64,000 nucleotides of DNA, from contig JBAZXP010000001.1 of the NCBI GenBank assembly GCA_041659805.1, positions 320,589-384,588 of the forward strand. The letters are read 5' to 3'. The DNA comes from Microgenomates group bacterium (lineage in GTDB: Bacteria; Patescibacteriota; Microgenomatia; Daviesbacterales; UBA10151). The notes beneath the pieces are model-generated. The model was given only the letters and a program-made list of their open reading frames with translations. It had not been told where the DNA came from and searched no databases. A program made the translations under genes and the position numbers. Shown one piece after another: positions 1 through 64,000 of this stretch. How positions within the stretch are numbered: position 1 is the stretch's first letter; each line of letters opens with the position of its first letter.

Positions 1-189
1 GGAAATGCCAGGGTTGTGGTAGCTTTAGTGCCTTTGGCAGAAATGGGTGGTTATGCAACAGCTATTCGATCAATGTCACAAGGAAGAGCCACATATTACA
101 TGGAAGCTGATCATTATGAACCAGTGCCATCAAATGTCACTCAAAAAATCATAGCAGATTCAGGCTTCACAGGTAGAATCGAGCACTAG
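1..189 (+). CDS. fusA: Elongation factor G, C-terminal end (partial, 5' truncated by window edge)
   Basis: Frame 1 translates to ...[53 protein letters not shown], the typical EF-G C-terminus. It lies directly upstream of tuf, in the conserved str-operon order. Confidence 0.85.
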
Positions 190-280
190 AAAATAAACTA
201 TTGCTTTTTTTTTGCATGTTTGGTAAACTATTCTCTACCAGCTGGAAGAAAGCTGGCTTTTTAAAGGATAAAACAAAAAA

Positions 281-1465
281 ATGGCAGACGCAAAAAAATT
301 TGATAGATCTAAACCACACGTTAACATTGGTACAATGGGCCACGTTGACCATGGAAAAACAACCTTAACTGCAGCTATTACAAAAGTACTCGCTTCCAAA
401 GGTTTAGCAGAAGCACGTTCAATTGATCAAATTGATGCAGCCCCAGAAGAAAAAGCCCGCGGTATTACAATTAACATTTCGCATCAGGAATATGAAACAG
501 AAAAAAGACATTATGCTCATATCGACATGCCAGGTCATGCTGATTACATCAAAAACATGATCACCGGTGCTGCTCAAACAGACGGTGCGATCTTAGTTGT
601 TTCTGCTCCAGATGGTCCAATGCCACAAACCAGAGAACACATTTTACTTGCAAAACAAGTTGGTGTTCCGGCAATTGTTGTTTACATGAATAAAACTGAT
701 CAGGTTTCTGATCCAGAACTTCTTGATTTGGTTGAAGAAGAAATCAGAGACCTTCTTAAGAAATATGAATATGATCCACAATCTCCAATCATCCGAGGCA
801 GTGCTAAAAAAGCTCTCGAGGGGGACGCAGAAGCTATAAAATCAATTGAAGCCTTGATGGATGCAGTAGATGAATGGATTCCAACTCCAGTAAGAGATGC
901 AGACAAACCATTCTTAATGGCTGTTGAAGACGTTTTCTCTATTAAAGGTAGAGGAACAGTTGTTACAGGAAGAATTGAAAGAGGAAAGATTAAAGTTAAT
1001 GAAGAAATTGAAATTGTCGGAATCAGACCAACAAAGAAAAGTGTTGTTACCGGTATTGAAATGTTTCATAAATTACTTGATGAAGGTCAGGCAGGAGACA
1101 ATGCAGGTATTTTACTTAGAGGAATTGAAAAAGATGATGTTGAACGCGGACAAGTTTTAGCTAAAACAGGTTCAATTACACCTCACTCTGAATTTGAAGC
1201 TGAAATTTACGTTCTTTCAAAAGAAGAAGGTGGAAGACACACACCATTTTTCAAAGGATACAGACCACAATTTTATGTCAGAACAACTGATGTGACTGGA
1301 GAAGTTATTTTACCAGAAGGTGTTGAAATGGTTATGCCAGGAGATACAACTAAAATTACAGCTAAACTTATTACACCTGTTGCTATGGAAGAAGGACTTC
1401 GATTTGCTATCCGCGAAGGTGGTAAAACAGTCGGAGCCGGAGCTATTACCAAGATAATTAAATAA
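281..1465 (+). CDS. tuf: Elongation factor Tu
   Basis: 394 aa with [18 protein letters not shown] and NKTD GTPase motifs; full-length EF-Tu. Confidence 0.97.
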
Positions 1466-1492
1466 TAATTATCTAATAATAGATAAGATAAA

Positions 1493-1520
1493 GAGGGCGA
1501 AAAGCCCTTTTTTGTTTTTT
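1493..1520 (+). terminator. Rho-independent terminator after tuf (GGGCGAAAAGCCC stem then T-run)
   Basis: GC stem-loop gggcgaaaagccc followed by ttttttgtttttt, 28 nt after the tuf stop. Confidence 0.5.
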
Positions 1521-1569
1521 AAGCACAATTTGTGTTAAAATACTAATTGCACTTTGATAGGAAAAAATT

Positions 1570-1878
1570 ATGGCTAAAGGACGTATAAGAGTCAAATTAA
1601 AAAGTTATGATCATCGGGTACTCGATTCAACAGTCGAGCAACTTTTGGATACTGCTTTGCGAACTGGTGCCAAAATTGTCGGTCCTATCCCACTTCCTAC
1701 TAAAACTACCAGATTTACGATGCCACGTTCTCCTTTTACAGATAAAGACTCTCAGGAAGCTTTTGAAATTAAAATTCACAAAAGATTAGTTGAAATTGTA
1801 GAGCCAACAGATAAAACTATCGATAGCTTAATGCATCTTGAATTACCTGCAGGCGTGGACATTGAAGTGAAGATGTAA
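1570..1878 (+). CDS. rpsJ: 30S ribosomal protein S10
   Basis: 102 aa, MAKGRIRVKLKSYDHRVLD... is the typical uS10 sequence. An upstream TAAAAT-like -10 sits near position 1540. Confidence 0.95.
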   Translation: MAKGRIRVKLKSYDHRVLDSTVEQLLDTALRTGAKIVGPIPLPTKTTRFTMPRSPFTDKDSQEAFEIKIHKRLVEIVEPTDKTIDSLMHLELPAGVDIEVKM

Positions 1879-1948
1879 TCTACTTTGATGAAGGAAATTC
1901 CTCAACCTTCTTATGCAAGTCTTAAGATTTTATAGGTTGTTTTTCCTC

Positions 1949-1978
1949 TTGCTTTTTGAGGCTGGTTCGTGCTAAAAT
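1949..1978 (+). promoter_or_regulatory. Sigma70-like promoter inside the rpsJ-rplC spacer (TTGCTT-N18-TAAAAT)
   Basis: ttgctt at 1949-1954 and taaaat at 1973-1978; read by eye only. Confidence 0.3.
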
Positions 1979-2062
1979 TAACAGACAACAAAATATATTT
2001 TCAGTAGATCGCGCGTCGAGTTTTAAAAGATACGGCGATTTCAAAAGAAAGCGAGATACTGA

Positions 2063-2101
2063 GTGAGAAGCCTAAGAGCAGTCGAAGGCCTCACTTTTTT
2101 T
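2063..2101 (+). promoter_or_regulatory. Attenuator or terminator-like hairpin 17 nt upstream of the rplC start codon
   Basis: GUGAGAAGCC...GGCCUCAC stem with a 14-nt loop, followed by a U7 tract at 2095-2101. There is no room for a promoter between it and rplC. Confidence 0.4.
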
Positions 2102-2117
2102 GTGTTTAAATGAAAAT

Positions 2118-2900
2118 ATGATTAATACATTATTTGGCATTAAGAAAAATATGACATCCAGTTATGATGCCCGTGGCAGACGCACGGGAGTTACTGTTTT
2201 GGAAATTCAACCCAACATTGTGACACAAGTCAAATCAGTTAGTGGTAAAGATGGTTACAACGCTGTGCAACTTGGCATTGGTTCCAAAAAATCTACAAAA
2301 AAACCTCAAATTGGTCATGCTAAAGCAGCTGGGGTTGACCAAAAAATCAGATGGTTTAGGGAAGTTAAAGAAAAAATTGATATCGAACCAGGAACCTTAA
2401 TTGAACTTGGAAAAATTTTTGCCAAAGGGGATGCAGTTAAGATAACAGGAATTTCCAAAGGAAAAGGTTTTCAGGGTGGTGTCAGACGTCATGGTTTCCA
2501 CGGAGGACCAAAAACTCACGGTCAATCAGACAGACACCGCGCTCCGGGTTCAATTGGATCAGGTACAACCCCAGGACGTGTTTTAAAAGGTAAAAAAATG
2601 GCAGGTCATATGGGAAACGAAACTTCAACAGTCAGTAATTTGGAAGTAATTGAAGTTAAAAAAGCAGAAAATTTATTGATTGTTAAAGGTGCAGTTCCTG
2701 GATATGTGGGTGGTTTAGTCCAAATTACTAAAACAGGCCATATTAAAGGTTATACACCACCTCCTGAAGAAAAACCTGAAGAGGAAGAAGAATCAGAAGA
2801 CCAGAAGACCGGAGAATCAGCTGAATCAGTAACAGAAAATGTAGAGACACCAGTAGAAAGTGTTGAAGTAGAGACGGAAAAAGGAGAAGAAAATGCCTAA
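2118..2900 (+). CDS. rplC: 50S ribosomal protein L3 with an acidic C-terminal tail of about 50 aa
   Basis: MINTLFGIKKNMTSSYDARGRRTGVTVLEIQP... is uL3. The start was moved to the ATG at 2118, in frame with the track ORF. The C-terminus PPPEEKPEEEEESEDQKTGESAESVTENVETPVESVEVETEKGEENA is not typical of L3. Confidence 0.93.
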   Translation: MINTLFGIKKNMTSSYDARGRRTGVTVLEIQPNIVTQVKSVSGKDGYNAVQLGIGSKKSTKKPQIGHAKAAGVDQKIRWFREVKEKIDIEPGTLIELGKIFAKGDAVKITGISKGKGFQGGVRRHGFHGGPKTHGQSDRHRAPGSIGSGTTPGRVLKGKKMAGHMGNETSTVSNLEVIEVKKAENLLIVKGAVPGYVGGLVQITKTGHIKGYTPPPEEKPEEEEESEDQKTGESAESVTENVETPVESVEVETEKGEENA

Positions 2901-3651
2901 AGTTGTTAAAGAAAAAAAGGTTGAAGTAAAAAAAGCAGCAGTGAAAAAAGAAGCAGCTCCAAAAGTAGCTGTCAAGAAAACAGCTCCGAAATCAGAGGCT
3001 GTTAATTTGAATGTTCCGATGCTTGGTCTTGACGGAGGCAAAGAAGGAACTCTTGTGCTTCCTGCAGGAATATTTGGTGCTGAGATTAATAAAAAATTAT
3101 TATCACAAGCTCTCCGAGTTTATCTTAATAATAATGCCGGCCATTATTCCAACACAAAAACCAGAGGTGAGGTTAAAGGTTCAACCAGAAAAGTAAGAAT
3201 GCAAAAAGGTACTGGAGGCGCAAGACATGGGGCAGTTAGAGCCCCTATTTTTGTCGGTGGAGGAATTGCGCTTGGTCCGAAATTCAGAAAAACAGAATTA
3301 GAATTACCTAAAAAAATGAGAAAAGCAGCTTTGGTTAGTGCTTTATCTGCCAAAGCCGCTGATGCCGAAATAATGGGAATTACCGGACTTGATAAATCAA
3401 CAGGAAAAACAAAAGAGATGGTGACATTTTTAGAAAAAGCAAATTTAAAAAATGTTTTGATAGTTATTTCCGAAAAGAATGAAAAGTTACAAAGAGCAGT
3501 TAAAAACTTAGAAAAAGTCAGCTCAACTCTTGCTTCTCAAGTTGATCTTTTAGAACTTACAAAATTCAAAAATATTATGTTTACAAAAGATGCAATTACG
3601 TCTTTGCAATCAAGAATCGAAAAGACACAGAAAGTAGGGGTAGCTAAATAA
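2893..3651 (+). CDS. rplD: 50S ribosomal protein L4 with a Lys/Ala-rich N-terminal extension
   Basis: Core ...KGTGGARHGAVRAPIFVGGGIALGPKFR... is uL4. The N-terminal 40 aa are KKxxVKK repeats. Confidence 0.93.
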   Translation: MPKVVKEKKVEVKKAAVKKEAAPKVAVKKTAPKSEAVNLNVPMLGLDGGKEGTLVLPAGIFGAEINKKLLSQALRVYLNNNAGHYSNTKTRGEVKGSTRKVRMQKGTGGARHGAVRAPIFVGGGIALGPKFRKTELELPKKMRKAALVSALSAKAADAEIMGITGLDKSTGKTKEMVTFLEKANLKNVLIVISEKNEKLQRAVKNLEKVSSTLASQVDLLELTKFKNIMFTKDAITSLQSRIEKTQKVGVAK

Positions 3652-4061
3652 TGAATATTATCAAAAGCCCGATTATTTCTGAAAAGTCATTAGGAGACGC
3701 AAAAGATGGTTTCTATACTTTTGTAGTTGAAAAATCTGCCAGAAAACAAGAAATTGCCAAAGCAATTGAAGAAAGATTTGATGTTAGTGTAATTGATATA
3801 AATACTTCAAATTACAAAGATGAAAAAAGACAACAAAGAAGAGTCAGATCAAGCTACACAGTAACTGGCTTCAAAAAAGCTGTTGTAAAACTAAAAAAAG
3901 GACAAAAGATTGGGTTATTTGAAGCAGAAACAGCAGAAGTTGAAACAGCGGGATCAATTGAAGGTGAGCCAGTTGTTAAAGAGAAAAAAAGCATGCTTAA
4001 AGGAACAAAAGTAAAAATTGAAAAAATGGAAGATAAGAAAAAGAAAGAAGGTAAGGATTAA
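3651..4061 (+). CDS. rplW: 50S ribosomal protein L23 with a C-terminal charged extension
   Basis: 136 aa versus about 95 typical; the position between rplD and rplB and the N-terminal region fit uL23. Confidence 0.88.
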
Positions 4062-4882
4062 TGGCACTGATTAAATATAAAGAAAAAACAAAAACCAGAA
4101 GGTTTGCGTCCAAAATGGAAAAACCTAAGAAAAATAAAAATGCTATCAAAAGCTTATTATCCATTTTGCAAAAACACTCTGGTCGATCAAAAGGCACTGT
4201 CACTGTCCGTCATCAGGGTGGAAGACATAAAAGATATTACCGTGAGATTGATTTTAAAAGAAATAAATTTGGTGTAGAAGGAACAGTTTCCGCAATCGAA
4301 TATGACCCAAATAGAAACGTTGATATAGCTTTGATCAAATATTCAGATGGGGAGTATCGTTATATTTTAGGATTAAAAGGATTAAAGGTTGGAGATAAAA
4401 TTGAGTCAAATGAAAAGGTAGAAGTAAAATTAGGAAATGCTATGAAACTAAAAAATATTCCAGTAGGAACTCAGATCCATAATGTTGAACTGACACCAGG
4501 CAAAGGTGGACAATTAGGTCGTTCTGCAGGGACGTCCTTAACCTTGCAAGCAAAGCAAGCTCCTTACGCACACTTGAAACTTCCTTCAGGAGAGATTAGA
4601 ATGGTTTCCCTGGAAAGTTTAGCAACTGTTGGTGTTTTAGGTAATGAGGAATATAAAAATATGGAACTTGGTAAAGCCGGTCGCAAAAGACATATGGGTA
4701 TTAGACCAACTGTTAGAGGAACGGCCCAAGACCCAGGCTCACATCCACATGGTGGAGGAGAAGGTAGATCTGGTATAGGACGTAAGAAACCAATGACTGT
4801 ATACGGACGTCCTGCTGTTGGTAAAACAAGAAATAAAAAGAAACTTTCAGGTAAAATGATTATAAAGAGGAGAAAAAAATAA
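4061..4882 (+). CDS. rplB: 50S ribosomal protein L2
   Basis: 273 aa; ...[19 protein letters not shown]...HPHGGGEGR... are uL2 motifs. Confidence 0.97.
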
Positions 4883-5167
4883 ATGTCTAGATCATTAAAA
4901 AAAGGACCATACATTGATAAAAAATTGCTTGAAAAAATAATGAAGCAAAAAGACGGTGGGAAAAAAGACCCAATAAAAACCTGGGCTAGGGCATCTCAAA
5001 TTTCACCAGATTTTGTTGGGCATACTTTTTTGGTTCATAATGGTAAAAACTTTATTTCAGTTTTTATCTCTGAATCAATGGTTGGTCATAGACTTGGAGA
5101 ATTTTCTCCTACTAGAACTTTTAGATCACATGGTAAAAAGACAGAAAAATCAGCAGCTAAGACCTAA
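4883..5167 (+). CDS. rpsS: 30S ribosomal protein S19
   Basis: 94 aa, [19 protein letters not shown]...HNGK... Confidence 0.95.
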
Positions 5168-5178
5168 TAAATAAAAAT

Positions 5179-5565
5179 ATGGAAATAACATCAATACAAA
5201 AAAATATTCATAATTCACCTCGTAAAATAAGGTTAGTGGTAGATATGATCAGAAATATGAAACCAGCTACTGCTGTGACTCAGTTGCAATTTACTAATAA
5301 AGCTGCAGCCTTGCCCGTTGCAAAAGCTATCAAAACAGTTTTGGGAAATGCTAAAGAACAAAAATTAGATGTTAATGAAATGATCTTTAAAACAATTGAA
5401 GTTAATGAAGGTTTTAAAATGAAAAGATTCAGAGCTGGAACAAAAGGTAGATCAAAACCTTATGTAAAAAGAACCAGCCAATTAAAGATTGTTTTAACAA
5501 ACGAAGTAAAAGAAGTAAAACCGGTCGCAAAAAAAGAAGGAGATAAAGCTAAAAAAGCTGAATAA
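5179..5565 (+). CDS. rplV: 50S ribosomal protein L22
   Basis: 128 aa; ...SPRKIRLVVDMIRN... and its operon position. Confidence 0.92.
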   Translation: MEITSIQKNIHNSPRKIRLVVDMIRNMKPATAVTQLQFTNKAAALPVAKAIKTVLGNAKEQKLDVNEMIFKTIEVNEGFKMKRFRAGTKGRSKPYVKRTSQLKIVLTNEVKEVKPVAKKEGDKAKKAE

Positions 5566-5567
5566 CT

Positions 5568-6212
5568 ATGGGAAGAAAGATTAATCCAATCAGTTTTAGA
5601 ATGGGTGGAACAACAACTTGGCAATCAAGATGGTTTGCCATGGATAAAAAATACAGACAGTATGTCTTAACTGATATTAAGATAAGAGATATTTTGATGA
5701 AAAAACTTAGACCTGCTGGAATTGTAAAAGTGGAAATTGAAAGAGCAAGCAATAAATTAAAAGCAATTATTTTTGTGGCCCGACCCGGTGTTTTGATCGG
5801 ACGTGGTGGGCAGGGATTAACTGATTTGAAAAAATTCTTAATGAAAGAACTTGCTATTAAAGATGAAAATGCTTTGGAAATAACTCCGATGGATGTCCGT
5901 GCTCCTGATTTGTCTGCATATTTAGTTGCTCTCAATGCGTCAGAACAATTGGCCAAGAGATTACCGGCTCAAAGAATTATGAATCAAACAGTTGATCGAT
6001 GTATGAGAGCAGGGGCTAAAGGAGTCAGGATTGTATTATCAGGTCGTATCGGTGGAGCAGAAATTGCCAGACGTGAATGGAAAGCACTAGGCACAATGCC
6101 GCTTCATACCTTAAGACAAGATATTGATTATGCATCAGTTCCTGCTTTAACAAAATCAGGTTATGTCGGAGTTAAAGTTTGGATTAATCGTGGAGAGGCG
6201 GAGATCAAATAA
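5568..6212 (+). CDS. rpsC: 30S ribosomal protein S3
   Basis: 214 aa; MGRKINPISFRMGGTTTWQSRWFA plus a KH domain. Confidence 0.95.
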   Translation: MGRKINPISFRMGGTTTWQSRWFAMDKKYRQYVLTDIKIRDILMKKLRPAGIVKVEIERASNKLKAIIFVARPGVLIGRGGQGLTDLKKFLMKELAIKDENALEITPMDVRAPDLSAYLVALNASEQLAKRLPAQRIMNQTVDRCMRAGAKGVRIVLSGRIGGAEIARREWKALGTMPLHTLRQDIDYASVPALTKSGYVGVKVWINRGEAEIK

Positions 6213-6626
6213 ATGGCATTATTAGTTCCAAAAAGAGTTAAACATAGAAAAACCTTCCGCGGTAAAAGAGGAGGGGTAGCCCTTCGTGGAAATGAATTAA
6301 ATTTTGGAACATATGGATTGAAAGTGGTTGACCGTGGTTGGATTACATCAAGGCAAATTGAGGCTGCCAGACGTGCTGTGACCCATTTTACAGCCCGTGG
6401 AGGAAGATTATGGATCAGGATCTTTCCTGATAAACCGGTGACTAAACATCCAGCTGAGGCTAGAATGGGATCAGGTAAAGGAGATGTTATCGGTTATGTA
6501 GCAGTTGTTCGACCAGGTAATATCATTTTTGAGATAGGTGCGGTATCATTTGCAACTGCACAGGAAGCTTTAAGACTGGCAGCTCATAAACTGCCGTTGA
6601 AAACTAAATTTGTGATAAAGGAATAA
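6213..6626 (+). CDS. rplP: 50S ribosomal protein L16
   Basis: 137 aa; [21 protein letters not shown]... Confidence 0.95.
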
Positions 6627-6631
6627 TATAT

Positions 6632-6886
6632 ATGAAAAAAAACGATTTTAATGAAATTAAAAAAATGGATACAAAAAGTTTAGCTGAGAAAGCTTTAAAA
6701 ATTAAGGAAGAAATTAAGGGTTTAGTAATCGATAAAAATATGAATAAAATGACAAATTTAAAAACAATTAAATTTAAAAGAAATGAGTTAGCTAAAACTT
6801 TAACAGTATTGCAGCAAAAACAATTATTGGAAAAATTAGAGAAGATAAATATATCAGTTAAAGAGGAGGAAAAAGCAAATGCCTAA
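6632..6886 (+). CDS. rpmC: 50S ribosomal protein L29
   Basis: 84 aa coiled-coil protein, ...KSLAEKALKIKEEIKGL..., in the canonical position. Confidence 0.85.
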   Translation: MKKNDFNEIKKMDTKSLAEKALKIKEEIKGLVIDKNMNKMTNLKTIKFKRNELAKTLTVLQQKQLLEKLEKINISVKEEEKANA

Positions 6887-7337
6887 AAAAGTGAAAAAAG
6901 AAGAAATGAAAACAGAAGAAAAAGAAACTATGAAAAAACATCAACAAGTTTTTAGAGGTAGAGTAGTTTCTGCAAAAACCAAACAGACTGCAACTGTTTT
7001 ACTTGAGAGTAGAAAAACACATCCTTTATACAAAAAATCTTATGCACAAAGCAAAAAGTTCTTAGTTCATGATGAATTGGGTGTTAAGGCCGGAGATATT
7101 GTAGAAATAGTTAAATGTCGACCAATTTCAAAGAACAAACATTTTACAATATTAAAGGTTGTGGGTCGTGATATTGAGGCAATTGTGACAGAAAAAATTA
7201 ACGAGGATGTCAAAAAAGCTATTGAGGAAGTTATACCAGAAAAATCAGAGGATCAGAATATCGGCGAATCAGCAGAGCAAAAAACTAGTGTGCCGACTAG
7301 CCGAAAAACTGACAAACCGAAAAAGGAGACTAAATAA
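6879..7337 (+). CDS. rpsQ: 30S ribosomal protein S17 with N- and C-terminal extensions
   Basis: Core ...[29 protein letters not shown]...[17 protein letters not shown] is uS17. At 152 aa it is longer than the usual ~85 aa. Confidence 0.9.
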
Positions 7338-7705
7338 TGTTACAGCACAGATCAACAGTTAAAGTAGCAGATAATAGCGGAGCTAAAATGCTGATGGTTA
7401 TTCAACCATTGGGTGGATCAGGCAAAAGAAAAGTTGCTTTGGGAGAATTATTTGTTGGTGTAGTTAAAGGAGCAACTCCTAACGGACAGGTTAAAGATCA
7501 TGAGATTGTCAGAGCAGTTGTTGTTAGGACTAAAAAAGAGAGAAGAAGAGATGACGGTTCTTACATTAAATTTGATGAAAATGCAGTGGTGATAATTGAT
7601 AAAGACGGAAATTTACGTGCCACACGTGTGTTTGGTCCGATTGCCAGAGAAGTTAGGGATAAGGGATTTACTAAAATTGCGTCGCTTGCACCGGAGGTAT
7701 GGTAA
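7337..7705 (+). CDS. rplN: 50S ribosomal protein L14
   Basis: 122 aa; [17 protein letters not shown]... Confidence 0.97.
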
Positions 7706-8032
7706 ATGAAAATACAAACAGGAGATAACGTAAAAATATTATTAGGAAAAGATCGGGGAAAAATCGGAAAGGTTTTGCGTGTCTGGACTAAAGAAGACAA
7801 AGTTTTGGTTGAAGGAATAAATATGTATAAAAGACATGTTAAAAAAACAGCACAACATGAAGGAGGAATTTTAGATATTCCGAAACAAATAAATATTAGT
7901 AATGTTGCGCTTGTCTGTCCGGAATGTAAAAAACCAAGCAGAATCGGTGTGATTTTCGAAGGGGAAGTAAAGTCAAGAATTTGTAAAAAATGTAAAGAAA
8001 AAATAACAATTAAAAAGGAGAAGAGCAGATGA
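7706..8032 (+). CDS. rplX: 50S ribosomal protein L24, C-terminal Cys4 (CPEC...CKKC) variant
   Basis: 108 aa with a KOW motif, GDNVKILLGKDRGKIGKV. The C-terminal CPECKKPSRIG....RICKKCKE sits where L24 usually has DPKTGK...AKKSGE. Confidence 0.9.
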   Translation: MKIQTGDNVKILLGKDRGKIGKVLRVWTKEDKVLVEGINMYKRHVKKTAQHEGGILDIPKQINISNVALVCPECKKPSRIGVIFEGEVKSRICKKCKEKITIKKEKSR

Positions 8033-8586
8033 GCAGATTAAAGGATAAATATCTAAAAGAAGTGTTGCCGAAATTAAAAGAAGAATACGGAATTAAAAAT
8101 CATATGGCTGTTCCTAAATTGCAAAAAATTGTGATTAATGTCGGCATGGGAGACGCTAAAGACAATAAAGAAATCGCTCAAAAAGTGGTTGAAAACCTGA
8201 CAGCTTTAGCAGGTCAAAAACCAGTAACTACTGTTGCTAAACAATCCATTGCTGGCTTTAAACTTGGAAAAGGCAATCCAATTGGAGCCATGACAACTTT
8301 AAGAGGTGAAAGAATGTACGATTTCCTGGATAAACTTATCAGTATTGTTTTGCCAAAGGTAAGAGATTTTAGAGGAATTTCAAACACCTCATTTGATTCA
8401 CGCGGAAATTACACTTTAGGATTACCTGAACAATCTATTTTTCCGGAGATAGCCTTTCAAAATGTAGCGTTAGGGAGTAAAATGAGAGGCTTGGAAATTT
8501 CTATAGTAGGTAACAGCAAAAGTTTAGAACAAGGAAAAAAGTTATTAGAACTTTTAGGAATGCCTTTTAAAAAGGAGAGTAAGTAA
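8029..8586 (+). CDS. rplE: 50S ribosomal protein L5
   Basis: 185 aa; ...NHMAVPKLQKIVINVGMG... is uL5. Confidence 0.95.
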   Translation: MSRLKDKYLKEVLPKLKEEYGIKNHMAVPKLQKIVINVGMGDAKDNKEIAQKVVENLTALAGQKPVTTVAKQSIAGFKLGKGNPIGAMTTLRGERMYDFLDKLISIVLPKVRDFRGISNTSFDSRGNYTLGLPEQSIFPEIAFQNVALGSKMRGLEISIVGNSKSLEQGKKLLELLGMPFKKESK

Positions 8587-8589
8587 TAT

Positions 8590-8769
8590 ATGGCAAAAAC
8601 CAGTAATGTTGTTAAAGCAAAAGAAAAGTATCCTGTTAGGTATCATTCAAGATGCCAAAGATGCGGAAGATCAAGATTTGTCTACCGAAAATTCGGTTTG
8701 TGTAGGCTTTGTTTTAGGGAACTTGCTAATTTAGGACAATTGCCGGGAGTAAAGAAATCGAGTTGGTAA
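8590..8769 (+). CDS. rpsN: 30S ribosomal protein S14, type Z (zinc-binding)
   Basis: 59-aa ORF below the track cutoff: [59 protein letters not shown] with CxxC...CxxC. Confidence 0.9.
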
Positions 8770-8775
8770 AAATAT

Positions 8776-9150
8776 ATGGATAAAGTTGGAGATTTATTAA
8801 TTAGAATAAAAAATGGATACATGGCCCGTTTACACGAGGTGTCTGCACCATACTCAAAATTAAGTACAGCTATTTGTAAACTCTTAAAAGAGGAAGGTTT
8901 TATTGAAGATTTTAAAGCAGGCGATCGAGATATTGTTATTAACTTAAAATATATGGACAGAAAACCTGTTTTGACAAACGTTAAAAGAATTTCCAAGCCC
9001 GGTAAAAGAGTTTATAAAGGCAGCAAACTAATCCCGAGAGTTTATAACGGATACGGATTTGCAATTATTTCAACACCAAAAGGTATCTTATCTGATAAAC
9101 AGGCACGAAAGGAGGGCGTAGGCGGAGAAATCATGGCCTACGTTTGGTAA
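8776..9150 (+). CDS. rpsH: 30S ribosomal protein S8
   Basis: 124 aa; ...ISTPKGILSDKQARKEGVGGEIMAYVW is the uS8 C-terminus. Confidence 0.95.
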   Translation: MDKVGDLLIRIKNGYMARLHEVSAPYSKLSTAICKLLKEEGFIEDFKAGDRDIVINLKYMDRKPVLTNVKRISKPGKRVYKGSKLIPRVYNGYGFAIISTPKGILSDKQARKEGVGGEIMAYVW

Positions 9151-9152
9151 AT

Positions 9153-9710
9153 ATGTCCCGAATAGGTGATGCACCAATAACCATACCAAGTGGCGTAAAT
9201 ATAGAAATTACACCTTCAAGGGTAACTGTCACCGGTCCTTTAGGTGAACTTAACATGGAATATTTGCCAAAAGTAAAAGTTGAAGTGGTAGATAATCAGG
9301 TTATTGTTAAAAGAAAACATGAAGATAAATTCTCAAAATCTTTACATGGTCTGACCAGATCATTAATTAACAATATGATTATTGGGGTCGAAAAAGGTTG
9401 GGAGAAAAAATTAGAATTAGTTGGTGTCGGATATAAAGCAGCTGCAGTGGGTGAAAAACTTAGTCTTGCTGTTGGATATTCTCACCCGGTTGAAATTGCT
9501 ATGCCGGAAGGAATTAAGTTTGCTGTTACTGATAATACAAAAATAACAATTTCTGGAATCGATAAAATAAAAGTCGGACAAATTGCCGCTAAAATCAGAG
9601 ACGTCAGACCACCTGAACCTTACAAAGGAAAAGGAATTAGATATACCGGAGAATACATCAGAAGAAAAGCAGGAAAAGCAGGAAAGGTTGGAGCAGGAGC
9701 TGCTAAATAA
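9153..9710 (+). CDS. rplF: 50S ribosomal protein L6
   Basis: [15 protein letters not shown]... is uL6; the start was set to the ATG at 9153 within the track ORF. Confidence 0.93.
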
Positions 9711-9714
9711 TCTT

Positions 9715-10047
9715 ATGAATAATAGACAAAGAAGACATTATAAAATAAGAAAACACGTGATCGGTACAGCTGAAGTCCCAAGATTGAGTGTATTCCGTTC
9801 TAACTCTCATATTTATGCTCAGGTTATTGATGATAGTTTAGGTAAAACTTTAGCATTTGAGTCTGATATCAAATCTGATGCAAAAACCAAAAAAGAAGAC
9901 AGAGCATTTGAAGTCGGTAAAAAATTAGCTGAGAAAGCTGCCAAAAAAGGAATTAAGAAAGTTGTTTTTGATCGCGGTGGATTTTTGTATCACGGAAGAA
10001 TTGCCAAAGTTGCTGATGGGGCAAGAGAAGGAGGACTGCAATTCTAA
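9715..10047 (+). CDS. rplR: 50S ribosomal protein L18
   Basis: [40 protein letters not shown]... is uL18. The track ORF start at 9583 overlaps rplF, so the ATG at 9715 was chosen. Confidence 0.9.
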
Positions 10048-10574
10048 TGAATCCTGAATATCAACAATCCGAATATCTAGAAAAAGTTGTTCAAGTTAAC
10101 AGAGTTTCTAAAAAAACTAAAGGTGGAGATAAAAGATCTTTATCAGTTATTGTAGTGGTAGGGGATCGAAACGGGCAGGTCGGAGTCGGTCTTGGAAAAG
10201 CAGCTGATGTGCAATCAGCAGTTAAAAAAGCAACTTCATATGCTAAAAAACATTTGATCACTGTTCCTATGGTTGATAACAGAACTATCCCTCATGAAAT
10301 TAATATTAAACTTGGTGCAGCTAGAGTTATGTTAAAACCGGCCAAAGCTGGAACAGGTATTATTGCCGGTGGAGCAGTCAGGGTTGTTGTTGAAGCATGT
10401 GGTATTTCAGATATTGTTTCAAAAATATTAGGAACTAAAAATCAGGCATCAAATGTGTATGCAACTTTGGAAGCACTTTCCAGATTACATGCAGTAAGGG
10501 AAAAACAAGTTAAAGAGAAAAAAGAAACAACAGAAAAAGAAGTAAAAGAAGAAAAAGGAAAAGATAAACAATGA
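10047..10574 (+). CDS. rpsE: 30S ribosomal protein S5 with a Lys/Glu-rich C-terminal tail
   Basis: 175 aa; ...VVVGDRNGQVGVGLGKA... is uS5. Confidence 0.95.
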   Translation: MNPEYQQSEYLEKVVQVNRVSKKTKGGDKRSLSVIVVVGDRNGQVGVGLGKAADVQSAVKKATSYAKKHLITVPMVDNRTIPHEINIKLGAARVMLKPAKAGTGIIAGGAVRVVVEACGISDIVSKILGTKNQASNVYATLEALSRLHAVREKQVKEKKETTEKEVKEEKGKDKQ

Positions 10575-11011
10575 AATTAGATAATTTATTAAAAGTAAAT
10601 GCCAGAAGCGCCAAAATCATCGGACGGGGAATCGGTTCCGGTAAAGGAAAACAATCAGGTAGGGGAACCAAAGGACAAAAAGCTAGGGGTAAGATTCCTG
10701 TAGGATTTATCGGCGGAACGCTTCCTTTATATAAAAAATTGCCTTATAACAGAGGTCAGAGAAACATGAAATCCAGATCAAATGCTTTGGCTGTTCCTTT
10801 GGCAAAATTGTCTGTTTTCAAAAATGGTGCAGATGTTGATATGCAAAGCTTAATTGATAATAGAATTGTAAGTGCAGTCGACGCTAAAAAGCGCGGAGTT
10901 AAAATAGTGGGCTTAGGAGCAGTTCCTGAAAAATTAATAATTAAATTACCTATCAGCGAAGGCGCTGGTAAGATAATAGAGGCTGCCGGTGGAAAGGTGG
11001 TCCGTGGATAA
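10571..11011 (+). CDS. rplO: 50S ribosomal protein L15, directly overlapping rpsE with no rpmD (L30) between them
   Basis: 146 aa; ...[23 protein letters not shown]... is uL15. A 4-nt ATGA overlap with rpsE leaves no room for L30. Confidence 0.93.
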
Positions 11012-12290
11012 TATCCTGGCCCCAATAATTAATTCTTTCAAAATTGCCGAATTACGACGTAAGATACTTATTACCACAGCAATAATAATTATCTATAGGA
11101 TTGCGTCCCATATTCCTATTAGTGGTGTTAATTTACAAGCTTTACAGTCCCTTTTTAATAGTAATCAAATGCTAGGCCTTTTGGATATTTTTTCCGGAGG
11201 CGCTTTAGTAAATTTTTCTTTGCTTTCATTGGGCTTAAATCCTTATATTAATGCCTCAATTATTATCCAGCTTTTGACAATGGTTGTTCCTTCGCTTGAG
11301 GCGTTATCTAAAGAAGGGGAATACGGAAGACAAAAGATCAATCTTTATACACGTTATATAACTGTTCCTTTGGCGCTTGTTCAGGCAATCGGTATGTTTA
11401 CGTTACTCAAAAATCAGGGAATAATTTCTGATGCGACACCTCTTTCGATGTTGGCAATTATTATTACCATGTCAGCAGGAACGATTTTAGCGATGTGGTT
11501 AGGGGAACTCATTACTGAATATGGTATTGGCAACGGAATTTCTTTATTAATTTTCGTTGGAATCGTATCTCGTGCCCCGATTGCTTTTTTCCAAACAATA
11601 TCTGTTGTTGATCAACAGCAGATATTAAATTTGCTCACTTTTGGTGCATTAGCATTAGCCGTAACTGCCGGTATCGTATTTATTAATGAGGGGCGAAGAC
11701 AAATTATGATTCAATATGCCAGACGACATGTTGGCAATAGAGAGGTTGGTGGATCATTTACCTATTTACCATTACGGGTGAATCAGGCAGGGGTGATCCC
11801 AATAATCTTTGCGGTGTCATTGGTACTTGTTCCAAGCTTCGGCGGACAATATTTATCTCAGGCAAATAATCCAAGTTTACAAAATATCGGTAGGTGGTTG
11901 GCTATTAATTTCAATGCACAATCAGTTACTTATAATTTAACTTATTTTTTGCTTGTGTTAGGTTTTACTTATTTTTATACAGCAGTTATTTTTAATCCCG
12001 TTAAAATTGCCGATGATATAAAAAAATCCGGTGCTTTTATTGCTGGTATCAGACCGGGAATCGCAACAGCTGCTTATTTAAATTATATTTTGGTTAGAAT
12101 TACTTTGGCAGGAGCCATATTTTTGGGTGCTGTTGCTATTTTGCCTTCCTTGGTTTCGCAAGTAACCGGAGTACAAACTTTAGCGGTTGGCGGAACGGGA
12201 ATTTTGATTGTGGTGTCAGTAGTGCTTGATACTGCCAAACAATTTGAAAGTAAATTAGTTGAAAGAAATTATCAAGGATTTTTAAAATAA
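10989..12290 (+). CDS. secY: Preprotein translocase subunit SecY
   Basis: 433 aa, polytopic; ...[30 protein letters not shown]... The start is uncertain, either GTG 10989 or GTG 11004. Confidence 0.92.
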
Positions 12291-12292
12291 TT

Positions 12293-12841
12293 ATGGAAAA
12301 TAAGCACAAAAAAATAATGTTGGTTGGTCCACAGGGTAGTGGCAAAACAACTCAAGCCAAAATTTTGGCTGAAAAATTAAGGTTTAGATATTTAGGAACA
12401 GGAGAAATGCTTAGGGAGATTGCCGGAAAGGGCGGACCGGAAGCTGAAAAATTAAACGAAATATTCGCCACAGGGAAATTACTTGATGATGAGACGATCT
12501 GTGAACTTACCCAAAAAACACTAAGTCAACCGGAATATGAAAATGGATTTATTGTTGACGGATATCCCCGAACAGTTGCTCAAAAAAATATTTATGATCC
12601 TGATTTTGACATTATCCTTTATATTAAAGTATCAGATGAGGTAGCAATCAAAAGATTAACTTCCAGAGGAAGATCTGATGATACTCCTGAGGTAATTGCA
12701 AAAAGGCTTGAACTTTATCACCATGAAACTGGGCCGCTTTTGGATATTTTTTTGAATGAAGGAAAACTTTGGGTGGTTGATGGTGAGCAACAAGTGGAAG
12801 ATGTAACAAGACAAATTTTTAAACGCTTGGATATAAATTAA
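12293..12841 (+). CDS. adk: Adenylate kinase, short form without a Cys4 lid
   Basis: 182 aa; GPQGSGKTTQAKILAEK P-loop and ...GYPRTVAQ... Confidence 0.9.
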   Translation: MENKHKKIMLVGPQGSGKTTQAKILAEKLRFRYLGTGEMLREIAGKGGPEAEKLNEIFATGKLLDDETICELTQKTLSQPEYENGFIVDGYPRTVAQKNIYDPDFDIILYIKVSDEVAIKRLTSRGRSDDTPEVIAKRLELYHHETGPLLDIFLNEGKLWVVDGEQQVEDVTRQIFKRLDIN

Positions 12842-12843
12842 AT

Positions 12844-13629
12844 ATGGGAAAAAGCAACCAGTCGCCGAAAGAAACAGTTGCAATTAGGTCTCAAGAAGAT
12901 ATTCCTTTTTTGAAAGCCAGCGGGAAAATTACTGCGTTAGCTCTAAAGAAAACAATTGAATCAGCAAAGATCGGAATGAGCTTAATTGAGCTTGATAAAA
13001 TTGCAGAAGAAGAAATAATAAGACTGGGTGGTACATCATCATTCAAAACTGTTCCCGGGTATTTATGGACTTGTTGTCTGACTATTAATGATGAGGTCGT
13101 CCATGGAATTCCAAGAGATATTAAATTAAATGATGGGGATGTATTAAATATTGATTTAGGTGCTTTATATAAAGGCTGGCATACAGATGCAGCCTGGACA
13201 ATTATTGTAGGAAACGGTACACCGGGTAAAAAAAGATTTTTGGCGGTGGGGGAGGAAACTTTATGGAAAGCAATTGCTGCGGCTGTCGACGGAAATCAAA
13301 TTGGTGATATTTCTTCAGCAATTCAACAGGGAGTTGAAAGGGCAGGGTATAGCGTTGTTAAAAGCTTATCAGGGCATGGTGTTGGCAGAAAGCCTCATGA
13401 AGATCCTATTATTCCAGGATACGGAAGACAAAAAACAGGCGTATTTTTAAAATCAGGTATGAGTTTGGCTATAGAAGTGATCTATACAGAAGGCAAGGGA
13501 GATATTTATCAGAAGGAAGATAAGTGGACTTTAGCTTCAGTTGACCGCTCAATTGGAGGTCTTTTTGAGATGAGTATTATAGTAACAAAGGGTAATGCGG
13601 AGGTATTAACTGATTGGAGGAAGGTATAG
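12844..13629 (+). CDS. map: Methionine aminopeptidase type I
   Basis: 261 aa; ...VVHGIPRD...DLGALYKGWHTD...SGHGVGR... Confidence 0.92.
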   Translation: MGKSNQSPKETVAIRSQEDIPFLKASGKITALALKKTIESAKIGMSLIELDKIAEEEIIRLGGTSSFKTVPGYLWTCCLTINDEVVHGIPRDIKLNDGDVLNIDLGALYKGWHTDAAWTIIVGNGTPGKKRFLAVGEETLWKAIAAAVDGNQIGDISSAIQQGVERAGYSVVKSLSGHGVGRKPHEDPIIPGYGRQKTGVFLKSGMSLAIEVIYTEGKGDIYQKEDKWTLASVDRSIGGLFEMSIIVTKGNAEVLTDWRKV

Positions 13630-13677
13630 ACCTCTAGTCTTGTAATTTGAGGCTATTTTTGTTAAAATATTAAATCG

Positions 13678-13920
13678 ATGGATCAAGAGACGATTGAGGT
13701 TGAAGGGAAGATAACAGAGGTTCTGCCTAATACCTTGTTTAGGGTGGAGATTGATCGAGCGCCTGATTTGCCGGAGTTGGTGGGTAGAGTAATCTTAGCC
13801 CATATTTCAGGTAAAATGAGGTTGCATTATATAAAGCTTTTGACAGGTGATCGGGTGAGAATGGAAATGAGTCCGAAATATGACCTGACAAAGGCCAGAA
13901 TAACATTTAGATTGAAGTAA
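13678..13920 (+). CDS. infA: Translation initiation factor IF-1
   Basis: 80 aa; ...[16 protein letters not shown]...[22 protein letters not shown]... Confidence 0.95.
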
Positions 13921-13926
13921 ATATAT

Positions 13927-14043
13927 ATGAAAGTACAAGCAAGTATAAAAAAAAGATGTAAATTTTGTGAGACCGTTAAACGCGAAGGTGTTTTGTTCGT
14001 GATTTGTTCACGTGACCCAAGACACAAGCAACGTCAAGGATAA
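13927..14043 (+). CDS. rpmJ: 50S ribosomal protein L36, zinc-ribbon form
   Basis: 38-aa ORF below the track cutoff: [38 protein letters not shown]. Confidence 0.9.
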
Positions 14044-14045
14044 AT

Positions 14046-14420
14046 ATGAGAATAGCCGGAGTAAATTTACCTGATAATAAAAGATTAGATATTGGACTGA
14101 CTTACCTTTATGGTATTGGTAGATCTAATGTTTTGATAGTTTTAAAAGAAACAGGGATAGATGCAGCAAAAAGAATTAAAGATCTGACTGAAGAAGAAGT
14201 TGGAAAATTACAGAAAGCTTTGGACAAGATAAAAATTGAGGGAGACTTAAGACAGGAAGAAAACCAAAATATAAAAAGATTGGAAGATATTGGAGCATAC
14301 AGAGGGTTAAGACATAGAAAAGGTTTGCCGGCCAGAGGACAAAGAACTAGATCTAACGCCAGAACCAAAAGAGGAAAAAGAAAGACGGTAGGTACACAAA
14401 AGAAAGAAGAAAAGAAATAA
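14046..14420 (+). CDS. rpsM: 30S ribosomal protein S13
   Basis: 124 aa; MRIAGVNLPDNKRLDIGLTYLYGIG... Confidence 0.95.
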   Translation: MRIAGVNLPDNKRLDIGLTYLYGIGRSNVLIVLKETGIDAAKRIKDLTEEEVGKLQKALDKIKIEGDLRQEENQNIKRLEDIGAYRGLRHRKGLPARGQRTRSNARTKRGKRKTVGTQKKEEKK

Positions 14421-14828
14421 ATGGCTAAACAAGTTAAAAAAGCAACAAAACAAGTTAAAGCAAAAAAGACAGCAGTTAAAGAAGTAACAAATGGTCGTGT
14501 TTATGTAACAGCAACTTTTAATAATACCTTAGTTACTATAACTGATAGTAAAGGTGATACTATTGCCTGGAGTTCTGCTGGGGCATCTGGTTTTAAAGGA
14601 GCAAGAAAATCTACTCCATTTGCTGCAATTACTGCTGTTGAAAAAGTAGCAGCAAAAGCAAAATCCATGGGTATGACTTCGGCAGAGGTTTATATAAAAG
14701 GTCCCGGTTCAGGACGGGATGCTGCAATTAGAGCATTAAAATCTGCAGGATTAAATATCACCATGATTGCCGACGTTACACCTGTTCCGCATAATGGAAC
14801 TAGGGCAAAGAAAAAGAGGAGAGTATAA
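14421..14828 (+). CDS. rpsK: 30S ribosomal protein S11
   Basis: 135 aa; ...[30 protein letters not shown]... Confidence 0.95.
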
Positions 14829-14831
14829 AAA

Positions 14832-15434
14832 ATGGCTAGATATACAGGACCAAAAAGAAGATTAAGTAGACGTGAAGGTGTAGCTCTTTTTACAAAAGAT
14901 GCTGCGTTTATCGAAAGAAAAGGAATTGTCATTCCGGGATTTCATGGAACCAGACGTGCTCGCAAACAATCAGAATATGGGATCCAGCTTAGAGAAAAAC
15001 AAAAAGCAAAAAGAATGTATGGCCTTCTGGAAAAACAATTTGCTAATTACTTTACCAAGGCCAGCAAATCCAAAGGAAACACAGGAGAAAAATTACTATC
15101 TTTACTTGAAACAAGATTGGATAATGTCGCATACCGCCTAGGATTTTCTCCGTCACGGGCTGGAGCCAGACAAACAGTTTCGCATGGACATATCCTTGTA
15201 GATAACAAAAAAGTGAACATTCCGTCATTTCAAGTGAAACCCGGATCAACTGTTGCTATTTTGGGCAAAATGTCGGATAATACTCAAGTTCGTAAGAGTT
15301 TATCAAGCGATCAGACCTTGCCGGAGTGGCTAGAAAGAAAAGCTACAGTAGGCAAGGTTTTACGATTGCCTAAACGGGATGAGATGGAACAGGGGATAAA
15401 CGAACAACTAATTGTTGAGTATTATAGTAGATAA
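14832..15434 (+). CDS. rpsD: 30S ribosomal protein S4
   Basis: 200 aa; MARYTGPKRRLSRREGV... and an S4 domain. Confidence 0.95.
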   Translation: MARYTGPKRRLSRREGVALFTKDAAFIERKGIVIPGFHGTRRARKQSEYGIQLREKQKAKRMYGLLEKQFANYFTKASKSKGNTGEKLLSLLETRLDNVAYRLGFSPSRAGARQTVSHGHILVDNKKVNIPSFQVKPGSTVAILGKMSDNTQVRKSLSSDQTLPEWLERKATVGKVLRLPKRDEMEQGINEQLIVEYYSR

Positions 15435-15444
15435 TAAAAATAAT

Positions 15445-16356
15445 ATGTTAAATTTTAAAATTAAAACAATTGAAGAAAATAAAACAAACGGCATCTTTGA
15501 GATGGAACCATTAGAACGTGGTTTTGGTCATACTGTTGCTAACTGTTTAAGAAGAGTTCTTTTGACAGCATTACCAGGCGGAGCTATTTCAACCGTTAAG
15601 ATTGATGGAGTATCCCATCAATTTTCTACAGTCACTGGTGTTTCAGAAGATGTTATTCAAATTATTTTAAATTTAAAACAAGTGAGAATTAAAATTTTCT
15701 CAGACACTCCTATTAAACTTTCCTTAAAAGCTACGGGCAAAAAAGAAGTCACAGCAAAAGATATTGAAGTATTAGGCGGAGGAGAAATCGTAAATCCGGA
15801 TCAGCACATCGCTTCTTTGACTACACCTTCAGCTAAATTAAACATTGAAATGGTTGCTGAAAAAGGTGTTGGATATATCGGCGCAGATGAAAAGAAAACA
15901 CAGGAAATTGGTGTTATGCCAATTGATTCAATCTTTACGCCTGTTCTTTCAGTTACCTATAAAGTTGAACCAACCAGGGTTGGAAGAAGTTCAAACTATG
16001 ATAAGCTAATTTTAGACATTAAAACCGATGGAACAATTGCTCCGCTTGAGGCATTAAATCAATCAGCTGCAGTACTTAGTGCTTACTTCAAGCAAATCTA
16101 TGAACCTACTTTTGAAGGTGAAGAGATCACAGCAGAACCAACAGTTTCTGAAGATGCTTTAAAAATGAGTGTGGAAGAATTAGATTTACCGGTTAGAATT
16201 ACCAACGCTTTGAAAGCTGTTGAAATAAATACAGTCGGAGAATTAATTACAACTCCAAGAGCAACTCTTTTGAAAGCTAAAAATTTGGGAGTTCAGTCTT
16301 TAACGTTAATCTCTGAAAAGTTAACAGAAAGGGGTTTAACCTTAAGTGAGGCATAA
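15445..16356 (+). CDS. rpoA: DNA-directed RNA polymerase alpha subunit, short form
   Basis: MLNFKIKTIEENKTNGIFEMEPLERGFGHTVANCLRRVLL...; the start was set to the ATG at 15445, in frame with the track ORF. Confidence 0.93.
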   Translation: MLNFKIKTIEENKTNGIFEMEPLERGFGHTVANCLRRVLLTALPGGAISTVKIDGVSHQFSTVTGVSEDVIQIILNLKQVRIKIFSDTPIKLSLKATGKKEVTAKDIEVLGGGEIVNPDQHIASLTTPSAKLNIEMVAEKGVGYIGADEKKTQEIGVMPIDSIFTPVLSVTYKVEPTRVGRSSNYDKLILDIKTDGTIAPLEALNQSAAVLSAYFKQIYEPTFEGEEITAEPTVSEDALKMSVEELDLPVRITNALKAVEINTVGELITTPRATLLKAKNLGVQSLTLISEKLTERGLTLSEA

Positions 16357-16858
16357 TGTTTATGGTAAACACCTTGGGAGAAATAAAAATCAACGCACAG
16401 CTCTTTTTAGAGGACTAATCCGCGCACTCGTTTTGGAAGGCTCAATCGTTACCACAGAAGCAAAAACTAAAGCAATTAAAGGTTTGGTTGATAAATTATT
16501 TGCAAAAGCTAAAAAAGGTGATACTGCTTCTCAGAATGTGATTGTTAGAACGGTTCCTCAAAAAGAAGTTGTTAAAAGAATGCTGGAACTTTCAAAACTT
16601 ATGAAAAACAGAAATTCAGGTTTTACCCAAACAGTAAGACTTGGTACAAGGGCTGGTGATGGAGCAATGATGATGAAGATGAGCATTATTTCAGATAAAT
16701 CAGAAGATAAGCAGAGCTTGCGATCAGACGATCTTCAGAAAATCAGTGGGTCAGAAAAAGAGGAACTAGAATCAAAAGAAGAAAAGAAAGTAGAGAAGTT
16801 AGAGAAAAAAGAAAAAGAAGCAAAAACTAAAATAACAAAGAAAGTGAGCAAAAAATAA
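16346..16858 (+). CDS. rplQ: 50S ribosomal protein L17 with a Lys/Glu-rich C-terminal extension
   Basis: 170 aa; the N-terminal ~115 aa are bL17 (MRHNVYGKHLGRNKNQRTALFRGL...). Confidence 0.92.
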   Translation: MRHNVYGKHLGRNKNQRTALFRGLIRALVLEGSIVTTEAKTKAIKGLVDKLFAKAKKGDTASQNVIVRTVPQKEVVKRMLELSKLMKNRNSGFTQTVRLGTRAGDGAMMMKMSIISDKSEDKQSLRSDDLQKISGSEKEELESKEEKKVEKLEKKEKEAKTKITKKVSKK

Positions 16859-16889
16859 GCAAAGCTTGAATTTTGCTTAACAAAATATA

Positions 16890-17330
16890 ATGTCAACAAA
16901 CGCATTAAAAAAATCAGAAATAAAAAGAGAATGGCATTTAATTGATGCTAAAGGAAAAATCTTGGGAAGGTTATCTACAGAGATAGCTACAATTTTAATG
17001 GGAAAAAATAAACCAAATTTTGTTTCTTATTTAGATAACGGTGATTATGTAGTTGTTATAAACGCAAAACAAGTTAAAGTAACAGGAGCTAAAGAAACAC
17101 AAAAAGTTTATACCAGACACTCAGGTTATCCTGGGGGTTTAAGACAAGAGACACTCGCCAAATTACGTGAGAGAAAACCGGAAGAGATAATCAGACATGC
17201 AGTTAAAGGAATGATTCCTAAAACAAAGTTAGGTGCAGACATGATTGCAAAATTACATGTGTATGCAAGCACTACTCATCCATATGAAAAGAATTTTTCA
17301 AATGAAAAGGAGATAGAAAATGCCAGCTAA
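16890..17330 (+). CDS. rplM: 50S ribosomal protein L13
   Basis: 146 aa; ...KREWHLIDAKGKILGRLSTEIATILMGKNKP... Confidence 0.93.
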   Translation: MSTNALKKSEIKREWHLIDAKGKILGRLSTEIATILMGKNKPNFVSYLDNGDYVVVINAKQVKVTGAKETQKVYTRHSGYPGGLRQETLAKLRERKPEEIIRHAVKGMIPKTKLGADMIAKLHVYASTTHPYEKNFSNEKEIENAS

Positions 17331-17721
17331 AGTAGTACCGGTTCAGACAACAGGCAGAAGAAGAGAAGCTGTTGCCAGAGTTAGGGTGATGGAAGGAAAT
17401 AGTCAAATTATAGTTAACGGTAAACCAATCAATGAAAGATTTGGTGGAGTTATTATGCAAAGAACGTATCAAAAACCATTTGAAGTCACTAAAACAATTG
17501 GTAAATATACAGCAACTTGTAAAGTAGTCGGTGGGGGACAGATGGGACAACTGGACGCTATAGTTCATGGAATTGCCAGGTCGCTCGCTAAAATTTCACC
17601 TGAATTTAAGGATTTGGTCAAAGACGCAGGTTTACTCACAAGAGATCCCAGAGCTAGGGAAAGACGCAAAATTGGTTTAGCTCATGGTGCTAGAGCCAAG
17701 AAACAATCCCCAAAGAGATAA
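17320..17721 (+). CDS. rpsI: 30S ribosomal protein S9
   Basis: 133 aa; the ...DPRARERRKIGLAHGARAKKQSPKR C-terminus is uS9. Confidence 0.95.
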   Translation: MPAKVVPVQTTGRRREAVARVRVMEGNSQIIVNGKPINERFGGVIMQRTYQKPFEVTKTIGKYTATCKVVGGGQMGQLDAIVHGIARSLAKISPEFKDLVKDAGLLTRDPRARERRKIGLAHGARAKKQSPKR

Positions 17722-17934
17722 GGTTTCTCCAAAGCAATCAAGTAAAGTAATAAGCAGGGTGATGCAAGTGGAAACCATTGCGATATTTATTAGTCCCATT
17801 AAGGATAATGGAATTACAATTCCTGTTTCAGAAATAACTCCAATTAATTGTTTTCTGAAAAAAAACATATATATAACAACCAGTAAAGAAATGGTAATTT
17901 CAGCTATATATAATATTGAAAGTGTTGTAAGCAT
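17677..17934 (-). CDS. Small hydrophobic protein (hypothetical)
   Basis: 85 aa with two or three predicted TM segments. It follows the upstream gene's TAA stop in the same frame (TAAATG) and overlaps the convergent rpsI 3' end by 45 nt. Its start may be internal. Confidence 0.3.
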   Translation of the reverse strand: MLTTLSILYIAEITISLLVVIYMFFFRKQLIGVISETGIVIPLSLMGLINIAMVSTCITLLITLLDCFGETLSLWGLFLGSSTMS

Positions 17935-18579
17935 TTAAATAATTCTATTCATCCCTTTTAATTCTTCTCTATACAGTAAATCCATGGGATTGAATTTATC
18001 TTTATACCAAGATTGCTCAATATTTATTTGTCCTTTATTAAGGTTATTACCGGTGAGTTCATGACATAGTAAATGTCCAACTTTTCGATAATTTTTTACA
18101 TTTTTTAATTCAAATTCCTGTGAATGAGTGGGTCGATCAAATGTGATTAGAACGTTACCTATTCCTAAAAGATCATATAACATACCATTTGTTTGCATAT
18201 CCACTTCTGTAACTCTTACTTGTTCTAGCAAAACCTCGTTCATGATACAGGAAGTGAAGGGTGAAAAAGCAATTTCCAGAATTTTTTTATTAGTAATGAT
18301 ATAGGAATGAAAATACCAATCTGTTAAAGTTCTGGTTAAAAGAATAATTCCAATATTTAAAGATAACATTACTGATGTAAAAAGTAATAAGATAGAACCT
18401 AGAAAATAATATATTATTACAGATCCGGAGAGAAAAAAAAATATTAGTAAAAAAATTAACAAAAGGGTAGTGAAGGTGGTAATAAAATGCTTTCTTACAA
18501 CAACAATTACTTTTTCATTCGGATACTGTAAGAAAGCATTACAACTATGTTCTGTAATAGCTTCCGTCTCGTAATCCAT
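17935..18579 (-). CDS. Membrane protein with two N-terminal TM helices and a bacterial PH (YdbS/YdbT-like) domain
   Basis: 214 aa with hydrophobic N-terminal segments and a C-terminal ~120 aa region resembling bPH_2. Family recalled by eye. Confidence 0.45.
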   Translation of the reverse strand: MDYETEAITEHSCNAFLQYPNEKVIVVVRKHFITTFTTLLLIFLLIFFFLSGSVIIYYFLGSILLLFTSVMLSLNIGIILLTRTLTDWYFHSYIITNKKILEIAFSPFTSCIMNEVLLEQVRVTEVDMQTNGMLYDLLGIGNVLITFDRPTHSQEFELKNVKNYRKVGHLLCHELTGNNLNKGQINIEQSWYKDKFNPMDLLYREELKGMNRII

Positions 18580-18727
18580 ATAGTCCAGTCGGACCTACTT
18601 TACAGCCTGATTTTACCAAAAGGTTTTTAAATTACAAGATATCAAAATTTCTATAAGATACATTTAGGCATAAATCTAATAGATACTTTGTAGTTAAGAT
18701 GTTAAAGATTAGTACGGGTTTAGAAAA

Positions 18728-20278
18728 TTAACTGACATAAGAAACGTCAATATCGTCTCCGTCAAAAACATACTCTACTTTTCTATCTTTGAATGTTGTT
18801 TGTAGATGAACAGGTCTACCCCAAAGCCGGAAGATGTGGGGTAATGTTTTTTTAATATAATCAGAATCCAGTTCTCTGCCTTCATAAAGATGTGAGATAT
18901 GTAACTCATGTTTACCGTAATATTCACAATCTGTTACCTCAAGATAAGGATACCCGGAATTATTCTGTGATTGGACTAAGACTTCTCTGATAATTTTCCA
19001 ATCCTTTTCTTTAACAACATATCTAATTTCTCCCTCAATTTCTTCTCTTTCATAAATATATGTGGCAGTCCTGTCACAGGCAATTTTGTCAAAATGGTTT
19101 CTTAAAAATCCTTGATCATCTTCTGTCTTCATAATACTCCTGATTTTTTTCCTACCAGGGCTATCTTCAATTGGACCATTATATTCAGGATAAATAGGTA
19201 GTCTTTCACTCTCTAGCCATCTTTTTTCTTCGTCTTCAATCTTTCCGTTATAGTAATCTTCTAAATAATCAAATATTGTCATCCCAACATAGTAAGGATT
19301 AATGTGTTTTGGATTTGGGTGCACTACTCCGGCATGAAGCGTCCACCATCCTTCCTGTTCGGCAGGTGAGATATGACCTCTTCTTCCCATCTCTCTCATA
19401 ATTCTTTTATGCCAAAAAGTAGCCCAGCCTTCGTTCATTATTTTCGTTCTCATTTGCGGACGGAAATAAATTGATTCAGAACGGACGATATCTAAAACGT
19501 CTTTTTGCCAGTCTTTTATAACGGGAGAATATTCACGGATGATATGAAGTAAATCCCTGTCAGGATGATAAGGGATAGTAATATTATCAGGTATTATTAA
19601 TTTTTCCTGAGTCTGTCCTATGTTGAATACATCATCATATTCTGTTTTGGGTTTTTCAGCCTTTCTTCTTTTTTCTTTGTCTTCTTCTCTCCATGCAGTA
19701 ATTTGCCTATCTTTCGGTAGACGGTAAAAATTTTTTTCGTCCGGATCAATGTGCTCTTCAATAGTCAGACATGAATCCAAATATCTTTCAACTTCGTTTT
19801 CACCAACTTCTAAACCATACCCTCTAATTCTTTCCGCACTTAAGGCAGCTGTTTGGGGCATATCTTTAGGCGTTGGTTTAAATACGTTGCTGTTGGTAAA
19901 AAAATCTACATGAGCTAAGACGTGAGCAAGAACCATTTTATTAGCAGCCGAATCATTATTATCTAATAAGTATCCTTGGGCGGGATTTGAGTTAATAACA
20001 ACCTCATAAATTTTAGAAAGTCCATGGTCGTACATGGTCTTCATTTGACGGTAGGCTCTGCCGTATGACCAGTGTGAAAAACGGACAGGTAAACCGTATG
20101 AGCCGATTTCGTATATTTTATGAGCGGGAACTAATTCAAAATGAGTGGGGCAAGGCTCTAGTCCAAATTCCTTGCTGATTTCCCAAATATGACCCAATGA
20201 TTGTTCTAAATCATCAACTTGATTTCCTTTACCTCCTGAATTAAAAAATTGATCAAATTCGTTGGCCATATTATGCAA
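18728..20278 (-). CDS. SpoVR/YcgB family protein
   Basis: 516 aa; ...HFELVPAHKIYEIGSYGLPVRFSHWSYGRAYRQMKTMYDHGLSKIYEVVINSNP...MVLAHVLAHVDFF... is typical of SpoVR. It is third in the prkA-yhbH-spoVR order. Confidence 0.85.
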   Translation of the reverse strand: MHNMANEFDQFFNSGGKGNQVDDLEQSLGHIWEISKEFGLEPCPTHFELVPAHKIYEIGSYGLPVRFSHWSYGRAYRQMKTMYDHGLSKIYEVVINSNPAQGYLLDNNDSAANKMVLAHVLAHVDFFTNSNVFKPTPKDMPQTAALSAERIRGYGLEVGENEVERYLDSCLTIEEHIDPDEKNFYRLPKDRQITAWREEDKEKRRKAEKPKTEYDDVFNIGQTQEKLIIPDNITIPYHPDRDLLHIIREYSPVIKDWQKDVLDIVRSESIYFRPQMRTKIMNEGWATFWHKRIMREMGRRGHISPAEQEGWWTLHAGVVHPNPKHINPYYVGMTIFDYLEDYYNGKIEDEEKRWLESERLPIYPEYNGPIEDSPGRKKIRSIMKTEDDQGFLRNHFDKIACDRTATYIYEREEIEGEIRYVVKEKDWKIIREVLVQSQNNSGYPYLEVTDCEYYGKHELHISHLYEGRELDSDYIKKTLPHIFRLWGRPVHLQTTFKDRKVEYVFDGDDIDVSYVS

Positions 20279-21422
20279 CTAAGGTTTTTGTGGGGTCAAA
20301 AACAGCCTGAAGATTAGGCCAAACATCTTCGCGTCTGCTAATAGTCCCTGCATAAAATCTTGGGTTTGAAATAGATCGTCGGTATTCACCGATTAGTCCG
20401 CCGGAAGTGTCATATCCTACCTGAATATAAGTGTACAAATTCACAGGAATTTTTAACATTTCTTGTACTGCTTTAGTTGATGCAGAAGTGTCAGAATCAC
20501 CCCAGTTATCACCATCTGAAAAATGCATAGGGTAAATATTGTATGAATCAACGGGGTAACGTTTTTTAATAATATCCAGTGCTGCAATATTAGCAGAAGA
20601 ACATTTAGTTCCGCCCCCGGCGCCCCTTTTGAAGAATTTTTCTTCATCTACTTCATAAGCCTCAGTATCATGAGCAAGAAAAACTATATCAACTTTTGGG
20701 TATTTAGTTCTTAAAAATTTCACAGCCCACCAACAAAAAGCCCGACTGGCATAAATTTCAAAGTCTCCCATTGATCCGGAAATATCCCTCATTGGGATAA
20801 TAACTGCCTTTGCCTGTTCTCTTTGCTTTTCCTGATATGTTCTAACACGGAAATCTTCCGGAATAATGTCTCCAATTTCTGCTTTGCCGCTTTCTGTCGC
20901 GTTTCTTGTGATATTTGCGTAAACTGTTCTTTGTAAATCTAAATTACTCGGTGTTTTTCTTTTTGCGACAGTATCAAAGGTTGGTTTTTCAGAGATTACA
21001 TCTTGATCCTTTTTGGGCAAGAGATGGGGGAGTCCCAAATCTTTAAAAATCATTGCTTCCAGCTCTGCAATACTTATTTCAGTTTCATAATATTCCACAC
21101 CCGGTTGGTCTCCCGCGCCTTGTCCGGATTGTGATTCAGAATCAATAGTATCTCCCTCCTTTTCTCCTCCTTCTCCGTTTCCAACTCCGCCCTCGTCATT
21201 TTTATAAATAATCCGTGGAAGATTAAGGGCGCGCATTGGAATTTTAACTATTCTTTTGCTGGTTGGATCCGCGGTGATGATACTCCCGTCACTAACAATG
21301 CTATCTAAATTGCCTTGGATTGCTTCTTTGACCTTTTCGTCATGACGGGCAGCATCTCTTGACCCTTGTTGGTTTAGGGACCAATCATGTTTAGAAATAG
21401 ATACAATATCAAACTCATTCAT
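20271..21422 (-). CDS. YeaH/YhbH family protein (DUF444, vWA-like)
   Basis: 383 aa; a Gly/Glu-rich linker followed by a vWA-like core. It overlaps spoVR by 8 nt and sits between prkA and spoVR. Confidence 0.8.
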   Translation of the reverse strand: MNEFDIVSISKHDWSLNQQGSRDAARHDEKVKEAIQGNLDSIVSDGSIITADPTSKRIVKIPMRALNLPRIIYKNDEGGVGNGEGGEKEGDTIDSESQSGQGAGDQPGVEYYETEISIAELEAMIFKDLGLPHLLPKKDQDVISEKPTFDTVAKRKTPSNLDLQRTVYANITRNATESGKAEIGDIIPEDFRVRTYQEKQREQAKAVIIPMRDISGSMGDFEIYASRAFCWWAVKFLRTKYPKVDIVFLAHDTEAYEVDEEKFFKRGAGGGTKCSSANIAALDIIKKRYPVDSYNIYPMHFSDGDNWGDSDTSASTKAVQEMLKIPVNLYTYIQVGYDTSGGLIGEYRRSISNPRFYAGTISRREDVWPNLQAVFDPTKTLVA

Positions 21423-21445
21423 AATTAATATTACACGGTTGATTC

Positions 21446-23362
21446 TTACCTGTTAAGTAGAGTACCTACATATTTCAGTAGATCGTTTGCACAAGTGGCA
21501 CAGTATCCTTTTTCCATTAAAGTTGCAGCAACAGAATTAATTTTTGCCAGTTGTTCCGGATCAGGATTTCTTGTGTTAGTGGTAATTTTAATTACGTCTT
21601 TTAAATCAGCAAAAAGAGTTTTTTCGATTGCATCATTTAACCTGGTGTGTGATTTATAATCAAAACTTTTACCATCGGCTGATAAGTCACCCGCGGATCT
21701 TAAGATTTCATCTCTGAAAGCTTTTTTAGAACTCTCGTCAATTCCTATTTGAGTTTCAATCTTTCTCATTAGTTTTTCATCAGCTTGAACGTCATCTCCT
21801 GTTACCGGGTCTTTTAATTTTCTGCTGAAACTGTAAGCCCTGATATTATCTAAATAATTTTTGAATAAATTTTTAGCTGATTCTTCATATGAATAGACGA
21901 AAGCTCTTTGGACTTCAGTTTTCGCGGCTTCATCATAATCTTTTCTGGCTTCTGATACAAAAGAATGAAAAGCGTCTTTTTGTTCTTTTGTATATTCGCG
22001 AGTGTTGGTGTGCCAGGCCATTCCTTCGCGAAGAGCCCTTAAAACATTTGGAGGTGTTAGACACTCTGTGTCTTTTTTGATTATAGCCTGAGATAAACAG
22101 TCAATTACAAATCTGGGAGATACTCCTTCCATTCCTTCGTCCGGGCGTTTTTCCTGCAATTCTTTAATTTTTTCAGGTGTTAAATCCTCAACATATTCGC
22201 CGTTATATCCCCGGAGCTTACTCATTGCGCTAATTCCGTTTTCTTTAGCCAGTCTGCTTAAAACAGCAAAAGTTGCGGCGGTTTTTAAAGCTAATGGTGC
22301 CAGATGGACTTTTCCTTCACCTTGTCCGGCGGCGTCTGCAACTAATTTACTATAAATTTTTACTTCATCGGAAACTCTTAAGTTATAAGGAACCGGGATA
22401 ATAATAATCCTGTCTTGCATTGCTTCATTTTCTTTTTTCTTCATAAAGTTATCGTATTCAGTTTGGTTGGTATGAGCGACAATTACCAAATCAGCAGAGA
22501 TATCGGCAAAGCGGGGTGGTTTAATCACTCTGCTTTGGCTTAGATCTAAAGTTGCATAAAGAAATTGTGGTTCAATTTTTAGCATTTCGACAAATTCCAT
22601 AAGTCCCCGGTTGGCAATATTTAATTCCCCGTCAAAGCGGTAAGCCCTGGGGTCAGAGGATACTCCGTATTCTGAAAGTTTTGAGAAATCAACGCTTCCG
22701 ACAAGTTCAGTAATATCTTGTGACTTAGGATCAGAGGGTTTGAAATTTCCAATACCGACCCTTTCTGATTTTGAAAGTAAAACTCTGTGTACAATTTCAG
22801 CACTTCTCAAATCTGCAATATTTTTATTTTTATATTCATGTTTACATTGGGGACAAAGGTCTCCTTCAACTGTAATCCCATATTTTCCTAAAAATTGCTC
22901 ACGTAAAGTTTCAGGAATTAATTTTAAAGGATCCTCATGCATCGGACAATCTTTAATTCCATAAAGAGCTCCTTCAGGTGTCAGGCTATAGCTTTCCATG
23001 CCCGCTTTTAGAATCTCTACCAGGGATGTTTTTCCGCCTCCTGGAGGACCCATTAAAAGCAGGATCCTTCTTCCTATTTCCAAACCCTTAGCTCCGCCTT
23101 TCAAAACTTCCGTAAGTTGGTTAGTTGTTTTTTCAATTCCAAAAAGAGCGTGCTTCCCGCTGGTAAAAAATTCCGGTTGGGAAACAGTATCTAGAATATA
23201 TTGAAATGAGTTTCTTGCTAAACGTGGATTTTCTGTTATTTTATTAAAGTACTCACCGAGAGTCATTGTCTCGCTAGCCAATTTCGCCCTCTCGCTTGAG
23301 TAAGTTGCGAGTTCTCCAAACAAATCATTAGTACCTTCGTGTCTTCGGTCTATGTCTGTCAT
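21446..23362 (-). CDS. prkA: PrkA/YeaG family serine protein kinase (AAA+ N-domain)
   Basis: 638 aa; LLLMGPPGGGKTSLVEILK Walker A; overall PrkA architecture. Confidence 0.88.
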   Translation of the reverse strand: MTDIDRRHEGTNDLFGELATYSSERAKLASETMTLGEYFNKITENPRLARNSFQYILDTVSQPEFFTSGKHALFGIEKTTNQLTEVLKGGAKGLEIGRRILLLMGPPGGGKTSLVEILKAGMESYSLTPEGALYGIKDCPMHEDPLKLIPETLREQFLGKYGITVEGDLCPQCKHEYKNKNIADLRSAEIVHRVLLSKSERVGIGNFKPSDPKSQDITELVGSVDFSKLSEYGVSSDPRAYRFDGELNIANRGLMEFVEMLKIEPQFLYATLDLSQSRVIKPPRFADISADLVIVAHTNQTEYDNFMKKKENEAMQDRIIIIPVPYNLRVSDEVKIYSKLVADAAGQGEGKVHLAPLALKTAATFAVLSRLAKENGISAMSKLRGYNGEYVEDLTPEKIKELQEKRPDEGMEGVSPRFVIDCLSQAIIKKDTECLTPPNVLRALREGMAWHTNTREYTKEQKDAFHSFVSEARKDYDEAAKTEVQRAFVYSYEESAKNLFKNYLDNIRAYSFSRKLKDPVTGDDVQADEKLMRKIETQIGIDESSKKAFRDEILRSAGDLSADGKSFDYKSHTRLNDAIEKTLFADLKDVIKITTNTRNPDPEQLAKINSVAATLMEKGYCATCANDLLKYVGTLLNR

Positions 23363-23456
23363 AATTTTGATTTACAAAAGGCAGAATCAAAAGTTAAGAA
23401 TAAGGTAATCTACACCCAGAAACAGTCTTTGTCAATAGATCATCTAAAATTACCCT

Positions 23457-23485
23457 TTGACATTTTATTACAAAAAATCTAATAT
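23457..23485 (+). promoter_or_regulatory. Sigma70-like promoter for metK (TTGACA-N17-TAATAT)
   Basis: ttgaca at 23457-23462, a 17-nt spacer, taatat at 23480-23485. It lies directly upstream of the riboswitch. Confidence 0.45.
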
Positions 23486-23492
23486 CATTATA

Positions 23493-23612
23493 GACTTGAT
23501 TAAATATCAAGAGAGATGGGTAGAGCTCTGGCTCGATGATCCATCCAGCAACCCCTCCACCAAAGGTGGATAAAGGTGCTAAGTCCAGCTCCTGAGTGAA
23601 ATCGAAGGAGAA
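23493..23612 (+). ncRNA. SAM-I (S-box) riboswitch in the metK 5' leader
   Basis: AUCAAGAGAG junction, GAUGG/CCAUC P2, GCAACC, UCCACC-AAA-GGUGGA P3, GGUGCUAAGUCCAGC, CUCCU/AGGAG P4. The 3' strand of P4/P1 contains the metK Shine-Dalgarno sequence AAGGAG. Confidence 0.6.
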
Positions 23613-23625
23613 AGATAAGGTAAAT

Positions 23626-24678
23626 ATGTTTTACAACACAAAAATTTATACAGTAGAAAGCGTAACCTCAGGACACCCGGATAAAATATGTGATGCTATA
23701 TCTGACGCAATTTTAGATGAATGTTTAAAACAAGATCCAACTTCCCGTGTTGCTGTCGAAAGTTTTGGAGGACATGGAGTTTTAATTGTTGGTGGGGAAG
23801 TCACAACAAAAGCAAAAGTTGATTACGAAAAAATTGCTGCCAAAGTTTATAAGGAAATAGGGCACTCAAATAAATTAAAAATAATTACCAATGTAGTCAC
23901 CCAATCACCTGATATAGCCCAAGGGGTTAATACCGGTGGGGCAGGGGATCAAGGTATTATGTATGGATACGCGACTACAGAAACAGATGAGTACTTACCA
24001 AAAGGAATTGTTTTAGTTCATAAATTAGTAAAGGGACTGGAAGATTTAAGAAAGAGTAAAAAAATTTCCTGGCTTAAGCCGGACGGAAAAGCGCAAGTTA
24101 CATTACAAAATGGCAAAGTCAGATCAGTTTTAGTTTCTACACAACATGATAAAAAAGTTTCATCTGAAGAAATTAGAGAAACATTAATTAAAAAATTAAT
24201 TAAACCTGTTATAGGGGATTTAACTGGGGTTGAAGTGTTGGTAAATCCCACAGGGAACTTTGTCTTAGGTGGGTTTGAGGCTGATACAGGGCTCACAGGA
24301 CGGAAATTAATGGTAGATACATATGGTGGTTTAATTCCTCATGGAGGAGGTTGCTTTTCGGGAAAAGATCCGACAAAAGTGGACAGGTCTGCAGCCTACA
24401 TGTGCAGATTTGTTGCCAAAAATATTGTTGCCAATAAACTTGCTAAGGAATGCTTGGTATCTGTGGCTTACGCCATAGGCCGCGCCGAACCATTAATGGT
24501 AGAAGTTATTGATGAAAAAGGAAGAAATATTACCAAACTTATAAAAGGAAAATTTGATTTCCGTCCCCTGGTTATTATAGAAAGACTGGATCTTCAAAAA
24601 CCAATTTACAGCCAAACTTCTTCCTACGGACATTTCGGAAAACCCAATCTCCCTTGGGAACAAATAATTAAATTTTAG
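23626..24678 (+). CDS. metK: S-adenosylmethionine synthetase (compact, about 350 aa)
   Basis: GHPDKICD, GGAGDQGIMYGYA and DTYGG...HGGGCFSGKDPTKVDRSAAY motifs. The start was moved to the ATG at 23626, downstream of the SD in the riboswitch. Confidence 0.92.
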   Translation: MFYNTKIYTVESVTSGHPDKICDAISDAILDECLKQDPTSRVAVESFGGHGVLIVGGEVTTKAKVDYEKIAAKVYKEIGHSNKLKIITNVVTQSPDIAQGVNTGGAGDQGIMYGYATTETDEYLPKGIVLVHKLVKGLEDLRKSKKISWLKPDGKAQVTLQNGKVRSVLVSTQHDKKVSSEEIRETLIKKLIKPVIGDLTGVEVLVNPTGNFVLGGFEADTGLTGRKLMVDTYGGLIPHGGGCFSGKDPTKVDRSAAYMCRFVAKNIVANKLAKECLVSVAYAIGRAEPLMVEVIDEKGRNITKLIKGKFDFRPLVIIERLDLQKPIYSQTSSYGHFGKPNLPWEQIIKF

Positions 24679-24733
24679 TTAAAACTATAATTTAAACGAA
24701 AATTCTTTACGGGAGATAAGTGCAGTGTACTAT

Positions 24734-25939
24734 TTAATCGATTCTTGCCAATCTGATGCATTCTGTTAATTTGATCATCTTACATTTCTGTTCTGTAAAA
24801 TTTTTTCTGACGCCCTGGTAGCCTTGTAGTGCTATCTTTTTTGCAATTTTGGGGTGATCGATTAAGTACGTAATTTTTTCAGATAGCTCTTGTGGCTTAC
24901 CCGAAGTATAAAGAAAACCGTTTTGACCGTTTTTAATTTGCTCTATAATACCACCGCTTTTAGTACCAATGACGACTCTTTTTAAGAGCATACTCTCAAC
25001 GACAGTTCTACCGAAAGCCTCGTTTTTTGAACAAACTAAGGTGGCATTGGATTTTTTTATCAGAGAATAAGGATTATCTGTAAAATCTAAAATTGTAACC
25101 TTATCTTGGAGGTTATTGTTTTTGATAAAATTTTCTATTTTTTTCAAATAATTATTATTTATTGCCGGTCCGACTATACTTAAATGCACAGAGTTGTTAT
25201 CTATATATTTTAAAGCTTTTACTGCTTCAAGCTGTCCTTTGTTGGGTAAAATTGATCCAACGATAATTAATTTATATACTGAAGAATTTATTGCTACTTT
25301 TTTAGAAATTGTTTTACGATCAAGTGTAATATAGTTATAGAACAAAGATACTTTTGATTGAGGAATTATTTTACAAATTTCTTTTTGGACTGCTTTGGAA
25401 TTTACAAAAACAGCGGCTGAAAGATCATCGATTATTTTTAAAGTTTGTTTGAATCCCAGATCACATTTTAGAGAATGAGGTTTATTTGTAAACTCCCTAA
25501 TCGACCAGATATGTGGCTTTCCTGTTAGTTTGGCAGCGAGCGCACCCCAGGGAATAACTATTGTATTGGTATATACAATATCAGGATTAAACTTATTTAT
25601 TTGATTAGCTATTTCTATTACAGCTTGATTATTTGCTGCTGATACATGAGGCTGGATCTTGATTGGATTTTTTGGATCATGAGCCCACCATTCATAAGGA
25701 ATGAGAGTATATTTAACTCCTATTTGAGTCAATTTATTTTCTAAAAGTCCTTGGTGAGGAAGCACTACTTGGCAGATAACACCCCTCTTTTTAAGATTTG
25801 AAATTAAGTTTAAAAGTGACTTTTCAGCTCCTGCTAAATTAGCAGTGTGACTGATAAAAAGCACTTTAAAGGGGTCCTTTTTTGGGTTGATTGATAGGAA
25901 AGAAAATGCTTTGTTTGGGATGAAATTTAATAATTCCAT
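24734..25939 (-). CDS. Glycosyltransferase family 4 (GT-B, group 1)
   Basis: 401 aa; C-terminal ...VCSKNEAFGRTVVESMLLKRVVIGTKSGGIIEQI... is an EX7E-like GT1 motif. Confidence 0.8.
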   Translation of the reverse strand: MELLNFIPNKAFSFLSINPKKDPFKVLFISHTANLAGAEKSLLNLISNLKKRGVICQVVLPHQGLLENKLTQIGVKYTLIPYEWWAHDPKNPIKIQPHVSAANNQAVIEIANQINKFNPDIVYTNTIVIPWGALAAKLTGKPHIWSIREFTNKPHSLKCDLGFKQTLKIIDDLSAAVFVNSKAVQKEICKIIPQSKVSLFYNYITLDRKTISKKVAINSSVYKLIIVGSILPNKGQLEAVKALKYIDNNSVHLSIVGPAINNNYLKKIENFIKNNNLQDKVTILDFTDNPYSLIKKSNATLVCSKNEAFGRTVVESMLLKRVVIGTKSGGIIEQIKNGQNGFLYTSGKPQELSEKITYLIDHPKIAKKIALQGYQGVRKNFTEQKCKMIKLTECIRLARID

Positions 25940-26001
25940 GCCTATATTATAGGCTATTTGGATACAATAGTCAAACTATAGGACTATTAAAATTTACTAA
26001 T

Positions 26002-28680
26002 TTAGAGGTCTAAATATTGGGAAATTGATTGTTTATATTCTGCTTGGAAAGCTTTATCCACTTTCTCTACTGGATTAGATCCCAGAAATTTTAATAATTC
26101 ATCTAATTTTTCTTGACGCTGTGTTTTATCAGAAATTTCTTTTAACACGACGATATCTTTCTCAATTTGAAAATATTTAAGCTTTATATCCAATGGTAGT
26201 TGCCAAAACAATAAGAACCCCCGTTCTGGAAAATCGATGCCGATTATTTTATAACAGGTTTTCATAAATGATTTTTCTAAATTTGAACGGATAGTTTCGG
26301 TTTGTTCCTTAACTTTTTGTACGTCTGATATTGCAAAAGGTTCTGATCCAATTTCATAATACATTTTTATTTTTGGTTCTGTGCCACTTGGTCTGACAGT
26401 AACTTTCATAGAGATTGTACCGGCAACTGGTTTGAAATTAAATTCCAAAATATTTTTGGAAATCATGTCTGTATCTGACAAGATAGGTAATCTTTTTTGA
26501 TAATCTTCAACATTTGAAACTTCAAATTCTCCAAAATTTTGAGGAGGATTATTTCTGAGTGAATCTTGCATTTGGTCTATTTTTGCTTTTCCTTCTGCTC
26601 CAGGAAGTCTAACTTCTGTTAAGTAATTTCTAAAGTATCCATATTTGGAATAAACATCATATAAATAATCAACCAAAGTTTTACCCTGTGGTTTTAATTC
26701 TGCTGCTAGTTCTGATAACCAAATAGCTGCAGTAGCTGCATCTTTATCTCTGGCATAGTTGCCTGCATTGTATCCATGGCTTTCTTCGCATCCAAAAATA
26801 AAGTAATCCATTTTTCCAGCACTTTCCAATTTATTCATTTCATGTGCTACATATTTATAGCCCACTAACAAATCACCTATCAGAGTCACATTATTTTTCT
26901 TGGAAATTTCAGAAATTAAATTTGTAGTGACCAAAGTTTTTATGGCAATTCCTTTTCCGTTAAGTTCTGCTGCACGTTTACTAATTGAATACTCTGCCAA
27001 AATTGCAGCAATTTCATTACCATTCAAAAACAACCACTCTCCGTCGTGCAAAACCATGATGCCGATCCGATCTGCATCAGGGTCGCTGTTTAATAAAATA
27101 TCTGCGCCGATTTCTTTAGCGAATTTTAAAGGAGTATCAAATGACTGTTCAACTTCCGGATTAGGAATGTTAAAAGTTATGTTTTCAAATTTTCCACTGG
27201 GGGAACTGGTTTTTTCATCAATTGCGACCTTAAAACCTAAATATTCAAGTACTTTTACAACTGATGTTGAACCACAACCATGCAGTGGGGTGTAAGCAAT
27301 TTTTATATTGCGTTTATCAGACAGTGAAACGCTTGCAGCTGCTTTAATATATTCCTGATCAACATCTTCACCAAGGGTTACAATTAATCCTTTGTCCTCT
27401 GCTTCTTGAAAATTCATCCCTTTAATTTCACCAACATTTTCAGTAACCTCTTTTACCAGTTCTTCATCATCAGGTGGAATAAGTTGGCCTCCATATTCAT
27501 CATAAATCTTCTTACCATTATGATCTGGTGGGTTGTGTGAAGCAGAGAACATATCACCACCAATGGCTTTTTTATAACGGATCGCAAAAGAAAGTTCCGG
27601 TGTTGTTCTAATACCATTAAAAAAATAGATTTTAATATCATTGGCAGCATAAACCTCTGCAGCAGCTTTTGCCAAGTCTTTAGAAGTTAAGTTTTTGACA
27701 GGGTTAGGTAGATTATCATCAAAATATTGATTGCTAAAAAACTGACGGATATCATAAGCCAGTACTATACCTCTATCTTTTGTGTCAGTGGGATGTTTTT
27801 TTAATAGGTACTGGGAGTGGCCTTGGGCTGATGATTTAATTGTCCAGGGGTTTATCCTGTTTGGTCCAATACCAACTTCACCTCTTCTGCCTCCAGTTCC
27901 AAAAGGAATAACCTGATAAAAAGAATCAAGTAAATAATCCCAGTATTTATTTTTAATCAAATGTTCAATTTGAGGAACATATTCTTTAAATTGAGGATCT
28001 GATAACCAGCTTTCTAAAGACTTAAGGGCTTGAGTTTGAAAAGTATCGCTGACTCCTAAAGTTTTAAATCCAATCTTTGCTTCTTCGAGTAAATTATTGT
28101 CTGTCATATTAAGCAGTTCTGTTATTTTATCATATTTTCCCTGGCGGAGAATTTCTATACCCTGCTCCCCTATTTTAATTAAAGTTGAAGGGTTTGATTC
28201 TAATGTACCTTTATCTTCATAAAAATCAACACTATCACCAAAATATTCTTTTGCTTCAGAAATTGTTTTAGCATAGGGAAATCCTTCTAAATTAGCACTG
28301 GGAGCAATTAGGGGCCCTGTTTCTTTTAATAAATTTAGTAGTTCATTATCATTTGGTATTCTGAAAGCCAGGGTATTGGTGCCTCTGTGAAGGTAGGCAA
28401 AATCATTAGATGAGACAGGTAAGACCACGCTAACCGGATTGGGCCAAATTGTTGCAAGATAGTTCATGGCTATTTGGTTCACAGTTACATCAAAGAGTTT
28501 TAAGTCATCAATGCTAGATATTAGAATAATAAATGGTTTTTCAGGGGCTCTTTTTCGTAACAAATAGACCTTTTCTACAGCCTCTTTATTTAAAGCCTGG
28601 GCAACAATTCCATACTGAGTATCAGTTGGAATTACAGCAATACCTCCTGATTTTAAAATTTGAATTATTTGAGTATCCAT
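26002..28680 (-). CDS. Fusion protein: N-terminal YrdC/TsaC (L-threonylcarbamoyladenylate synthase) domain, then alpha-D-phosphohexomutase (PGM/PMM), then a ~120-aa C-terminal tail
   Basis: N-terminus: PTDTQYG, RKRAPEKPFI, WPNPVSVVLP, PSANLEGFP, NPSTLIKI (YrdC). Middle: SASHNP, DPDADR, CEESHG, RPSGTEP (four-domain phosphohexomutase). Start set to Met27 (ATG at 28680) to avoid a divergent overlap with ppsA. Confidence 0.8.
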   Translation of the reverse strand: MDTQIIQILKSGGIAVIPTDTQYGIVAQALNKEAVEKVYLLRKRAPEKPFIILISSIDDLKLFDVTVNQIAMNYLATIWPNPVSVVLPVSSNDFAYLHRGTNTLAFRIPNDNELLNLLKETGPLIAPSANLEGFPYAKTISEAKEYFGDSVDFYEDKGTLESNPSTLIKIGEQGIEILRQGKYDKITELLNMTDNNLLEEAKIGFKTLGVSDTFQTQALKSLESWLSDPQFKEYVPQIEHLIKNKYWDYLLDSFYQVIPFGTGGRRGEVGIGPNRINPWTIKSSAQGHSQYLLKKHPTDTKDRGIVLAYDIRQFFSNQYFDDNLPNPVKNLTSKDLAKAAAEVYAANDIKIYFFNGIRTTPELSFAIRYKKAIGGDMFSASHNPPDHNGKKIYDEYGGQLIPPDDEELVKEVTENVGEIKGMNFQEAEDKGLIVTLGEDVDQEYIKAAASVSLSDKRNIKIAYTPLHGCGSTSVVKVLEYLGFKVAIDEKTSSPSGKFENITFNIPNPEVEQSFDTPLKFAKEIGADILLNSDPDADRIGIMVLHDGEWLFLNGNEIAAILAEYSISKRAAELNGKGIAIKTLVTTNLISEISKKNNVTLIGDLLVGYKYVAHEMNKLESAGKMDYFIFGCEESHGYNAGNYARDKDAATAAIWLSELAAELKPQGKTLVDYLYDVYSKYGYFRNYLTEVRLPGAEGKAKIDQMQDSLRNNPPQNFGEFEVSNVEDYQKRLPILSDTDMISKNILEFNFKPVAGTISMKVTVRPSGTEPKIKMYYEIGSEPFAISDVQKVKEQTETIRSNLEKSFMKTCYKIIGIDFPERGFLLFWQLPLDIKLKYFQIEKDIVVLKEISDKTQRQEKLDELLKFLGSNPVEKVDKAFQAEYKQSISQYLDL

Positions 28681-28734
28681 AACAGCCTTTATTATACCTT
28701 GATTTTTAAGTCTTCTAAATGAGACAATAAATTT

Positions 28735-31137
28735 ATGCAGCCTGCCTCTGAAGATCAAAAGAAGTTTATAGTTCCCTTAGAAAAAGTTGGTATTGAAGAT
28801 GTTCCAGAAGTAGGTGGTAAAAATGCCTCACTTGGTGAAATGATTCAATATTTGGTGCCTAAAGGGGTAAATGTTCCTGGAGGTTATGTGGTAACAGCTA
28901 CTGCTTACCGCTATTTTCTGGAATCTACTCCATTAAAAGAATTTATCAAAAAAACCCTGGATGGATTAAATACTCACAATATGGAAGAGTTGTCCAGAAA
29001 GGCAAAACAGGTAAGAGATGCAATTGTAACCACCGCGTTCCCCAAGGATTTAGAAGAGGAGATAGAACGTGCTCATCGTGAGATAGAAAAAAGATATGGT
29101 AGAGGTGCTGATTTTGCAGTCAGATCATCTGCCACAGCAGAGGATTTACCAGATGCTTCTTTTGCCGGAGAGCATGAAACATATCTTAATATCAGAGGTG
29201 TTTCTGAAATAGTCAAAGCTGTTAAACGTTCTATGGCGTCTCTTTTTACAGCCAGAGCAATTTCTTACAGAGTTGATAAAAAATTTGATCATTTTTCAAT
29301 TGCGTTATCTGTTGGTGTGCAAAGAATGGTTAGATCAGATCTTGGTTGTTCTGGTGTAATGTTTTCACTAGATACGGAATCAGGTTTTCCGGATGTGGTT
29401 ATTATTGATGGATCATGGGGACTTGGGGAGATGATTGTTCAAGGAGAGGTTACCCCAGATGAGTTTTTGGTTTACAAGCCGAGTTTAGGGAAAGATGGTT
29501 TTACTCCTATTATAGAAAAAAAGTATGGAGTTAAAAATCAAAAAATGATTTATTCAGACACCAGTCCAACAAAAATAGTTTCAACATCGGAAAAAGAAAG
29601 AGCAATTTTTGTTTTGTCTGACGCGGAAATTATTAAATTAGCTGAGTGGGGTGTGGAGGTGGAAAAACATTATTCCAAAAAACATGGCAAATGGACTCCA
29701 ATGGATATGGAATGGGCAAAAGACGGTAAAACTAATGAGTTATTTATGATTCAGGCCAGGCCAGAAACGATTCATGCCACGCGTGATTTTACTAAAGTAA
29801 AAGAATATATAAGGGAAGAAGAAGGAGTTGAAATTGTTAAAGGTGCTTCAGTTGGTGGAAAAATTGCTACAGGCAAGGCTAGGGTAATTTTAAATCCGGC
29901 TGATATTAATAAATTTAAAGAAGGTGAGGTTTTGGTAACAGTCATGACAGATCCAGACTGGGAACCAATCATGAAAATCGCTGCAGGAATTGTAACAGAT
30001 AAAGGTGGAAGAACTTCTCATGCAGCAATTGTTTCCCGAGAACTTGGTATTCCTTGTATTGTAGGTTCTCTTGAGGCAACAGAAAAAATAAAAACAGGGG
30101 ATGAGATAACAGTTGATACATCTGGCTCAGACGGAATTGTTTTTGAAGGTGTTTTGAAATTTAGAGTGGTGGAACATGATACAAAAACTTTACCAAAAAC
30201 AAAAACCCATATCATGATGAATATTGCTACCCCTGATACAGCATTTGAAAAATCATTTTTACCAAATGACGGTGTGGGGCTTGCTCGTGAAGAATTTATT
30301 ATTGCCTCAATTGGAATTCACCCTAACGCATTACTTGATTACCAAAAACTAACACCAAATTTAAAGCGAAAAATTGATGAAAAAACATTTGGTTATCCTG
30401 ACAAGGTTAAATTTTATGTAGATAATTTGGCTTATGGAATTGCAAAAATTGCAGCGGCCTTTAATCCCAAACCAGTGATTGTCCGTTTTTCAGATTTTAA
30501 AACGAATGAATATGGAACTTTACTTGGTGGTGAAGATTATGAACCAAAAGAAGAAAATCCTATGATTGGCTGGCGTGGTGCTTCTCGTTATTATCATCCT
30601 GAATTTACCAAGGCTTTTGAGTTGGAAGTTATTGCCATGAAAAAGGTTCGAGAAGAAATGGGACTAAAAAATGTCATGGCAATGATTCCGTTTTGCAGAA
30701 CAGTTGAAGAAGGAAAAAAAGTTGTTGATTTGATAGAAAAATATGGATTGAAACAATCTGCTGACTTTAAAATTTATGTAATGTGTGAGATTCCAGCAAA
30801 TGTTATCTTAGCTGAGGAATTTTTGGAAGTGTTTGATGGGATGTCAATTGGGTCAAATGATTTGACTCAACTTACTTTGGGTATAGATAGAGACGGGAAT
30901 GAAATGATTAAATCAATTAGTAATGAAAAAGATGAGGCAGTCAAAAAACTTATCAGTGAGGTTATAAAGAAATGTAAAGCCAAAAATAAATATATCGGTA
31001 TTTGCGGACAAGCACCAAGCGATTATCCTGATTTTGCTCAATTTCTAGTTAAAGAGGGGATTGAGAGCATGTCCTTAAATCCTGATTCAGTCATAAATAC
31101 TATTGTCAAAATCCACGAACAGGAAAATAAGAATTAA
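28735..31137 (+). CDS. ppsA: Phosphoenolpyruvate synthase (pyruvate, water dikinase)
   Basis: 800 aa; GGRTSHAAIVSRELGIPCIVG phospho-His motif; the N-terminal ATP-grasp and C-terminal PEP-utilising domains have PpsA length. Confidence 0.88.
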   Translation: MQPASEDQKKFIVPLEKVGIEDVPEVGGKNASLGEMIQYLVPKGVNVPGGYVVTATAYRYFLESTPLKEFIKKTLDGLNTHNMEELSRKAKQVRDAIVTTAFPKDLEEEIERAHREIEKRYGRGADFAVRSSATAEDLPDASFAGEHETYLNIRGVSEIVKAVKRSMASLFTARAISYRVDKKFDHFSIALSVGVQRMVRSDLGCSGVMFSLDTESGFPDVVIIDGSWGLGEMIVQGEVTPDEFLVYKPSLGKDGFTPIIEKKYGVKNQKMIYSDTSPTKIVSTSEKERAIFVLSDAEIIKLAEWGVEVEKHYSKKHGKWTPMDMEWAKDGKTNELFMIQARPETIHATRDFTKVKEYIREEEGVEIVKGASVGGKIATGKARVILNPADINKFKEGEVLVTVMTDPDWEPIMKIAAGIVTDKGGRTSHAAIVSRELGIPCIVGSLEATEKIKTGDEITVDTSGSDGIVFEGVLKFRVVEHDTKTLPKTKTHIMMNIATPDTAFEKSFLPNDGVGLAREEFIIASIGIHPNALLDYQKLTPNLKRKIDEKTFGYPDKVKFYVDNLAYGIAKIAAAFNPKPVIVRFSDFKTNEYGTLLGGEDYEPKEENPMIGWRGASRYYHPEFTKAFELEVIAMKKVREEMGLKNVMAMIPFCRTVEEGKKVVDLIEKYGLKQSADFKIYVMCEIPANVILAEEFLEVFDGMSIGSNDLTQLTLGIDRDGNEMIKSISNEKDEAVKKLISEVIKKCKAKNKYIGICGQAPSDYPDFAQFLVKEGIESMSLNPDSVINTIVKIHEQENKN

Positions 31138-31172
31138 TAATTCAAAATTTATAATGTATAATTCAAACTGAC

Positions 31173-32363
31173 ATGCGGGTTGATGACGTCTCTTTAAAAA
31201 TAATTCCTGATTCCCGGGGTAAAGATACCTTAGAAGCAACTTTAAAATCCGGAGATATTTCCGTTTCTTCCTCAGTACCATCAGGTAAAAGTACTGGTAT
31301 AAATGAAGTTTTTGTTTTAGATCCTGATACGGCACTTTTAAAATTCGAGGATGATTTAAAAGAAGGTATTTTACTTCACGACTTTGAATCACTTGAACAA
31401 TTTGATAATTATTTAATCAACTGTGATAGCACAGATAATAAAAAAGATTTAGGTGGAAATATGATGTTGGCTTTAAGTATTGGTTTTACAAAATTACTAG
31501 CAAAATCACAGAATAAGGAAATCTATCAGCTAATTGCTGAAATTGGTAATAATAAAATAGAAAAATTACCGCTATGTTTTTTTAATGTAATAAATGGGGG
31601 ATTACATGCTAAAGATTCTTTGCCTTTTCAGGAATATATGTTTGTCCCTCAAAATGTTTTACCTTCTGAAAATTTAAACTCTGTAATGTTACTTTTAAAA
31701 GTTTTGGGAGATACTATTCAAAAAAAATATGAACATTTGAGAATGGGGGATGAGGGAGGATATGAGGTACCAGAGAAAGATCCTGAAATTGGATTAAAGA
31801 TTCTGACTGAAGCAATAAAAGAAAGCAATCAGGAAAAAAGCAAGATAAGCTTGGACGTTGCTGCTTCATCATTTTTTAAAGATGGATTATATTTAGTTGG
31901 AGACAATGTGCAAACTAAAGACCAGCTATTAGATCTTTATCAAATACTAAATACAAAATACCAAATACTATCTATAGAAGATCCATTTGATGAAAAAGAT
32001 GAAGATGGGTTTCAAAAAATAGTAGAAAAAATAGGTAATCAGGTTTGGATTGTGGGTGATGATTTAACTACTACTAATACTGAACGCATTAAAATAATGG
32101 AAGATAAAAAAGCCTGTAATGCTGTCATCATAAAACCAAATCAAATTGGAACTGTGAGCGAGGCTTTGGAAGCTGTAAGACTTGCACAGACGTTTGGTTG
32201 GAAAGTGATTGTGTCACACCGATCAGGTGAAACAATGGATACATTTATTGCAGATTTAGCAGTGGGAGTTGGAGCAGATGGGTTAAAATCAGGATGCCCA
32301 TTACAAAAAGAACGTTTGGTTAAATATCAGAGATTAATTGAAATAGAAAAACAATTGGCTTAA
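31173..32363 (+). CDS. eno: Enolase (compact, divergent N-terminus)
   Basis: QEYMFVP, SIEDPFDEKDEDGF, VGDDLTTTN, IKPNQIGTVSE and SHRSGETMDTFIADLAV motifs all present; 396 aa. Confidence 0.88.
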   Translation: MRVDDVSLKIIPDSRGKDTLEATLKSGDISVSSSVPSGKSTGINEVFVLDPDTALLKFEDDLKEGILLHDFESLEQFDNYLINCDSTDNKKDLGGNMMLALSIGFTKLLAKSQNKEIYQLIAEIGNNKIEKLPLCFFNVINGGLHAKDSLPFQEYMFVPQNVLPSENLNSVMLLLKVLGDTIQKKYEHLRMGDEGGYEVPEKDPEIGLKILTEAIKESNQEKSKISLDVAASSFFKDGLYLVGDNVQTKDQLLDLYQILNTKYQILSIEDPFDEKDEDGFQKIVEKIGNQVWIVGDDLTTTNTERIKIMEDKKACNAVIIKPNQIGTVSEALEAVRLAQTFGWKVIVSHRSGETMDTFIADLAVGVGADGLKSGCPLQKERLVKYQRLIEIEKQLA

Positions 32364-33163
32364 GAAAGAAGCACTCCGCCGTCAACCACAATTTGAGAAC
32401 CTGTCATATAAGATGACATATCAGAGGCGAGAAAGAGGGTAACTTTTCCGATATCATCTGGTTCTCCCATTTTATGCATCGGGATTTTTGCCATAAAGGC
32501 TTCAATCATTTTTGCTGGATCAACGCTCGGATCTTTCGGTGCGCCAGACTGCAGTTTTGTGACACCAGGTGTGGCAATTCCTCCAGGAGCTATCGCATTA
32601 ACCCAAATTTTATGTTGTGATAATTCCAAAGCAGAGTTTTTGGTAAAACCCCAAAGCCCATGTTTGGAAGCGTCATATGCAGCCAGCCCCACCATGGAAG
32701 GATGAAGGGCGTCAATTGAAGTAATATTAATAATTTTTCCGCCATTTCCTTGTTTGATCATCTGCTCTGAGGAGTATTTTGTAGTTAAAAAAACTCCCTT
32801 GAGATTAACTGATATAATTTTTTCAAACTGTTCAGAGGTCATAGATGAAACAGGGGCATTGGGATAAATGCCTGCATTATTAACTAAAATATCAATCGAT
32901 CCAAAATCAGAAACAGTTTGAGTAATTAAACTTTTAACATTTTCCTCATCTGAAACATCGGTTTTAAATGCTTTTACTTTATATCCTTTGGCTGTTAAAT
33001 CAGCAACAGCTTTATTTGAATCTTCTTCTGATAAATCTGCAATCATAACATTTGCTCCTGCTTCAGCTAACCTCGCTGTAATTCCTAAACCAATACCCAT
33101 AGCTCCACCAGTAACAATAGCTGTTTTTCCTGTTAAATCTAATAATTTATCAACTGTTAACAT
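32360..33163 (-). CDS. SDR-family NAD(P)-dependent oxidoreductase
   Basis: 267 aa; TAIVTGGAMGIGLGIT Rossmann motif and a YxxxK (YDASKHG) catalytic motif. Confidence 0.85.
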   Translation of the reverse strand: MLTVDKLLDLTGKTAIVTGGAMGIGLGITARLAEAGANVMIADLSEEDSNKAVADLTAKGYKVKAFKTDVSDEENVKSLITQTVSDFGSIDILVNNAGIYPNAPVSSMTSEQFEKIISVNLKGVFLTTKYSSEQMIKQGNGGKIINITSIDALHPSMVGLAAYDASKHGLWGFTKNSALELSQHKIWVNAIAPGGIATPGVTKLQSGAPKDPSVDPAKMIEAFMAKIPMHKMGEPDDIGKVTLFLASDMSSYMTGSQIVVDGGVLLS

Positions 33164-33167
33164 AAAT

Positions 33168-33470
33168 TTATATTGGCCAGACTTGTTTGCCTGTTTCTAT
33201 ATCTATTACAATTATAGCTTGAGTTGGACAGGCTTGTGCAGCTAGTAAAATATTCTCTGGGGAATCAGTGTTTCCTTCTGTGATCACAGCTTTTTTCTCA
33301 TCATCCAGGGTAAAAGTAGCAGGTGCAACTCCAATACAAGCAGCAGCTCCAATACAAAGAGAACGGATTACCTTAACTTTATATTTTCCAAGAATAACTT
33401 CTTTATCTGCTACCTGATTTGTTTGATCATCCATCACTATTACATTAATTGTTTTAATAACTATTTTCAA
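33168..33470 (-). CDS. Small ferredoxin-like protein with three Cys
   Basis: 100 aa; CIGAAACIGVAP...AAQACP resembles a single-cluster Fer4 domain with one Cys position replaced. It lies 5 nt upstream of the SDR gene. Confidence 0.45.
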   Translation of the reverse strand: MKIVIKTINVIVMDDQTNQVADKEVILGKYKVKVIRSLCIGAAACIGVAPATFTLDDEKKAVITEGNTDSPENILLAAQACPTQAIIVIDIETGKQVWPI

Positions 33471-33497
33471 GTCAGCATATTGGTATAATATTTAAAC

Positions 33498-34364
33498 ATG
33501 CTTGAAAAAATTTCTTCTTTTATCTTGGTGCTAATTGCAGGTATTTTGGTAAATTTGCCGATTGATTTTAATAAATATGATCTGCCACCAACCTTAAGTT
33601 ATTATATTCGTACCATTGCTCCTTGTGCGCATCCAATTTATTATAAAATCGGTACAATCGATTCAATGTTTAATATTTCAACGGAAGAGGTGATAAAAGA
33701 TGCAGAGTTAGGTGCAGCTTTATGGAGTGGGGCAGCAGGTAAACAACTTTTTGTTTATGATCCAAAAGGATCTTTAACTATTAATTTGGTTTATGATGAA
33801 AGACAATCAATAAGTTCACAAATAAGTGTTAAAGAAACGCAACTTCAACAGGCAAAATCACAACTTACTCCAAACGAAGAAAAATATAATAGCTTAGTAG
33901 CTGATTTTAAAACCCGCGTTGCAGCACTTAATACCAATATTGATTATTGGAATAGTCGTGGTGGAGCCCCCCCAGATGAATATGCAAAACTAATTACAGA
34001 ACAAAATAGTTTAAAACAAAAATCTGAGGAAATAAATTCTTTGGTTACCAAATTAAATATTTCTGCCAAAGAATATAACACAATTGTTTCACAATTAAAT
34101 CAATCAGCTGAAAATTTTAATGAGGTAATTCAGGATAAGCCAGAAGAGGGATTGTATTCTCCTGCAAAAAATGAAATAGAAATATATTTAATAGTTAATC
34201 ATGATGAATTGGTTCATACTTTATCGCATGAGTTAGGACACGCTCTGGGTTTACCGCATACATTAGATAGAAACTCAATTATGAATGCTTCAACCAGTAA
34301 AACAACAACTCTTACAAAAGAAGACTTAACAGTCCTCAACAATCTTTGCTATCCTATGAAATAA
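33498..34364 (+). CDS. Membrane-anchored or secreted metzincin (matrixin-like) zinc metalloprotease with a central coiled-coil
   Basis: N-terminal hydrophobic segment; HELGHALGLPH (HExxHxxGxxH) followed by a Met-turn (SIM). Confidence 0.6.
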   Translation: MLEKISSFILVLIAGILVNLPIDFNKYDLPPTLSYYIRTIAPCAHPIYYKIGTIDSMFNISTEEVIKDAELGAALWSGAAGKQLFVYDPKGSLTINLVYDERQSISSQISVKETQLQQAKSQLTPNEEKYNSLVADFKTRVAALNTNIDYWNSRGGAPPDEYAKLITEQNSLKQKSEEINSLVTKLNISAKEYNTIVSQLNQSAENFNEVIQDKPEEGLYSPAKNEIEIYLIVNHDELVHTLSHELGHALGLPHTLDRNSIMNASTSKTTTLTKEDLTVLNNLCYPMK

Positions 34365-34378
34365 CTGAGGCTAATTTT

Positions 34379-35275
34379 TTATAATAATCCGCCTTTAAGA
34401 ATTCTAAATTTTTTATTTGTTTCCCAAACTTTTTCCAATTTGTCAAAATTATCATCTGGATTTTGCATTAATTGAGCGAGATTATCTATTTCTTCTAATT
34501 CTTCTTCAGTTAACTTATTCATTCTGTTCCAGCCATATGATGGTCCTTGTAGGTAGATAACTTCATTATTCATCAAACAATGAAAATCATGAAATAGCTC
34601 CCAACCAATAGTTACCAAACCTTGAAAACCTGATGCATCTTCAAAATGATTGCCTGCGACTTTTCCTTTTCGGACATCAATCCATGCATCTGCTGAAAAA
34701 TCAAAAGTTTTCTCAGGGATATCATAGGGATCAAATTTAAGATAATCCTCTAAACTTCCATCAATATCAACTGTGATCCATCGGGATTTTTCTTTATCCC
34801 AATATTGGTTAACCCAATGATCGTCACTTTTACCTTTCGGTAACCCTTCTACCAGAAAGTATGGAGCAAAACCAGACCTCACGCGAGCAGGAATTCCTTT
34901 AGATTTTAAAATTGATGCCATTAAAATAGCAGTAAATCTACAAGTAAGGACTAGCTTATTTTCTGTCGCCCTAGCTAATATAAAACCTCTTGGATCTCTT
35001 CTGAAAAGTTCTGTAATCATAGCTGAAACTGTTGGAAAAATATCATCCTCAGCTTGTCGATACCAAGGCACTTTAGTCATATCGCCATATCGGAGATCCT
35101 TATTTGATCCTGTATTTCCATTTTTTAAAGTAGCCCGATGAATAAGTTGTTTTCTAACTAATAATCCAATTTCCTTAATATTATCTGGCAGATTTTTTAG
35201 TAAGAGTTCTTGATATAATCCTGGATTCGTATATTCGCTAAATTGGAGATAAAAATCTAAGATTTTTTTATCCAT
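34379..35275 (-). CDS. Transglutaminase-like cysteine peptidase superfamily protein
   Basis: 298 aa; Cys (LTCRFTAIL) ... His (DHWVNQYWD) ... Asp spacing typical of the transglutaminase core. It is the last gene of the acd-korAB operon. Confidence 0.45.
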   Translation of the reverse strand: MDKKILDFYLQFSEYTNPGLYQELLLKNLPDNIKEIGLLVRKQLIHRATLKNGNTGSNKDLRYGDMTKVPWYRQAEDDIFPTVSAMITELFRRDPRGFILARATENKLVLTCRFTAILMASILKSKGIPARVRSGFAPYFLVEGLPKGKSDDHWVNQYWDKEKSRWITVDIDGSLEDYLKFDPYDIPEKTFDFSADAWIDVRKGKVAGNHFEDASGFQGLVTIGWELFHDFHCLMNNEVIYLQGPSYGWNRMNKLTEEELEEIDNLAQLMQNPDDNFDKLEKVWETNKKFRILKGGLL

Positions 35276-35283
35276 TTAATTTT

Positions 35284-36138
35284 TTAAGTATATTTTTTGA
35301 AGAGGTCGGAGAGATCTCTGACAGCGGATTGTTCTATTAAAGGCTTATCTTTTATTTGTGGAATTTGGGATTCATAAGAAGGTTTCTTTTCTTCATATAA
35401 AATACCAAGGGCTATTTTTTTAGGGCCCCATTCTAAAGATTTATTTATTGCTTCTGCTTTATTTGTAACATCATGGCTTTCATCTAATTTATAGGTATTT
35501 GCCTGATAAAATTGATGTGTGTATTCTTTATTAAAAGTCACACATGGTTGCAAGATATCAACCAAACTCAGACCATCATGATTATTGGCTTTAATAATAA
35601 GTTCTGTGAGTCCTGGAATATCACCAGCATATCCGCGGGCAACAAAGGTGGCACCACTGGCAATTGCTAAAGTCATAGGGGAGATGGGGTAATCAGGGTT
35701 TCCGTCTGGTGTAGATTTTGTGACAAAGCCATGGGGAGAAGTAGGGGAAGTTTGCCCGACAGTTAATCCATAAATTCCATTATCATGCAAAATAATAGTT
35801 AAATTATGATTTCTTCTGCAACTATGGACAAAGTGATTTCCGCCTTCTGCCATTGAATCTCCGTCTCCGGTAAAGACAAAAACATTAAGTTTATGATTGG
35901 CAGATTTAATGCCGGTGGCAACTGGTAACGGGCGTCCATGCAATCCTTCAACTGCAGTTATTTTTGTAAAATTGCAGATATGTCCGTGACACCCAATTCC
36001 GGCAACCATCACTGAGTTGGTATTATCCCAGCCTTCCTTGACTGCAGCATTTTTAAATGCGCCCCAAATTGCAAAATCTCCACAACCAGGACACCAATTT
36101 GGTTGACATGGTGTAATTAAATCATTTAAGTTTGTCAT
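35284..36138 (-). CDS. korB: 2-oxoacid:ferredoxin oxidoreductase beta subunit (TPP-binding)
   Basis: 284 aa; CPGCGDF...GIGCHG...FTGDGD are KorB/PorB TPP motifs. Confidence 0.88.
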   Translation of the reverse strand: MTNLNDLITPCQPNWCPGCGDFAIWGAFKNAAVKEGWDNTNSVMVAGIGCHGHICNFTKITAVEGLHGRPLPVATGIKSANHKLNVFVFTGDGDSMAEGGNHFVHSCRRNHNLTIILHDNGIYGLTVGQTSPTSPHGFVTKSTPDGNPDYPISPMTLAIASGATFVARGYAGDIPGLTELIIKANNHDGLSLVDILQPCVTFNKEYTHQFYQANTYKLDESHDVTNKAEAINKSLEWGPKKIALGILYEEKKPSYESQIPQIKDKPLIEQSAVRDLSDLFKKYT

Positions 36139-37850
36139 TTTAATAATTCCTTTATTTTTTCAATTACTTCTTCCGGGTAAATTGGGCGCCCATCATATTT
36201 TAATAATTTATTAGATATTTCTATACCGGTTTTTTCTCTGATAACCTCAGCTAATTGTCCGCTGAAATTACATTCAATATCAAGAAGGATTTTTGCGTTA
36301 TCCAAAATTTCTTTAGCGTCAAGTGGAAAAGGACTCATGTGGGTAATGTGTAAAAAATTAACATTTTCAAAACTTTTAATTGCTTGTAAAATAGCTCCTT
36401 TATTTGATCCCCACGAAATGATTGTTAAGTCTGCTTCTTTGGGACCAAACATTTGTTGTTTTGGCATTTCCTTCAAAAATGAATCATTTTTGCTCATTCT
36501 TTTTTGCATAGAAGCGATTCTTGCATCACTACTTTCGGTTGAATATCCATACTCATCATGTTCATCAGAATTACCAATAAAGAAATTACCAGATCCTGGA
36601 ATTGATCTAAGTGAAACACCGTCAGGGGAGTCAGCAAATCTTTTATAATCATTAATTTTCTCAGTTGAAAATTTTCCCCTGTTAACCTCTTCTTTATTTT
36701 GTGCAAAGATGGGGTAACTTTGGTCTCCCTCACAAATATTTTTATCAACAATTAAAATCACTGGTGTTTGAAATTTATCTGCTATATCAAAAGCCTGTCT
36801 TGTTAAATTAAAGGCTTCCTCTGAGTCGCCTGCCGCAAGTACAATTCTGGGAAAATCTCCTTGATGGGCATGTAACATCATTTTTAAATCTCCTTGATCG
36901 CTCCAGGTAGGCAGGCCGGTGGCAGGCCCTGGTCTCATGCCTTCAATAATAACTAAAGGAGTTTCAATATTAGCAGCCAGCCCATATCCTTCCGCCATTA
37001 AACAAAATCCACCTCCAGAAGTTGCAACCATAGACCTACAACCAGCAAACGATGCACCAATTGCCATATTAATGGCAGCAATTTCATCTTCTGGTTGTTT
37101 ATAAATAAACCTGTATTTTTGTTGGTTTTCTGCTAACACTGTTAAAATATTGGAAGTTGGAGTCATGGGATAAATGGCAGCATATTGTAAACCGGAAGCG
37201 ATGGCGCTTAAGGCAATTGCTTCATTTCCGTTAACAATCATTTTTGCAGTGATATTTTCTAAGGGATTTAATGTAGATAAGATTTTTTCTTTGAAAGTTT
37301 GTTGGACAAAATCAAAACCCGCTTTGGCTGCTTTGATATTTTGTTCTGCAATCTCTCCAGTGAATGACTCATTGATTAAATTATTTAAAATTTCTAAATC
37401 ACCACCCAATAGAGCAATAGCAGAACCAAGAGCTACAGTATTCAACATAATCTTGCTTCCATCTGCTTTGATTGCGAGTTCTGATAGGGGAACCGGTAAA
37501 AGGTTAACTTCTTTTGATATTTTTGAAGTATCAAGTCCATCAGAACCGTCAAATAAAACAAATGAGTTAGGAATTAATTCCTCAAGATGTTTATCAATAG
37601 TTTCTTGGTTTAGGGCAATTAAAAAATTAGTGTGTTTTTGGGGAGCAGTAACTGGATCTTTATCAATGCATATTTGCATGATGTTGTGACCGCCACGAAT
37701 GAGTGATGGATATTCAGTATAGGTATAAATATTGTAACCTGAGCGAGTGGCAACTTTTGCGAGCATTAAACCTGCTGATTTTATTCCCTGTCCTGCTTGT
37801 CCGCCTATTTTAAGACTGAATATTTGCATTTGTGAATCTAAATTTACCAT
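36135..37850 (-). CDS. korA: 2-oxoacid:ferredoxin oxidoreductase alpha subunit with a fused N-terminal gamma domain
   Basis: 571 aa; the N-terminal IGGQAGQGIKSAGLMLA is a PorG-like domain and the remainder is the alpha (pyruvate-flavodoxin oxidoreductase domain I/II) region. Confidence 0.88.
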   Translation of the reverse strand: MVNLDSQMQIFSLKIGGQAGQGIKSAGLMLAKVATRSGYNIYTYTEYPSLIRGGHNIMQICIDKDPVTAPQKHTNFLIALNQETIDKHLEELIPNSFVLFDGSDGLDTSKISKEVNLLPVPLSELAIKADGSKIMLNTVALGSAIALLGGDLEILNNLINESFTGEIAEQNIKAAKAGFDFVQQTFKEKILSTLNPLENITAKMIVNGNEAIALSAIASGLQYAAIYPMTPTSNILTVLAENQQKYRFIYKQPEDEIAAINMAIGASFAGCRSMVATSGGGFCLMAEGYGLAANIETPLVIIEGMRPGPATGLPTWSDQGDLKMMLHAHQGDFPRIVLAAGDSEEAFNLTRQAFDIADKFQTPVILIVDKNICEGDQSYPIFAQNKEEVNRGKFSTEKINDYKRFADSPDGVSLRSIPGSGNFFIGNSDEHDEYGYSTESSDARIASMQKRMSKNDSFLKEMPKQQMFGPKEADLTIISWGSNKGAILQAIKSFENVNFLHITHMSPFPLDAKEILDNAKILLDIECNFSGQLAEVIREKTGIEISNKLLKYDGRPIYPEEVIEKIKELLK

Positions 37851-37851
37851 A

Positions 37852-40716
37852 TTATATTTTTTCTGTATAGATACGTTCTTTTTTAATATTACGCGATAAC
37901 AAAATTTTGCTGGCGTCTTGAATCATTTGTATATTTCCGCAAAGATAAGCTGCACATTCACTGGCATCTGTAATGTTTTGATCTACCAGTTGAGTAATAA
38001 ATCCTGCTGGTCCATGCCATGAATTATCCGGTTTCCAAACGGCGATCTTAAATTTAAAGTTGGGATAATCTAAAGAAATCTTTTGAAAATAATCATTCCA
38101 GAATAAATCGTAAGGATAACTTAAACCAAAATACAGTGTCATTGGCATTTTACTTCCATGTTCTTTTAAGGCGGATTCAATCTGATATCTTAAGGGGGCA
38201 ACACCAGAGCCAGTTCCCAAAAAGAGAAGGCGTTTGGCTCCGTCATCCATATTAAGTACAAAATTACCAAATGGTCCAAGATAGGTAATTTCATCGCCCA
38301 CTTTTATTTTTTCAAAATATTGGGAACCGAGTCCTCCCGGTTTTATATCCACGAGCAAGTTAAATCGGTTTGGTTTTGGGTGAGAGACAATAGAATAAGC
38401 GTTTATTTTTGTAGGGTTTATTTTAACACTGATATATTGACCCGGCTTAGAGAGTAATGGTTTTTCTGTTTCAAATTCCAGAAAATGATAAGTACTGGCA
38501 AGTACATCGTGTGATAAAACTTTGGCTGTTTGAAATTGAATTTTGGAAGGAGTTTTTAATGTTTGCTGAGTATTTTTTAGCAAAACTTTGGTGTCAACTG
38601 CCCATGTTCCTTCATGGGTGACAATCAGCGGATTAATTTCCATTTCAGAAATATCAGATACGCTTTCTACTAATCTGCAGAGTTGTACGATGATTTCGAA
38701 AAGCTTATCTAAATTGTACGGATCTTCTCCTCGATAACCTTTAAGGATTACGGATATTTTAGAACCCTCCACAATTTGTTTTGCCTTTTTCAGGTCAATT
38801 GGAAGTAGGGATAGATTATGATCTGCAATTAATTCCGCATAAGTCCCTCCTGAACCGAAAAGTAAAATCGGTCCAAAGGTGGGATCATGTTTTATTCCGA
38901 CAATGACTTCAATACCGTTATTAATTTGTTTTTGAATTTGAATTTGGGTTGTATTTTGAATATTTTCATCCAACTTTAAAATATTTCGTTTCAGATTTTC
39001 CATTGCTATGCTTACTTCTTCTTTATTTTGAATATTGGTAATTACTCCTTGAATATCTTTTTTATGTAATAAATTAGGTGAAGAAACTTTTAATACAACA
39101 GGATATCCATTTTGGGTTGCAAAAGAGGCTGTGTCTTCTGGTGTGGATACGATTTGAGAAGGCGGAGTAGGGATGTTACTTAATACTGAAATTTGATTAG
39201 CTTTATCATTAGATAAAGCAGGTAGATTTTCGGCAACGCCTTTTTGAATAATTTCTTTTATTTGGGATAGATTTATTTGAGGCTCAGTTTGATTTATTGA
39301 TACCACTTCTTGTTCAGACTGCCATTTTTTAAAACGCCACATATCTCCGACAACGGCAACAGCTCTCTCCGGATACCTGAAAGAAGGAACCAGATATTCA
39401 TTCAGAACCCGTTTACCTTCTGTTAACATACCTCCTCCGATAAAAGAACAAAAAATCGGTTTTTGATATTTTTTAGATAAATTTCCGATAGCTTCAGCGG
39501 TTTCTTTCGGTTGGGTCATTATTTGAGGGGTCAAAATGACTATTAAAACATCCGCATTACTGGTTTGCAGGACAATCTCTATTGCATTTGAGAATCTATC
39601 TGATAAAGCGTCGCCGAGAACATCTATGGGATTGTGGATGTTTGATGATTTTGGCAATACTCCGGCTAATTTTTCTTTAGTTTCATCACTAAACTCGACC
39701 AGTTCCAGACCGGCTTCGCTGATTGTGTCTGTTGCCAATACTCCGGGTCCTCCGGCATTGGTAATTATGGCTACCTTCGGTCCTAATGGAAGATTTTCAA
39801 ATGAAAAAGCCCGGGAAAGATCAAAAAAGTCTTCTAAAGTATCGGCGCGTATTATATGTGCTTCTTTTAAAACTTCTTCTAAAACATTATCAGCCCCAGC
39901 AATAGCTCCTGTATGTGACTGCATGGCAGAGGCTGCTGCTTCTGTTTTACCGGGTTTTAAAATATAAATTGGGTTTGTTTTTGAAATTTTTTTTGTAATT
40001 TCTAAAAATTTTGGTCCATCAGAAATTGATTCCAAATACATTCCGATAGGATGGTTGCTTGAAAGCCCTTCTATCTTTTTGCTTTGTTCTGGGGAGGTTT
40101 CAAGAGTTTCGAAATATTCTAAAATATCATTTTCACTCAGATCTGCTTTATTTCCTAAAGTAATAAATTCGCTAAATCCGATTCCTGTTGTTTTAAACCA
40201 ATCAAATAAAGATGCAGCAATTGCACCTGATTGTGAAATAAAGCGAGAATTTCCAGTTGTATTAACTAATTCTCCAAAGGTTGCATTAATCGGGCAGAAA
40301 TTATTTATAAATCCTAAACAATTTGGTCCTAATAAATTAATTCTGTATTTTTTGGCAATACCTATCAGGTCGTTTTCCAGTTTTAAACCCTCATGGCCTT
40401 CTTCCCTGAATCCGGCAGCAATAGTCAGAACATTTTTAATTCCTTTTTCTCCTATTTCAGTTAAAACCTCTAGGTTTTTTGCTGCAGGGATTGCAATGAT
40501 TGCTAAATCCGGAACTTCCGGGATGTCCGTTACATTCTTATAACACTTAAGTCCTTGAATCATTTCAGAACTTGGATTAATGGGATAAATTTGTCCGGTA
40601 AATTTAGAACCTATGATATTTTGAAGGAGAATAGCGCCTATTTTTTTAAGGTCATCTGATGCGCCGATAACGCATATAGATTTAGGAGAAAAAAGAGCTG
40701 ACAGATTTCTGGGCAT
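37852..40716 (-). CDS. ADP-forming acyl-CoA synthetase (alpha+beta, NDP-forming) fused to a C-terminal FNR-like FAD/NAD(P)-binding oxidoreductase domain
   Basis: aa 1-~715: CoA-binding VIGAS...GPNCLGFIN, SQSGAIA, SHTGAIAG phospho-His loop, ATP-grasp. aa ~720-954: NAYSIVS (RxYS-like), GGLGSQYF, LLFLGTGSGVAPLRY, YLCGNIQM, which are ferredoxin-NADP reductase family motifs. Confidence 0.8.
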   Translation of the reverse strand: MPRNLSALFSPKSICVIGASDDLKKIGAILLQNIIGSKFTGQIYPINPSSEMIQGLKCYKNVTDIPEVPDLAIIAIPAAKNLEVLTEIGEKGIKNVLTIAAGFREEGHEGLKLENDLIGIAKKYRINLLGPNCLGFINNFCPINATFGELVNTTGNSRFISQSGAIAASLFDWFKTTGIGFSEFITLGNKADLSENDILEYFETLETSPEQSKKIEGLSSNHPIGMYLESISDGPKFLEITKKISKTNPIYILKPGKTEAAASAMQSHTGAIAGADNVLEEVLKEAHIIRADTLEDFFDLSRAFSFENLPLGPKVAIITNAGGPGVLATDTISEAGLELVEFSDETKEKLAGVLPKSSNIHNPIDVLGDALSDRFSNAIEIVLQTSNADVLIVILTPQIMTQPKETAEAIGNLSKKYQKPIFCSFIGGGMLTEGKRVLNEYLVPSFRYPERAVAVVGDMWRFKKWQSEQEVVSINQTEPQINLSQIKEIIQKGVAENLPALSNDKANQISVLSNIPTPPSQIVSTPEDTASFATQNGYPVVLKVSSPNLLHKKDIQGVITNIQNKEEVSIAMENLKRNILKLDENIQNTTQIQIQKQINNGIEVIVGIKHDPTFGPILLFGSGGTYAELIADHNLSLLPIDLKKAKQIVEGSKISVILKGYRGEDPYNLDKLFEIIVQLCRLVESVSDISEMEINPLIVTHEGTWAVDTKVLLKNTQQTLKTPSKIQFQTAKVLSHDVLASTYHFLEFETEKPLLSKPGQYISVKINPTKINAYSIVSHPKPNRFNLLVDIKPGGLGSQYFEKIKVGDEITYLGPFGNFVLNMDDGAKRLLFLGTGSGVAPLRYQIESALKEHGSKMPMTLYFGLSYPYDLFWNDYFQKISLDYPNFKFKIAVWKPDNSWHGPAGFITQLVDQNITDASECAAYLCGNIQMIQDASKILLSRNIKKERIYTEKI

Positions 40717-40798
40717 TAATCTAGTTTAATTGATTAAAGCGTTCTTTATCAAGCATGTACAAAGATTTTATGATTTAATAATAGGGGAGGTGAATAAT

Positions 40799-41059
40799 AT
40801 GAAGTTAGATAAAAATAAAACAGCATTGAGTGTGGGTGTATTTATGGGAGTAATGCATATAGGATGGTCGACTTTGGTTGCCCTAGGGTTAGCTCAAACA
40901 CTGATGGATAAAATATATGGGCTACATTTCCTAAACAATCCATTTAATGTAATGAGTTTTGACTTAACAACTGCAGCAATATTAGTGGTTGTTACATTTG
41001 TTGTAGGGTTGGTTATGGGTTGGCTTTTTGCCTATATCTGGAATCAGTTAGTAAAGTAA
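40799..41059 (+). CDS. Small two-TM membrane protein (hypothetical)
   Basis: 86 aa from the ATG at 40799, which has a GGGGAGG RBS 8 nt upstream. The track ORF start at 40730 is a TTG inside the intergenic region. Confidence 0.4.
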   Translation: MKLDKNKTALSVGVFMGVMHIGWSTLVALGLAQTLMDKIYGLHFLNNPFNVMSFDLTTAAILVVVTFVVGLVMGWLFAYIWNQLVK

Positions 41060-41114
41060 AAAAATAAGTATTTTTTTGAAAAAGTGTGCGTAAAAGAGTA
41101 TAATTACTCTTAAG

Positions 41115-41639
41115 ATGGAGAACTCTCGAAATAATAGTAATTTAACTTTGGTAGATGACACTCTTCCTGCTGTAACTTCTGACTCTGAAGAATATGATGT
41201 TGATATTTGGTGGGTAAAAGATGTCAAACCTGGGGATGCCAAGCAGGCAGAGAAGACAATGAGGGCTTTGTTAAACGCAGGACTCAAACCCAGACTTGTA
41301 GCTCATGCTTTAGAAAAAGGACATGGATATGAAATAGAAAGTCTAATTACCCGTCAAAAATTTATTAATTTAGATGGAAAGATGGGGGAATTGGCAGCAA
41401 CAGATCAAGTAGTTGGGGCTTATGAAGTTGTGGAAAAGTTAACATTGGGAATGGGTGAGCAAACTGTAGAAGAAATGGTTCAAGAAGAAGGATTAATAAG
41501 AGCTAAAGTGGTAACTAATATTGAACAAATCAGAGATCAAAGCCAAGAGCAGATACAAAAAATTGAAATGACAGTAGTAATTAAACAAGAACCTCCTAAA
41601 CAAATTATAGATAGTTTGGAAGATAAAATAGCAGCTTAG
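41115..41639 (+). CDS. Hypothetical acidic protein
   Basis: 174-aa ORF with no motifs I recognise; it abuts the tRNA-Pro 3' end. Confidence 0.35.
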   Translation: MENSRNNSNLTLVDDTLPAVTSDSEEYDVDIWWVKDVKPGDAKQAEKTMRALLNAGLKPRLVAHALEKGHGYEIESLITRQKFINLDGKMGELAATDQVVGAYEVVEKLTLGMGEQTVEEMVQEEGLIRAKVVTNIEQIRDQSQEQIQKIEMTVVIKQEPPKQIIDSLEDKIAA

Positions 41640-41711
41640 TCGGGGTGACAGGAATTGAACCTGCTACATCTGGACCCCCAGCCCAGCGTTCTGCCGATGA
41701 ACTACACCCCG
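41640..41711 (-). tRNA. tRNA-Pro (anticodon GGG)
   Basis: Minus-strand cloverleaf read by hand. Acceptor CGGGGUG/CACCCCG, D-arm GUUC/GAAC, anticodon stem CUGGG/UCCAG with loop CUGGGGG (U33, GGG, G37), a 5-nt variable loop, T-arm GCAGG-UUCAAUU-CCUGU, discriminator A, no encoded CCA. Confidence 0.8.
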
Positions 41712-41759
41712 AAACCTTTGTATTTTAGCATTTTCCCTACTCTTTTCGTATAGATTCTT

Positions 41760-41773
41760 ATGTATCCATACAT
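41760..41773. repeat. Perfect 14-bp palindrome ATGTATCCATACAT between tRNA-Pro and recA (copy 1 of 3)
   Basis: Self-complementary 7-2-7. It is flanked by ctt...caaaaca, which it shares with the copy at 46875. Confidence 0.7.
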
Positions 41774-41798
41774 CAAAACATGATATGAAAATGATATC

Positions 41799-41826
41799 TT
41801 GACAGGGTTTCGGGTTTTGTTAATAT
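41799..41826 (+). promoter_or_regulatory. recA promoter (TTGACA-N16-TAATAT), predicted to give a leaderless or near-leaderless recA mRNA
   Basis: ttgaca at 41799-41804, taatat at 41821-41826, recA ATG at 41834. Confidence 0.4.
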
Positions 41827-41833
41827 AAGTATT

Positions 41834-42901
41834 ATGTCAGATAACGGGGAAGCCAAAAAATCAGCCATTTTAACCGCTATGGCGCAAATTCAAAAGTCCT
41901 ACGGAAGTGGGTCTATTATGCGGCTTGGTGAACGGGCTGAAAAAATGACTGCTGAAGTCATTTCCACTGGTTCTATTGCACTTGATTTAGCTCTCGGTAT
42001 TGGAGGATTACCAAAAGGCAGAATTATTGAAATTTATGGTCCAGAAGCATCCGGAAAAACAACCATTTGTTTGCATGTTATTGCAGAAGCCCAGAAAAAA
42101 GGTGGCACAGCAGCTTTTATTGATGCAGAACACGCCCTTGATCCACAAAGAGCCCAAAGAGTAGGAGTTAACCTGGATGATTTACTTATTTCCCAACCAG
42201 ATACTGGTGAACAAGCTTTGGAAATTGCAGAAACTTTAATTAGATCTGGTGGGATTGATGTAATTGTTATTGATTCTGTAGCAGCCTTAGTACCTAAAGC
42301 AGAAATAGAAGGTGAAATGGGTGATTCAGTTATGGGTATGCAAGCCCGCCTTATGTCGCAAGCTTTGCGCAAATTAACTGGTGCAATTTCCAACACTAAC
42401 ACTATTTGTATTTTTACTAATCAACTAAGACAAAAAATTGGTGTGATGTTTGGTAATCCTGAAACAACCACCGGTGGTTTGGCTTTGAAGTTTTACTCCT
42501 CTATTAGGCTTGATATCAGAAAAATAGAAAATATTAAACAAGGAGATGTGGTAGTTGGATCAAGGCATAGGGTTAAAGTTGTAAAAAATAAAATGGCTCC
42601 CCCATTCCGGATTGCTGAATTTGATATGGATCAAAATGGTATTTCTCATGAAGGAGAAATTTTGGATGTTGGTATTGAGTTGGGGATTTTAAGTAAAGCA
42701 GGTGCTTTTATAAAACAAGGAGATCAACTTTTAGGTCAAGGCAGACAGGCAGCTATTACCACTTTAAAGGAAGACAAAAAAATGGCAGAAAAATTGGATA
42801 AAGAAATTCGGGAAGCTTGGTTAAAACAATCAACTGGTAAAGATTTAGTGGTAGGAAAAGAAGAAGCTGAAGATGATGCTGAAACCCCAGCAACAGTTTA
42901 A
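41834..42901 (+). CDS. recA: Recombinase RecA
   Basis: 355 aa; GPEASGKTT Walker A and the ...[36 protein letters not shown]... core. Confidence 0.97.
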
Positions 42902-43408
42902 TTATTTATAATAACCACGGATTTTATAAAGAATATAAAGGGAAGCAATTGTTATTAATGTATAAATATTTACCCATCCATTATAACTTGGATTGAAAGA
43001 ACCCTCCCATACTATTAATCCCCACGGATCTGTTAGGCCATAATTTTTCAACAAACCAAGAATCATTGTAAAAACCAAGATAGCCCAGGAAAAACGCCAT
43101 CTTTTGAATAAGCCAACAATAAAAATAATTTCAATGGTAATCGCTGTTAAACCTGTGGTATTACTAACAATATTCGGCGACACCTCTTTTATTATAAAAA
43201 CAAAAACAGGATAAATAAGAATAACTACAACATTAGTTATGACTGAGAAGGGACTGATGATTAGTCCTGCCATAAGAAATTCATAAATCGACAAGGGAAT
43301 CAACGTTAGTGTGTGACTTAGAATGAAATAAACTAAATAGAAAATACCTAAAGCTTTTATTGTAAGTATTTTCCAATCTTGGGTTTGGGTTTTAACTTTT
43401 TTGGGCAT
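42902..43408 (-). CDS. Polytopic membrane protein (hypothetical)
   Basis: Four or five TM helices. Start set to the internal Met (MPKKVKTQTQDW...) so that it does not overlap recX. Confidence 0.4.
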   Translation of the reverse strand: MPKKVKTQTQDWKILTIKALGIFYLVYFILSHTLTLIPLSIYEFLMAGLIISPFSVITNVVVILIYPVFVFIIKEVSPNIVSNTTGLTAITIEIIFIVGLFKRWRFSWAILVFTMILGLLKNYGLTDPWGLIVWEGSFNPSYNGWVNIYTLITIASLYILYKIRGYYK

Positions 43409-43457
43409 TAAATAAATTATAAGTAAATTTTGTTTCTTTACAAGTAAGCTGGTAGAA

Positions 43458-44123
43458 TTGACCTGCATGTTAACCATAACCTCGGTAGAACCACAAAAGA
43501 AAAATCTCAAACGTTTTAATATCTTTTTGGATGGGAAATTTGCCTTTGGGGCAGATGAAGATTTAATTGTTGATCACAGACTGGTGGTAGGAAAAATAAT
43601 TCAAACAGAAGATTTAGAAAAACTCTTATTTGAAGCAGAGGTTGGAAAATTAATGGAGAAAATGTATAACTGGTTTAGCTTCAGACAACATTCTGAAAAA
43701 GAAACCAGGGATTACTTAAAAAACCTTTCTTTTAAAAGAAAAATTAAGGATCAGGATGAAATTTCAGAGGTTGTTACTTCCCTACTGATAGAAAGATTAA
43801 AGAAAAAAGGTTTAATTAATGATCTAGAATTTGCTAAAGCTTGGGTGGATGCCAGACGAAGGAGCAAACAAAAAGGTGTTAATGCTTTAAAATCAGAGCT
43901 ATATCAAAAAGGAATAGACAGAGAAATTATTGATGAATTGTTAGAAAGTGATGATGAGTCTGAAGAAAAACTGGCGGAAATTGCCTTAGAGAAAAAAATA
44001 AATTCATGGAAAAACTTGGAACCCAAAAAGCAAAAACAAAAAGCCTTGGAATTTCTGATGAGAAAAGGGTTTGAGTATGACATAGCAAAAGAAGTAATTG
44101 AAAAAATGATGAAAATGAGTTAA
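43458..44123 (+). CDS. recX: Regulatory protein RecX
   Basis: 221 aa; helical repeats ...RDYLKNLSFKRKI...LERLKKKGLINDLEFAKAWVDARRRSKQKGVNALKSELYQKGIDREII... typical of RecX. Confidence 0.75.
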   Translation: MTCMLTITSVEPQKKNLKRFNIFLDGKFAFGADEDLIVDHRLVVGKIIQTEDLEKLLFEAEVGKLMEKMYNWFSFRQHSEKETRDYLKNLSFKRKIKDQDEISEVVTSLLIERLKKKGLINDLEFAKAWVDARRRSKQKGVNALKSELYQKGIDREIIDELLESDDESEEKLAEIALEKKINSWKNLEPKKQKQKALEFLMRKGFEYDIAKEVIEKMMKMS

Positions 44124-44259
44124 TATTACCTATAGTTTGTAAGAAACTTTAAAACTTAAGGATAGATTGATGAAACAAATCAAACTAACGGTTTTTAAAT
44201 AACTTCCTGGTCTCCCCTATTTTTAGGGTAAGTTTTATTTCTCTTACAACATAAAAAAT

Positions 44260-45558
44260 ATGCAAAAAACATTTGGTTCAATCAATACTCAGGATGAGAC
44301 TGCTCTTGCTAAACGCGAGGGAATTTTAGAAGAGCGCGAAAGAGTTTTGGCAGAAAAATTAAAAGCTGTTGATGAAAAACTCGAAGTTTTAGAAAAAACC
44401 CGCAAGGATTTAATTTTAAAAATTGAAAAATCTTCCGGAATGTCAGAGGAACAAGCTCAGAAAATCTTGCTGGAAAATGTTGAAAAAGATTTGGCCTCAG
44501 AAATTTCCAAAAAAGTAAAAGAAGCTGAAGAAGAAATTAAACTTCAAGCTGATGAAAAATCAAAAGAGATTTTAGCAGAAGCAATGTTATCAGGGGCTAC
44601 AGACTATGTTTCAGAATTTACAACTTCTCAGGTTAATTTACCTGATGATGAAATGAAGGGGAGAATTATTGGAAAAGAAGGAAGAAATGTCAGAACTTTT
44701 GAGCAAGTTACAGGAGTTGATGTTTTGATGGATGATACCCCAGGTATGTTAATTGTTTCTTCGTTTGATCCAGTGAGGCGTGAAATTGCCAGAGTATCTT
44801 TGGAAAGATTAATCAAAGACGGTAGAATCCAACCACAAAGAATCGAAGAAATAGTTGCAGAAACAAAAGAAGATATAGAAAAAATAATGTTTCAGGCAGG
44901 TGAGCAATTAGCTCATGAAGTTGGTGTTTATAATTTACAAAGAGAATTAGTTGAATATTTAGGCAGATTTAAATACAGATATTCTTATGGTCAAAATATG
45001 CTTCAACACACTTTGGAAGAAACCAGAATTGGTATTGCTTTAGCAAAAGAATTAGGAGCTAACGCTAATGTAGTCAGACTTGGTTGTTTACTTCATGATA
45101 TCGGAAAAGTTGTTTCTGAAGATGAAGGGACACATGTTGAAAAAGGTGTGCAACTAGCTAAAAAGTTTGGTATGCCACCAGAAGTTGTTGCTTGTATTGC
45201 CCAGCACCATGAAGATGAGCCTTTTTCTTCCACAGAATCTATTGTTTGTTATATTGCAGATGCAATTTCCGGTGCCAGACCAGGAGCCAGACGTGAAGAT
45301 GTTGAAGGTTATATTAATAGAATCTCAGATATAGAAAAAATTGCTATGTCTTATGAAGGAGTAGAAAAAGCTTTTGCTGTTGCAGCAGGACGAGAGGTTA
45401 GAATTATTGTGTATCCTGAAAAAATCTCTGATGATGAATTACCAAAACTAACACATGATATTGCAACTCAAATCGCTAAAGAAGTTATGGTGCCTGGACA
45501 GGTTAAAGTTACAGCTATCAGAGAAGTCAGAGCTGTTGATTATTCCATCTCTTCATAA
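44260..45558 (+). CDS. rny: Ribonuclease Y (KH + HD), lacking the usual N-terminal TM helix
   Basis: 432 aa; KH motif GRIIGKEGRNVRTFEQVTGVDV, HD motif LLHDIGK, coiled-coil N-terminus. Confidence 0.85.
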   Translation: MQKTFGSINTQDETALAKREGILEERERVLAEKLKAVDEKLEVLEKTRKDLILKIEKSSGMSEEQAQKILLENVEKDLASEISKKVKEAEEEIKLQADEKSKEILAEAMLSGATDYVSEFTTSQVNLPDDEMKGRIIGKEGRNVRTFEQVTGVDVLMDDTPGMLIVSSFDPVRREIARVSLERLIKDGRIQPQRIEEIVAETKEDIEKIMFQAGEQLAHEVGVYNLQRELVEYLGRFKYRYSYGQNMLQHTLEETRIGIALAKELGANANVVRLGCLLHDIGKVVSEDEGTHVEKGVQLAKKFGMPPEVVACIAQHHEDEPFSSTESIVCYIADAISGARPGARREDVEGYINRISDIEKIAMSYEGVEKAFAVAAGREVRIIVYPEKISDDELPKLTHDIATQIAKEVMVPGQVKVTAIREVRAVDYSISS

Positions 45559-45692
45559 ACCAATTTAACTCGAATTTGCAACTCTCGTTAAATGGTTTGA
45601 ACTCAAAAATTTTGATTAGAAGTTGTAAATTGGAATATTTTGAGTATAAAGGTATTTACATCTCTATCCCTTTCTGTTAAATTCAAGGGGAT

Positions 45693-45965
45693 ATGACAAA
45701 GAACGAGTTGATAGAGAAAGTTGCCAAAAAATCTCATTTAACCAAGAGGGCTGCAGCTGATGCAGTTAATTCTACCTTTGGGTTGATTAAAGACTCTTTA
45801 GTCAGAGGTGAAAAAGTAATTATTACTGGTTTTGGGACATTTTTAATAAGAAGTAGGGCTGCGAGACGTGGAAGAAATCCACAAACAGGTGGTGTAATTC
45901 AAATTCCTCAGAAAAAAACTCCAGGTTTTACAGCTGGTAAAACCATAAAGCGTTTAATTAAGTAA
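45693..45965 (+). CDS. hup: HU family DNA-binding protein
   Basis: 90 aa; ...GFGTFLIRSRAARRGRNPQTGGVIQIPQKKTPGFTAGKTIK... Confidence 0.9.
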   Translation: MTKNELIEKVAKKSHLTKRAAADAVNSTFGLIKDSLVRGEKVIITGFGTFLIRSRAARRGRNPQTGGVIQIPQKKTPGFTAGKTIKRLIK

Positions 45966-45985
45966 AACTTTTCAGTTTATATTTG

Positions 45986-46014
45986 TTGACTTCCCTGTTA
46001 TTTTGTAATAATAT
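45986..46014 (+). promoter_or_regulatory. Promoter of the TrpR/YerC-like gene (TTGACT-N17-TAATAT); its -10 overlaps palindrome copy 2
   Basis: ttgact at 45986-45991, taatat at 46009-46014. The ATG at 46025 is only ~11 nt downstream, so the mRNA is leaderless or has a very short leader. Confidence 0.4.
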
Positions 46015-46026
46015 GTATCCATACAT
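46013..46026. repeat. Perfect 14-bp palindrome ATGTATCCATACAT (copy 2 of 3), overlapping the -10/+1 of the TrpR/YerC-like gene
   Basis: Identical to the copy at 41760-41773. Confidence 0.7.
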
Positions 46027-46318
46027 GAGCAAACCGTCTGATGCTAAAGATATAAATATTCCAGATCACATTTTAAGGCAGCTGTTAACCCCTTCAGAGT
46101 TGAGAATGTTAAAAAACCGTTGGCATATTGTTAACCGTTTAGAAGAAGGATTACCGGTCAGAAAAATTGCGGAAGACGTAAAAGTGGGAACAGACACAGT
46201 TGTTCGCGTTTCTAAGATGATGCAATCAGGAGAGCTTCAAAAAACGCTTGATAAAGAAAAAAGAGGACTAAAAAAGATTAAGACTTCTACTCCCTGGATT
46301 TTCGGTAAAACAGAATAA
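46025..46318 (+). CDS. TrpR-like YerC/YecD family DNA-binding protein
   Basis: 97 aa from the ATG at 46025; ...LTPSELRMLKNRWHIVNRLEEGLPVRKIAEDVKVGTDTVVRVSK... resembles the Trp-repressor-like YerC family HTH. Family recalled by eye. Confidence 0.55.
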   Translation: MSKPSDAKDINIPDHILRQLLTPSELRMLKNRWHIVNRLEEGLPVRKIAEDVKVGTDTVVRVSKMMQSGELQKTLDKEKRGLKKIKTSTPWIFGKTE

Positions 46319-46337
46319 TAAATTCCTCAATAAAAAA

Positions 46338-47285
46338 ATGAAAAAAGTTTTAGTAATCTTAGGTCCAACTGCTACCGGAAAAACTGATTTGGCATTGGAT
46401 TTGGCCAAAAAATTAAACGGAGAATTAGTTTCCTGTGATTCTAGACAAGTTTATAAGGGATTGGATATTGGAACGGGAAAAATGCCGGGAAAAGATTTAG
46501 GATTTAAGAAATATGATTTAAGATGGGAAATCGATGGCACAGATGTTTGGATGTACGATGTGGCTGATTTTAAGACACAATATACAGTTAAGGATTACGT
46601 TAATCAGGCAGAAAAAGTAATTGAAGATATTATTAATAGAAACAAATTACCGATTATTGTCGGAGGAACAGGATTATATCTAAAGGCGCTTTTGGAAGGC
46701 TTACCGAATTTGCAGATTCCTGTTGATGAAAAATTAAGAATGGAATTAGAGAAACTTCCATTAAATGAGTTACAGGAAAAATTGCAATCACTCTCCCCTG
46801 TCATTTGGAAAAAACTAAATGAATCTGATCAAAAAAATCCGCGCCGTCTTCTCCGCTCTATCGAGCTTATACTTATGAATCCATACATCAAAACAACTCA
46901 AAAGAAAGTGGGAATAAAAGCTAAATATGAGATATTAAAAATAGGATTGACTGCCCCACGGGAAATTTTAAAAAAACGGATTTTTGACCGTTTGTTATCC
47001 AGATTTAAAAATGGGCTAGTGAAAGAATCGATAACTTTAAATAAAAAAGGGTTAACATTTAAGAGGATGAAAAGCTTAGGTTTAGAATACGGGATGTTGG
47101 CAGAACTTTTACAGAAAAAAATAAGCGAAGAACAATTTTTACAAATTCTTAATACCAAAATTTATCAATATTCCAAACGTCAGCTGACATGGTTTAAAAC
47201 TGATAAGAATATTCTATGGTTTGATATAACAGGGAAAAATTCGCGCCAAGAGCTGGAAAAACAGATTCAAAAATGGTATTATTGA
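46338..47285 (+). CDS. miaA: tRNA dimethylallyltransferase
   Basis: 315 aa; ILGPTATGKT P-loop, ...SCDSRQVYKGLDIGTGK... Confidence 0.9.
   Translation: MKKVLVILGPTATGKTDLALDLAKKLNGELVSCDSRQVYKGLDIGTGKMPGKDLGFKKYDLRWEIDGTDVWMYDVADFKTQYTVKDYVNQAEKVIEDIINRNKLPIIVGGTGLYLKALLEGLPNLQIPVDEKLRMELEKLPLNELQEKLQSLSPVIWKKLNESDQKNPRRLLRSIELILMNPYIKTTQKKVGIKAKYEILKIGLTAPREILKKRIFDRLLSRFKNGLVKESITLNKKGLTFKRMKSLGLEYGMLAELLQKKISEEQFLQILNTKIYQYSKRQLTWFKTDKNILWFDITGKNSRQELEKQIQKWYY
46875..46888. repeat. Near-palindrome ATGAATCCATACAT inside miaA (copy 3 of 3, one mismatch)
   Basis: 24 of 25 nt are identical to the recA-upstream copy including flanks (cttATG[A/T]ATCCATACATcaaaaca). It encodes MNPYIKT within MiaA. 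Confidence 0.5.
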
Positions 47286-47289
47286 GCCC

Positions 47290-48258
47290 ATGACCAGACG
47301 TATTGACATCTCTTACCGGACGATTATTTTTATCGCTATTTTTTTGTGTTTTCTCTGGATTCTTTTTAAGATTGTTGACATAATTTTGTTGTTCTTTGTG
47401 GCTTTTATTTTTATGTCGGCCCTTTCTCCTCTGGTTGATAGATTAACCAGGTTTAAAATCCCCCGTGTAATTGCAGTATTGCTCGTATTTTTGTTAGTTA
47501 TAAGCGCAATAATCGGCCTGTTTACCATAGGTCTGACACCACTTATCACACAAACCAGTAATTTAACACAAAAATTAATCGATGTAACGGATACTCTTTT
47601 GAAGGCACATATTATTGATCAATCGGTTATCAAACAGGAGTTAACCGGTTTTTCAGGACAACTTGTTAATGTGACAGTAGATATTTTTAAAAATTTCATT
47701 GCACTGGTTAGTACCATGGTTATTACTATATATATGATGCTGGACCGGAAAAAGATCGAAGATTACGGAACTTCCTTTTTTGGCAACAGACAAGATCAAG
47801 CACAGGTGCTGCTTCGAAGGATAGAAGATAAGCTGGGTGCCTGGCTTCGTGGACAGGTCGTATTGTCTTTTGTTATCGGCATCAGTGTTTATTTTGGATT
47901 AACTATTTTAGGAATTGAATATGCTTTGCCTTTAGCCATAATTGCAGGACTCTTAGAAGTGGTACCTGTTATTGGTCCGATTGTTTCTGCTATTCCGGCA
48001 GTGCTTATTGCTCTAACAGTCTCCCCTATTTTTGCAGGAGTAATTGCGGGATTTTATTTGGTGATACAACAACTTGAAGGTCATTTTATTGTGCCTCAGG
48101 TGATGAAAAGAGCTGTCGGATTAAATCCGCTACTCGTAATTTTGGCTATTTCAGTAGGGGGTAGGTTACTTGGCATAGGCGGGGCACTTTTAGCAGTACC
48201 TATTGCAGTGGTTATTCAGTTGATTATTCAGGAAGGCCTTAGGGCATCTGACAGCTAA
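47290..48258 (+). CDS. AI-2E family transporter (PerM/YhhT, UPF0118)
   Basis: 322 aa with eight TM helices; C-terminal ...LEGHFIVPQVMKRAVGLNPLLVILAI...GALLAVPIA... signature. Confidence 0.85.
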   Translation: MTRRIDISYRTIIFIAIFLCFLWILFKIVDIILLFFVAFIFMSALSPLVDRLTRFKIPRVIAVLLVFLLVISAIIGLFTIGLTPLITQTSNLTQKLIDVTDTLLKAHIIDQSVIKQELTGFSGQLVNVTVDIFKNFIALVSTMVITIYMMLDRKKIEDYGTSFFGNRQDQAQVLLRRIEDKLGAWLRGQVVLSFVIGISVYFGLTILGIEYALPLAIIAGLLEVVPVIGPIVSAIPAVLIALTVSPIFAGVIAGFYLVIQQLEGHFIVPQVMKRAVGLNPLLVILAISVGGRLLGIGGALLAVPIAVVIQLIIQEGLRASDS

Positions 48259-48297
48259 GTTTTTTTGATTTCAGCCTCAAATTGCAGTATAATACAC

Positions 48298-48584
48298 ATG
48301 CCTAGGAAGTTGGATGATACTACGTTCAGTTACATGAACGCAGAGGAAAGTCCAGACAGCATAGAGCAGGGTGGACGGTGTAAGCCGTCAGTCGTAAGAC
48401 CTAGTTAGAGCAACAGTGACGAACCGAGGTCAAGCTCGGGTGAAACGGGCAATCCTCCCCGCTGCAATCCTAGAATGACTGAGCTGCTCGCTCTTTAGTC
48501 TAAATCAGGAGCGTTAGATAGATTTCATCACTTTTTACGCAAGTGAAAAGCACAGAATCTGGCTTATAGGCTTCCTAGGCACAA
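48298..48584 (+). ncRNA. rnpB: RNase P RNA (bacterial type, reduced to about 285 nt)
   Basis: P1 GCCUAGGAAG...CUUCCUAGGC, P4 5' strand GAGGAAAGUCCAGAC, AUAGAGCAGGGUG, GGUGUAAGCC, GCAACAGUGACGAACC, GGGUGAAACGGGC, and P4 3' strand CACAGAAUCUGGCUUAUAGGC. A TATAAT box at 48286-48291 lies just upstream. Confidence 0.7.
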
Positions 48585-48638
48585 AAAAAATTCTTCCTTC
48601 CCTTTTTTTACTAATTGTCATTATAATAAGAGAAATAT

Positions 48639-49070
48639 ATGGAAAATATGGCAATCGAGACAGTGGAAAATTTGAAAACAAAATTTGCTCCCGCTAAAAA
48701 TGCATATCAGCTTCATAAAAATACCCTTTCACCTTTAGATAAATTTGCCATGTTTATCACTAATATTGTGGGAACAATGGGATTTTTTCTAATTTGTTGT
48801 ATGTTGGTACTTATTCCACTATTTGTAACGTCGACTTTACCCGTTATTCAATATGTTTCTTCAGGGATTTTGCAATTAATTTTTTTGCCCCTTATTATGG
48901 TTGGTCAAAATCTGCAGGGTAGGTATGCAGAAATCAGGGCTCAACATGATTTTGATACAAATGTAAAAGCTGAAAAAGAAATAGAAACAATTCTTTTGCA
49001 TTTAGAAAAACAAGATCAAATTATGATGGATATTCTTCATAAAATAGAGAAACTGGAAACAAAGAAGTAG
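48639..49070 (+). CDS. DUF1003-like two-TM membrane protein
   Basis: 143 aa; two TM helices then ...QNLQGRYAEIRAQHDFDTNVKAEKEIE..., which resembles the DUF1003 signature. Family recalled by eye. Confidence 0.45.
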   Translation: MENMAIETVENLKTKFAPAKNAYQLHKNTLSPLDKFAMFITNIVGTMGFFLICCMLVLIPLFVTSTLPVIQYVSSGILQLIFLPLIMVGQNLQGRYAEIRAQHDFDTNVKAEKEIETILLHLEKQDQIMMDILHKIEKLETKK

Positions 49071-49111
49071 CACTCTTTACTTATTTAACTCAAATAGTTT
49101 AAGCTAGGATT

Positions 49112-50461
49112 GTGAGTAACATAGCACAAATTTTTGAAAAAAAATCACTGGTTGTAGTTTTTGCTTATATGTCCGCCGGTTTAGGTCACCTTCGAATCAC
49201 AGATGCATTATTTCATGGGTTGCCTGATGAAGTTGATCCTTTGCTCTTTGCCCCTGAAGATCCATTGACGTCCTTTTTTCATAGGATGACTTCCGTAAAT
49301 GCTCTTGCTAAAAGAATCTTAGAATGGTCACAAAATGGTACACCTGAAGATATTTACACTAAATTTTTCCGTTGGTTTTTACGGTCTAATACAGAAAAAA
49401 TTTATAATGATCTCTCTTTAGTTTATGCTCAAAGAACGAGTTTGCCAAAAACTGTTTTAATTGTTTGCACACATTTTGGTATGGCGTTACAGTTTGTGGC
49501 AATTAAGAAAAAATTTGAACAAGAAAAACACGTTAAGATAATTATTGTGATGCAGGTTACTGATGATTCACCTCAGCATCTTTGGTATGTGCCGGGAGTT
49601 GATATGACTTTTGTGCCAAGTGAAAAAACAAAACAAGAGCTGTTAGCCTATGGTAGAAAGCATAAACTTGGAGAGGTTCCGATGGAGGTTTTTCCTTATC
49701 CGGTTGATCCAATCATGGAAGTAAATTTAAACGATGATGAGTATCTGGAGAGGTTAAATCAACTTGATTCGAAGTCAAAAGCTTCAATTCATTTAGCAAT
49801 TCCGGTTTCAGGAGCAGCAGTGGGGATGACGTTTTTGACCCATATGATAGACACTCTTTATGATAAGTCAGAGAGATTTGTTTTTCATATTATTTCCAAA
49901 TCCACACCTTTTACACAAGATTTCTTAAAAGATATGGTAAATAGACCTTTTGTTAAGTTTGAAGTTTCTTTTTCATCACGGGAGATAATTGATAAGTACG
50001 CAGATCTTTATAAAAGACATGTAATTTCAATGGAAATTACAAAGCCATCTGAACAAGCGTTTAAAGCGCTGTTTTGTCCTAGGCAAAAAGGAGGAACAAT
50101 ACTTTTATTTTCTGAACCAGTTGGAAGACAAGAGTTTGATAATCTGAATTTTTTAAGAAGGCATCATTTGATTCCATTAAAAAGTGAAATGGATAAATTA
50201 TGGTATGAAGCAGAAAAGGGACTGATTATTGATGGGGGAGGGAAATGGATTATAGAAAATGCTAAACATTGGCGTGGTTTGGTTTTACCTCAAGGATCTC
50301 AGGCAGCAGCTGCTTTTATTTGGTGGTGTTTACAACAAGGAGTATTTAAAGAAATGGTTAAGAATTTTTATTGTCCTAAAGAGGATACAGAAGAACTCGG
50401 TTCTGATGGTGTCAGAAAATTTTGGGAAAAAGTAGGGGAGATTGTTGAGGAAAAAGCTTAG
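49112..50461 (+). CDS. Hypothetical protein, possibly a GT-B fold glycosyltransferase
   Basis: 449 aa, GTG start; the N-terminal ...VVVFAYMSAGLGHLRITDAL... is a G-x-G-H motif like GT28/MGDG-synthase N-domains. Weak. Confidence 0.3.
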   Translation: MSNIAQIFEKKSLVVVFAYMSAGLGHLRITDALFHGLPDEVDPLLFAPEDPLTSFFHRMTSVNALAKRILEWSQNGTPEDIYTKFFRWFLRSNTEKIYNDLSLVYAQRTSLPKTVLIVCTHFGMALQFVAIKKKFEQEKHVKIIIVMQVTDDSPQHLWYVPGVDMTFVPSEKTKQELLAYGRKHKLGEVPMEVFPYPVDPIMEVNLNDDEYLERLNQLDSKSKASIHLAIPVSGAAVGMTFLTHMIDTLYDKSERFVFHIISKSTPFTQDFLKDMVNRPFVKFEVSFSSREIIDKYADLYKRHVISMEITKPSEQAFKALFCPRQKGGTILLFSEPVGRQEFDNLNFLRRHHLIPLKSEMDKLWYEAEKGLIIDGGGKWIIENAKHWRGLVLPQGSQAAAAFIWWCLQQGVFKEMVKNFYCPKEDTEELGSDGVRKFWEKVGEIVEEKA

Positions 50462-51621
50462 GTTATAGCTGCGCTTGTTGGAAGAAAAATACTGACTGTT
50501 GTGCCCTTTCCTTCTAAGCTATTTATATTAATATTGCCCTTATGAGCATCAATAATGGATTTACTGATAAAAAGTCCCAAACCCAGTCCGCTTGATAGTT
50601 CAGTTAAAGATTTTGTTGCTCCGTAGAATTTTTGAAACAGACGCGGAATCATATCCGGTGCGATGCCTTTGCCCTTGTCTGATACATGAATCGAAATTCC
50701 TTCCGGTTGCTTTTCCAGCTCGATTGTAACTTGCCCACCCGGATCACTATATTTAATACCATTGCCTATGATATTTGAAAATGCCTCTACGAGTAAGCTG
50801 GTATCTCCTAAAATAACAGGATATGGTTTTTGAGATTCTCCCACTGTTATTTTCATATTTTTTTCTCGGGCATTCGGGAGAAGACCTTCAATCGTTTGTT
50901 GGATAATATTTTCTATATCAATAGGTTTCAGATTTACTTTCAGCTCGCCTTTTTCAACCTTAGAAAGATTTAATAAATTCTCAATTAAAAATCCCATTCT
51001 ATCTGCTCCGATAATGGTTGAATCCAAAAACTCTTTTTCTTCGGAATTTAATTTCGGTGTAATTGAACTCTTTAAAATAAAAAGGTATCCTTTGATTGCA
51101 GTAAGTGGCGTTCTTAATTGATGGGCTGCAATTGCCACGAAGTTTAGTTTCATTTCCTCAAGCGCTATTTGTTTTGTAATGTCTTCTATGACATAGATAT
51201 TTCCTATTCCCAGATTTGATAGAGGATATGTTTTGACATTCACATCTAATTCTTCCTGGTCAATGGTTGTAAGTTCAACTTGAAAATTACGTTGGTCAGT
51301 GCTTTCAGATTTCGGTAAAACTTGGTCAATCGGTTTGCTTTGAGTTGCAGCCCAGGAAATTTTTAATATTTCCAAAGCCTTTCTGTTAACCCAAATAATA
51401 AGACCCAGATTATCTGTAACAATAACCCCGTCTTTAATTACTTGAGTAATTTCTTCAAAAATTTCTTTTTGTTTTTTTGCCTTTTGAAAATCAGGGCTTA
51501 TCAATATCTTTTCTGTAATTTTTTCTTTAACAGTATTTGAAACGAAGAGTCTTCCGATAAAAAAACCTATTGCTAAAAAAACCAAACTGATAATTACAGT
51601 CAGGGGCAGAACTAACTCCAT
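50458..51621 (-). CDS. Sensor histidine kinase (TM, PAS, HisKA, HATPase_c) with no adjacent response regulator
   Basis: 387 aa; H-box AAHQLRTPLTAIKGY; GxGxG ATP lid (GLGLGL). Confidence 0.85.
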   Translation of the reverse strand: MELVLPLTVIISLVFLAIGFFIGRLFVSNTVKEKITEKILISPDFQKAKKQKEIFEEITQVIKDGVIVTDNLGLIIWVNRKALEILKISWAATQSKPIDQVLPKSESTDQRNFQVELTTIDQEELDVNVKTYPLSNLGIGNIYVIEDITKQIALEEMKLNFVAIAAHQLRTPLTAIKGYLFILKSSITPKLNSEEKEFLDSTIIGADRMGFLIENLLNLSKVEKGELKVNLKPIDIENIIQQTIEGLLPNAREKNMKITVGESQKPYPVILGDTSLLVEAFSNIIGNGIKYSDPGGQVTIELEKQPEGISIHVSDKGKGIAPDMIPRLFQKFYGATKSLTELSSGLGLGLFISKSIIDAHKGNININSLEGKGTTVSIFLPTSAAIT

Positions 51622-51656
51622 ATATCAATCCTAGCACATTTGTTATACTGATTTTA

Positions 51657-53177
51657 ATGTTAGCTAAGGTAATATCCGGAGCCAATATTGGGATAGAATC
51701 CGTTCCTGTAACTGTTGAAATTGATATCGCTTCTCAAGGTTTACCCAGTTTCACTTTAGTAGGACTGGCTGATAGGGCTGTGGAAGAATCGCGTGAGAGG
51801 GTCAGGTCTGCCCTAAAAAATACCGGTGCAGATTTTCCTGCTAAAAGAATTACAGTGAACCTTGCTCCTGCTGATTTGCCTAAAGTAGGACCTGCTTTTG
51901 ATTTACCAATTGCTTTAGGATTGTTAGTTGCTTCAGGTCAGGTGGTTGCTGATTTATCAGACGCAATGTTAGTGGGAGAATTATCACTTGATGGAAGCTT
52001 GAGGTCTACTAATGGTGTTTTGGCTTTTACAATTTTGGCTAAAAGTTTAGGATTAAAGAGAATTTTTGTGCCAATTGATAATGCTAAAGAAGCAGCAGTT
52101 GTAGATGGAATTGAGGTTTATGGATTTGAAAATTTGCTGGAAGTATTTAACTTTTTAACAGGATCTTTAGAAAAATCTCCTGAGCCTTTATCAGATTTAG
52201 ACTTAGCCAGTGAATTACTTTATGAATATGATTTTAGAGAAATTAAAGGACAAAATCAGGCCAAAAGAGCAATGGAAATTGCAGCTGCTGGGGGACATAA
52301 CGTAATTTTAAAAGGACCACCAGGAGCTGGAAAAACATTACTAGCCCGGGCCTTTCCTTCTATTTTGCCAAAATTAACAAAAGATGAGGCTTTGGAAATT
52401 ACAAAGATATATTCTGTAACAGGAAATTTATCCAAAGGTTCATCACTTATTACCACCCGTCCATTCCGTTCTCCCCATCACACTGCGTCGTATGTTGGGA
52501 TTATCGGTGGAGGAAATAATATAAAACCTGGTGAGGTATCGCTTGCTCACCGGGGCGTATTATTTTTGGATGAATTACCAGAATTTCCCAGACAAGTGTT
52601 GGAGGCATTGCGACAACCGATAGAAGACAGAAAGGTTTCTATATCCCGCGCTAACGGAACTTTAACTTTTCCTTGTCAGTTTATACTACTGGCTGCCCAT
52701 AACCCGTGTCCTTGTGGATTTTTGGGTAGTTTAAAAAAGAATTGTTCTTGTTTGCCTGGACAAATTGCCAGATATAAAAAGAAAATCTCAGGGCCACTTT
52801 TAGATAGAATAGATATTCATTTAGATATACCTGCAGTAGAAGTTGAAAAATTAACAGGTGAAGAGGTGCCGGAAGATTCTAAAACAATAAGAGAAAGGGT
52901 AGAAGGCGCCCGAAAAATACAACAAAAAAGATTTAAAGGAAGCAGCACAATAACAAATTCTGAAATGAATAATATTCAAATAAAACAATATTGCGAGATT
53001 TCAAGAGATGCTTTAGAGCTTTTAAAGATGGCTATTTCCCAAATGAATTTATCTGCCAGAAGTTATTATAGAGTTTTAAAACTTTCCAGAACAATTGCAG
53101 ATCTTTCGAATTCTGAAGGAATTTTACCAGAACACATTGCAGAAGCTTTAACCTATAGATATAGGGAAGAAAATTGA
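51657..53177 (+). CDS. comM: YifB/ComM family Mg-chelatase-like AAA+ ATPase
   Basis: 506 aa; N-terminal Lon-like ChlI domain, GPPGAGKT Walker A, ...LDELPEF... Walker B. Confidence 0.88.
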   Translation: MLAKVISGANIGIESVPVTVEIDIASQGLPSFTLVGLADRAVEESRERVRSALKNTGADFPAKRITVNLAPADLPKVGPAFDLPIALGLLVASGQVVADLSDAMLVGELSLDGSLRSTNGVLAFTILAKSLGLKRIFVPIDNAKEAAVVDGIEVYGFENLLEVFNFLTGSLEKSPEPLSDLDLASELLYEYDFREIKGQNQAKRAMEIAAAGGHNVILKGPPGAGKTLLARAFPSILPKLTKDEALEITKIYSVTGNLSKGSSLITTRPFRSPHHTASYVGIIGGGNNIKPGEVSLAHRGVLFLDELPEFPRQVLEALRQPIEDRKVSISRANGTLTFPCQFILLAAHNPCPCGFLGSLKKNCSCLPGQIARYKKKISGPLLDRIDIHLDIPAVEVEKLTGEEVPEDSKTIRERVEGARKIQQKRFKGSSTITNSEMNNIQIKQYCEISRDALELLKMAISQMNLSARSYYRVLKLSRTIADLSNSEGILPEHIAEALTYRYREEN

Positions 53178-53219
53178 GATAAGTATATTGTTTTTGTATA
53201 TCAAATTTGATATAATCCT

Positions 53220-53576
53220 ATGGAATTCAAGATAATTTTTTATAAGGATAAATTAGGAAATAATCTTATTGAAAAGTTTCTTCTTGAGTTAGAGAAAAGT
53301 AATAAGGTTCTGGTATCTCAAGTTCGAAAAGGAATTGAGAAACTAAGATATAGAGCTTATCATAAAGAACCTTTATCGAAATATTTGGAATTAAATTTGT
53401 GGGAACTCAGAGTCAAATCAGGATCAGATATTTTAAGGATTATATTTACTTTTAATAAGGGACAGATAGTAATCTTATTACATATATTTATTAAAAAACA
53501 GCAGAAAACTCCAGTAAATGAGTTGGAAATAGCTAGAAAAAGATTAAGAGAATTAAATAACAAAGGAGAAAAATAA
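53220..53576 (+). CDS. Type II toxin, RelE/ParE superfamily (HigB/Gp49-like)
   Basis: 118 aa; ...LWELRVKSGSDILRIIFTFNKGQIVILLHIFIKKQQKTP..., followed 1 nt later by an XRE HTH gene in the toxin-first HigBA layout. Confidence 0.6.
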   Translation: MEFKIIFYKDKLGNNLIEKFLLELEKSNKVLVSQVRKGIEKLRYRAYHKEPLSKYLELNLWELRVKSGSDILRIIFTFNKGQIVILLHIFIKKQQKTPVNELEIARKRLRELNNKGEK

Positions 53577-53577
53577 A

Positions 53578-53901
53578 ATGAAAAGAATAAAAGATGATCT
53601 GGATAGATTAACAGAAAAACTTTTAAAACAGGACCCTTCTTTTAAAGAGGAAATGGATAAGGCTGATCAAGCTTGGGATATTGCCTTGCAACTTTTTGAT
53701 TTAAGAAAAAAAATGGGGTTAACTCAAACGGAACTGGCAAAATTAGTCGGTACAAAACAATCTAATATTGCCAGGATTGAGTCTGCCGATTATACGGGCT
53801 ATACTTTCAAAACCTTAGAAAAAGTAACTAAAGCATTAAAAGCAAAATTAGAGATTAAAATCATTCCTCAAAATCAGTACAAACTGCTTAATCGTTTATA
53901 A
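53578..53901 (+). CDS. XRE-family HTH antitoxin (HigA-like)
   Basis: 107 aa; MGLTQTELAKLVGTKQSNIARIE is a helix-turn-helix. Confidence 0.65.
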   Translation: MKRIKDDLDRLTEKLLKQDPSFKEEMDKADQAWDIALQLFDLRKKMGLTQTELAKLVGTKQSNIARIESADYTGYTFKTLEKVTKALKAKLEIKIIPQNQYKLLNRL

Positions 53902-53940
53902 TTTTATGGATATTGAGAAGAGAATTGATATAATCACTTT

Positions 53941-54402
53941 ATGAAAAGAGGAGTTGGTTATATTGGTGTTGGTGTGGGGGCAGCAATCTTTAATGATGAA
54001 GGGCAATTATTTATTACTCTTCGCGGAAAAGACGCTAAAAATGAACGGGGAAAATGGGAAATTCCTGGTGGAAGTGTGGAATATGGAGAAACTTTTGAAG
54101 AGGCCATAAAACGTGAAATAAAAGAAGAGCATGGAATAGAGATTAAAATTCTTGAATTGCTTGGAATATGTGATCATATAATTCCTGATGAACATCAACA
54201 TTGGGTTTCTCCCACCTATATTTGTAAAATTATAAAAGGAAAACCAAAAATTTTAGAGCCTAATAAATGTGAGCAATTTGGGTGGTTCTCAATTAAAGAA
54301 GCTGAAAAACTTCCATTATCAATAGTAACAAAATATGATATTCTTTTGCTAAAAAAGAAATACCCTAATGGTTTTAAAGTTGTAAAGAGACCTACAAGTT
54401 AA
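53941..54402 (+). CDS. NUDIX hydrolase
   Basis: 153 aa; Nudix box GGSVEYGETFEEAIKREIKEEHGIE. Confidence 0.85.
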   Translation: MKRGVGYIGVGVGAAIFNDEGQLFITLRGKDAKNERGKWEIPGGSVEYGETFEEAIKREIKEEHGIEIKILELLGICDHIIPDEHQHWVSPTYICKIIKGKPKILEPNKCEQFGWFSIKEAEKLPLSIVTKYDILLLKKKYPNGFKVVKRPTS

Positions 54403-55184
54403 GAATCTTTTTTTAAGGCTAAAGCTTTCTCGCGTCTTTTCATAAATCTATTGAATTTTCTACTTGGTTCAATAACCATACTAGCAAATGATTGTTGAGC
54501 TAAAGTAAAGATAGTAAGGGATTCTTTTTCATCGCGATAAAATACGCTGGTTCTTTTTTCTTCAATATCCTGACGTAAATTGCGTTCATATCCGGTAACA
54601 ACTCTACCAACCGTTGTGTAATGTGAATCTGTTCCTCCAATAGCTGCACCAAGTTGATTTTGGTAATCTAAATAAAGATCTCTGGCGTTGTGATTTGCAT
54701 TACTGCGACGAATATCAAATACTCCACCATTAAATATTTCAAAACCATCGAAATAAATTCCGCTATCTTGATTGTTAATAATGGACAGTACCTTATTTTT
54801 CATTAAGGAACGGGTGAAAGCATATAACGGGTGGGGAGCTATTACTAAACCATTTTGTTTATGAATTTGCTCAATTGTCCATTCTACAGACTCACCACTG
54901 TGAATTTCTTCCTGTAAATATAATCCAATCAGATGTCCATTTTTAGTACTTATTTCACTTCCTATAATAACTTCCAAAGGAATATTATGTTTTAAACAAT
55001 AGTCTTTAGCTTGTAGGGCACCATGTATTACTTCATGATCTGTGATGGCAATTGCAGATAAGCCAATCGTATGTGCTAAATCCACCATGTATTCTGGAGG
55101 CGCTAATCCATCTGAACTGGTGGTATGAATATGGAGATCTGCCAAGGATAAATTTTCTGAATACCTTCCCCAGAATTCATTCAT
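54399..55184 (-). CDS. PHP-domain (polymerase/histidinol phosphatase-like) metal-dependent phosphoesterase
   Basis: 261 aa; LADLHIHTTSSDG...AITDHE... His-rich PHP motifs. Confidence 0.8.
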   Translation of the reverse strand: MNEFWGRYSENLSLADLHIHTTSSDGLAPPEYMVDLAHTIGLSAIAITDHEVIHGALQAKDYCLKHNIPLEVIIGSEISTKNGHLIGLYLQEEIHSGESVEWTIEQIHKQNGLVIAPHPLYAFTRSLMKNKVLSIINNQDSGIYFDGFEIFNGGVFDIRRSNANHNARDLYLDYQNQLGAAIGGTDSHYTTVGRVVTGYERNLRQDIEEKRTSVFYRDEKESLTIFTLAQQSFASMVIEPSRKFNRFMKRREKALALKKDS

Positions 55185-55465
55185 AAAGAAGTGGTGATTT
55201 TTTTGAGATTATCAAAATCAGAATTTAAAACTTCAGGGTTAATTGTTTCTAGTTCAGTTTTTAAATTAGTTGATTTATCAAAGTTATATATAATTTCTGT
55301 CGGAGTTGGGATAAGGGTGGGCTTTGAATTTTGATTGTTTGGTAAGGCTGTCATAGGTTCAGTTTTTACCTGTGCTTTTGTTCTATTGAAAACTAAATTT
55401 CCTAAAAATATTAATATTGAAATAAGTATTAAACTTAAAAAAAATGTAACTAATCTATTTTTCAT
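55181..55465 (-). CDS. Small secreted or membrane-anchored protein (hypothetical)
   Basis: 94 aa with an N-terminal TM or signal segment; overlaps the PHP gene start by 4 nt. Confidence 0.35.
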   Translation of the reverse strand: MKNRLVTFFLSLILISILIFLGNLVFNRTKAQVKTEPMTALPNNQNSKPTLIPTPTEIIYNFDKSTNLKTELETINPEVLNSDFDNLKKITTSL

Positions 55466-55498
55466 AATTTTTTCTTAAAAATTTCAAACTTGTTTATA

Positions 55499-56011
55499 TT
55501 AATTTATTGCCTTTTTCACTTCTGACTTAGCTCTTAAGATTTTATTTTGTAAACTTACTAAATTACTTTTTAAATTTGCAGCACTGTTATTTATTGCCCC
55601 TGCATAATTTCCACTACCAATTTGAGGTGTATAATCCTGAATCCTTTGATAGGCCAAAGCTTCTGCAGCATAGTTTAAATAATAAGCAGCAGTATCTAGT
55701 TTTGTATTTCCTTGTCCGTAAGCAACCACAGTTTTAGTAACATTTTGTCTGGATTTTTCTTCTTCCAAAATTGCAGATAATTTATCGATATCCAGCTGAA
55801 ATCTGTTACAAACTAATTGATTGATATTTTTTAACTCATTATCAGCTGTGATAATGGATTGTTTCTTTTGAGTATCCTGAATTTTGGATAAATTATTTTC
55901 GAAATTAGCCCTAGTTTGCTGGTAGATATCTTCTGGTGTAATTCTGGCAAAAGTAGGGGAGGCAAAAAAAAGATTTATAAAGATGACTAAAAATAATATC
56001 AGGCCTGCCAT
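55499..56011 (-). CDS. Secreted protein (hypothetical)
   Basis: 170 aa; signal-peptide-like N-terminus ending ...SPTFA-RITP. Confidence 0.4.
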   Translation of the reverse strand: MAGLILFLVIFINLFFASPTFARITPEDIYQQTRANFENNLSKIQDTQKKQSIITADNELKNINQLVCNRFQLDIDKLSAILEEEKSRQNVTKTVVAYGQGNTKLDTAAYYLNYAAEALAYQRIQDYTPQIGSGNYAGAINNSAANLKSNLVSLQNKILRAKSEVKKAIN

Positions 56012-56074
56012 AGAACTTATTATATATAAGCATTATATATAAACATAGCTTGAAATTTTTAGGAAAAAATTATG

Positions 56075-56108
56075 AAAAACCCCACAGCTTTCACTGTAGG
56101 GGGTTTTC
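56075..56108 (-). terminator. Intrinsic terminator after the zinc-ribbon gene (A-run / hairpin / T-run, potentially bidirectional)
   Basis: aaaaaCCCCACAGctttcaCTGTAGGGGgtttt. Confidence 0.4.
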
Positions 56109-56140
56109 ATAAATGGTGAATTCACCAATTGGTTTTTAAG

Positions 56141-56284
56141 TTAGACTTGAGAACCAATTTTGTACATTCCTGTACCACAAACTGAACAGACACCTTTAAC
56201 TGCTGGTTTACCGTTTTTCATTGTTACGTTTTGAGCATCGTTGGCATCTCTTTTTTGGCGACATTTTACGCAATACATTTGCAT
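56141..56284 (-). CDS. Small zinc-ribbon protein (CxxC...CxxC)
   Basis: 47-aa ORF below the track cutoff: MQMYCVKCRQKRDANDAQNVTMKNGKPAVKGVCSVCGTGMYKIGSQV. Confidence 0.45.
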   Translation of the reverse strand: MQMYCVKCRQKRDANDAQNVTMKNGKPAVKGVCSVCGTGMYKIGSQV

Positions 56285-56302
56285 GTTGATATTCACCTCC
56301 TT

Positions 56303-56563
56303 TCAGATTTTGACTACAAACTTAAGCATTAACTGAACAAAAAGGGCAATTATAGCCAGAGTAGCTATTTTTAATAAATCTTTTCTAAGATAAGCCAAGT
56401 CTTGATGTTGATGGTGATCTAGCGTGAGCGTTGCAGATTGATTGGTAGCTGTCATCTTATTGTTTTGAACTTTGATATTTTTCTCTTTTCCGAAGAGTTG
56501 GATTTTTAAGGCCTGCAATCTTTTTTCTGTATCAGTCAATTCTTTTGCTTGAGAATAAGCCAT
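56303..56563 (-). CDS. Small protein with a C-terminal TM helix (hypothetical)
   Basis: 86 aa; AGGAGGT RBS 6 nt upstream. Confidence 0.4.
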   Translation of the reverse strand: MAYSQAKELTDTEKRLQALKIQLFGKEKNIKVQNNKMTATNQSATLTLDHHQHQDLAYLRKDLLKIATLAIIALFVQLMLKFVVKI

Positions 56564-56666
56564 TGTTTGTTAGTTTACCTCCAAAAGTGATTAGCCTTGG
56601 ACCATTTGAGCCTAACAGACTTTTTTGTGCCTGTCAAGCGTGAGATAAAAAATAGAGTATTCTCCG

Positions 56667-56696
56667 TTGACAAGGATCTTCTTTTTTAGGTAATAT
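56667..56696 (+). promoter_or_regulatory. Promoter (TTGACA-N18-TAATAT) for the DUF4446 to secF gene string
   Basis: ttgaca at 56667-56672, taatat at 56691-56696. The -35 lies within an imperfect inverted repeat CCTGTCAA...TTGACAAGG. Confidence 0.35.
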
Positions 56697-56710
56697 TAAA
56701 AGAGTAATTT

Positions 56711-57154
56711 ATGTATTCAGGAGAGGGCAGTATGTTTTTGATTCTTGGTGCTGCCGGACTCGTCTGGATGTTTGTTCTGAGCGTGATTGTTTGGAAAAAC
56801 ACTGTTTTTCTAAAAAAACTGTTTCCTGATAAGACAGGTGATTTTAAAGAAAAACTGGAAGAGTCATTGAGGGCAGTGGAAAGGGTTGAGAGCTTTCGGA
56901 AGAAAAACTTAGAGAATGTCCAGAAGGTATATTTGAAAAGGTATAATCCTTATCATGATACCGGAGGAGATCAAAGTTTTTCTGTCAGTTTACTGGATGG
57001 ACATGGTAACGGTTTAGTAATAACCAGTCTACATTCCAGATCCGGTACCAGAGTTTTTGCAAAACCGGTAAAGGGCGGCAAAGAGGGTGGGTTTGAATTT
57101 TCAGAAGAGGAAAAAGCAGTAGTAGAGAAAGCAATTTTAGGTAAAAATAATTAA
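56711..57154 (+). CDS. DUF4446-like membrane-anchored protein
   Basis: 147 aa; ...KRYNPYHDTGGDQSFSVSLLDGHGNGLVITSLHSRSGTRVFAKPV... resembles DUF4446. Family recalled by eye. Confidence 0.45.
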   Translation: MYSGEGSMFLILGAAGLVWMFVLSVIVWKNTVFLKKLFPDKTGDFKEKLEESLRAVERVESFRKKNLENVQKVYLKRYNPYHDTGGDQSFSVSLLDGHGNGLVITSLHSRSGTRVFAKPVKGGKEGGFEFSEEEKAVVEKAILGKNN

Positions 57155-57155
57155 C

Positions 57156-58340
57156 ATGATGTCTTTTTTTAATAATTTAACAACAATTCAAAAAAGTTTA
57201 GTTGTCTCTATCGCATCTATTGTTTTATTTGTTGCTTCTGCAGGCTTGTCTTATTCTATTTTTTCCAAGCTATCCATCGGAGGAGGTGGAACGCAACAAT
57301 TAGCAACTGCTTTACCTTCTCCCGGGGCAGCATTTGAAGAAGACCCCAACGAACCAAAAACAGAAGTTTGTCCCTTAAACGGTGCAATGAAAACTAAAAG
57401 ATCAAAAGATAATTGGGTTACCAGATATCCTTTAGCGGTGATGATTGAAAATCACACCGAAGCGCGTCCTCAATCGGGTTTGTCTTATGCAGACGTAGTA
57501 TATGAAGCAGTCGCAGAAGGAGGGATCACACGGTTTATGGCTATATACCTATGTAATTTATCAGATGTGCAAGTTGGACCGGTCAGATCTGCCAGAACTT
57601 ATTATCTTGATTGGTTGTCAGAATATGATGCGTTGTATGCTCATGTAGGGGGAGCTAATACTCCGGGACCTGCTGATGCTTTAGGTCAGATTATTAAATA
57701 TAACATCAAGGATATGAATCAATTCAGTATTGGATTCCCGACTTTTTGGAGAGACTACCAAAGACTTGGACGTACTGTTGCCACAGAACACACAATGTAT
57801 TCCACAACCCAAAAACTCTGGGAAGTAGCTTCAAAAAGAGGATGGGTGAATAATGATTCTGTAAGGAAGTGGGAAGATGGATTTATTCAATGGAAATTTA
57901 AAGATGATCAAAAAAATGTTAACGCTGCATTGCCCACTGCCACAAATATTAATGTTGAGTTTTGGCAATCTTACGGAGATTTTAATGTAAATTGGAATTT
58001 TGATACAGCCTGTAATTGTTATAAGAGAAACAATGGCGGCTCGTCTCATCAGGACTTGGATAATAATCAGCAATTATCAGCCAAAAATGTAGTTGTTCAG
58101 TTTGAGAAAGAATCGAATGCAAATGACGGTTACGAAAATAACGCTCATTTGCTCTATAAAACAATTGGTGAAGGCAGGGCTTTAATTTTCCAGGATGGCA
58201 AAGTAATTGACGGAAAATGGAGTAAAGCTAACCGTTTGGCAAGAAGTAAGTATACTGATTCTAAAGGAAATGAAATAAGCTTTAACCGGGGTGTGATTTG
58301 GATCCAAACTGTTCGCGAGGGGTCTAAGACGAGTTATTAG
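57156..58340 (+). CDS. DUF3048 domain protein (YerB-like secreted or lipoprotein)
   Basis: 394 aa; ...PLAVMIENHTEARPQSGLSYADVVYEAVAEGGITRFMAIY... is typical of DUF3048. Confidence 0.55.
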   Translation: MMSFFNNLTTIQKSLVVSIASIVLFVASAGLSYSIFSKLSIGGGGTQQLATALPSPGAAFEEDPNEPKTEVCPLNGAMKTKRSKDNWVTRYPLAVMIENHTEARPQSGLSYADVVYEAVAEGGITRFMAIYLCNLSDVQVGPVRSARTYYLDWLSEYDALYAHVGGANTPGPADALGQIIKYNIKDMNQFSIGFPTFWRDYQRLGRTVATEHTMYSTTQKLWEVASKRGWVNNDSVRKWEDGFIQWKFKDDQKNVNAALPTATNINVEFWQSYGDFNVNWNFDTACNCYKRNNGGSSHQDLDNNQQLSAKNVVVQFEKESNANDGYENNAHLLYKTIGEGRALIFQDGKVIDGKWSKANRLARSKYTDSKGNEISFNRGVIWIQTVREGSKTSY

Positions 58341-58387
58341 GATCTAATAAGTCCTCCTGCCCAACAAAGAAAGGAGGTAATAAATAC

Positions 58388-58972
58388 ATGGAAGATCTAT
58401 TTGTATCGCGTGTTCGGGTAAAACTCCTAACATTATTCTTAACTACCCAGGAAGATTTACTACATGTTAGGGAAATTGTGCGCCGTGTTGGCGAAGAAAT
58501 AAATGCTGTCAGACGCGAATTACAACGGATGGAAAAATTCGGTATGGTGGCTTCAGAATGGAGAGCAAACAGAAGATTATACCGTTTTCGAAAAGACTAT
58601 GTGTTTTATAGAGAACTCTTGGGTTTTGTCGCAAAGGATAGTGGTTTGGGAGGAGTAATCGTAAAAAACAAGAGTAAAATTGGCCGGATTAAATATACAA
58701 TGATGGCACTCCGATTTGTAAATAATAAACCTTCAAGTGCAGAAGATGTGGATTTGCTCGTTGTAGGGCAGATTGTTTTACCGGAATTGCAGGCGATTGT
58801 TGCTGATGAACAAGCGAAAAGAGAAGCAGAAATAAACTATTCCTTTATGGATGAAGCTGAATTTAATTTTCGTGTGAAGCGCCGTGACCCGTTTATTTTA
58901 AGAGTTATCACTCAACCTAAAGTAATGGTATTAGGGGATGAAGAAGAAATGCTATCCGGAATGAGATTTTAA
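58388..58972 (+). CDS. Hypothetical protein with an N-terminal winged-helix-like region
   Basis: 194 aa; weak HTH-like N-terminus. Confidence 0.3.
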   Translation: MEDLFVSRVRVKLLTLFLTTQEDLLHVREIVRRVGEEINAVRRELQRMEKFGMVASEWRANRRLYRFRKDYVFYRELLGFVAKDSGLGGVIVKNKSKIGRIKYTMMALRFVNNKPSSAEDVDLLVVGQIVLPELQAIVADEQAKREAEINYSFMDEAEFNFRVKRRDPFILRVITQPKVMVLGDEEEMLSGMRF

Positions 58973-60360
58973 TGAAGAAGCCCCGCATCGCTTTGTGGTC
59001 AATAATAATTTTTACTTTGCTGGCTATTTTAGTTAATCTTCCTTCAGCCAAAAATTTACCCAATAAATATGGGGGATTAAATTTAGGTTTTCTCAAAAAT
59101 GATAAAATTACGCTTAATTTATTTGGTAAAAAATTAGATTTAAGCTTTCTTGCTCCGGCTTCTATAACAGGCAGATTTCCAATTAAGTTGGGTTTAGATC
59201 TTCAGGGAGGTACAGAATTAATCCTGCAAACTGACATGTCAAAGATTGCTGCCTCTGATCGTGACAATGCATTGGAATCTGCACGTCAGATTATTGAAAG
59301 AAGGGTAAATCTGTACGGTGTTTCTGAAAGTGTGGTGCAATCTTCTAAATTAGGAGATCAACGAAGAATTTTAGTTGAACTACCGGGCGTTAAAGATTCT
59401 TCATCGGCTGCAAATTTAGTCGGGAAAACAGCTCTTTTGGAATTTAGGGAAATTCCTGCAACTGCTGCTGCTGAAGCAAGTAAATCAGGTATTCCGATTT
59501 TGGCATTTGCAGAGCCAACAGGACTTACAGGTGCGGATTTAAAAAAGTCGACAGTTACTTTTGGTTCCGGAGGAACAAAGGCTGGTCCGCAAGTCTCGAT
59601 CGAATTTACAAATATCGGAGCACAAAAATTTGGTGAAATTACTAAAAGAAATGTGGGGAAGCCTTTGGCGATATTTTTGGATGGATCACCGGTGAGCGCG
59701 CCTATTGTTGAACAGGAGATTTTGGGTGGAAGTGCAGTGATCTCAGGAAATTTTACTTCAACCGAGGCAAAGAATTTAAGTATTCAATTAAATGCAGGCG
59801 CATTACCTGTACCGATTGAGATTATTAAGCAACATTCAATTGGTGCGTCGTTAGGCAATGAGTCAGTTCAAAGAAGTTTAATGGCAGGATTTATAGGGAT
59901 TACCACAGTTATTATTTTTATGATTGCTTACTATGGAATTTATGGGATATTGGCTGATGTTGCCTTGATAATCTATACGCTTTTAGTTTTAGCTATTTTT
60001 AGAACTGGTTTATTTTTGATTCCTCCTGTGACTTTAACTTTAGCGGGTATTGCCGGATTCATATTATCAATCGGAATGGCAGTTGATGCCAATATTTTAA
60101 CATTCGAAAGGATGAAGGAAGAGTTAAGGTCAGGAAAAACCGGAAAACTGGCAATGGAGACAGGTTTTAATCGGGCTTGGACATCAATAAGAGATTCTAA
60201 TGTTTCATCGCTCATTACAGCTACTATTTTGTATGTATTCGGGACAAGTGTTGTGAAAGGTTTTGCTTTGACTTTGGCAATTGGTGTTTTAGTATCTATG
60301 TTTTCTGCTATTGTTGTAACAAGAACAATTTTAAGAATGTTACCAAGATTTAAAAAATGA
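58972..60360 (+). CDS. secD: Protein translocase subunit SecD
   Basis: 462 aa; LGLDLQGGTELILQ periplasmic motif and six C-terminal TM helices. Confidence 0.9.
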   Translation: MKKPRIALWSIIIFTLLAILVNLPSAKNLPNKYGGLNLGFLKNDKITLNLFGKKLDLSFLAPASITGRFPIKLGLDLQGGTELILQTDMSKIAASDRDNALESARQIIERRVNLYGVSESVVQSSKLGDQRRILVELPGVKDSSSAANLVGKTALLEFREIPATAAAEASKSGIPILAFAEPTGLTGADLKKSTVTFGSGGTKAGPQVSIEFTNIGAQKFGEITKRNVGKPLAIFLDGSPVSAPIVEQEILGGSAVISGNFTSTEAKNLSIQLNAGALPVPIEIIKQHSIGASLGNESVQRSLMAGFIGITTVIIFMIAYYGIYGILADVALIIYTLLVLAIFRTGLFLIPPVTLTLAGIAGFILSIGMAVDANILTFERMKEELRSGKTGKLAMETGFNRAWTSIRDSNVSSLITATILYVFGTSVVKGFALTLAIGVLVSMFSAIVVTRTILRMLPRFKK

Positions 60361-61232
60361 AATTTAAAGCAGCTAAACCACATTATGAATATTTAAGGAA
60401 AAAATGGATTGCGAAACAGAAATCTTCCTCGGAAAAATTCTTAACGACTCATTCTGATTCTTTGCGTAAGATGGCTGTCGGAGGATTGGGGGGATTGCTG
60501 CTTTTGACTACACCTGGGATGGCTTCAGGGGTGCCTTTAGCAACCCAGTCACATCAGACAGGAATTGGGAGTACTGAAGATAAAAATGCATTACTGGCAA
60601 AAGATTTGCAAAGTGAAGTTCCAACTGACACCAGCAACCTAACTGCAGATCAGGAAGCAAAAGTTCAGAGTACTTTATCAAATTATCTGGGGGTGAACGC
60701 TAAAGCAGAACTTGAAGGAATTAGATTAAATAGGACATATGGTGTAATTGGAGGTGAGCAACATTTATACCGTTATCCTGGTGACAATTTATATAAACAT
60801 GCAGAAAACGCGGCTGATTCAGCAATGTATATTCCTTCCGGTATTGCACCTGGTTTAGGAGCCTGGGGATATTGGGCACCATCAGAGACAGCTTTTACCC
60901 CAGAAATGAAAGAACAGGAGCGGTATTACTTGGCAGTACAGACTTTTTTAGTGCCGGGTTATGCTGAAAATGTCAAAAAATATTCAAACTTTTTTAAACA
61001 TCGTAAAATGGTAGTGGTTAATCCAAAAACAGGTCAGGCAGTTGTTGCTGTAATAGGAGACGCTGGTCCAGCAGAGTGGACAGGAAAACACTTAGGTGGT
61101 TCGCCTGAAGTGATGGAAGGTGTCGGTTTAGCAGGAGGACCAAGAAAAGGACCAGTACTTTACTTTTTTCTGGATGACCCGCAAAATAAAGTACCACTTG
61201 GTCCGCTTAAAGTATCAGGAGGAGGAAACTAA
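60357..61232 (+). CDS. Secreted protein inserted between secD and secF (possibly RlpA-like DPBB domain)
   Basis: 291 aa; signal/TM GGLGGLLLLTTPGMASG; ...AVVAVIGDAGPAEWTGKHLGG... loosely resembles an RlpA-like fold. Weak. Confidence 0.35.
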   Translation: MKFKAAKPHYEYLRKKWIAKQKSSSEKFLTTHSDSLRKMAVGGLGGLLLLTTPGMASGVPLATQSHQTGIGSTEDKNALLAKDLQSEVPTDTSNLTADQEAKVQSTLSNYLGVNAKAELEGIRLNRTYGVIGGEQHLYRYPGDNLYKHAENAADSAMYIPSGIAPGLGAWGYWAPSETAFTPEMKEQERYYLAVQTFLVPGYAENVKKYSNFFKHRKMVVVNPKTGQAVVAVIGDAGPAEWTGKHLGGSPEVMEGVGLAGGPRKGPVLYFFLDDPQNKVPLGPLKVSGGGN

Positions 61233-61564
61233 TGGGATATTTCTATTCAAACTTAGTTGCTATAGAAACTTTAACAGAAAAACTTGATGAGATGGATATG
61301 ACAGAGTCTCAAAGAAAGCATTTGGCTGAGCTAATTGATTCAACCATTCATCAGGAAGTTTTGAATATTATCTTTGCCAGATTGACTGACACGGATAAAC
61401 TATTATTTATTGAAGAACTTAAAAAAGACCCCTCTAATCCTGAAATTCTTAAGTTATTGAATGATAAGGCAGGAGATATCGAAGATGAAATAAAAAAAGC
61501 AATTACAAAAATTAAAAAGGAATTACATGAGGATGTGGAAACTGCTAAAAGGGGAGGGGAATAA
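61232..61564 (+). CDS. Hypothetical helical protein
   Basis: 110 aa; ATGA overlap with the upstream gene. Confidence 0.3.
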   Translation: MGYFYSNLVAIETLTEKLDEMDMTESQRKHLAELIDSTIHQEVLNIIFARLTDTDKLLFIEELKKDPSNPEILKLLNDKAGDIEDEIKKAITKIKKELHEDVETAKRGGE

Positions 61565-61565
61565 A

Positions 61566-62453
61566 ATGATTAATTTGATGGGGAAAAAATGGTGGTTTTT
61601 TATACTTTCTACGATCATGATTATCCCGGGTGTTATTTCGCTTTTCCTTTACGGATTAAAACTGGGAATAGATTTTTCTGGAGGAGCCCTTTTAGAATAT
61701 CGTTTTGAAAAAAATATTGATAAAGAAATTCTAAAACAAAATGTGAGCTTGGCAAAAGTAGAAGTGTCTTCTGTTACAGATTCGGGCTCTAATACTTATA
61801 TTATAAAAACTAAACCAATTAGTCAGGATGCCATTAATAATATCAGAGAGATATTAAATCAAAAATATGAAAAAGTTACAGAAGAAAGAGTCGAAAATAT
61901 CGGTCCCTCAATAGGCGCAGAGACAACCAAAAATGCCTTTATTGCTGTAATCGTTGCTTCAATCATGATTATTTTATATCTTGCGATTTCTTTTAGGAAA
62001 GTTCCGAAACCAGCTTCTTCCTGGAGATTTGGGGTTACAGCGGTAATAGCTCTTTTGCACGATGTTTTGCTTTTGCTAGGAGTTTTTTCTTTGTTGGGAC
62101 ATTTTTGGGGTGTTGAAATTGACACACTTTTTGTAACAGCTGTTTTAACTGTGATTGGATTTTCTGTTCATGATACGATCGTTGTTTTTGATAGAATCAG
62201 AGAAAATTTGCCCAAAAATTTATCCAAAAACTTTACAGAAGTTGCTAATATTTCTATCACTCAAACACTAGCTAGATCTTTAAATACTTCCCTAACAGTA
62301 GTCTTAGTACTTTTAGCAATGTTGCTTTTTGGTGGAGAATCAATTAGATGGTTTATCGTAGCGCTTCTTGTAGGAATAATTTCAGGAACATATTCTTCTA
62401 TTTTTAATGCCACAGCCCTTTTGGATGTTTGGGAAGAAAAACTCGGCCACTGA
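61566..62453 (+). CDS. secF: Protein translocase subunit SecF
   Basis: MINLMGKKWWFFILSTIMIIPGV...LGIDFSGG... is SecF; the start was set to the ATG at 61566, after the upstream stop. Confidence 0.9.
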   Translation: MINLMGKKWWFFILSTIMIIPGVISLFLYGLKLGIDFSGGALLEYRFEKNIDKEILKQNVSLAKVEVSSVTDSGSNTYIIKTKPISQDAINNIREILNQKYEKVTEERVENIGPSIGAETTKNAFIAVIVASIMIILYLAISFRKVPKPASSWRFGVTAVIALLHDVLLLLGVFSLLGHFWGVEIDTLFVTAVLTVIGFSVHDTIVVFDRIRENLPKNLSKNFTEVANISITQTLARSLNTSLTVVLVLLAMLLFGGESIRWFIVALLVGIISGTYSSIFNATALLDVWEEKLGH

Positions 62454-62454
62454 C

Positions 62455-63087
62455 ATGAAGATAGTTTATCGGGGTGGGTATAATAAGCATTCAGAAGAAA
62501 GTACTAAAAATTCACTTATCTTTGAATATGCAGATATTGTCAAGGAATTATTAAGTAAGGGTAAGAAAGTAGTGTATGTTACATTGGCAAAGCCAGATGG
62601 TTTTTATGATGAATATTTCTATCCACTTTTGCCCAAAACTATTCAGGTAGTAGATTCTAAAAATTTAGATAATGTTAATTGGTCAGATTTTGATGTAATT
62701 TTTTTGCTTGGTGGATTAACTATACAATTAGATGAATGTTTAAGAAGAAGTAAATTTTCTCTGGAATCTTTAAAAGAAGATGTCGTTTTGGTAGGAGATA
62801 GCGCGGGTGCTTATGTTTTATCCAAATATTATTTTGAAGATCACGACGATGTTAATGTGATTTTAGAATTTCGCAAAGGATTCTGTCCTCAGTCTAGAGT
62901 TATTACTGTAGCCCATGTTAATAATCCGCATTATGTAACACCTAAAATTTTGGAAGAGGTGCATGTATTTGCCAAAGAAAAAGGTATCAGGGTTTTGGAG
63001 CTGATTGAAAATGAATCAAAGCTGCTAGATTCAGAAGGTAATTTTGTTGATTTTGATATAAATCAATTGTTTGAAAAAATTATTTAA
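62455..63087 (+). CDS. Peptidase S51 (dipeptidase E / class I glutamine amidotransferase-like) family protein
   Basis: About 210 aa; LLGGL...VLVGDSAGAY is a Ser nucleophile elbow. Confidence 0.5.
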   Translation: MKIVYRGGYNKHSEESTKNSLIFEYADIVKELLSKGKKVVYVTLAKPDGFYDEYFYPLLPKTIQVVDSKNLDNVNWSDFDVIFLLGGLTIQLDECLRRSKFSLESLKEDVVLVGDSAGAYVLSKYYFEDHDDVNVILEFRKGFCPQSRVITVAHVNNPHYVTPKILEEVHVFAKEKGIRVLELIENESKLLDSEGNFVDFDINQLFEKII

Positions 63088-64000
63088 TTTCTTTAATTCT
63101 ATTTAATAAATATTCCTTATTATTTTTATTTGAGTCTTCTAAAACCTCTTCAAAAAGTTTTTGTAGAATTTCTCCAACTTTTTTACCAGGCTGAATATTT
63201 AAAGCTTCCATTACATCTTGTCCATTAATTTTTAAATCAGATATAGAAAAAGGTTTAGTTAAGACTTGTTTAATTCTGTCTTGGAATGCTTCCATTCTCC
63301 AGGAAACTGCTCTTTCAGTGCCTCCGCCTAATCTGTCTCCTATTCTTAGAGCGATTGCGTCATCTACGTTTTCCAGTTCTACATTATTAATGAATCTTCT
63401 GATTGCAGAATCTGTTTGATTTTCATCAACACTGAATTGATGCCAGCGGACAAGGCGGAATAATTTATCTGTTTGTTTTTTACTCATATTAAACCGTTTT
63501 GCAATTTGCAAGACTAGTCGGGAACCCACAACTTCATGGTTGTGAAAACTTACATTGCCTGTTGTGTCTGTTTTTGCGGTTGAAGGTTTGCCGATATCAT
63601 GAAGAAGTGCTGCGAATCTAACTAAAGGATCTTCGGAAGGCACCGTTTTAAGGGCAAGTAGGGAGTGCTCACCTATATCATAAACTCTTGCATGCTTTGG
63701 ACCTTCTTGTGCAACTCCGAAACAACTTTCTACTTCGGGTAAAATAATTTGCAGAATCCCCGCTTCTCTCAGTTTTAATATACCTATGTATGGATTCGTA
63801 GATGCAAGGATAGCAAAAAGTTCATCTCTCACTCTCTCTTGTGCAATTTCCTTAATTAATGAAGCATCGTCACGGATTGATTTAAAAGTATTTTTTTCTA
63901 TATCAAATTCTAATTGGGTGGCGATTCGGATTGCCCGCATCATTCGGAGCGCATCTTCTTTAAAGCGGTTATTCGGGTCACCCACAGCCTTGATCAGATG
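63080..64000 (-). CDS. cca: CCA-adding enzyme / poly(A) polymerase family protein with HD domain (partial; N-terminal head domain lies beyond the window)
   Basis: ...RFKEDALRMMRAIRIATQLEFDI..., the neck, and the HD motif LLHDIGKP. The ORF stays open at the window edge. Confidence 0.7.
   Translation of the reverse strand, partial: HLIKAVGDPNNRFKEDALRMMRAIRIATQLEFDIEKNTFKSIRDDASLIKEIAQERVRDELFAILASTNPYIGILKLREAGILQIILPEVESCFGVAQEGPKHARVYDIGEHSLLALKTVPSEDPLVRFAALLHDIGKPSTAKTDTTGNVSFHNHEVVGSRLVLQIAKRFNMSKKQTDKLFRLVRWHQFSVDENQTDSAIRRFINNVELENVDDAIALRIGDRLGGGTERAVSWRMEAFQDRIKQVLTKPFSISDLKINGQDVMEALNIQPGKKVGEILQKLFEEVLEDSNKNNKEYLLNRIKEIK

Follow-up and report, generated by a model that had tools for sequence, protein, structure and literature searches.

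A conserved 12-bp inverted repeat upstream of recA, within miaA and at the promoter of a TrpR-superfamily gene: a candidate regulator-operator pair in Candidatus Daviesbacteria

A single palindromic operator placed before both a regulator's own gene and recA is known from the LexA-recA SOS circuit. The gammaproteobacterial (E. coli) LexA/SOS box is CTGTAT-N4-ATACAG. LexA-independent control of recA also occurs: in B. subtilis, ComK (whose boxes are AAAA-N5-TTTT pairs) acts at the recA promoter from an upstream site. Among TrpR-superfamily regulators, E. coli TrpR has an inverted-repeat operator of ~18-20 bp (TGTACTAGTTAACTAGTACA) that overlaps the promoter of trpR itself, which is autoregulated; its other targets are trp and aro genes. 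Palindromes are the targets of TrpR-family repressors, and an 8-bp half-site spacing has been cited for TrpR (PMC9413887). The B. subtilis protein YerC is the histidine repressor HisR. Its 20-bp motif (cacTTTA-N6-TAAAgtg) differs from the one described here and is found upstream of his genes and histidine transporters, and about half of genomes also have a candidate site before hisR itself (PMC9413887). The searchable literature yielded no report in which a TrpR-family protein controls recA.

The DNA analysed here (the window, the whole stretch of 64,000 nucleotides) comes from a genome of Candidatus Daviesbacteria, within the Microgenomates of the CPR. It contains ATGTATCCATACAT exactly at 41760-41773 and 46013-46026, and ATGAATCCATACAT, a copy with one mismatch inside miaA, at 46875-46888, all three where a preliminary description had placed them. 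That description considered the 14-mer a perfect palindrome (7-2-7). The arms ATGTAT and ATACAT in fact flank a non-palindromic CC (the reverse complement has 2 mismatches), and the unit that is kept across genomes is the 12-mer TGTATCCATACA, a 5-2-5 inverted repeat (TGTAT-CC-ATACA). A scan of the window allowing up to 2 mismatches gave 7 matches compared with 0.69 expected, a number reached in 0 of 100 shuffles. The 10-mer ATCCATACAT has two further exact copies, inside metK (23959) and the gene for the CCA-adding enzyme (63786); as 12-mers these have 1 and 2 mismatches, respectively, and are within chance.

The comparative set consists of 82 sequences (the window and 81 related loci, 697 kb) from Candidatus Daviesbacteria and relatives. 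All of the related loci were gathered via the gene for a TrpR-like regulator, and counts of recA sites therefore refer to regulator-bearing loci. With no more than 1 mismatch, the 12-mer has 102 matches in this set (~7.8 expected): 61 at the promoter of the regulator gene, 23 upstream of recA, 15 at one position in miaA and 3 elsewhere. Sequences with 2 mismatches do not exceed background (65 compared with 79 expected). Because dozens of genomes from uncultured Daviesbacteria-like organisms keep it at these three places, the 12-bp inverted repeat is almost certainly the binding site of some regulator. The features of the window are listed in Table 1.

Table 1. Putative operators, promoters and associated genes in the window
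Feature	Position	Strand	Basis or details
tRNA-Pro	41639-41711	-	gene assignment holds
Extended recA operator	41759-41780	+	TA, core, tc and third half-site AAAACA (41775-41780); 23-site alignment
recA operator core TGTATCCATACA	41761-41772	.	exact in window; putative site
recA core promoter	41799-41826	+	-35 TTGACA (41799-41804), spacer 16, TG-extended -10 TAATAT (41821-41826); promoter scan
recA coding sequence, 355 aa	41834-42901	+	Pfam RecA, E = 1.6e-131
TrpR-like gene promoter	45986-46014	+	-35 TTGACT (45986-45991), spacer 17, -10 TAATAT (46009-46014); promoter scan
Regulator-promoter operator core	46014-46025	.	exact in window; putative site
TrpR-superfamily regulator gene, 97 aa, start MSKP, candidate binder	46025-46318	+	Pfam PF01371
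miaA (tRNA isopentenyltransferase), host of third site	46338-47285	+	Pfam IPPT, E = 6.8e-51
Third operator, in miaA	46876-46895	+	TGAATCCATACA (46876-46887), tc and AAAACA (46890-46895); one mismatch; putative site
AI-2E family transporter gene, directly 3' of miaA	47290-48258	+	Pfam AI-2E_transport

At the regulator gene, the core extends from the last base of the -10 element across the likely start of transcription to the first base (A) of the start codon; the promoter scan (Table 1) thus agrees with the earlier placement of this copy over the -10 and transcription start of a small TrpR-like gene. A site (up to 2 mismatches, within 200 nt upstream of the regulator gene) is present in 66 of 78 loci, and in most relatives TTGACT-N17-(-10) lies directly 5' of the motif. 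TGTATSSATACA is the only site conserved at the regulator's own promoter, and it is not a 20-bp operator of the HisR type. Of the 57 unique sites, 38 share their final A with the ATG start codon, and the centre reads CC in 29 and GG in 28, which indicates that the element works symmetrically and is neither coding nor RNA. Operon fusion accounts for most of the 12 loci in which the site is missing. In L028, for example, the regulator gene abuts the HU gene and has no promoter of its own, and the recA-upstream site is the only one in the cluster; L044 and L045 have a promoter-like region before the regulator gene that does not contain the site. The gene order recA-recX-rny-HU-regulator is kept across the lineage. 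In the window, Pfam confirms HU, recX and RNase Y in addition to recA, miaA and the Trp_repressor-family protein. In a distant clade (L075-L080, 39-44% identity), TGTATGGATAC directly follows the TATAAT of the regulator's own promoter and the recognition helix is identical, but the recA site is missing. A site at the regulator promoter with none at recA suggests that it is the TrpR-like protein that binds.

The recA-upstream site is found in 23 of 25 recA loci, as a perfect 12-mer in 22 and with 1 mismatch in one more. Its position is fixed, 58-64 nt before the ATG and 25-27 nt before the -35 TTGAC, and the conservation in relatives on which the preliminary description had made its proposal depend is thus borne out. 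In the window, 25 nt separate the end of this copy from the -35 hexamer, or 26 nt if the 12-mer is taken, fewer than the ~40 nt first given. The 12-mer is kept although its flanks have diverged, and the neighbouring tRNA-Pro varies in position and orientation among relatives, which indicates that the 12-mer goes with recA. A motif-anchored alignment of the 23 sites shows a nearly invariant TA before the core and, 2-3 nt after the core, an RAWACA element offset by 8 bp from ATACA. The promoter layout is common to the relatives and, with the -10 only 7 nt before the ATG, the recA mRNA is probably leaderless.

The third site occupies the same position of miaA in 15 loci, in a hypervariable linker that follows the residues RSIEL. 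In CC-oriented sites, the proline codon is always CCA and the tyrosine codon always TAC (34% and 22% usage in the window, respectively). In one relative (L034), the site is flipped to TGTATGGATATA, changing the peptide from MYPY to MYGY. The variable linker, the fixed rare codons and the flip together argue for selection on the DNA and not on the protein; judged by this pattern, miaA carries a third conserved target, kept at the DNA level. It lies ~414 nt before the AI-2E transporter gene in the window. The miaA-transporter pair is conserved in relatives, with a distance of 411-483 nt from site to transporter start, and the transporter gene is possibly regulated via this site.

The regulator has the conserved domain PF01371 (Trp_repressor; 45.5 bits, cut-off 27, E-value: 8.3e-12, residues 9-70), and its homologues carry the same annotation in precomputed form. 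With the NCBIfam models, it scores 27.5 bits for the TrpR equivalog TIGR01321 (cut-off 67.25) and 19.3 bits for the YerC/YecD (HisR) model TIGR02531 (cut-off 42.2), and so is neither TrpR proper nor the YerC/YecD family member it was initially taken for. TrpR proper is also rejected by its regulon of trp and aro genes, since the sites conserved here are those of recA, miaA and the regulator gene itself. The homologues all have the recognition helix VGTDTVVRV, an invariance matched by that of the operator, and the C-terminal tail TPWIFGK is conserved. An AlphaFold2 model of the protein (pLDDT 79) has six helices. The top 25 Foldseek matches in the PDB are all TrpR, HisR or putative TrpR chains (TM ~0.56, rmsd 2.3-2.5 A over 65-67 residues), the best being TrpR-operator complexes and HisR; the modest E-values (0.03-0.5) reflect the small size of the protein. 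In this model, the fold is TrpR-like and all-helical, with helices D and E as the predicted helix-turn-helix. By sequence, the best PDB matches are 3KOR and 3G1C (E-values: 0.002-0.004).

The regulator thus resembles E. coli TrpR as a small, all-helical PF01371 protein with its helix-turn-helix near the C-terminal half. The modelled fold matches 1TRO and 1TRR (25-29% identity over ~66 residues), the operator overlaps the regulator's own promoter as at trpR, and the half-sites at 8-bp offsets recall the tandem binding of TrpR named in the title of 1TRR. Unlike TrpR, it has a shorter N-terminal region (homology begins at residue ~15), carries the TPWIFGK tail and falls below the equivalog cut-off, and recA and miaA take the place of trp and aro genes as targets. 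TrpR and HisR have operators of 18-20 bp (PMC9413887), and the 12-bp (5-2-5) site falls far short of that length. HisR is similar in being a TrpR-family protein of <100 aa with a palindromic operator and, in about half of genomes, a candidate site before its own gene, and 3KOR and 3G1C are its solved relatives; the two differ in that the HisR motif is located at his genes and histidine transporters, whereas TGTATCCATACA is located upstream of recA, within miaA and at the promoter of the regulator gene. The LexA-recA circuit has the same arrangement of one palindromic operator before regulator gene and recA, but the candidate binder here lacks both the S24 peptidase domain and the winged helix of LexA, and the recA site is upstream of the promoter instead of over it. 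No SOS genes other than recA were seen with the site in the 697-kb set. The layout is also like that of ComK at B. subtilis recA, in which the regulator site is upstream of the -35 and not over the core promoter and recA expression is tied to a signal other than DNA damage. ComK, however, belongs to another protein family and has another motif, and the recA core promoter here is already near-consensus.

The 12-bp element could be a genuine operator that is bound by another factor encoded elsewhere (LexA-like, or a different SOS or competence regulator), with the TrpR-like gene, recA and miaA as co-regulated targets. The half-sites TGTAT and ATACA also make up the E. coli-type SOS box, from which the element differs by a spacer that is 2 bp shorter (TGT-N6-ACA compared with CTGT-N8-ACAG), recA is the archetypal LexA target, coverage of the organism's own genome is that of the 64-kb window on a contig of ~1.13 Mb, and we infer the TrpR-like protein as binder from position and co-occurrence. 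This explanation is nevertheless unlikely. In line with the apparent absence of LexA from the window that was noted previously, no LexA-like coding sequence was found: tblastn searches with LexA of E. coli and of B. subtilis gave nothing at E <= 1 in the window and 81 loci (697 kb), and the 25 recA upstream regions contain no GAAC-N4-GTTC box with up to 1 mismatch. Even in the distant clade with no recA site, the motif tracks the TrpR-like gene; it overlaps the -10/+1 of that gene as is typical of autoregulatory operators, and is invariant together with the recognition helix. It is probable, on this comparative evidence, that TGTAT-(CC/GG)-ATACA is the operator of the TrpR-superfamily protein. 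The preliminary description had proposed an autoregulatory operator with recA as a second target. Its layout stands through conservation at fixed positions (66/78 and 23/25 loci), while the binder and the direction of recA control are what we infer.

Explanations in which the element is not an operator have far less to recommend them. Its activity might lie at the RNA or protein level, whether as a 5'-terminal signal of a leaderless mRNA, by forming a hairpin, or by encoding an upstream ORF or a conserved MYPY peptide. The window copy at the regulator gene can be read in that gene's frame as ATG TAT CCA TAC, and some gene callers give 101-aa proteins for this gene; a mini-ORF (MYPYIKT*) is present at the site before recA, and the miaA copy encodes MNPY in MiaA. 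Yet CC and GG are equally common at the regulator gene and alter any peptide, the motif ATG of L003 precedes the true start by 27 nt and is in another frame, and the MiaA motif is kept when flipped, with its rare codons always used. The 101-aa calls (MYPYM...) are the operator translated, and the corrected regulator has 97 aa. The recA copy lies 5' of the recA promoter and hence outside the mRNA, and the 2-nt centre is too small for a hairpin loop; the three window copies fold no better than shuffles (z-scores -1.6, +0.7 and +0.5). An RNA- or protein-level role is accordingly very unlikely, and the fallback offered earlier, in which the motif is a small dispersed repeat (or the remnant of a mobile element) without regulatory function, is refuted. 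A 5-kb stretch does contain three near-identical copies, two of which (at recA and in miaA) have common flanks as first noted, though the extent is 25 of 26 nt (CTTATG[T/A]ATCCATACATCAAAACA) and not 24 of 25. These flanks are explained by the conserved TA and third half-site, both of which are also present in other genomes. Promoter distances are fixed, and 99 of the 102 near-perfect copies are at the three orthologous positions, with 3 elsewhere compared with the ~7.8 expected by chance.

The mechanism proposed for the TrpR-like protein draws on TrpR. A dimer would bind the inverted repeat, and the extra half-sites at 8-bp offsets would let a second dimer bind in tandem. At the regulator's own promoter, where the site spans the last -10 base to the start-codon A of a predicted leaderless or nearly leaderless mRNA, occupancy would block initiation and so cause negative autoregulation. 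At recA, the site and third half-site would span roughly -73 to -54, just 5' of a leaderless promoter that is near-consensus and TG-extended. The site is centred near -67, which is not a classical repressor position; recA would most likely be tuned via the occupied distal UP-element/alpha-CTD zone, leading to partial repression, with class-I-type activation as the main alternative. The miaA site would probably act as a roadblock or auxiliary operator.

CPR/Patescibacteria are uncultured and have tiny genomes with few regulators, and to our knowledge almost nothing has been established about their transcription control. The sites described here provide a specific and testable candidate regulator-operator pair for these organisms. 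As a 12-mer that hardly varies and keeps three fixed positions in dozens of genomes, the site is unusually well defined; miaA offers a clean case of a putative operator held in coding sequence by selection on the DNA, and 101-aa gene calls can be corrected, as the extra residues are translated operator. The set of sites would tie a lineage-restricted TrpR-fold protein to recA, a central gene of recombination and repair, and points to a previously undescribed form of recA control. As a tentative further possibility, this protein and not LexA may be the dedicated recA regulator in Daviesbacteria and related Microgenomates, coupling recombination and DNA-uptake capacity (and, via the miaA site, tRNA modification or the transporter) to a small-molecule or stress signal. 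Such a system would be an SOS-like circuit built on the TrpR fold, in which the TPWIFGK tail may serve as a signal-sensing or turnover element.

The 14-mer ATGTATCCATACAT is present as exact copies at positions 41760-41773 and 46013-46026, as the preliminary description had claimed, and a window scan and reading of the sequence also confirm the variant ATGAATCCATACAT at 46875-46888. With two or fewer mismatches, seven matches to the 14-mer are found in the window against 0.69 expected, and none of 100 shuffles reaches seven. The surrounding genes (tRNA-Pro, recA, a small TrpR-like gene and miaA) are also as described. Although the motif had been called a perfect palindrome, its arms (ATGTAT and ATACAT) enclose a non-palindromic CC, such that two positions differ in the reverse complement. 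The operator core is the 12-mer TGTATSSATACA, a 5-2-5 inverted repeat. The recA copy ends 25 nt before the recA -35, not about 40 nt as first estimated, while the second copy does cover the -10 and start of the regulator gene, beginning in the final bases of the -10 and extending to the A of the start codon at 46025.

Genes and predicted promoters around the operator copies and other genes with related sequences (window coordinates).
Feature	Position	Strand	Remarks
metK	23596-24678		
tRNA-Pro	41639-41711	minus	
recA promoter	41799-41826		TTGACA-16-TAATAT, TG-extended; 7 nt before recA ATG; consensus scan
recA	41834-42901		followed by recX, RNase Y and HU genes in the same context
Regulator promoter	45986-46014		TTGACT-17-TAATAT; consensus scan
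Trp_repressor-family protein gene	46025-46318		97 aa
miaA	46338-47285		
AI-2E family transporter gene	47290-48258		
CCA-adding enzyme gene	63080-63985	minus	

The 10-mer ATCCATACAT has two more exact copies within coding sequence, in metK (23959-23970) and in the CCA-adding enzyme gene (63786-63797). As 12-mers these carry one and two mismatches, respectively, and are compatible with chance. Their counts do not exceed chance, so neither they nor the other two-mismatch matches were retained as extra regulon members. On the minus strand, an ORF of 202 aa (42902-43510), membrane-like and without a family match, runs antisense between recA and recX and overlaps the start of recX (43458-44123) by approximately 50 nt. 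This ORF is kept in the related locus L002 (58%) and is missing in most relatives, where recX directly follows recA.

The comparison set consisted of seven loci from reference genomes, 74 from metagenomes and the window (82 sequences, 697 kb). The nearest relatives of the regulator protein are from Candidatus Daviesbacteria. The gene order recA-recX-rny-HU-regulator is kept in almost all 82 sequences, often with miaA and the transporter gene next, and extends to relatives in which the regulator is only 39% identical. Comparison of the upstream regions of recA and the regulator gene in these relatives, as had been proposed, shows that the motif is conserved at both. When the 12-mer TGTATCCATACA or its reverse complement was counted at one or fewer mismatches across the 697 kb, 102 matches were found against approximately 7.8 expected. 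Of these, 61 lie immediately before the regulator gene, 23 precede recA, 15 share a single position in miaA and three are elsewhere. Matches with exactly two mismatches (65 against 79 expected) are at background level. The fallback reading of the preliminary description, a small dispersed repeat, is ruled out by this distribution, as 99 of the 102 near-perfect copies fall at three fixed places.

Of 78 loci, 66 (57 unique sequences) carry a site with two or fewer mismatches in the 200 nt preceding the regulator gene, directly after TTGACT-N17-(-10). In 38 of the 57 unique sequences, the motif's final A doubles as the first base of the start codon. Twelve loci lack a site; in the majority of them, the regulator gene abuts HU or another gene and so has no promoter of its own (L044 and L045 are exceptions). 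Public gene calls of 98-103 aa, among them calls of 101 aa, that start with MYPYM, MYGYM or LLYPYV (proteins P0002, P0005, P0054, P0082 and P0088) are cases in which the operator itself has been translated (window 46013-46027); the conserved start is MSKP or MAKP, and residues 1-4 of the window protein are MSKP. A pyrimidine element, CTCTACTCT, is found 10-21 nt upstream of the operator (window copy CCCTACTCT at 41735-41743). Many regulator promoters contain it between the -35 and the -10 (TTGACTTCTCTACTCT), and it also precedes many recA sites; L032 and L048, for example, have it at both. In the 697 kb, 18 of 50 unique plus-strand copies are so placed; the element has no overall enrichment within the window.

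Upstream of recA, the perfect 12-mer is present in 22 of the 25 loci with upstream sequence, and a single-mismatch copy in one more. This site is separated from the recA ATG by 58-64 nt and from TTGAC by 25-27 nt, and the intergenic flanks have diverged. Depending on the locus, tRNA-Pro is convergent, co-directional and abutting, or more than 1 kb distant. Because tRNA-Pro varies in position and orientation and the spacing between the site and the recA -35 does not, the site belongs to recA and is neither a tRNA-Pro promoter element nor an integration site. Assuming a second recA promoter here, with its +1 at the motif as for the regulator gene, fails as a general explanation, since the motif directly adjoins the 3' end of the tRNA in several loci and no room for a promoter is left. 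Motif-anchored alignment of the recA sites reveals a near-invariant TA directly before the core, a weak TnTAT 8 bp before it and a third half-site, RAWACA, 2-3 nt after it (offset 8 bp from ATACA). Counted from a transcription start at the recA ATG, the midpoint of the core falls near -67, and the extended site runs to approximately -54. Many recA promoters (L003, L004, L016, L018, L040, L042 and L064, among others) have a conserved 'ttttggggta' directly before TTGAC, which could be an UP-like element or the site of another factor; the window and its closest relatives carry 'aaatgatat(c/a)' in its place. The L042 recA (582-2969 of that locus) has an in-frame 447-codon insertion in the P-loop (GPEASGK/CVTTD...FINHN/TTVALH) with LAGLIDADG-like blocks and is a case of a canonical intein with a homing endonuclease.

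Within miaA, the site follows a conserved RSIEL, in a linker that is otherwise hypervariable, both in its sequence and in its length. Even there, TG[T/A]ATCCATACA and, behind it, a RATAC-like third half-site have been retained in 15 loci. In every case with the CC-oriented site, Pro is encoded by CCA and Tyr by TAC. In window genes, these account for only 34% of Pro codons and 22% of Tyr codons. L034 carries the flipped form TGTATGGATATA, so that the peptide reads MYGY instead of MYPY. The fixed codons, this flip and the retention of the site in a variable linker indicate selection on DNA. The extended operator is present in both the recA and the miaA copy, which accounts for their identity at 25 of 26 nt and for the flank sharing noted previously. 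No conserved recA-like promoter is found 25-27 nt downstream of the miaA site, and the site precedes the transporter gene by 411-483 nt.

Action of the element at the RNA or peptide level (as a hairpin, upstream ORF or N-terminal peptide) was considered and rejected. At the regulator gene the centre is CC in 29 unique sequences and GG in 28, so the element is used symmetrically and what is conserved is neither a peptide nor an RNA. Position argues the same way: in L003 the motif precedes the start by 27 nt, with its ATG in another frame. Folding gives no support either (z-scores of -1.6, +0.7 and +0.5). Nearly all operator copies have CC or GG as the central dinucleotide (window 41766-41767, 46019-46020 and 46881-46882); one has AG, and CG or GC, which would give a perfect palindrome, is never present. 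Orientation flips, frequent at the regulator gene, are rare at recA (21:2). They resemble very small inversions at the centre of the quasi-palindrome, and the bias at recA may be either functional or inherited.

The best candidate binder is the adjacent TrpR-like protein, as the site overlaps its -10/+1 in the manner of autoregulatory operators. In a distant clade (L075-L080), the regulator is approximately 130 aa with 39-44% identity and the same recognition helix; these loci keep TGTATGGATAC right after the TATAAT of the regulator promoter and have no such site at recA, so the site tracks the regulator gene. Support also comes from loci in which a promoterless regulator gene ends a compact recA-recX-rny-HU cluster, where the recA site is the cluster's only one. 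The recognition helix (VGTDTVVRV) is invariant across homologues, as is the operator, which also favours this protein; co-variation between the two is uninformative for the same reason. The binder could instead be another factor, for instance a LexA-like protein, and the operator half-sites do look similar to those in the SOS box of E. coli. However, no LexA-like sequence was found in the 697 kb, which agrees with the apparent LexA absence previously noted for the window, there is no GAAC-N4-GTTC box upstream of recA, and the site follows the TrpR-like gene.

The regulator passes Pfam PF01371, a further point in favour of its role as the binder. It scores 27.5 on the curated TrpR model (cut-off 67.25) and 19.3 on that for YerC/YecD (cut-off 42.2), and so is neither TrpR proper nor, as had been suggested, a YerC/YecD family member. 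Sequence matches in the PDB are weak (E-values: 0.002-0.004). The predicted structure (pLDDT 79) best matches TrpR-operator complexes and HisR (TM approximately 0.56, rmsd 2.3-2.5 A), which likewise speaks for this protein as the binder. HisR, the YerC of B. subtilis, is a histidine-dependent repressor with a 20-bp operator, cacTTTA-N6-TAAAgtg (PMC9413887), whereas the operator here is 12 bp. The family is small, with only 55 cluster representatives at E-values of 1e-10 or lower among 1.84 billion proteins. Its C-terminal tail, TPWIFGK(S/N/T)E (residues 88-97 of the window protein), is invariant or nearly so throughout the family (WVFGKSEEE in the distant clade) and is of low confidence in the structure model; it might be a degron, partner-binding motif or dimer contact.

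The proposed model is as follows. A regulator dimer would bind the 5-2-5 repeat, possibly in tandem at the half-sites offset by 8 bp, by analogy with the tandem binding of TrpR (structure 1TRR). It would repress its own gene by occluding the -10/+1. At recA, there would be little need for an activator, given a core promoter already close to consensus (TTGACA, TG-extended -10). Partial repression through occupation of the distal UP-element/alpha-CTD zone is favoured there, with about an even chance of being correct; Class-I-type activation ranks next but is rather unlikely. The miaA site may serve as a roadblock or auxiliary operator. The sites, their positions and their conservation support the proposed layout of an autoregulated operator with recA as a further target, while binding and the direction of control at recA are what we infer.

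Autoregulated TrpR-family repressors are already known. The novelty lies in the subfamily described here, in its operator of 12 bp and in the targets, namely recA, a site within miaA and the promoter of the regulator itself. No comparable system was found in the searchable literature, a scope that does not include the 2017 Patescibacteria SOS-network study. In the boldest reading, which appears improbable at present, a TrpR-like protein would replace LexA as the regulator of recA in these bacteria.
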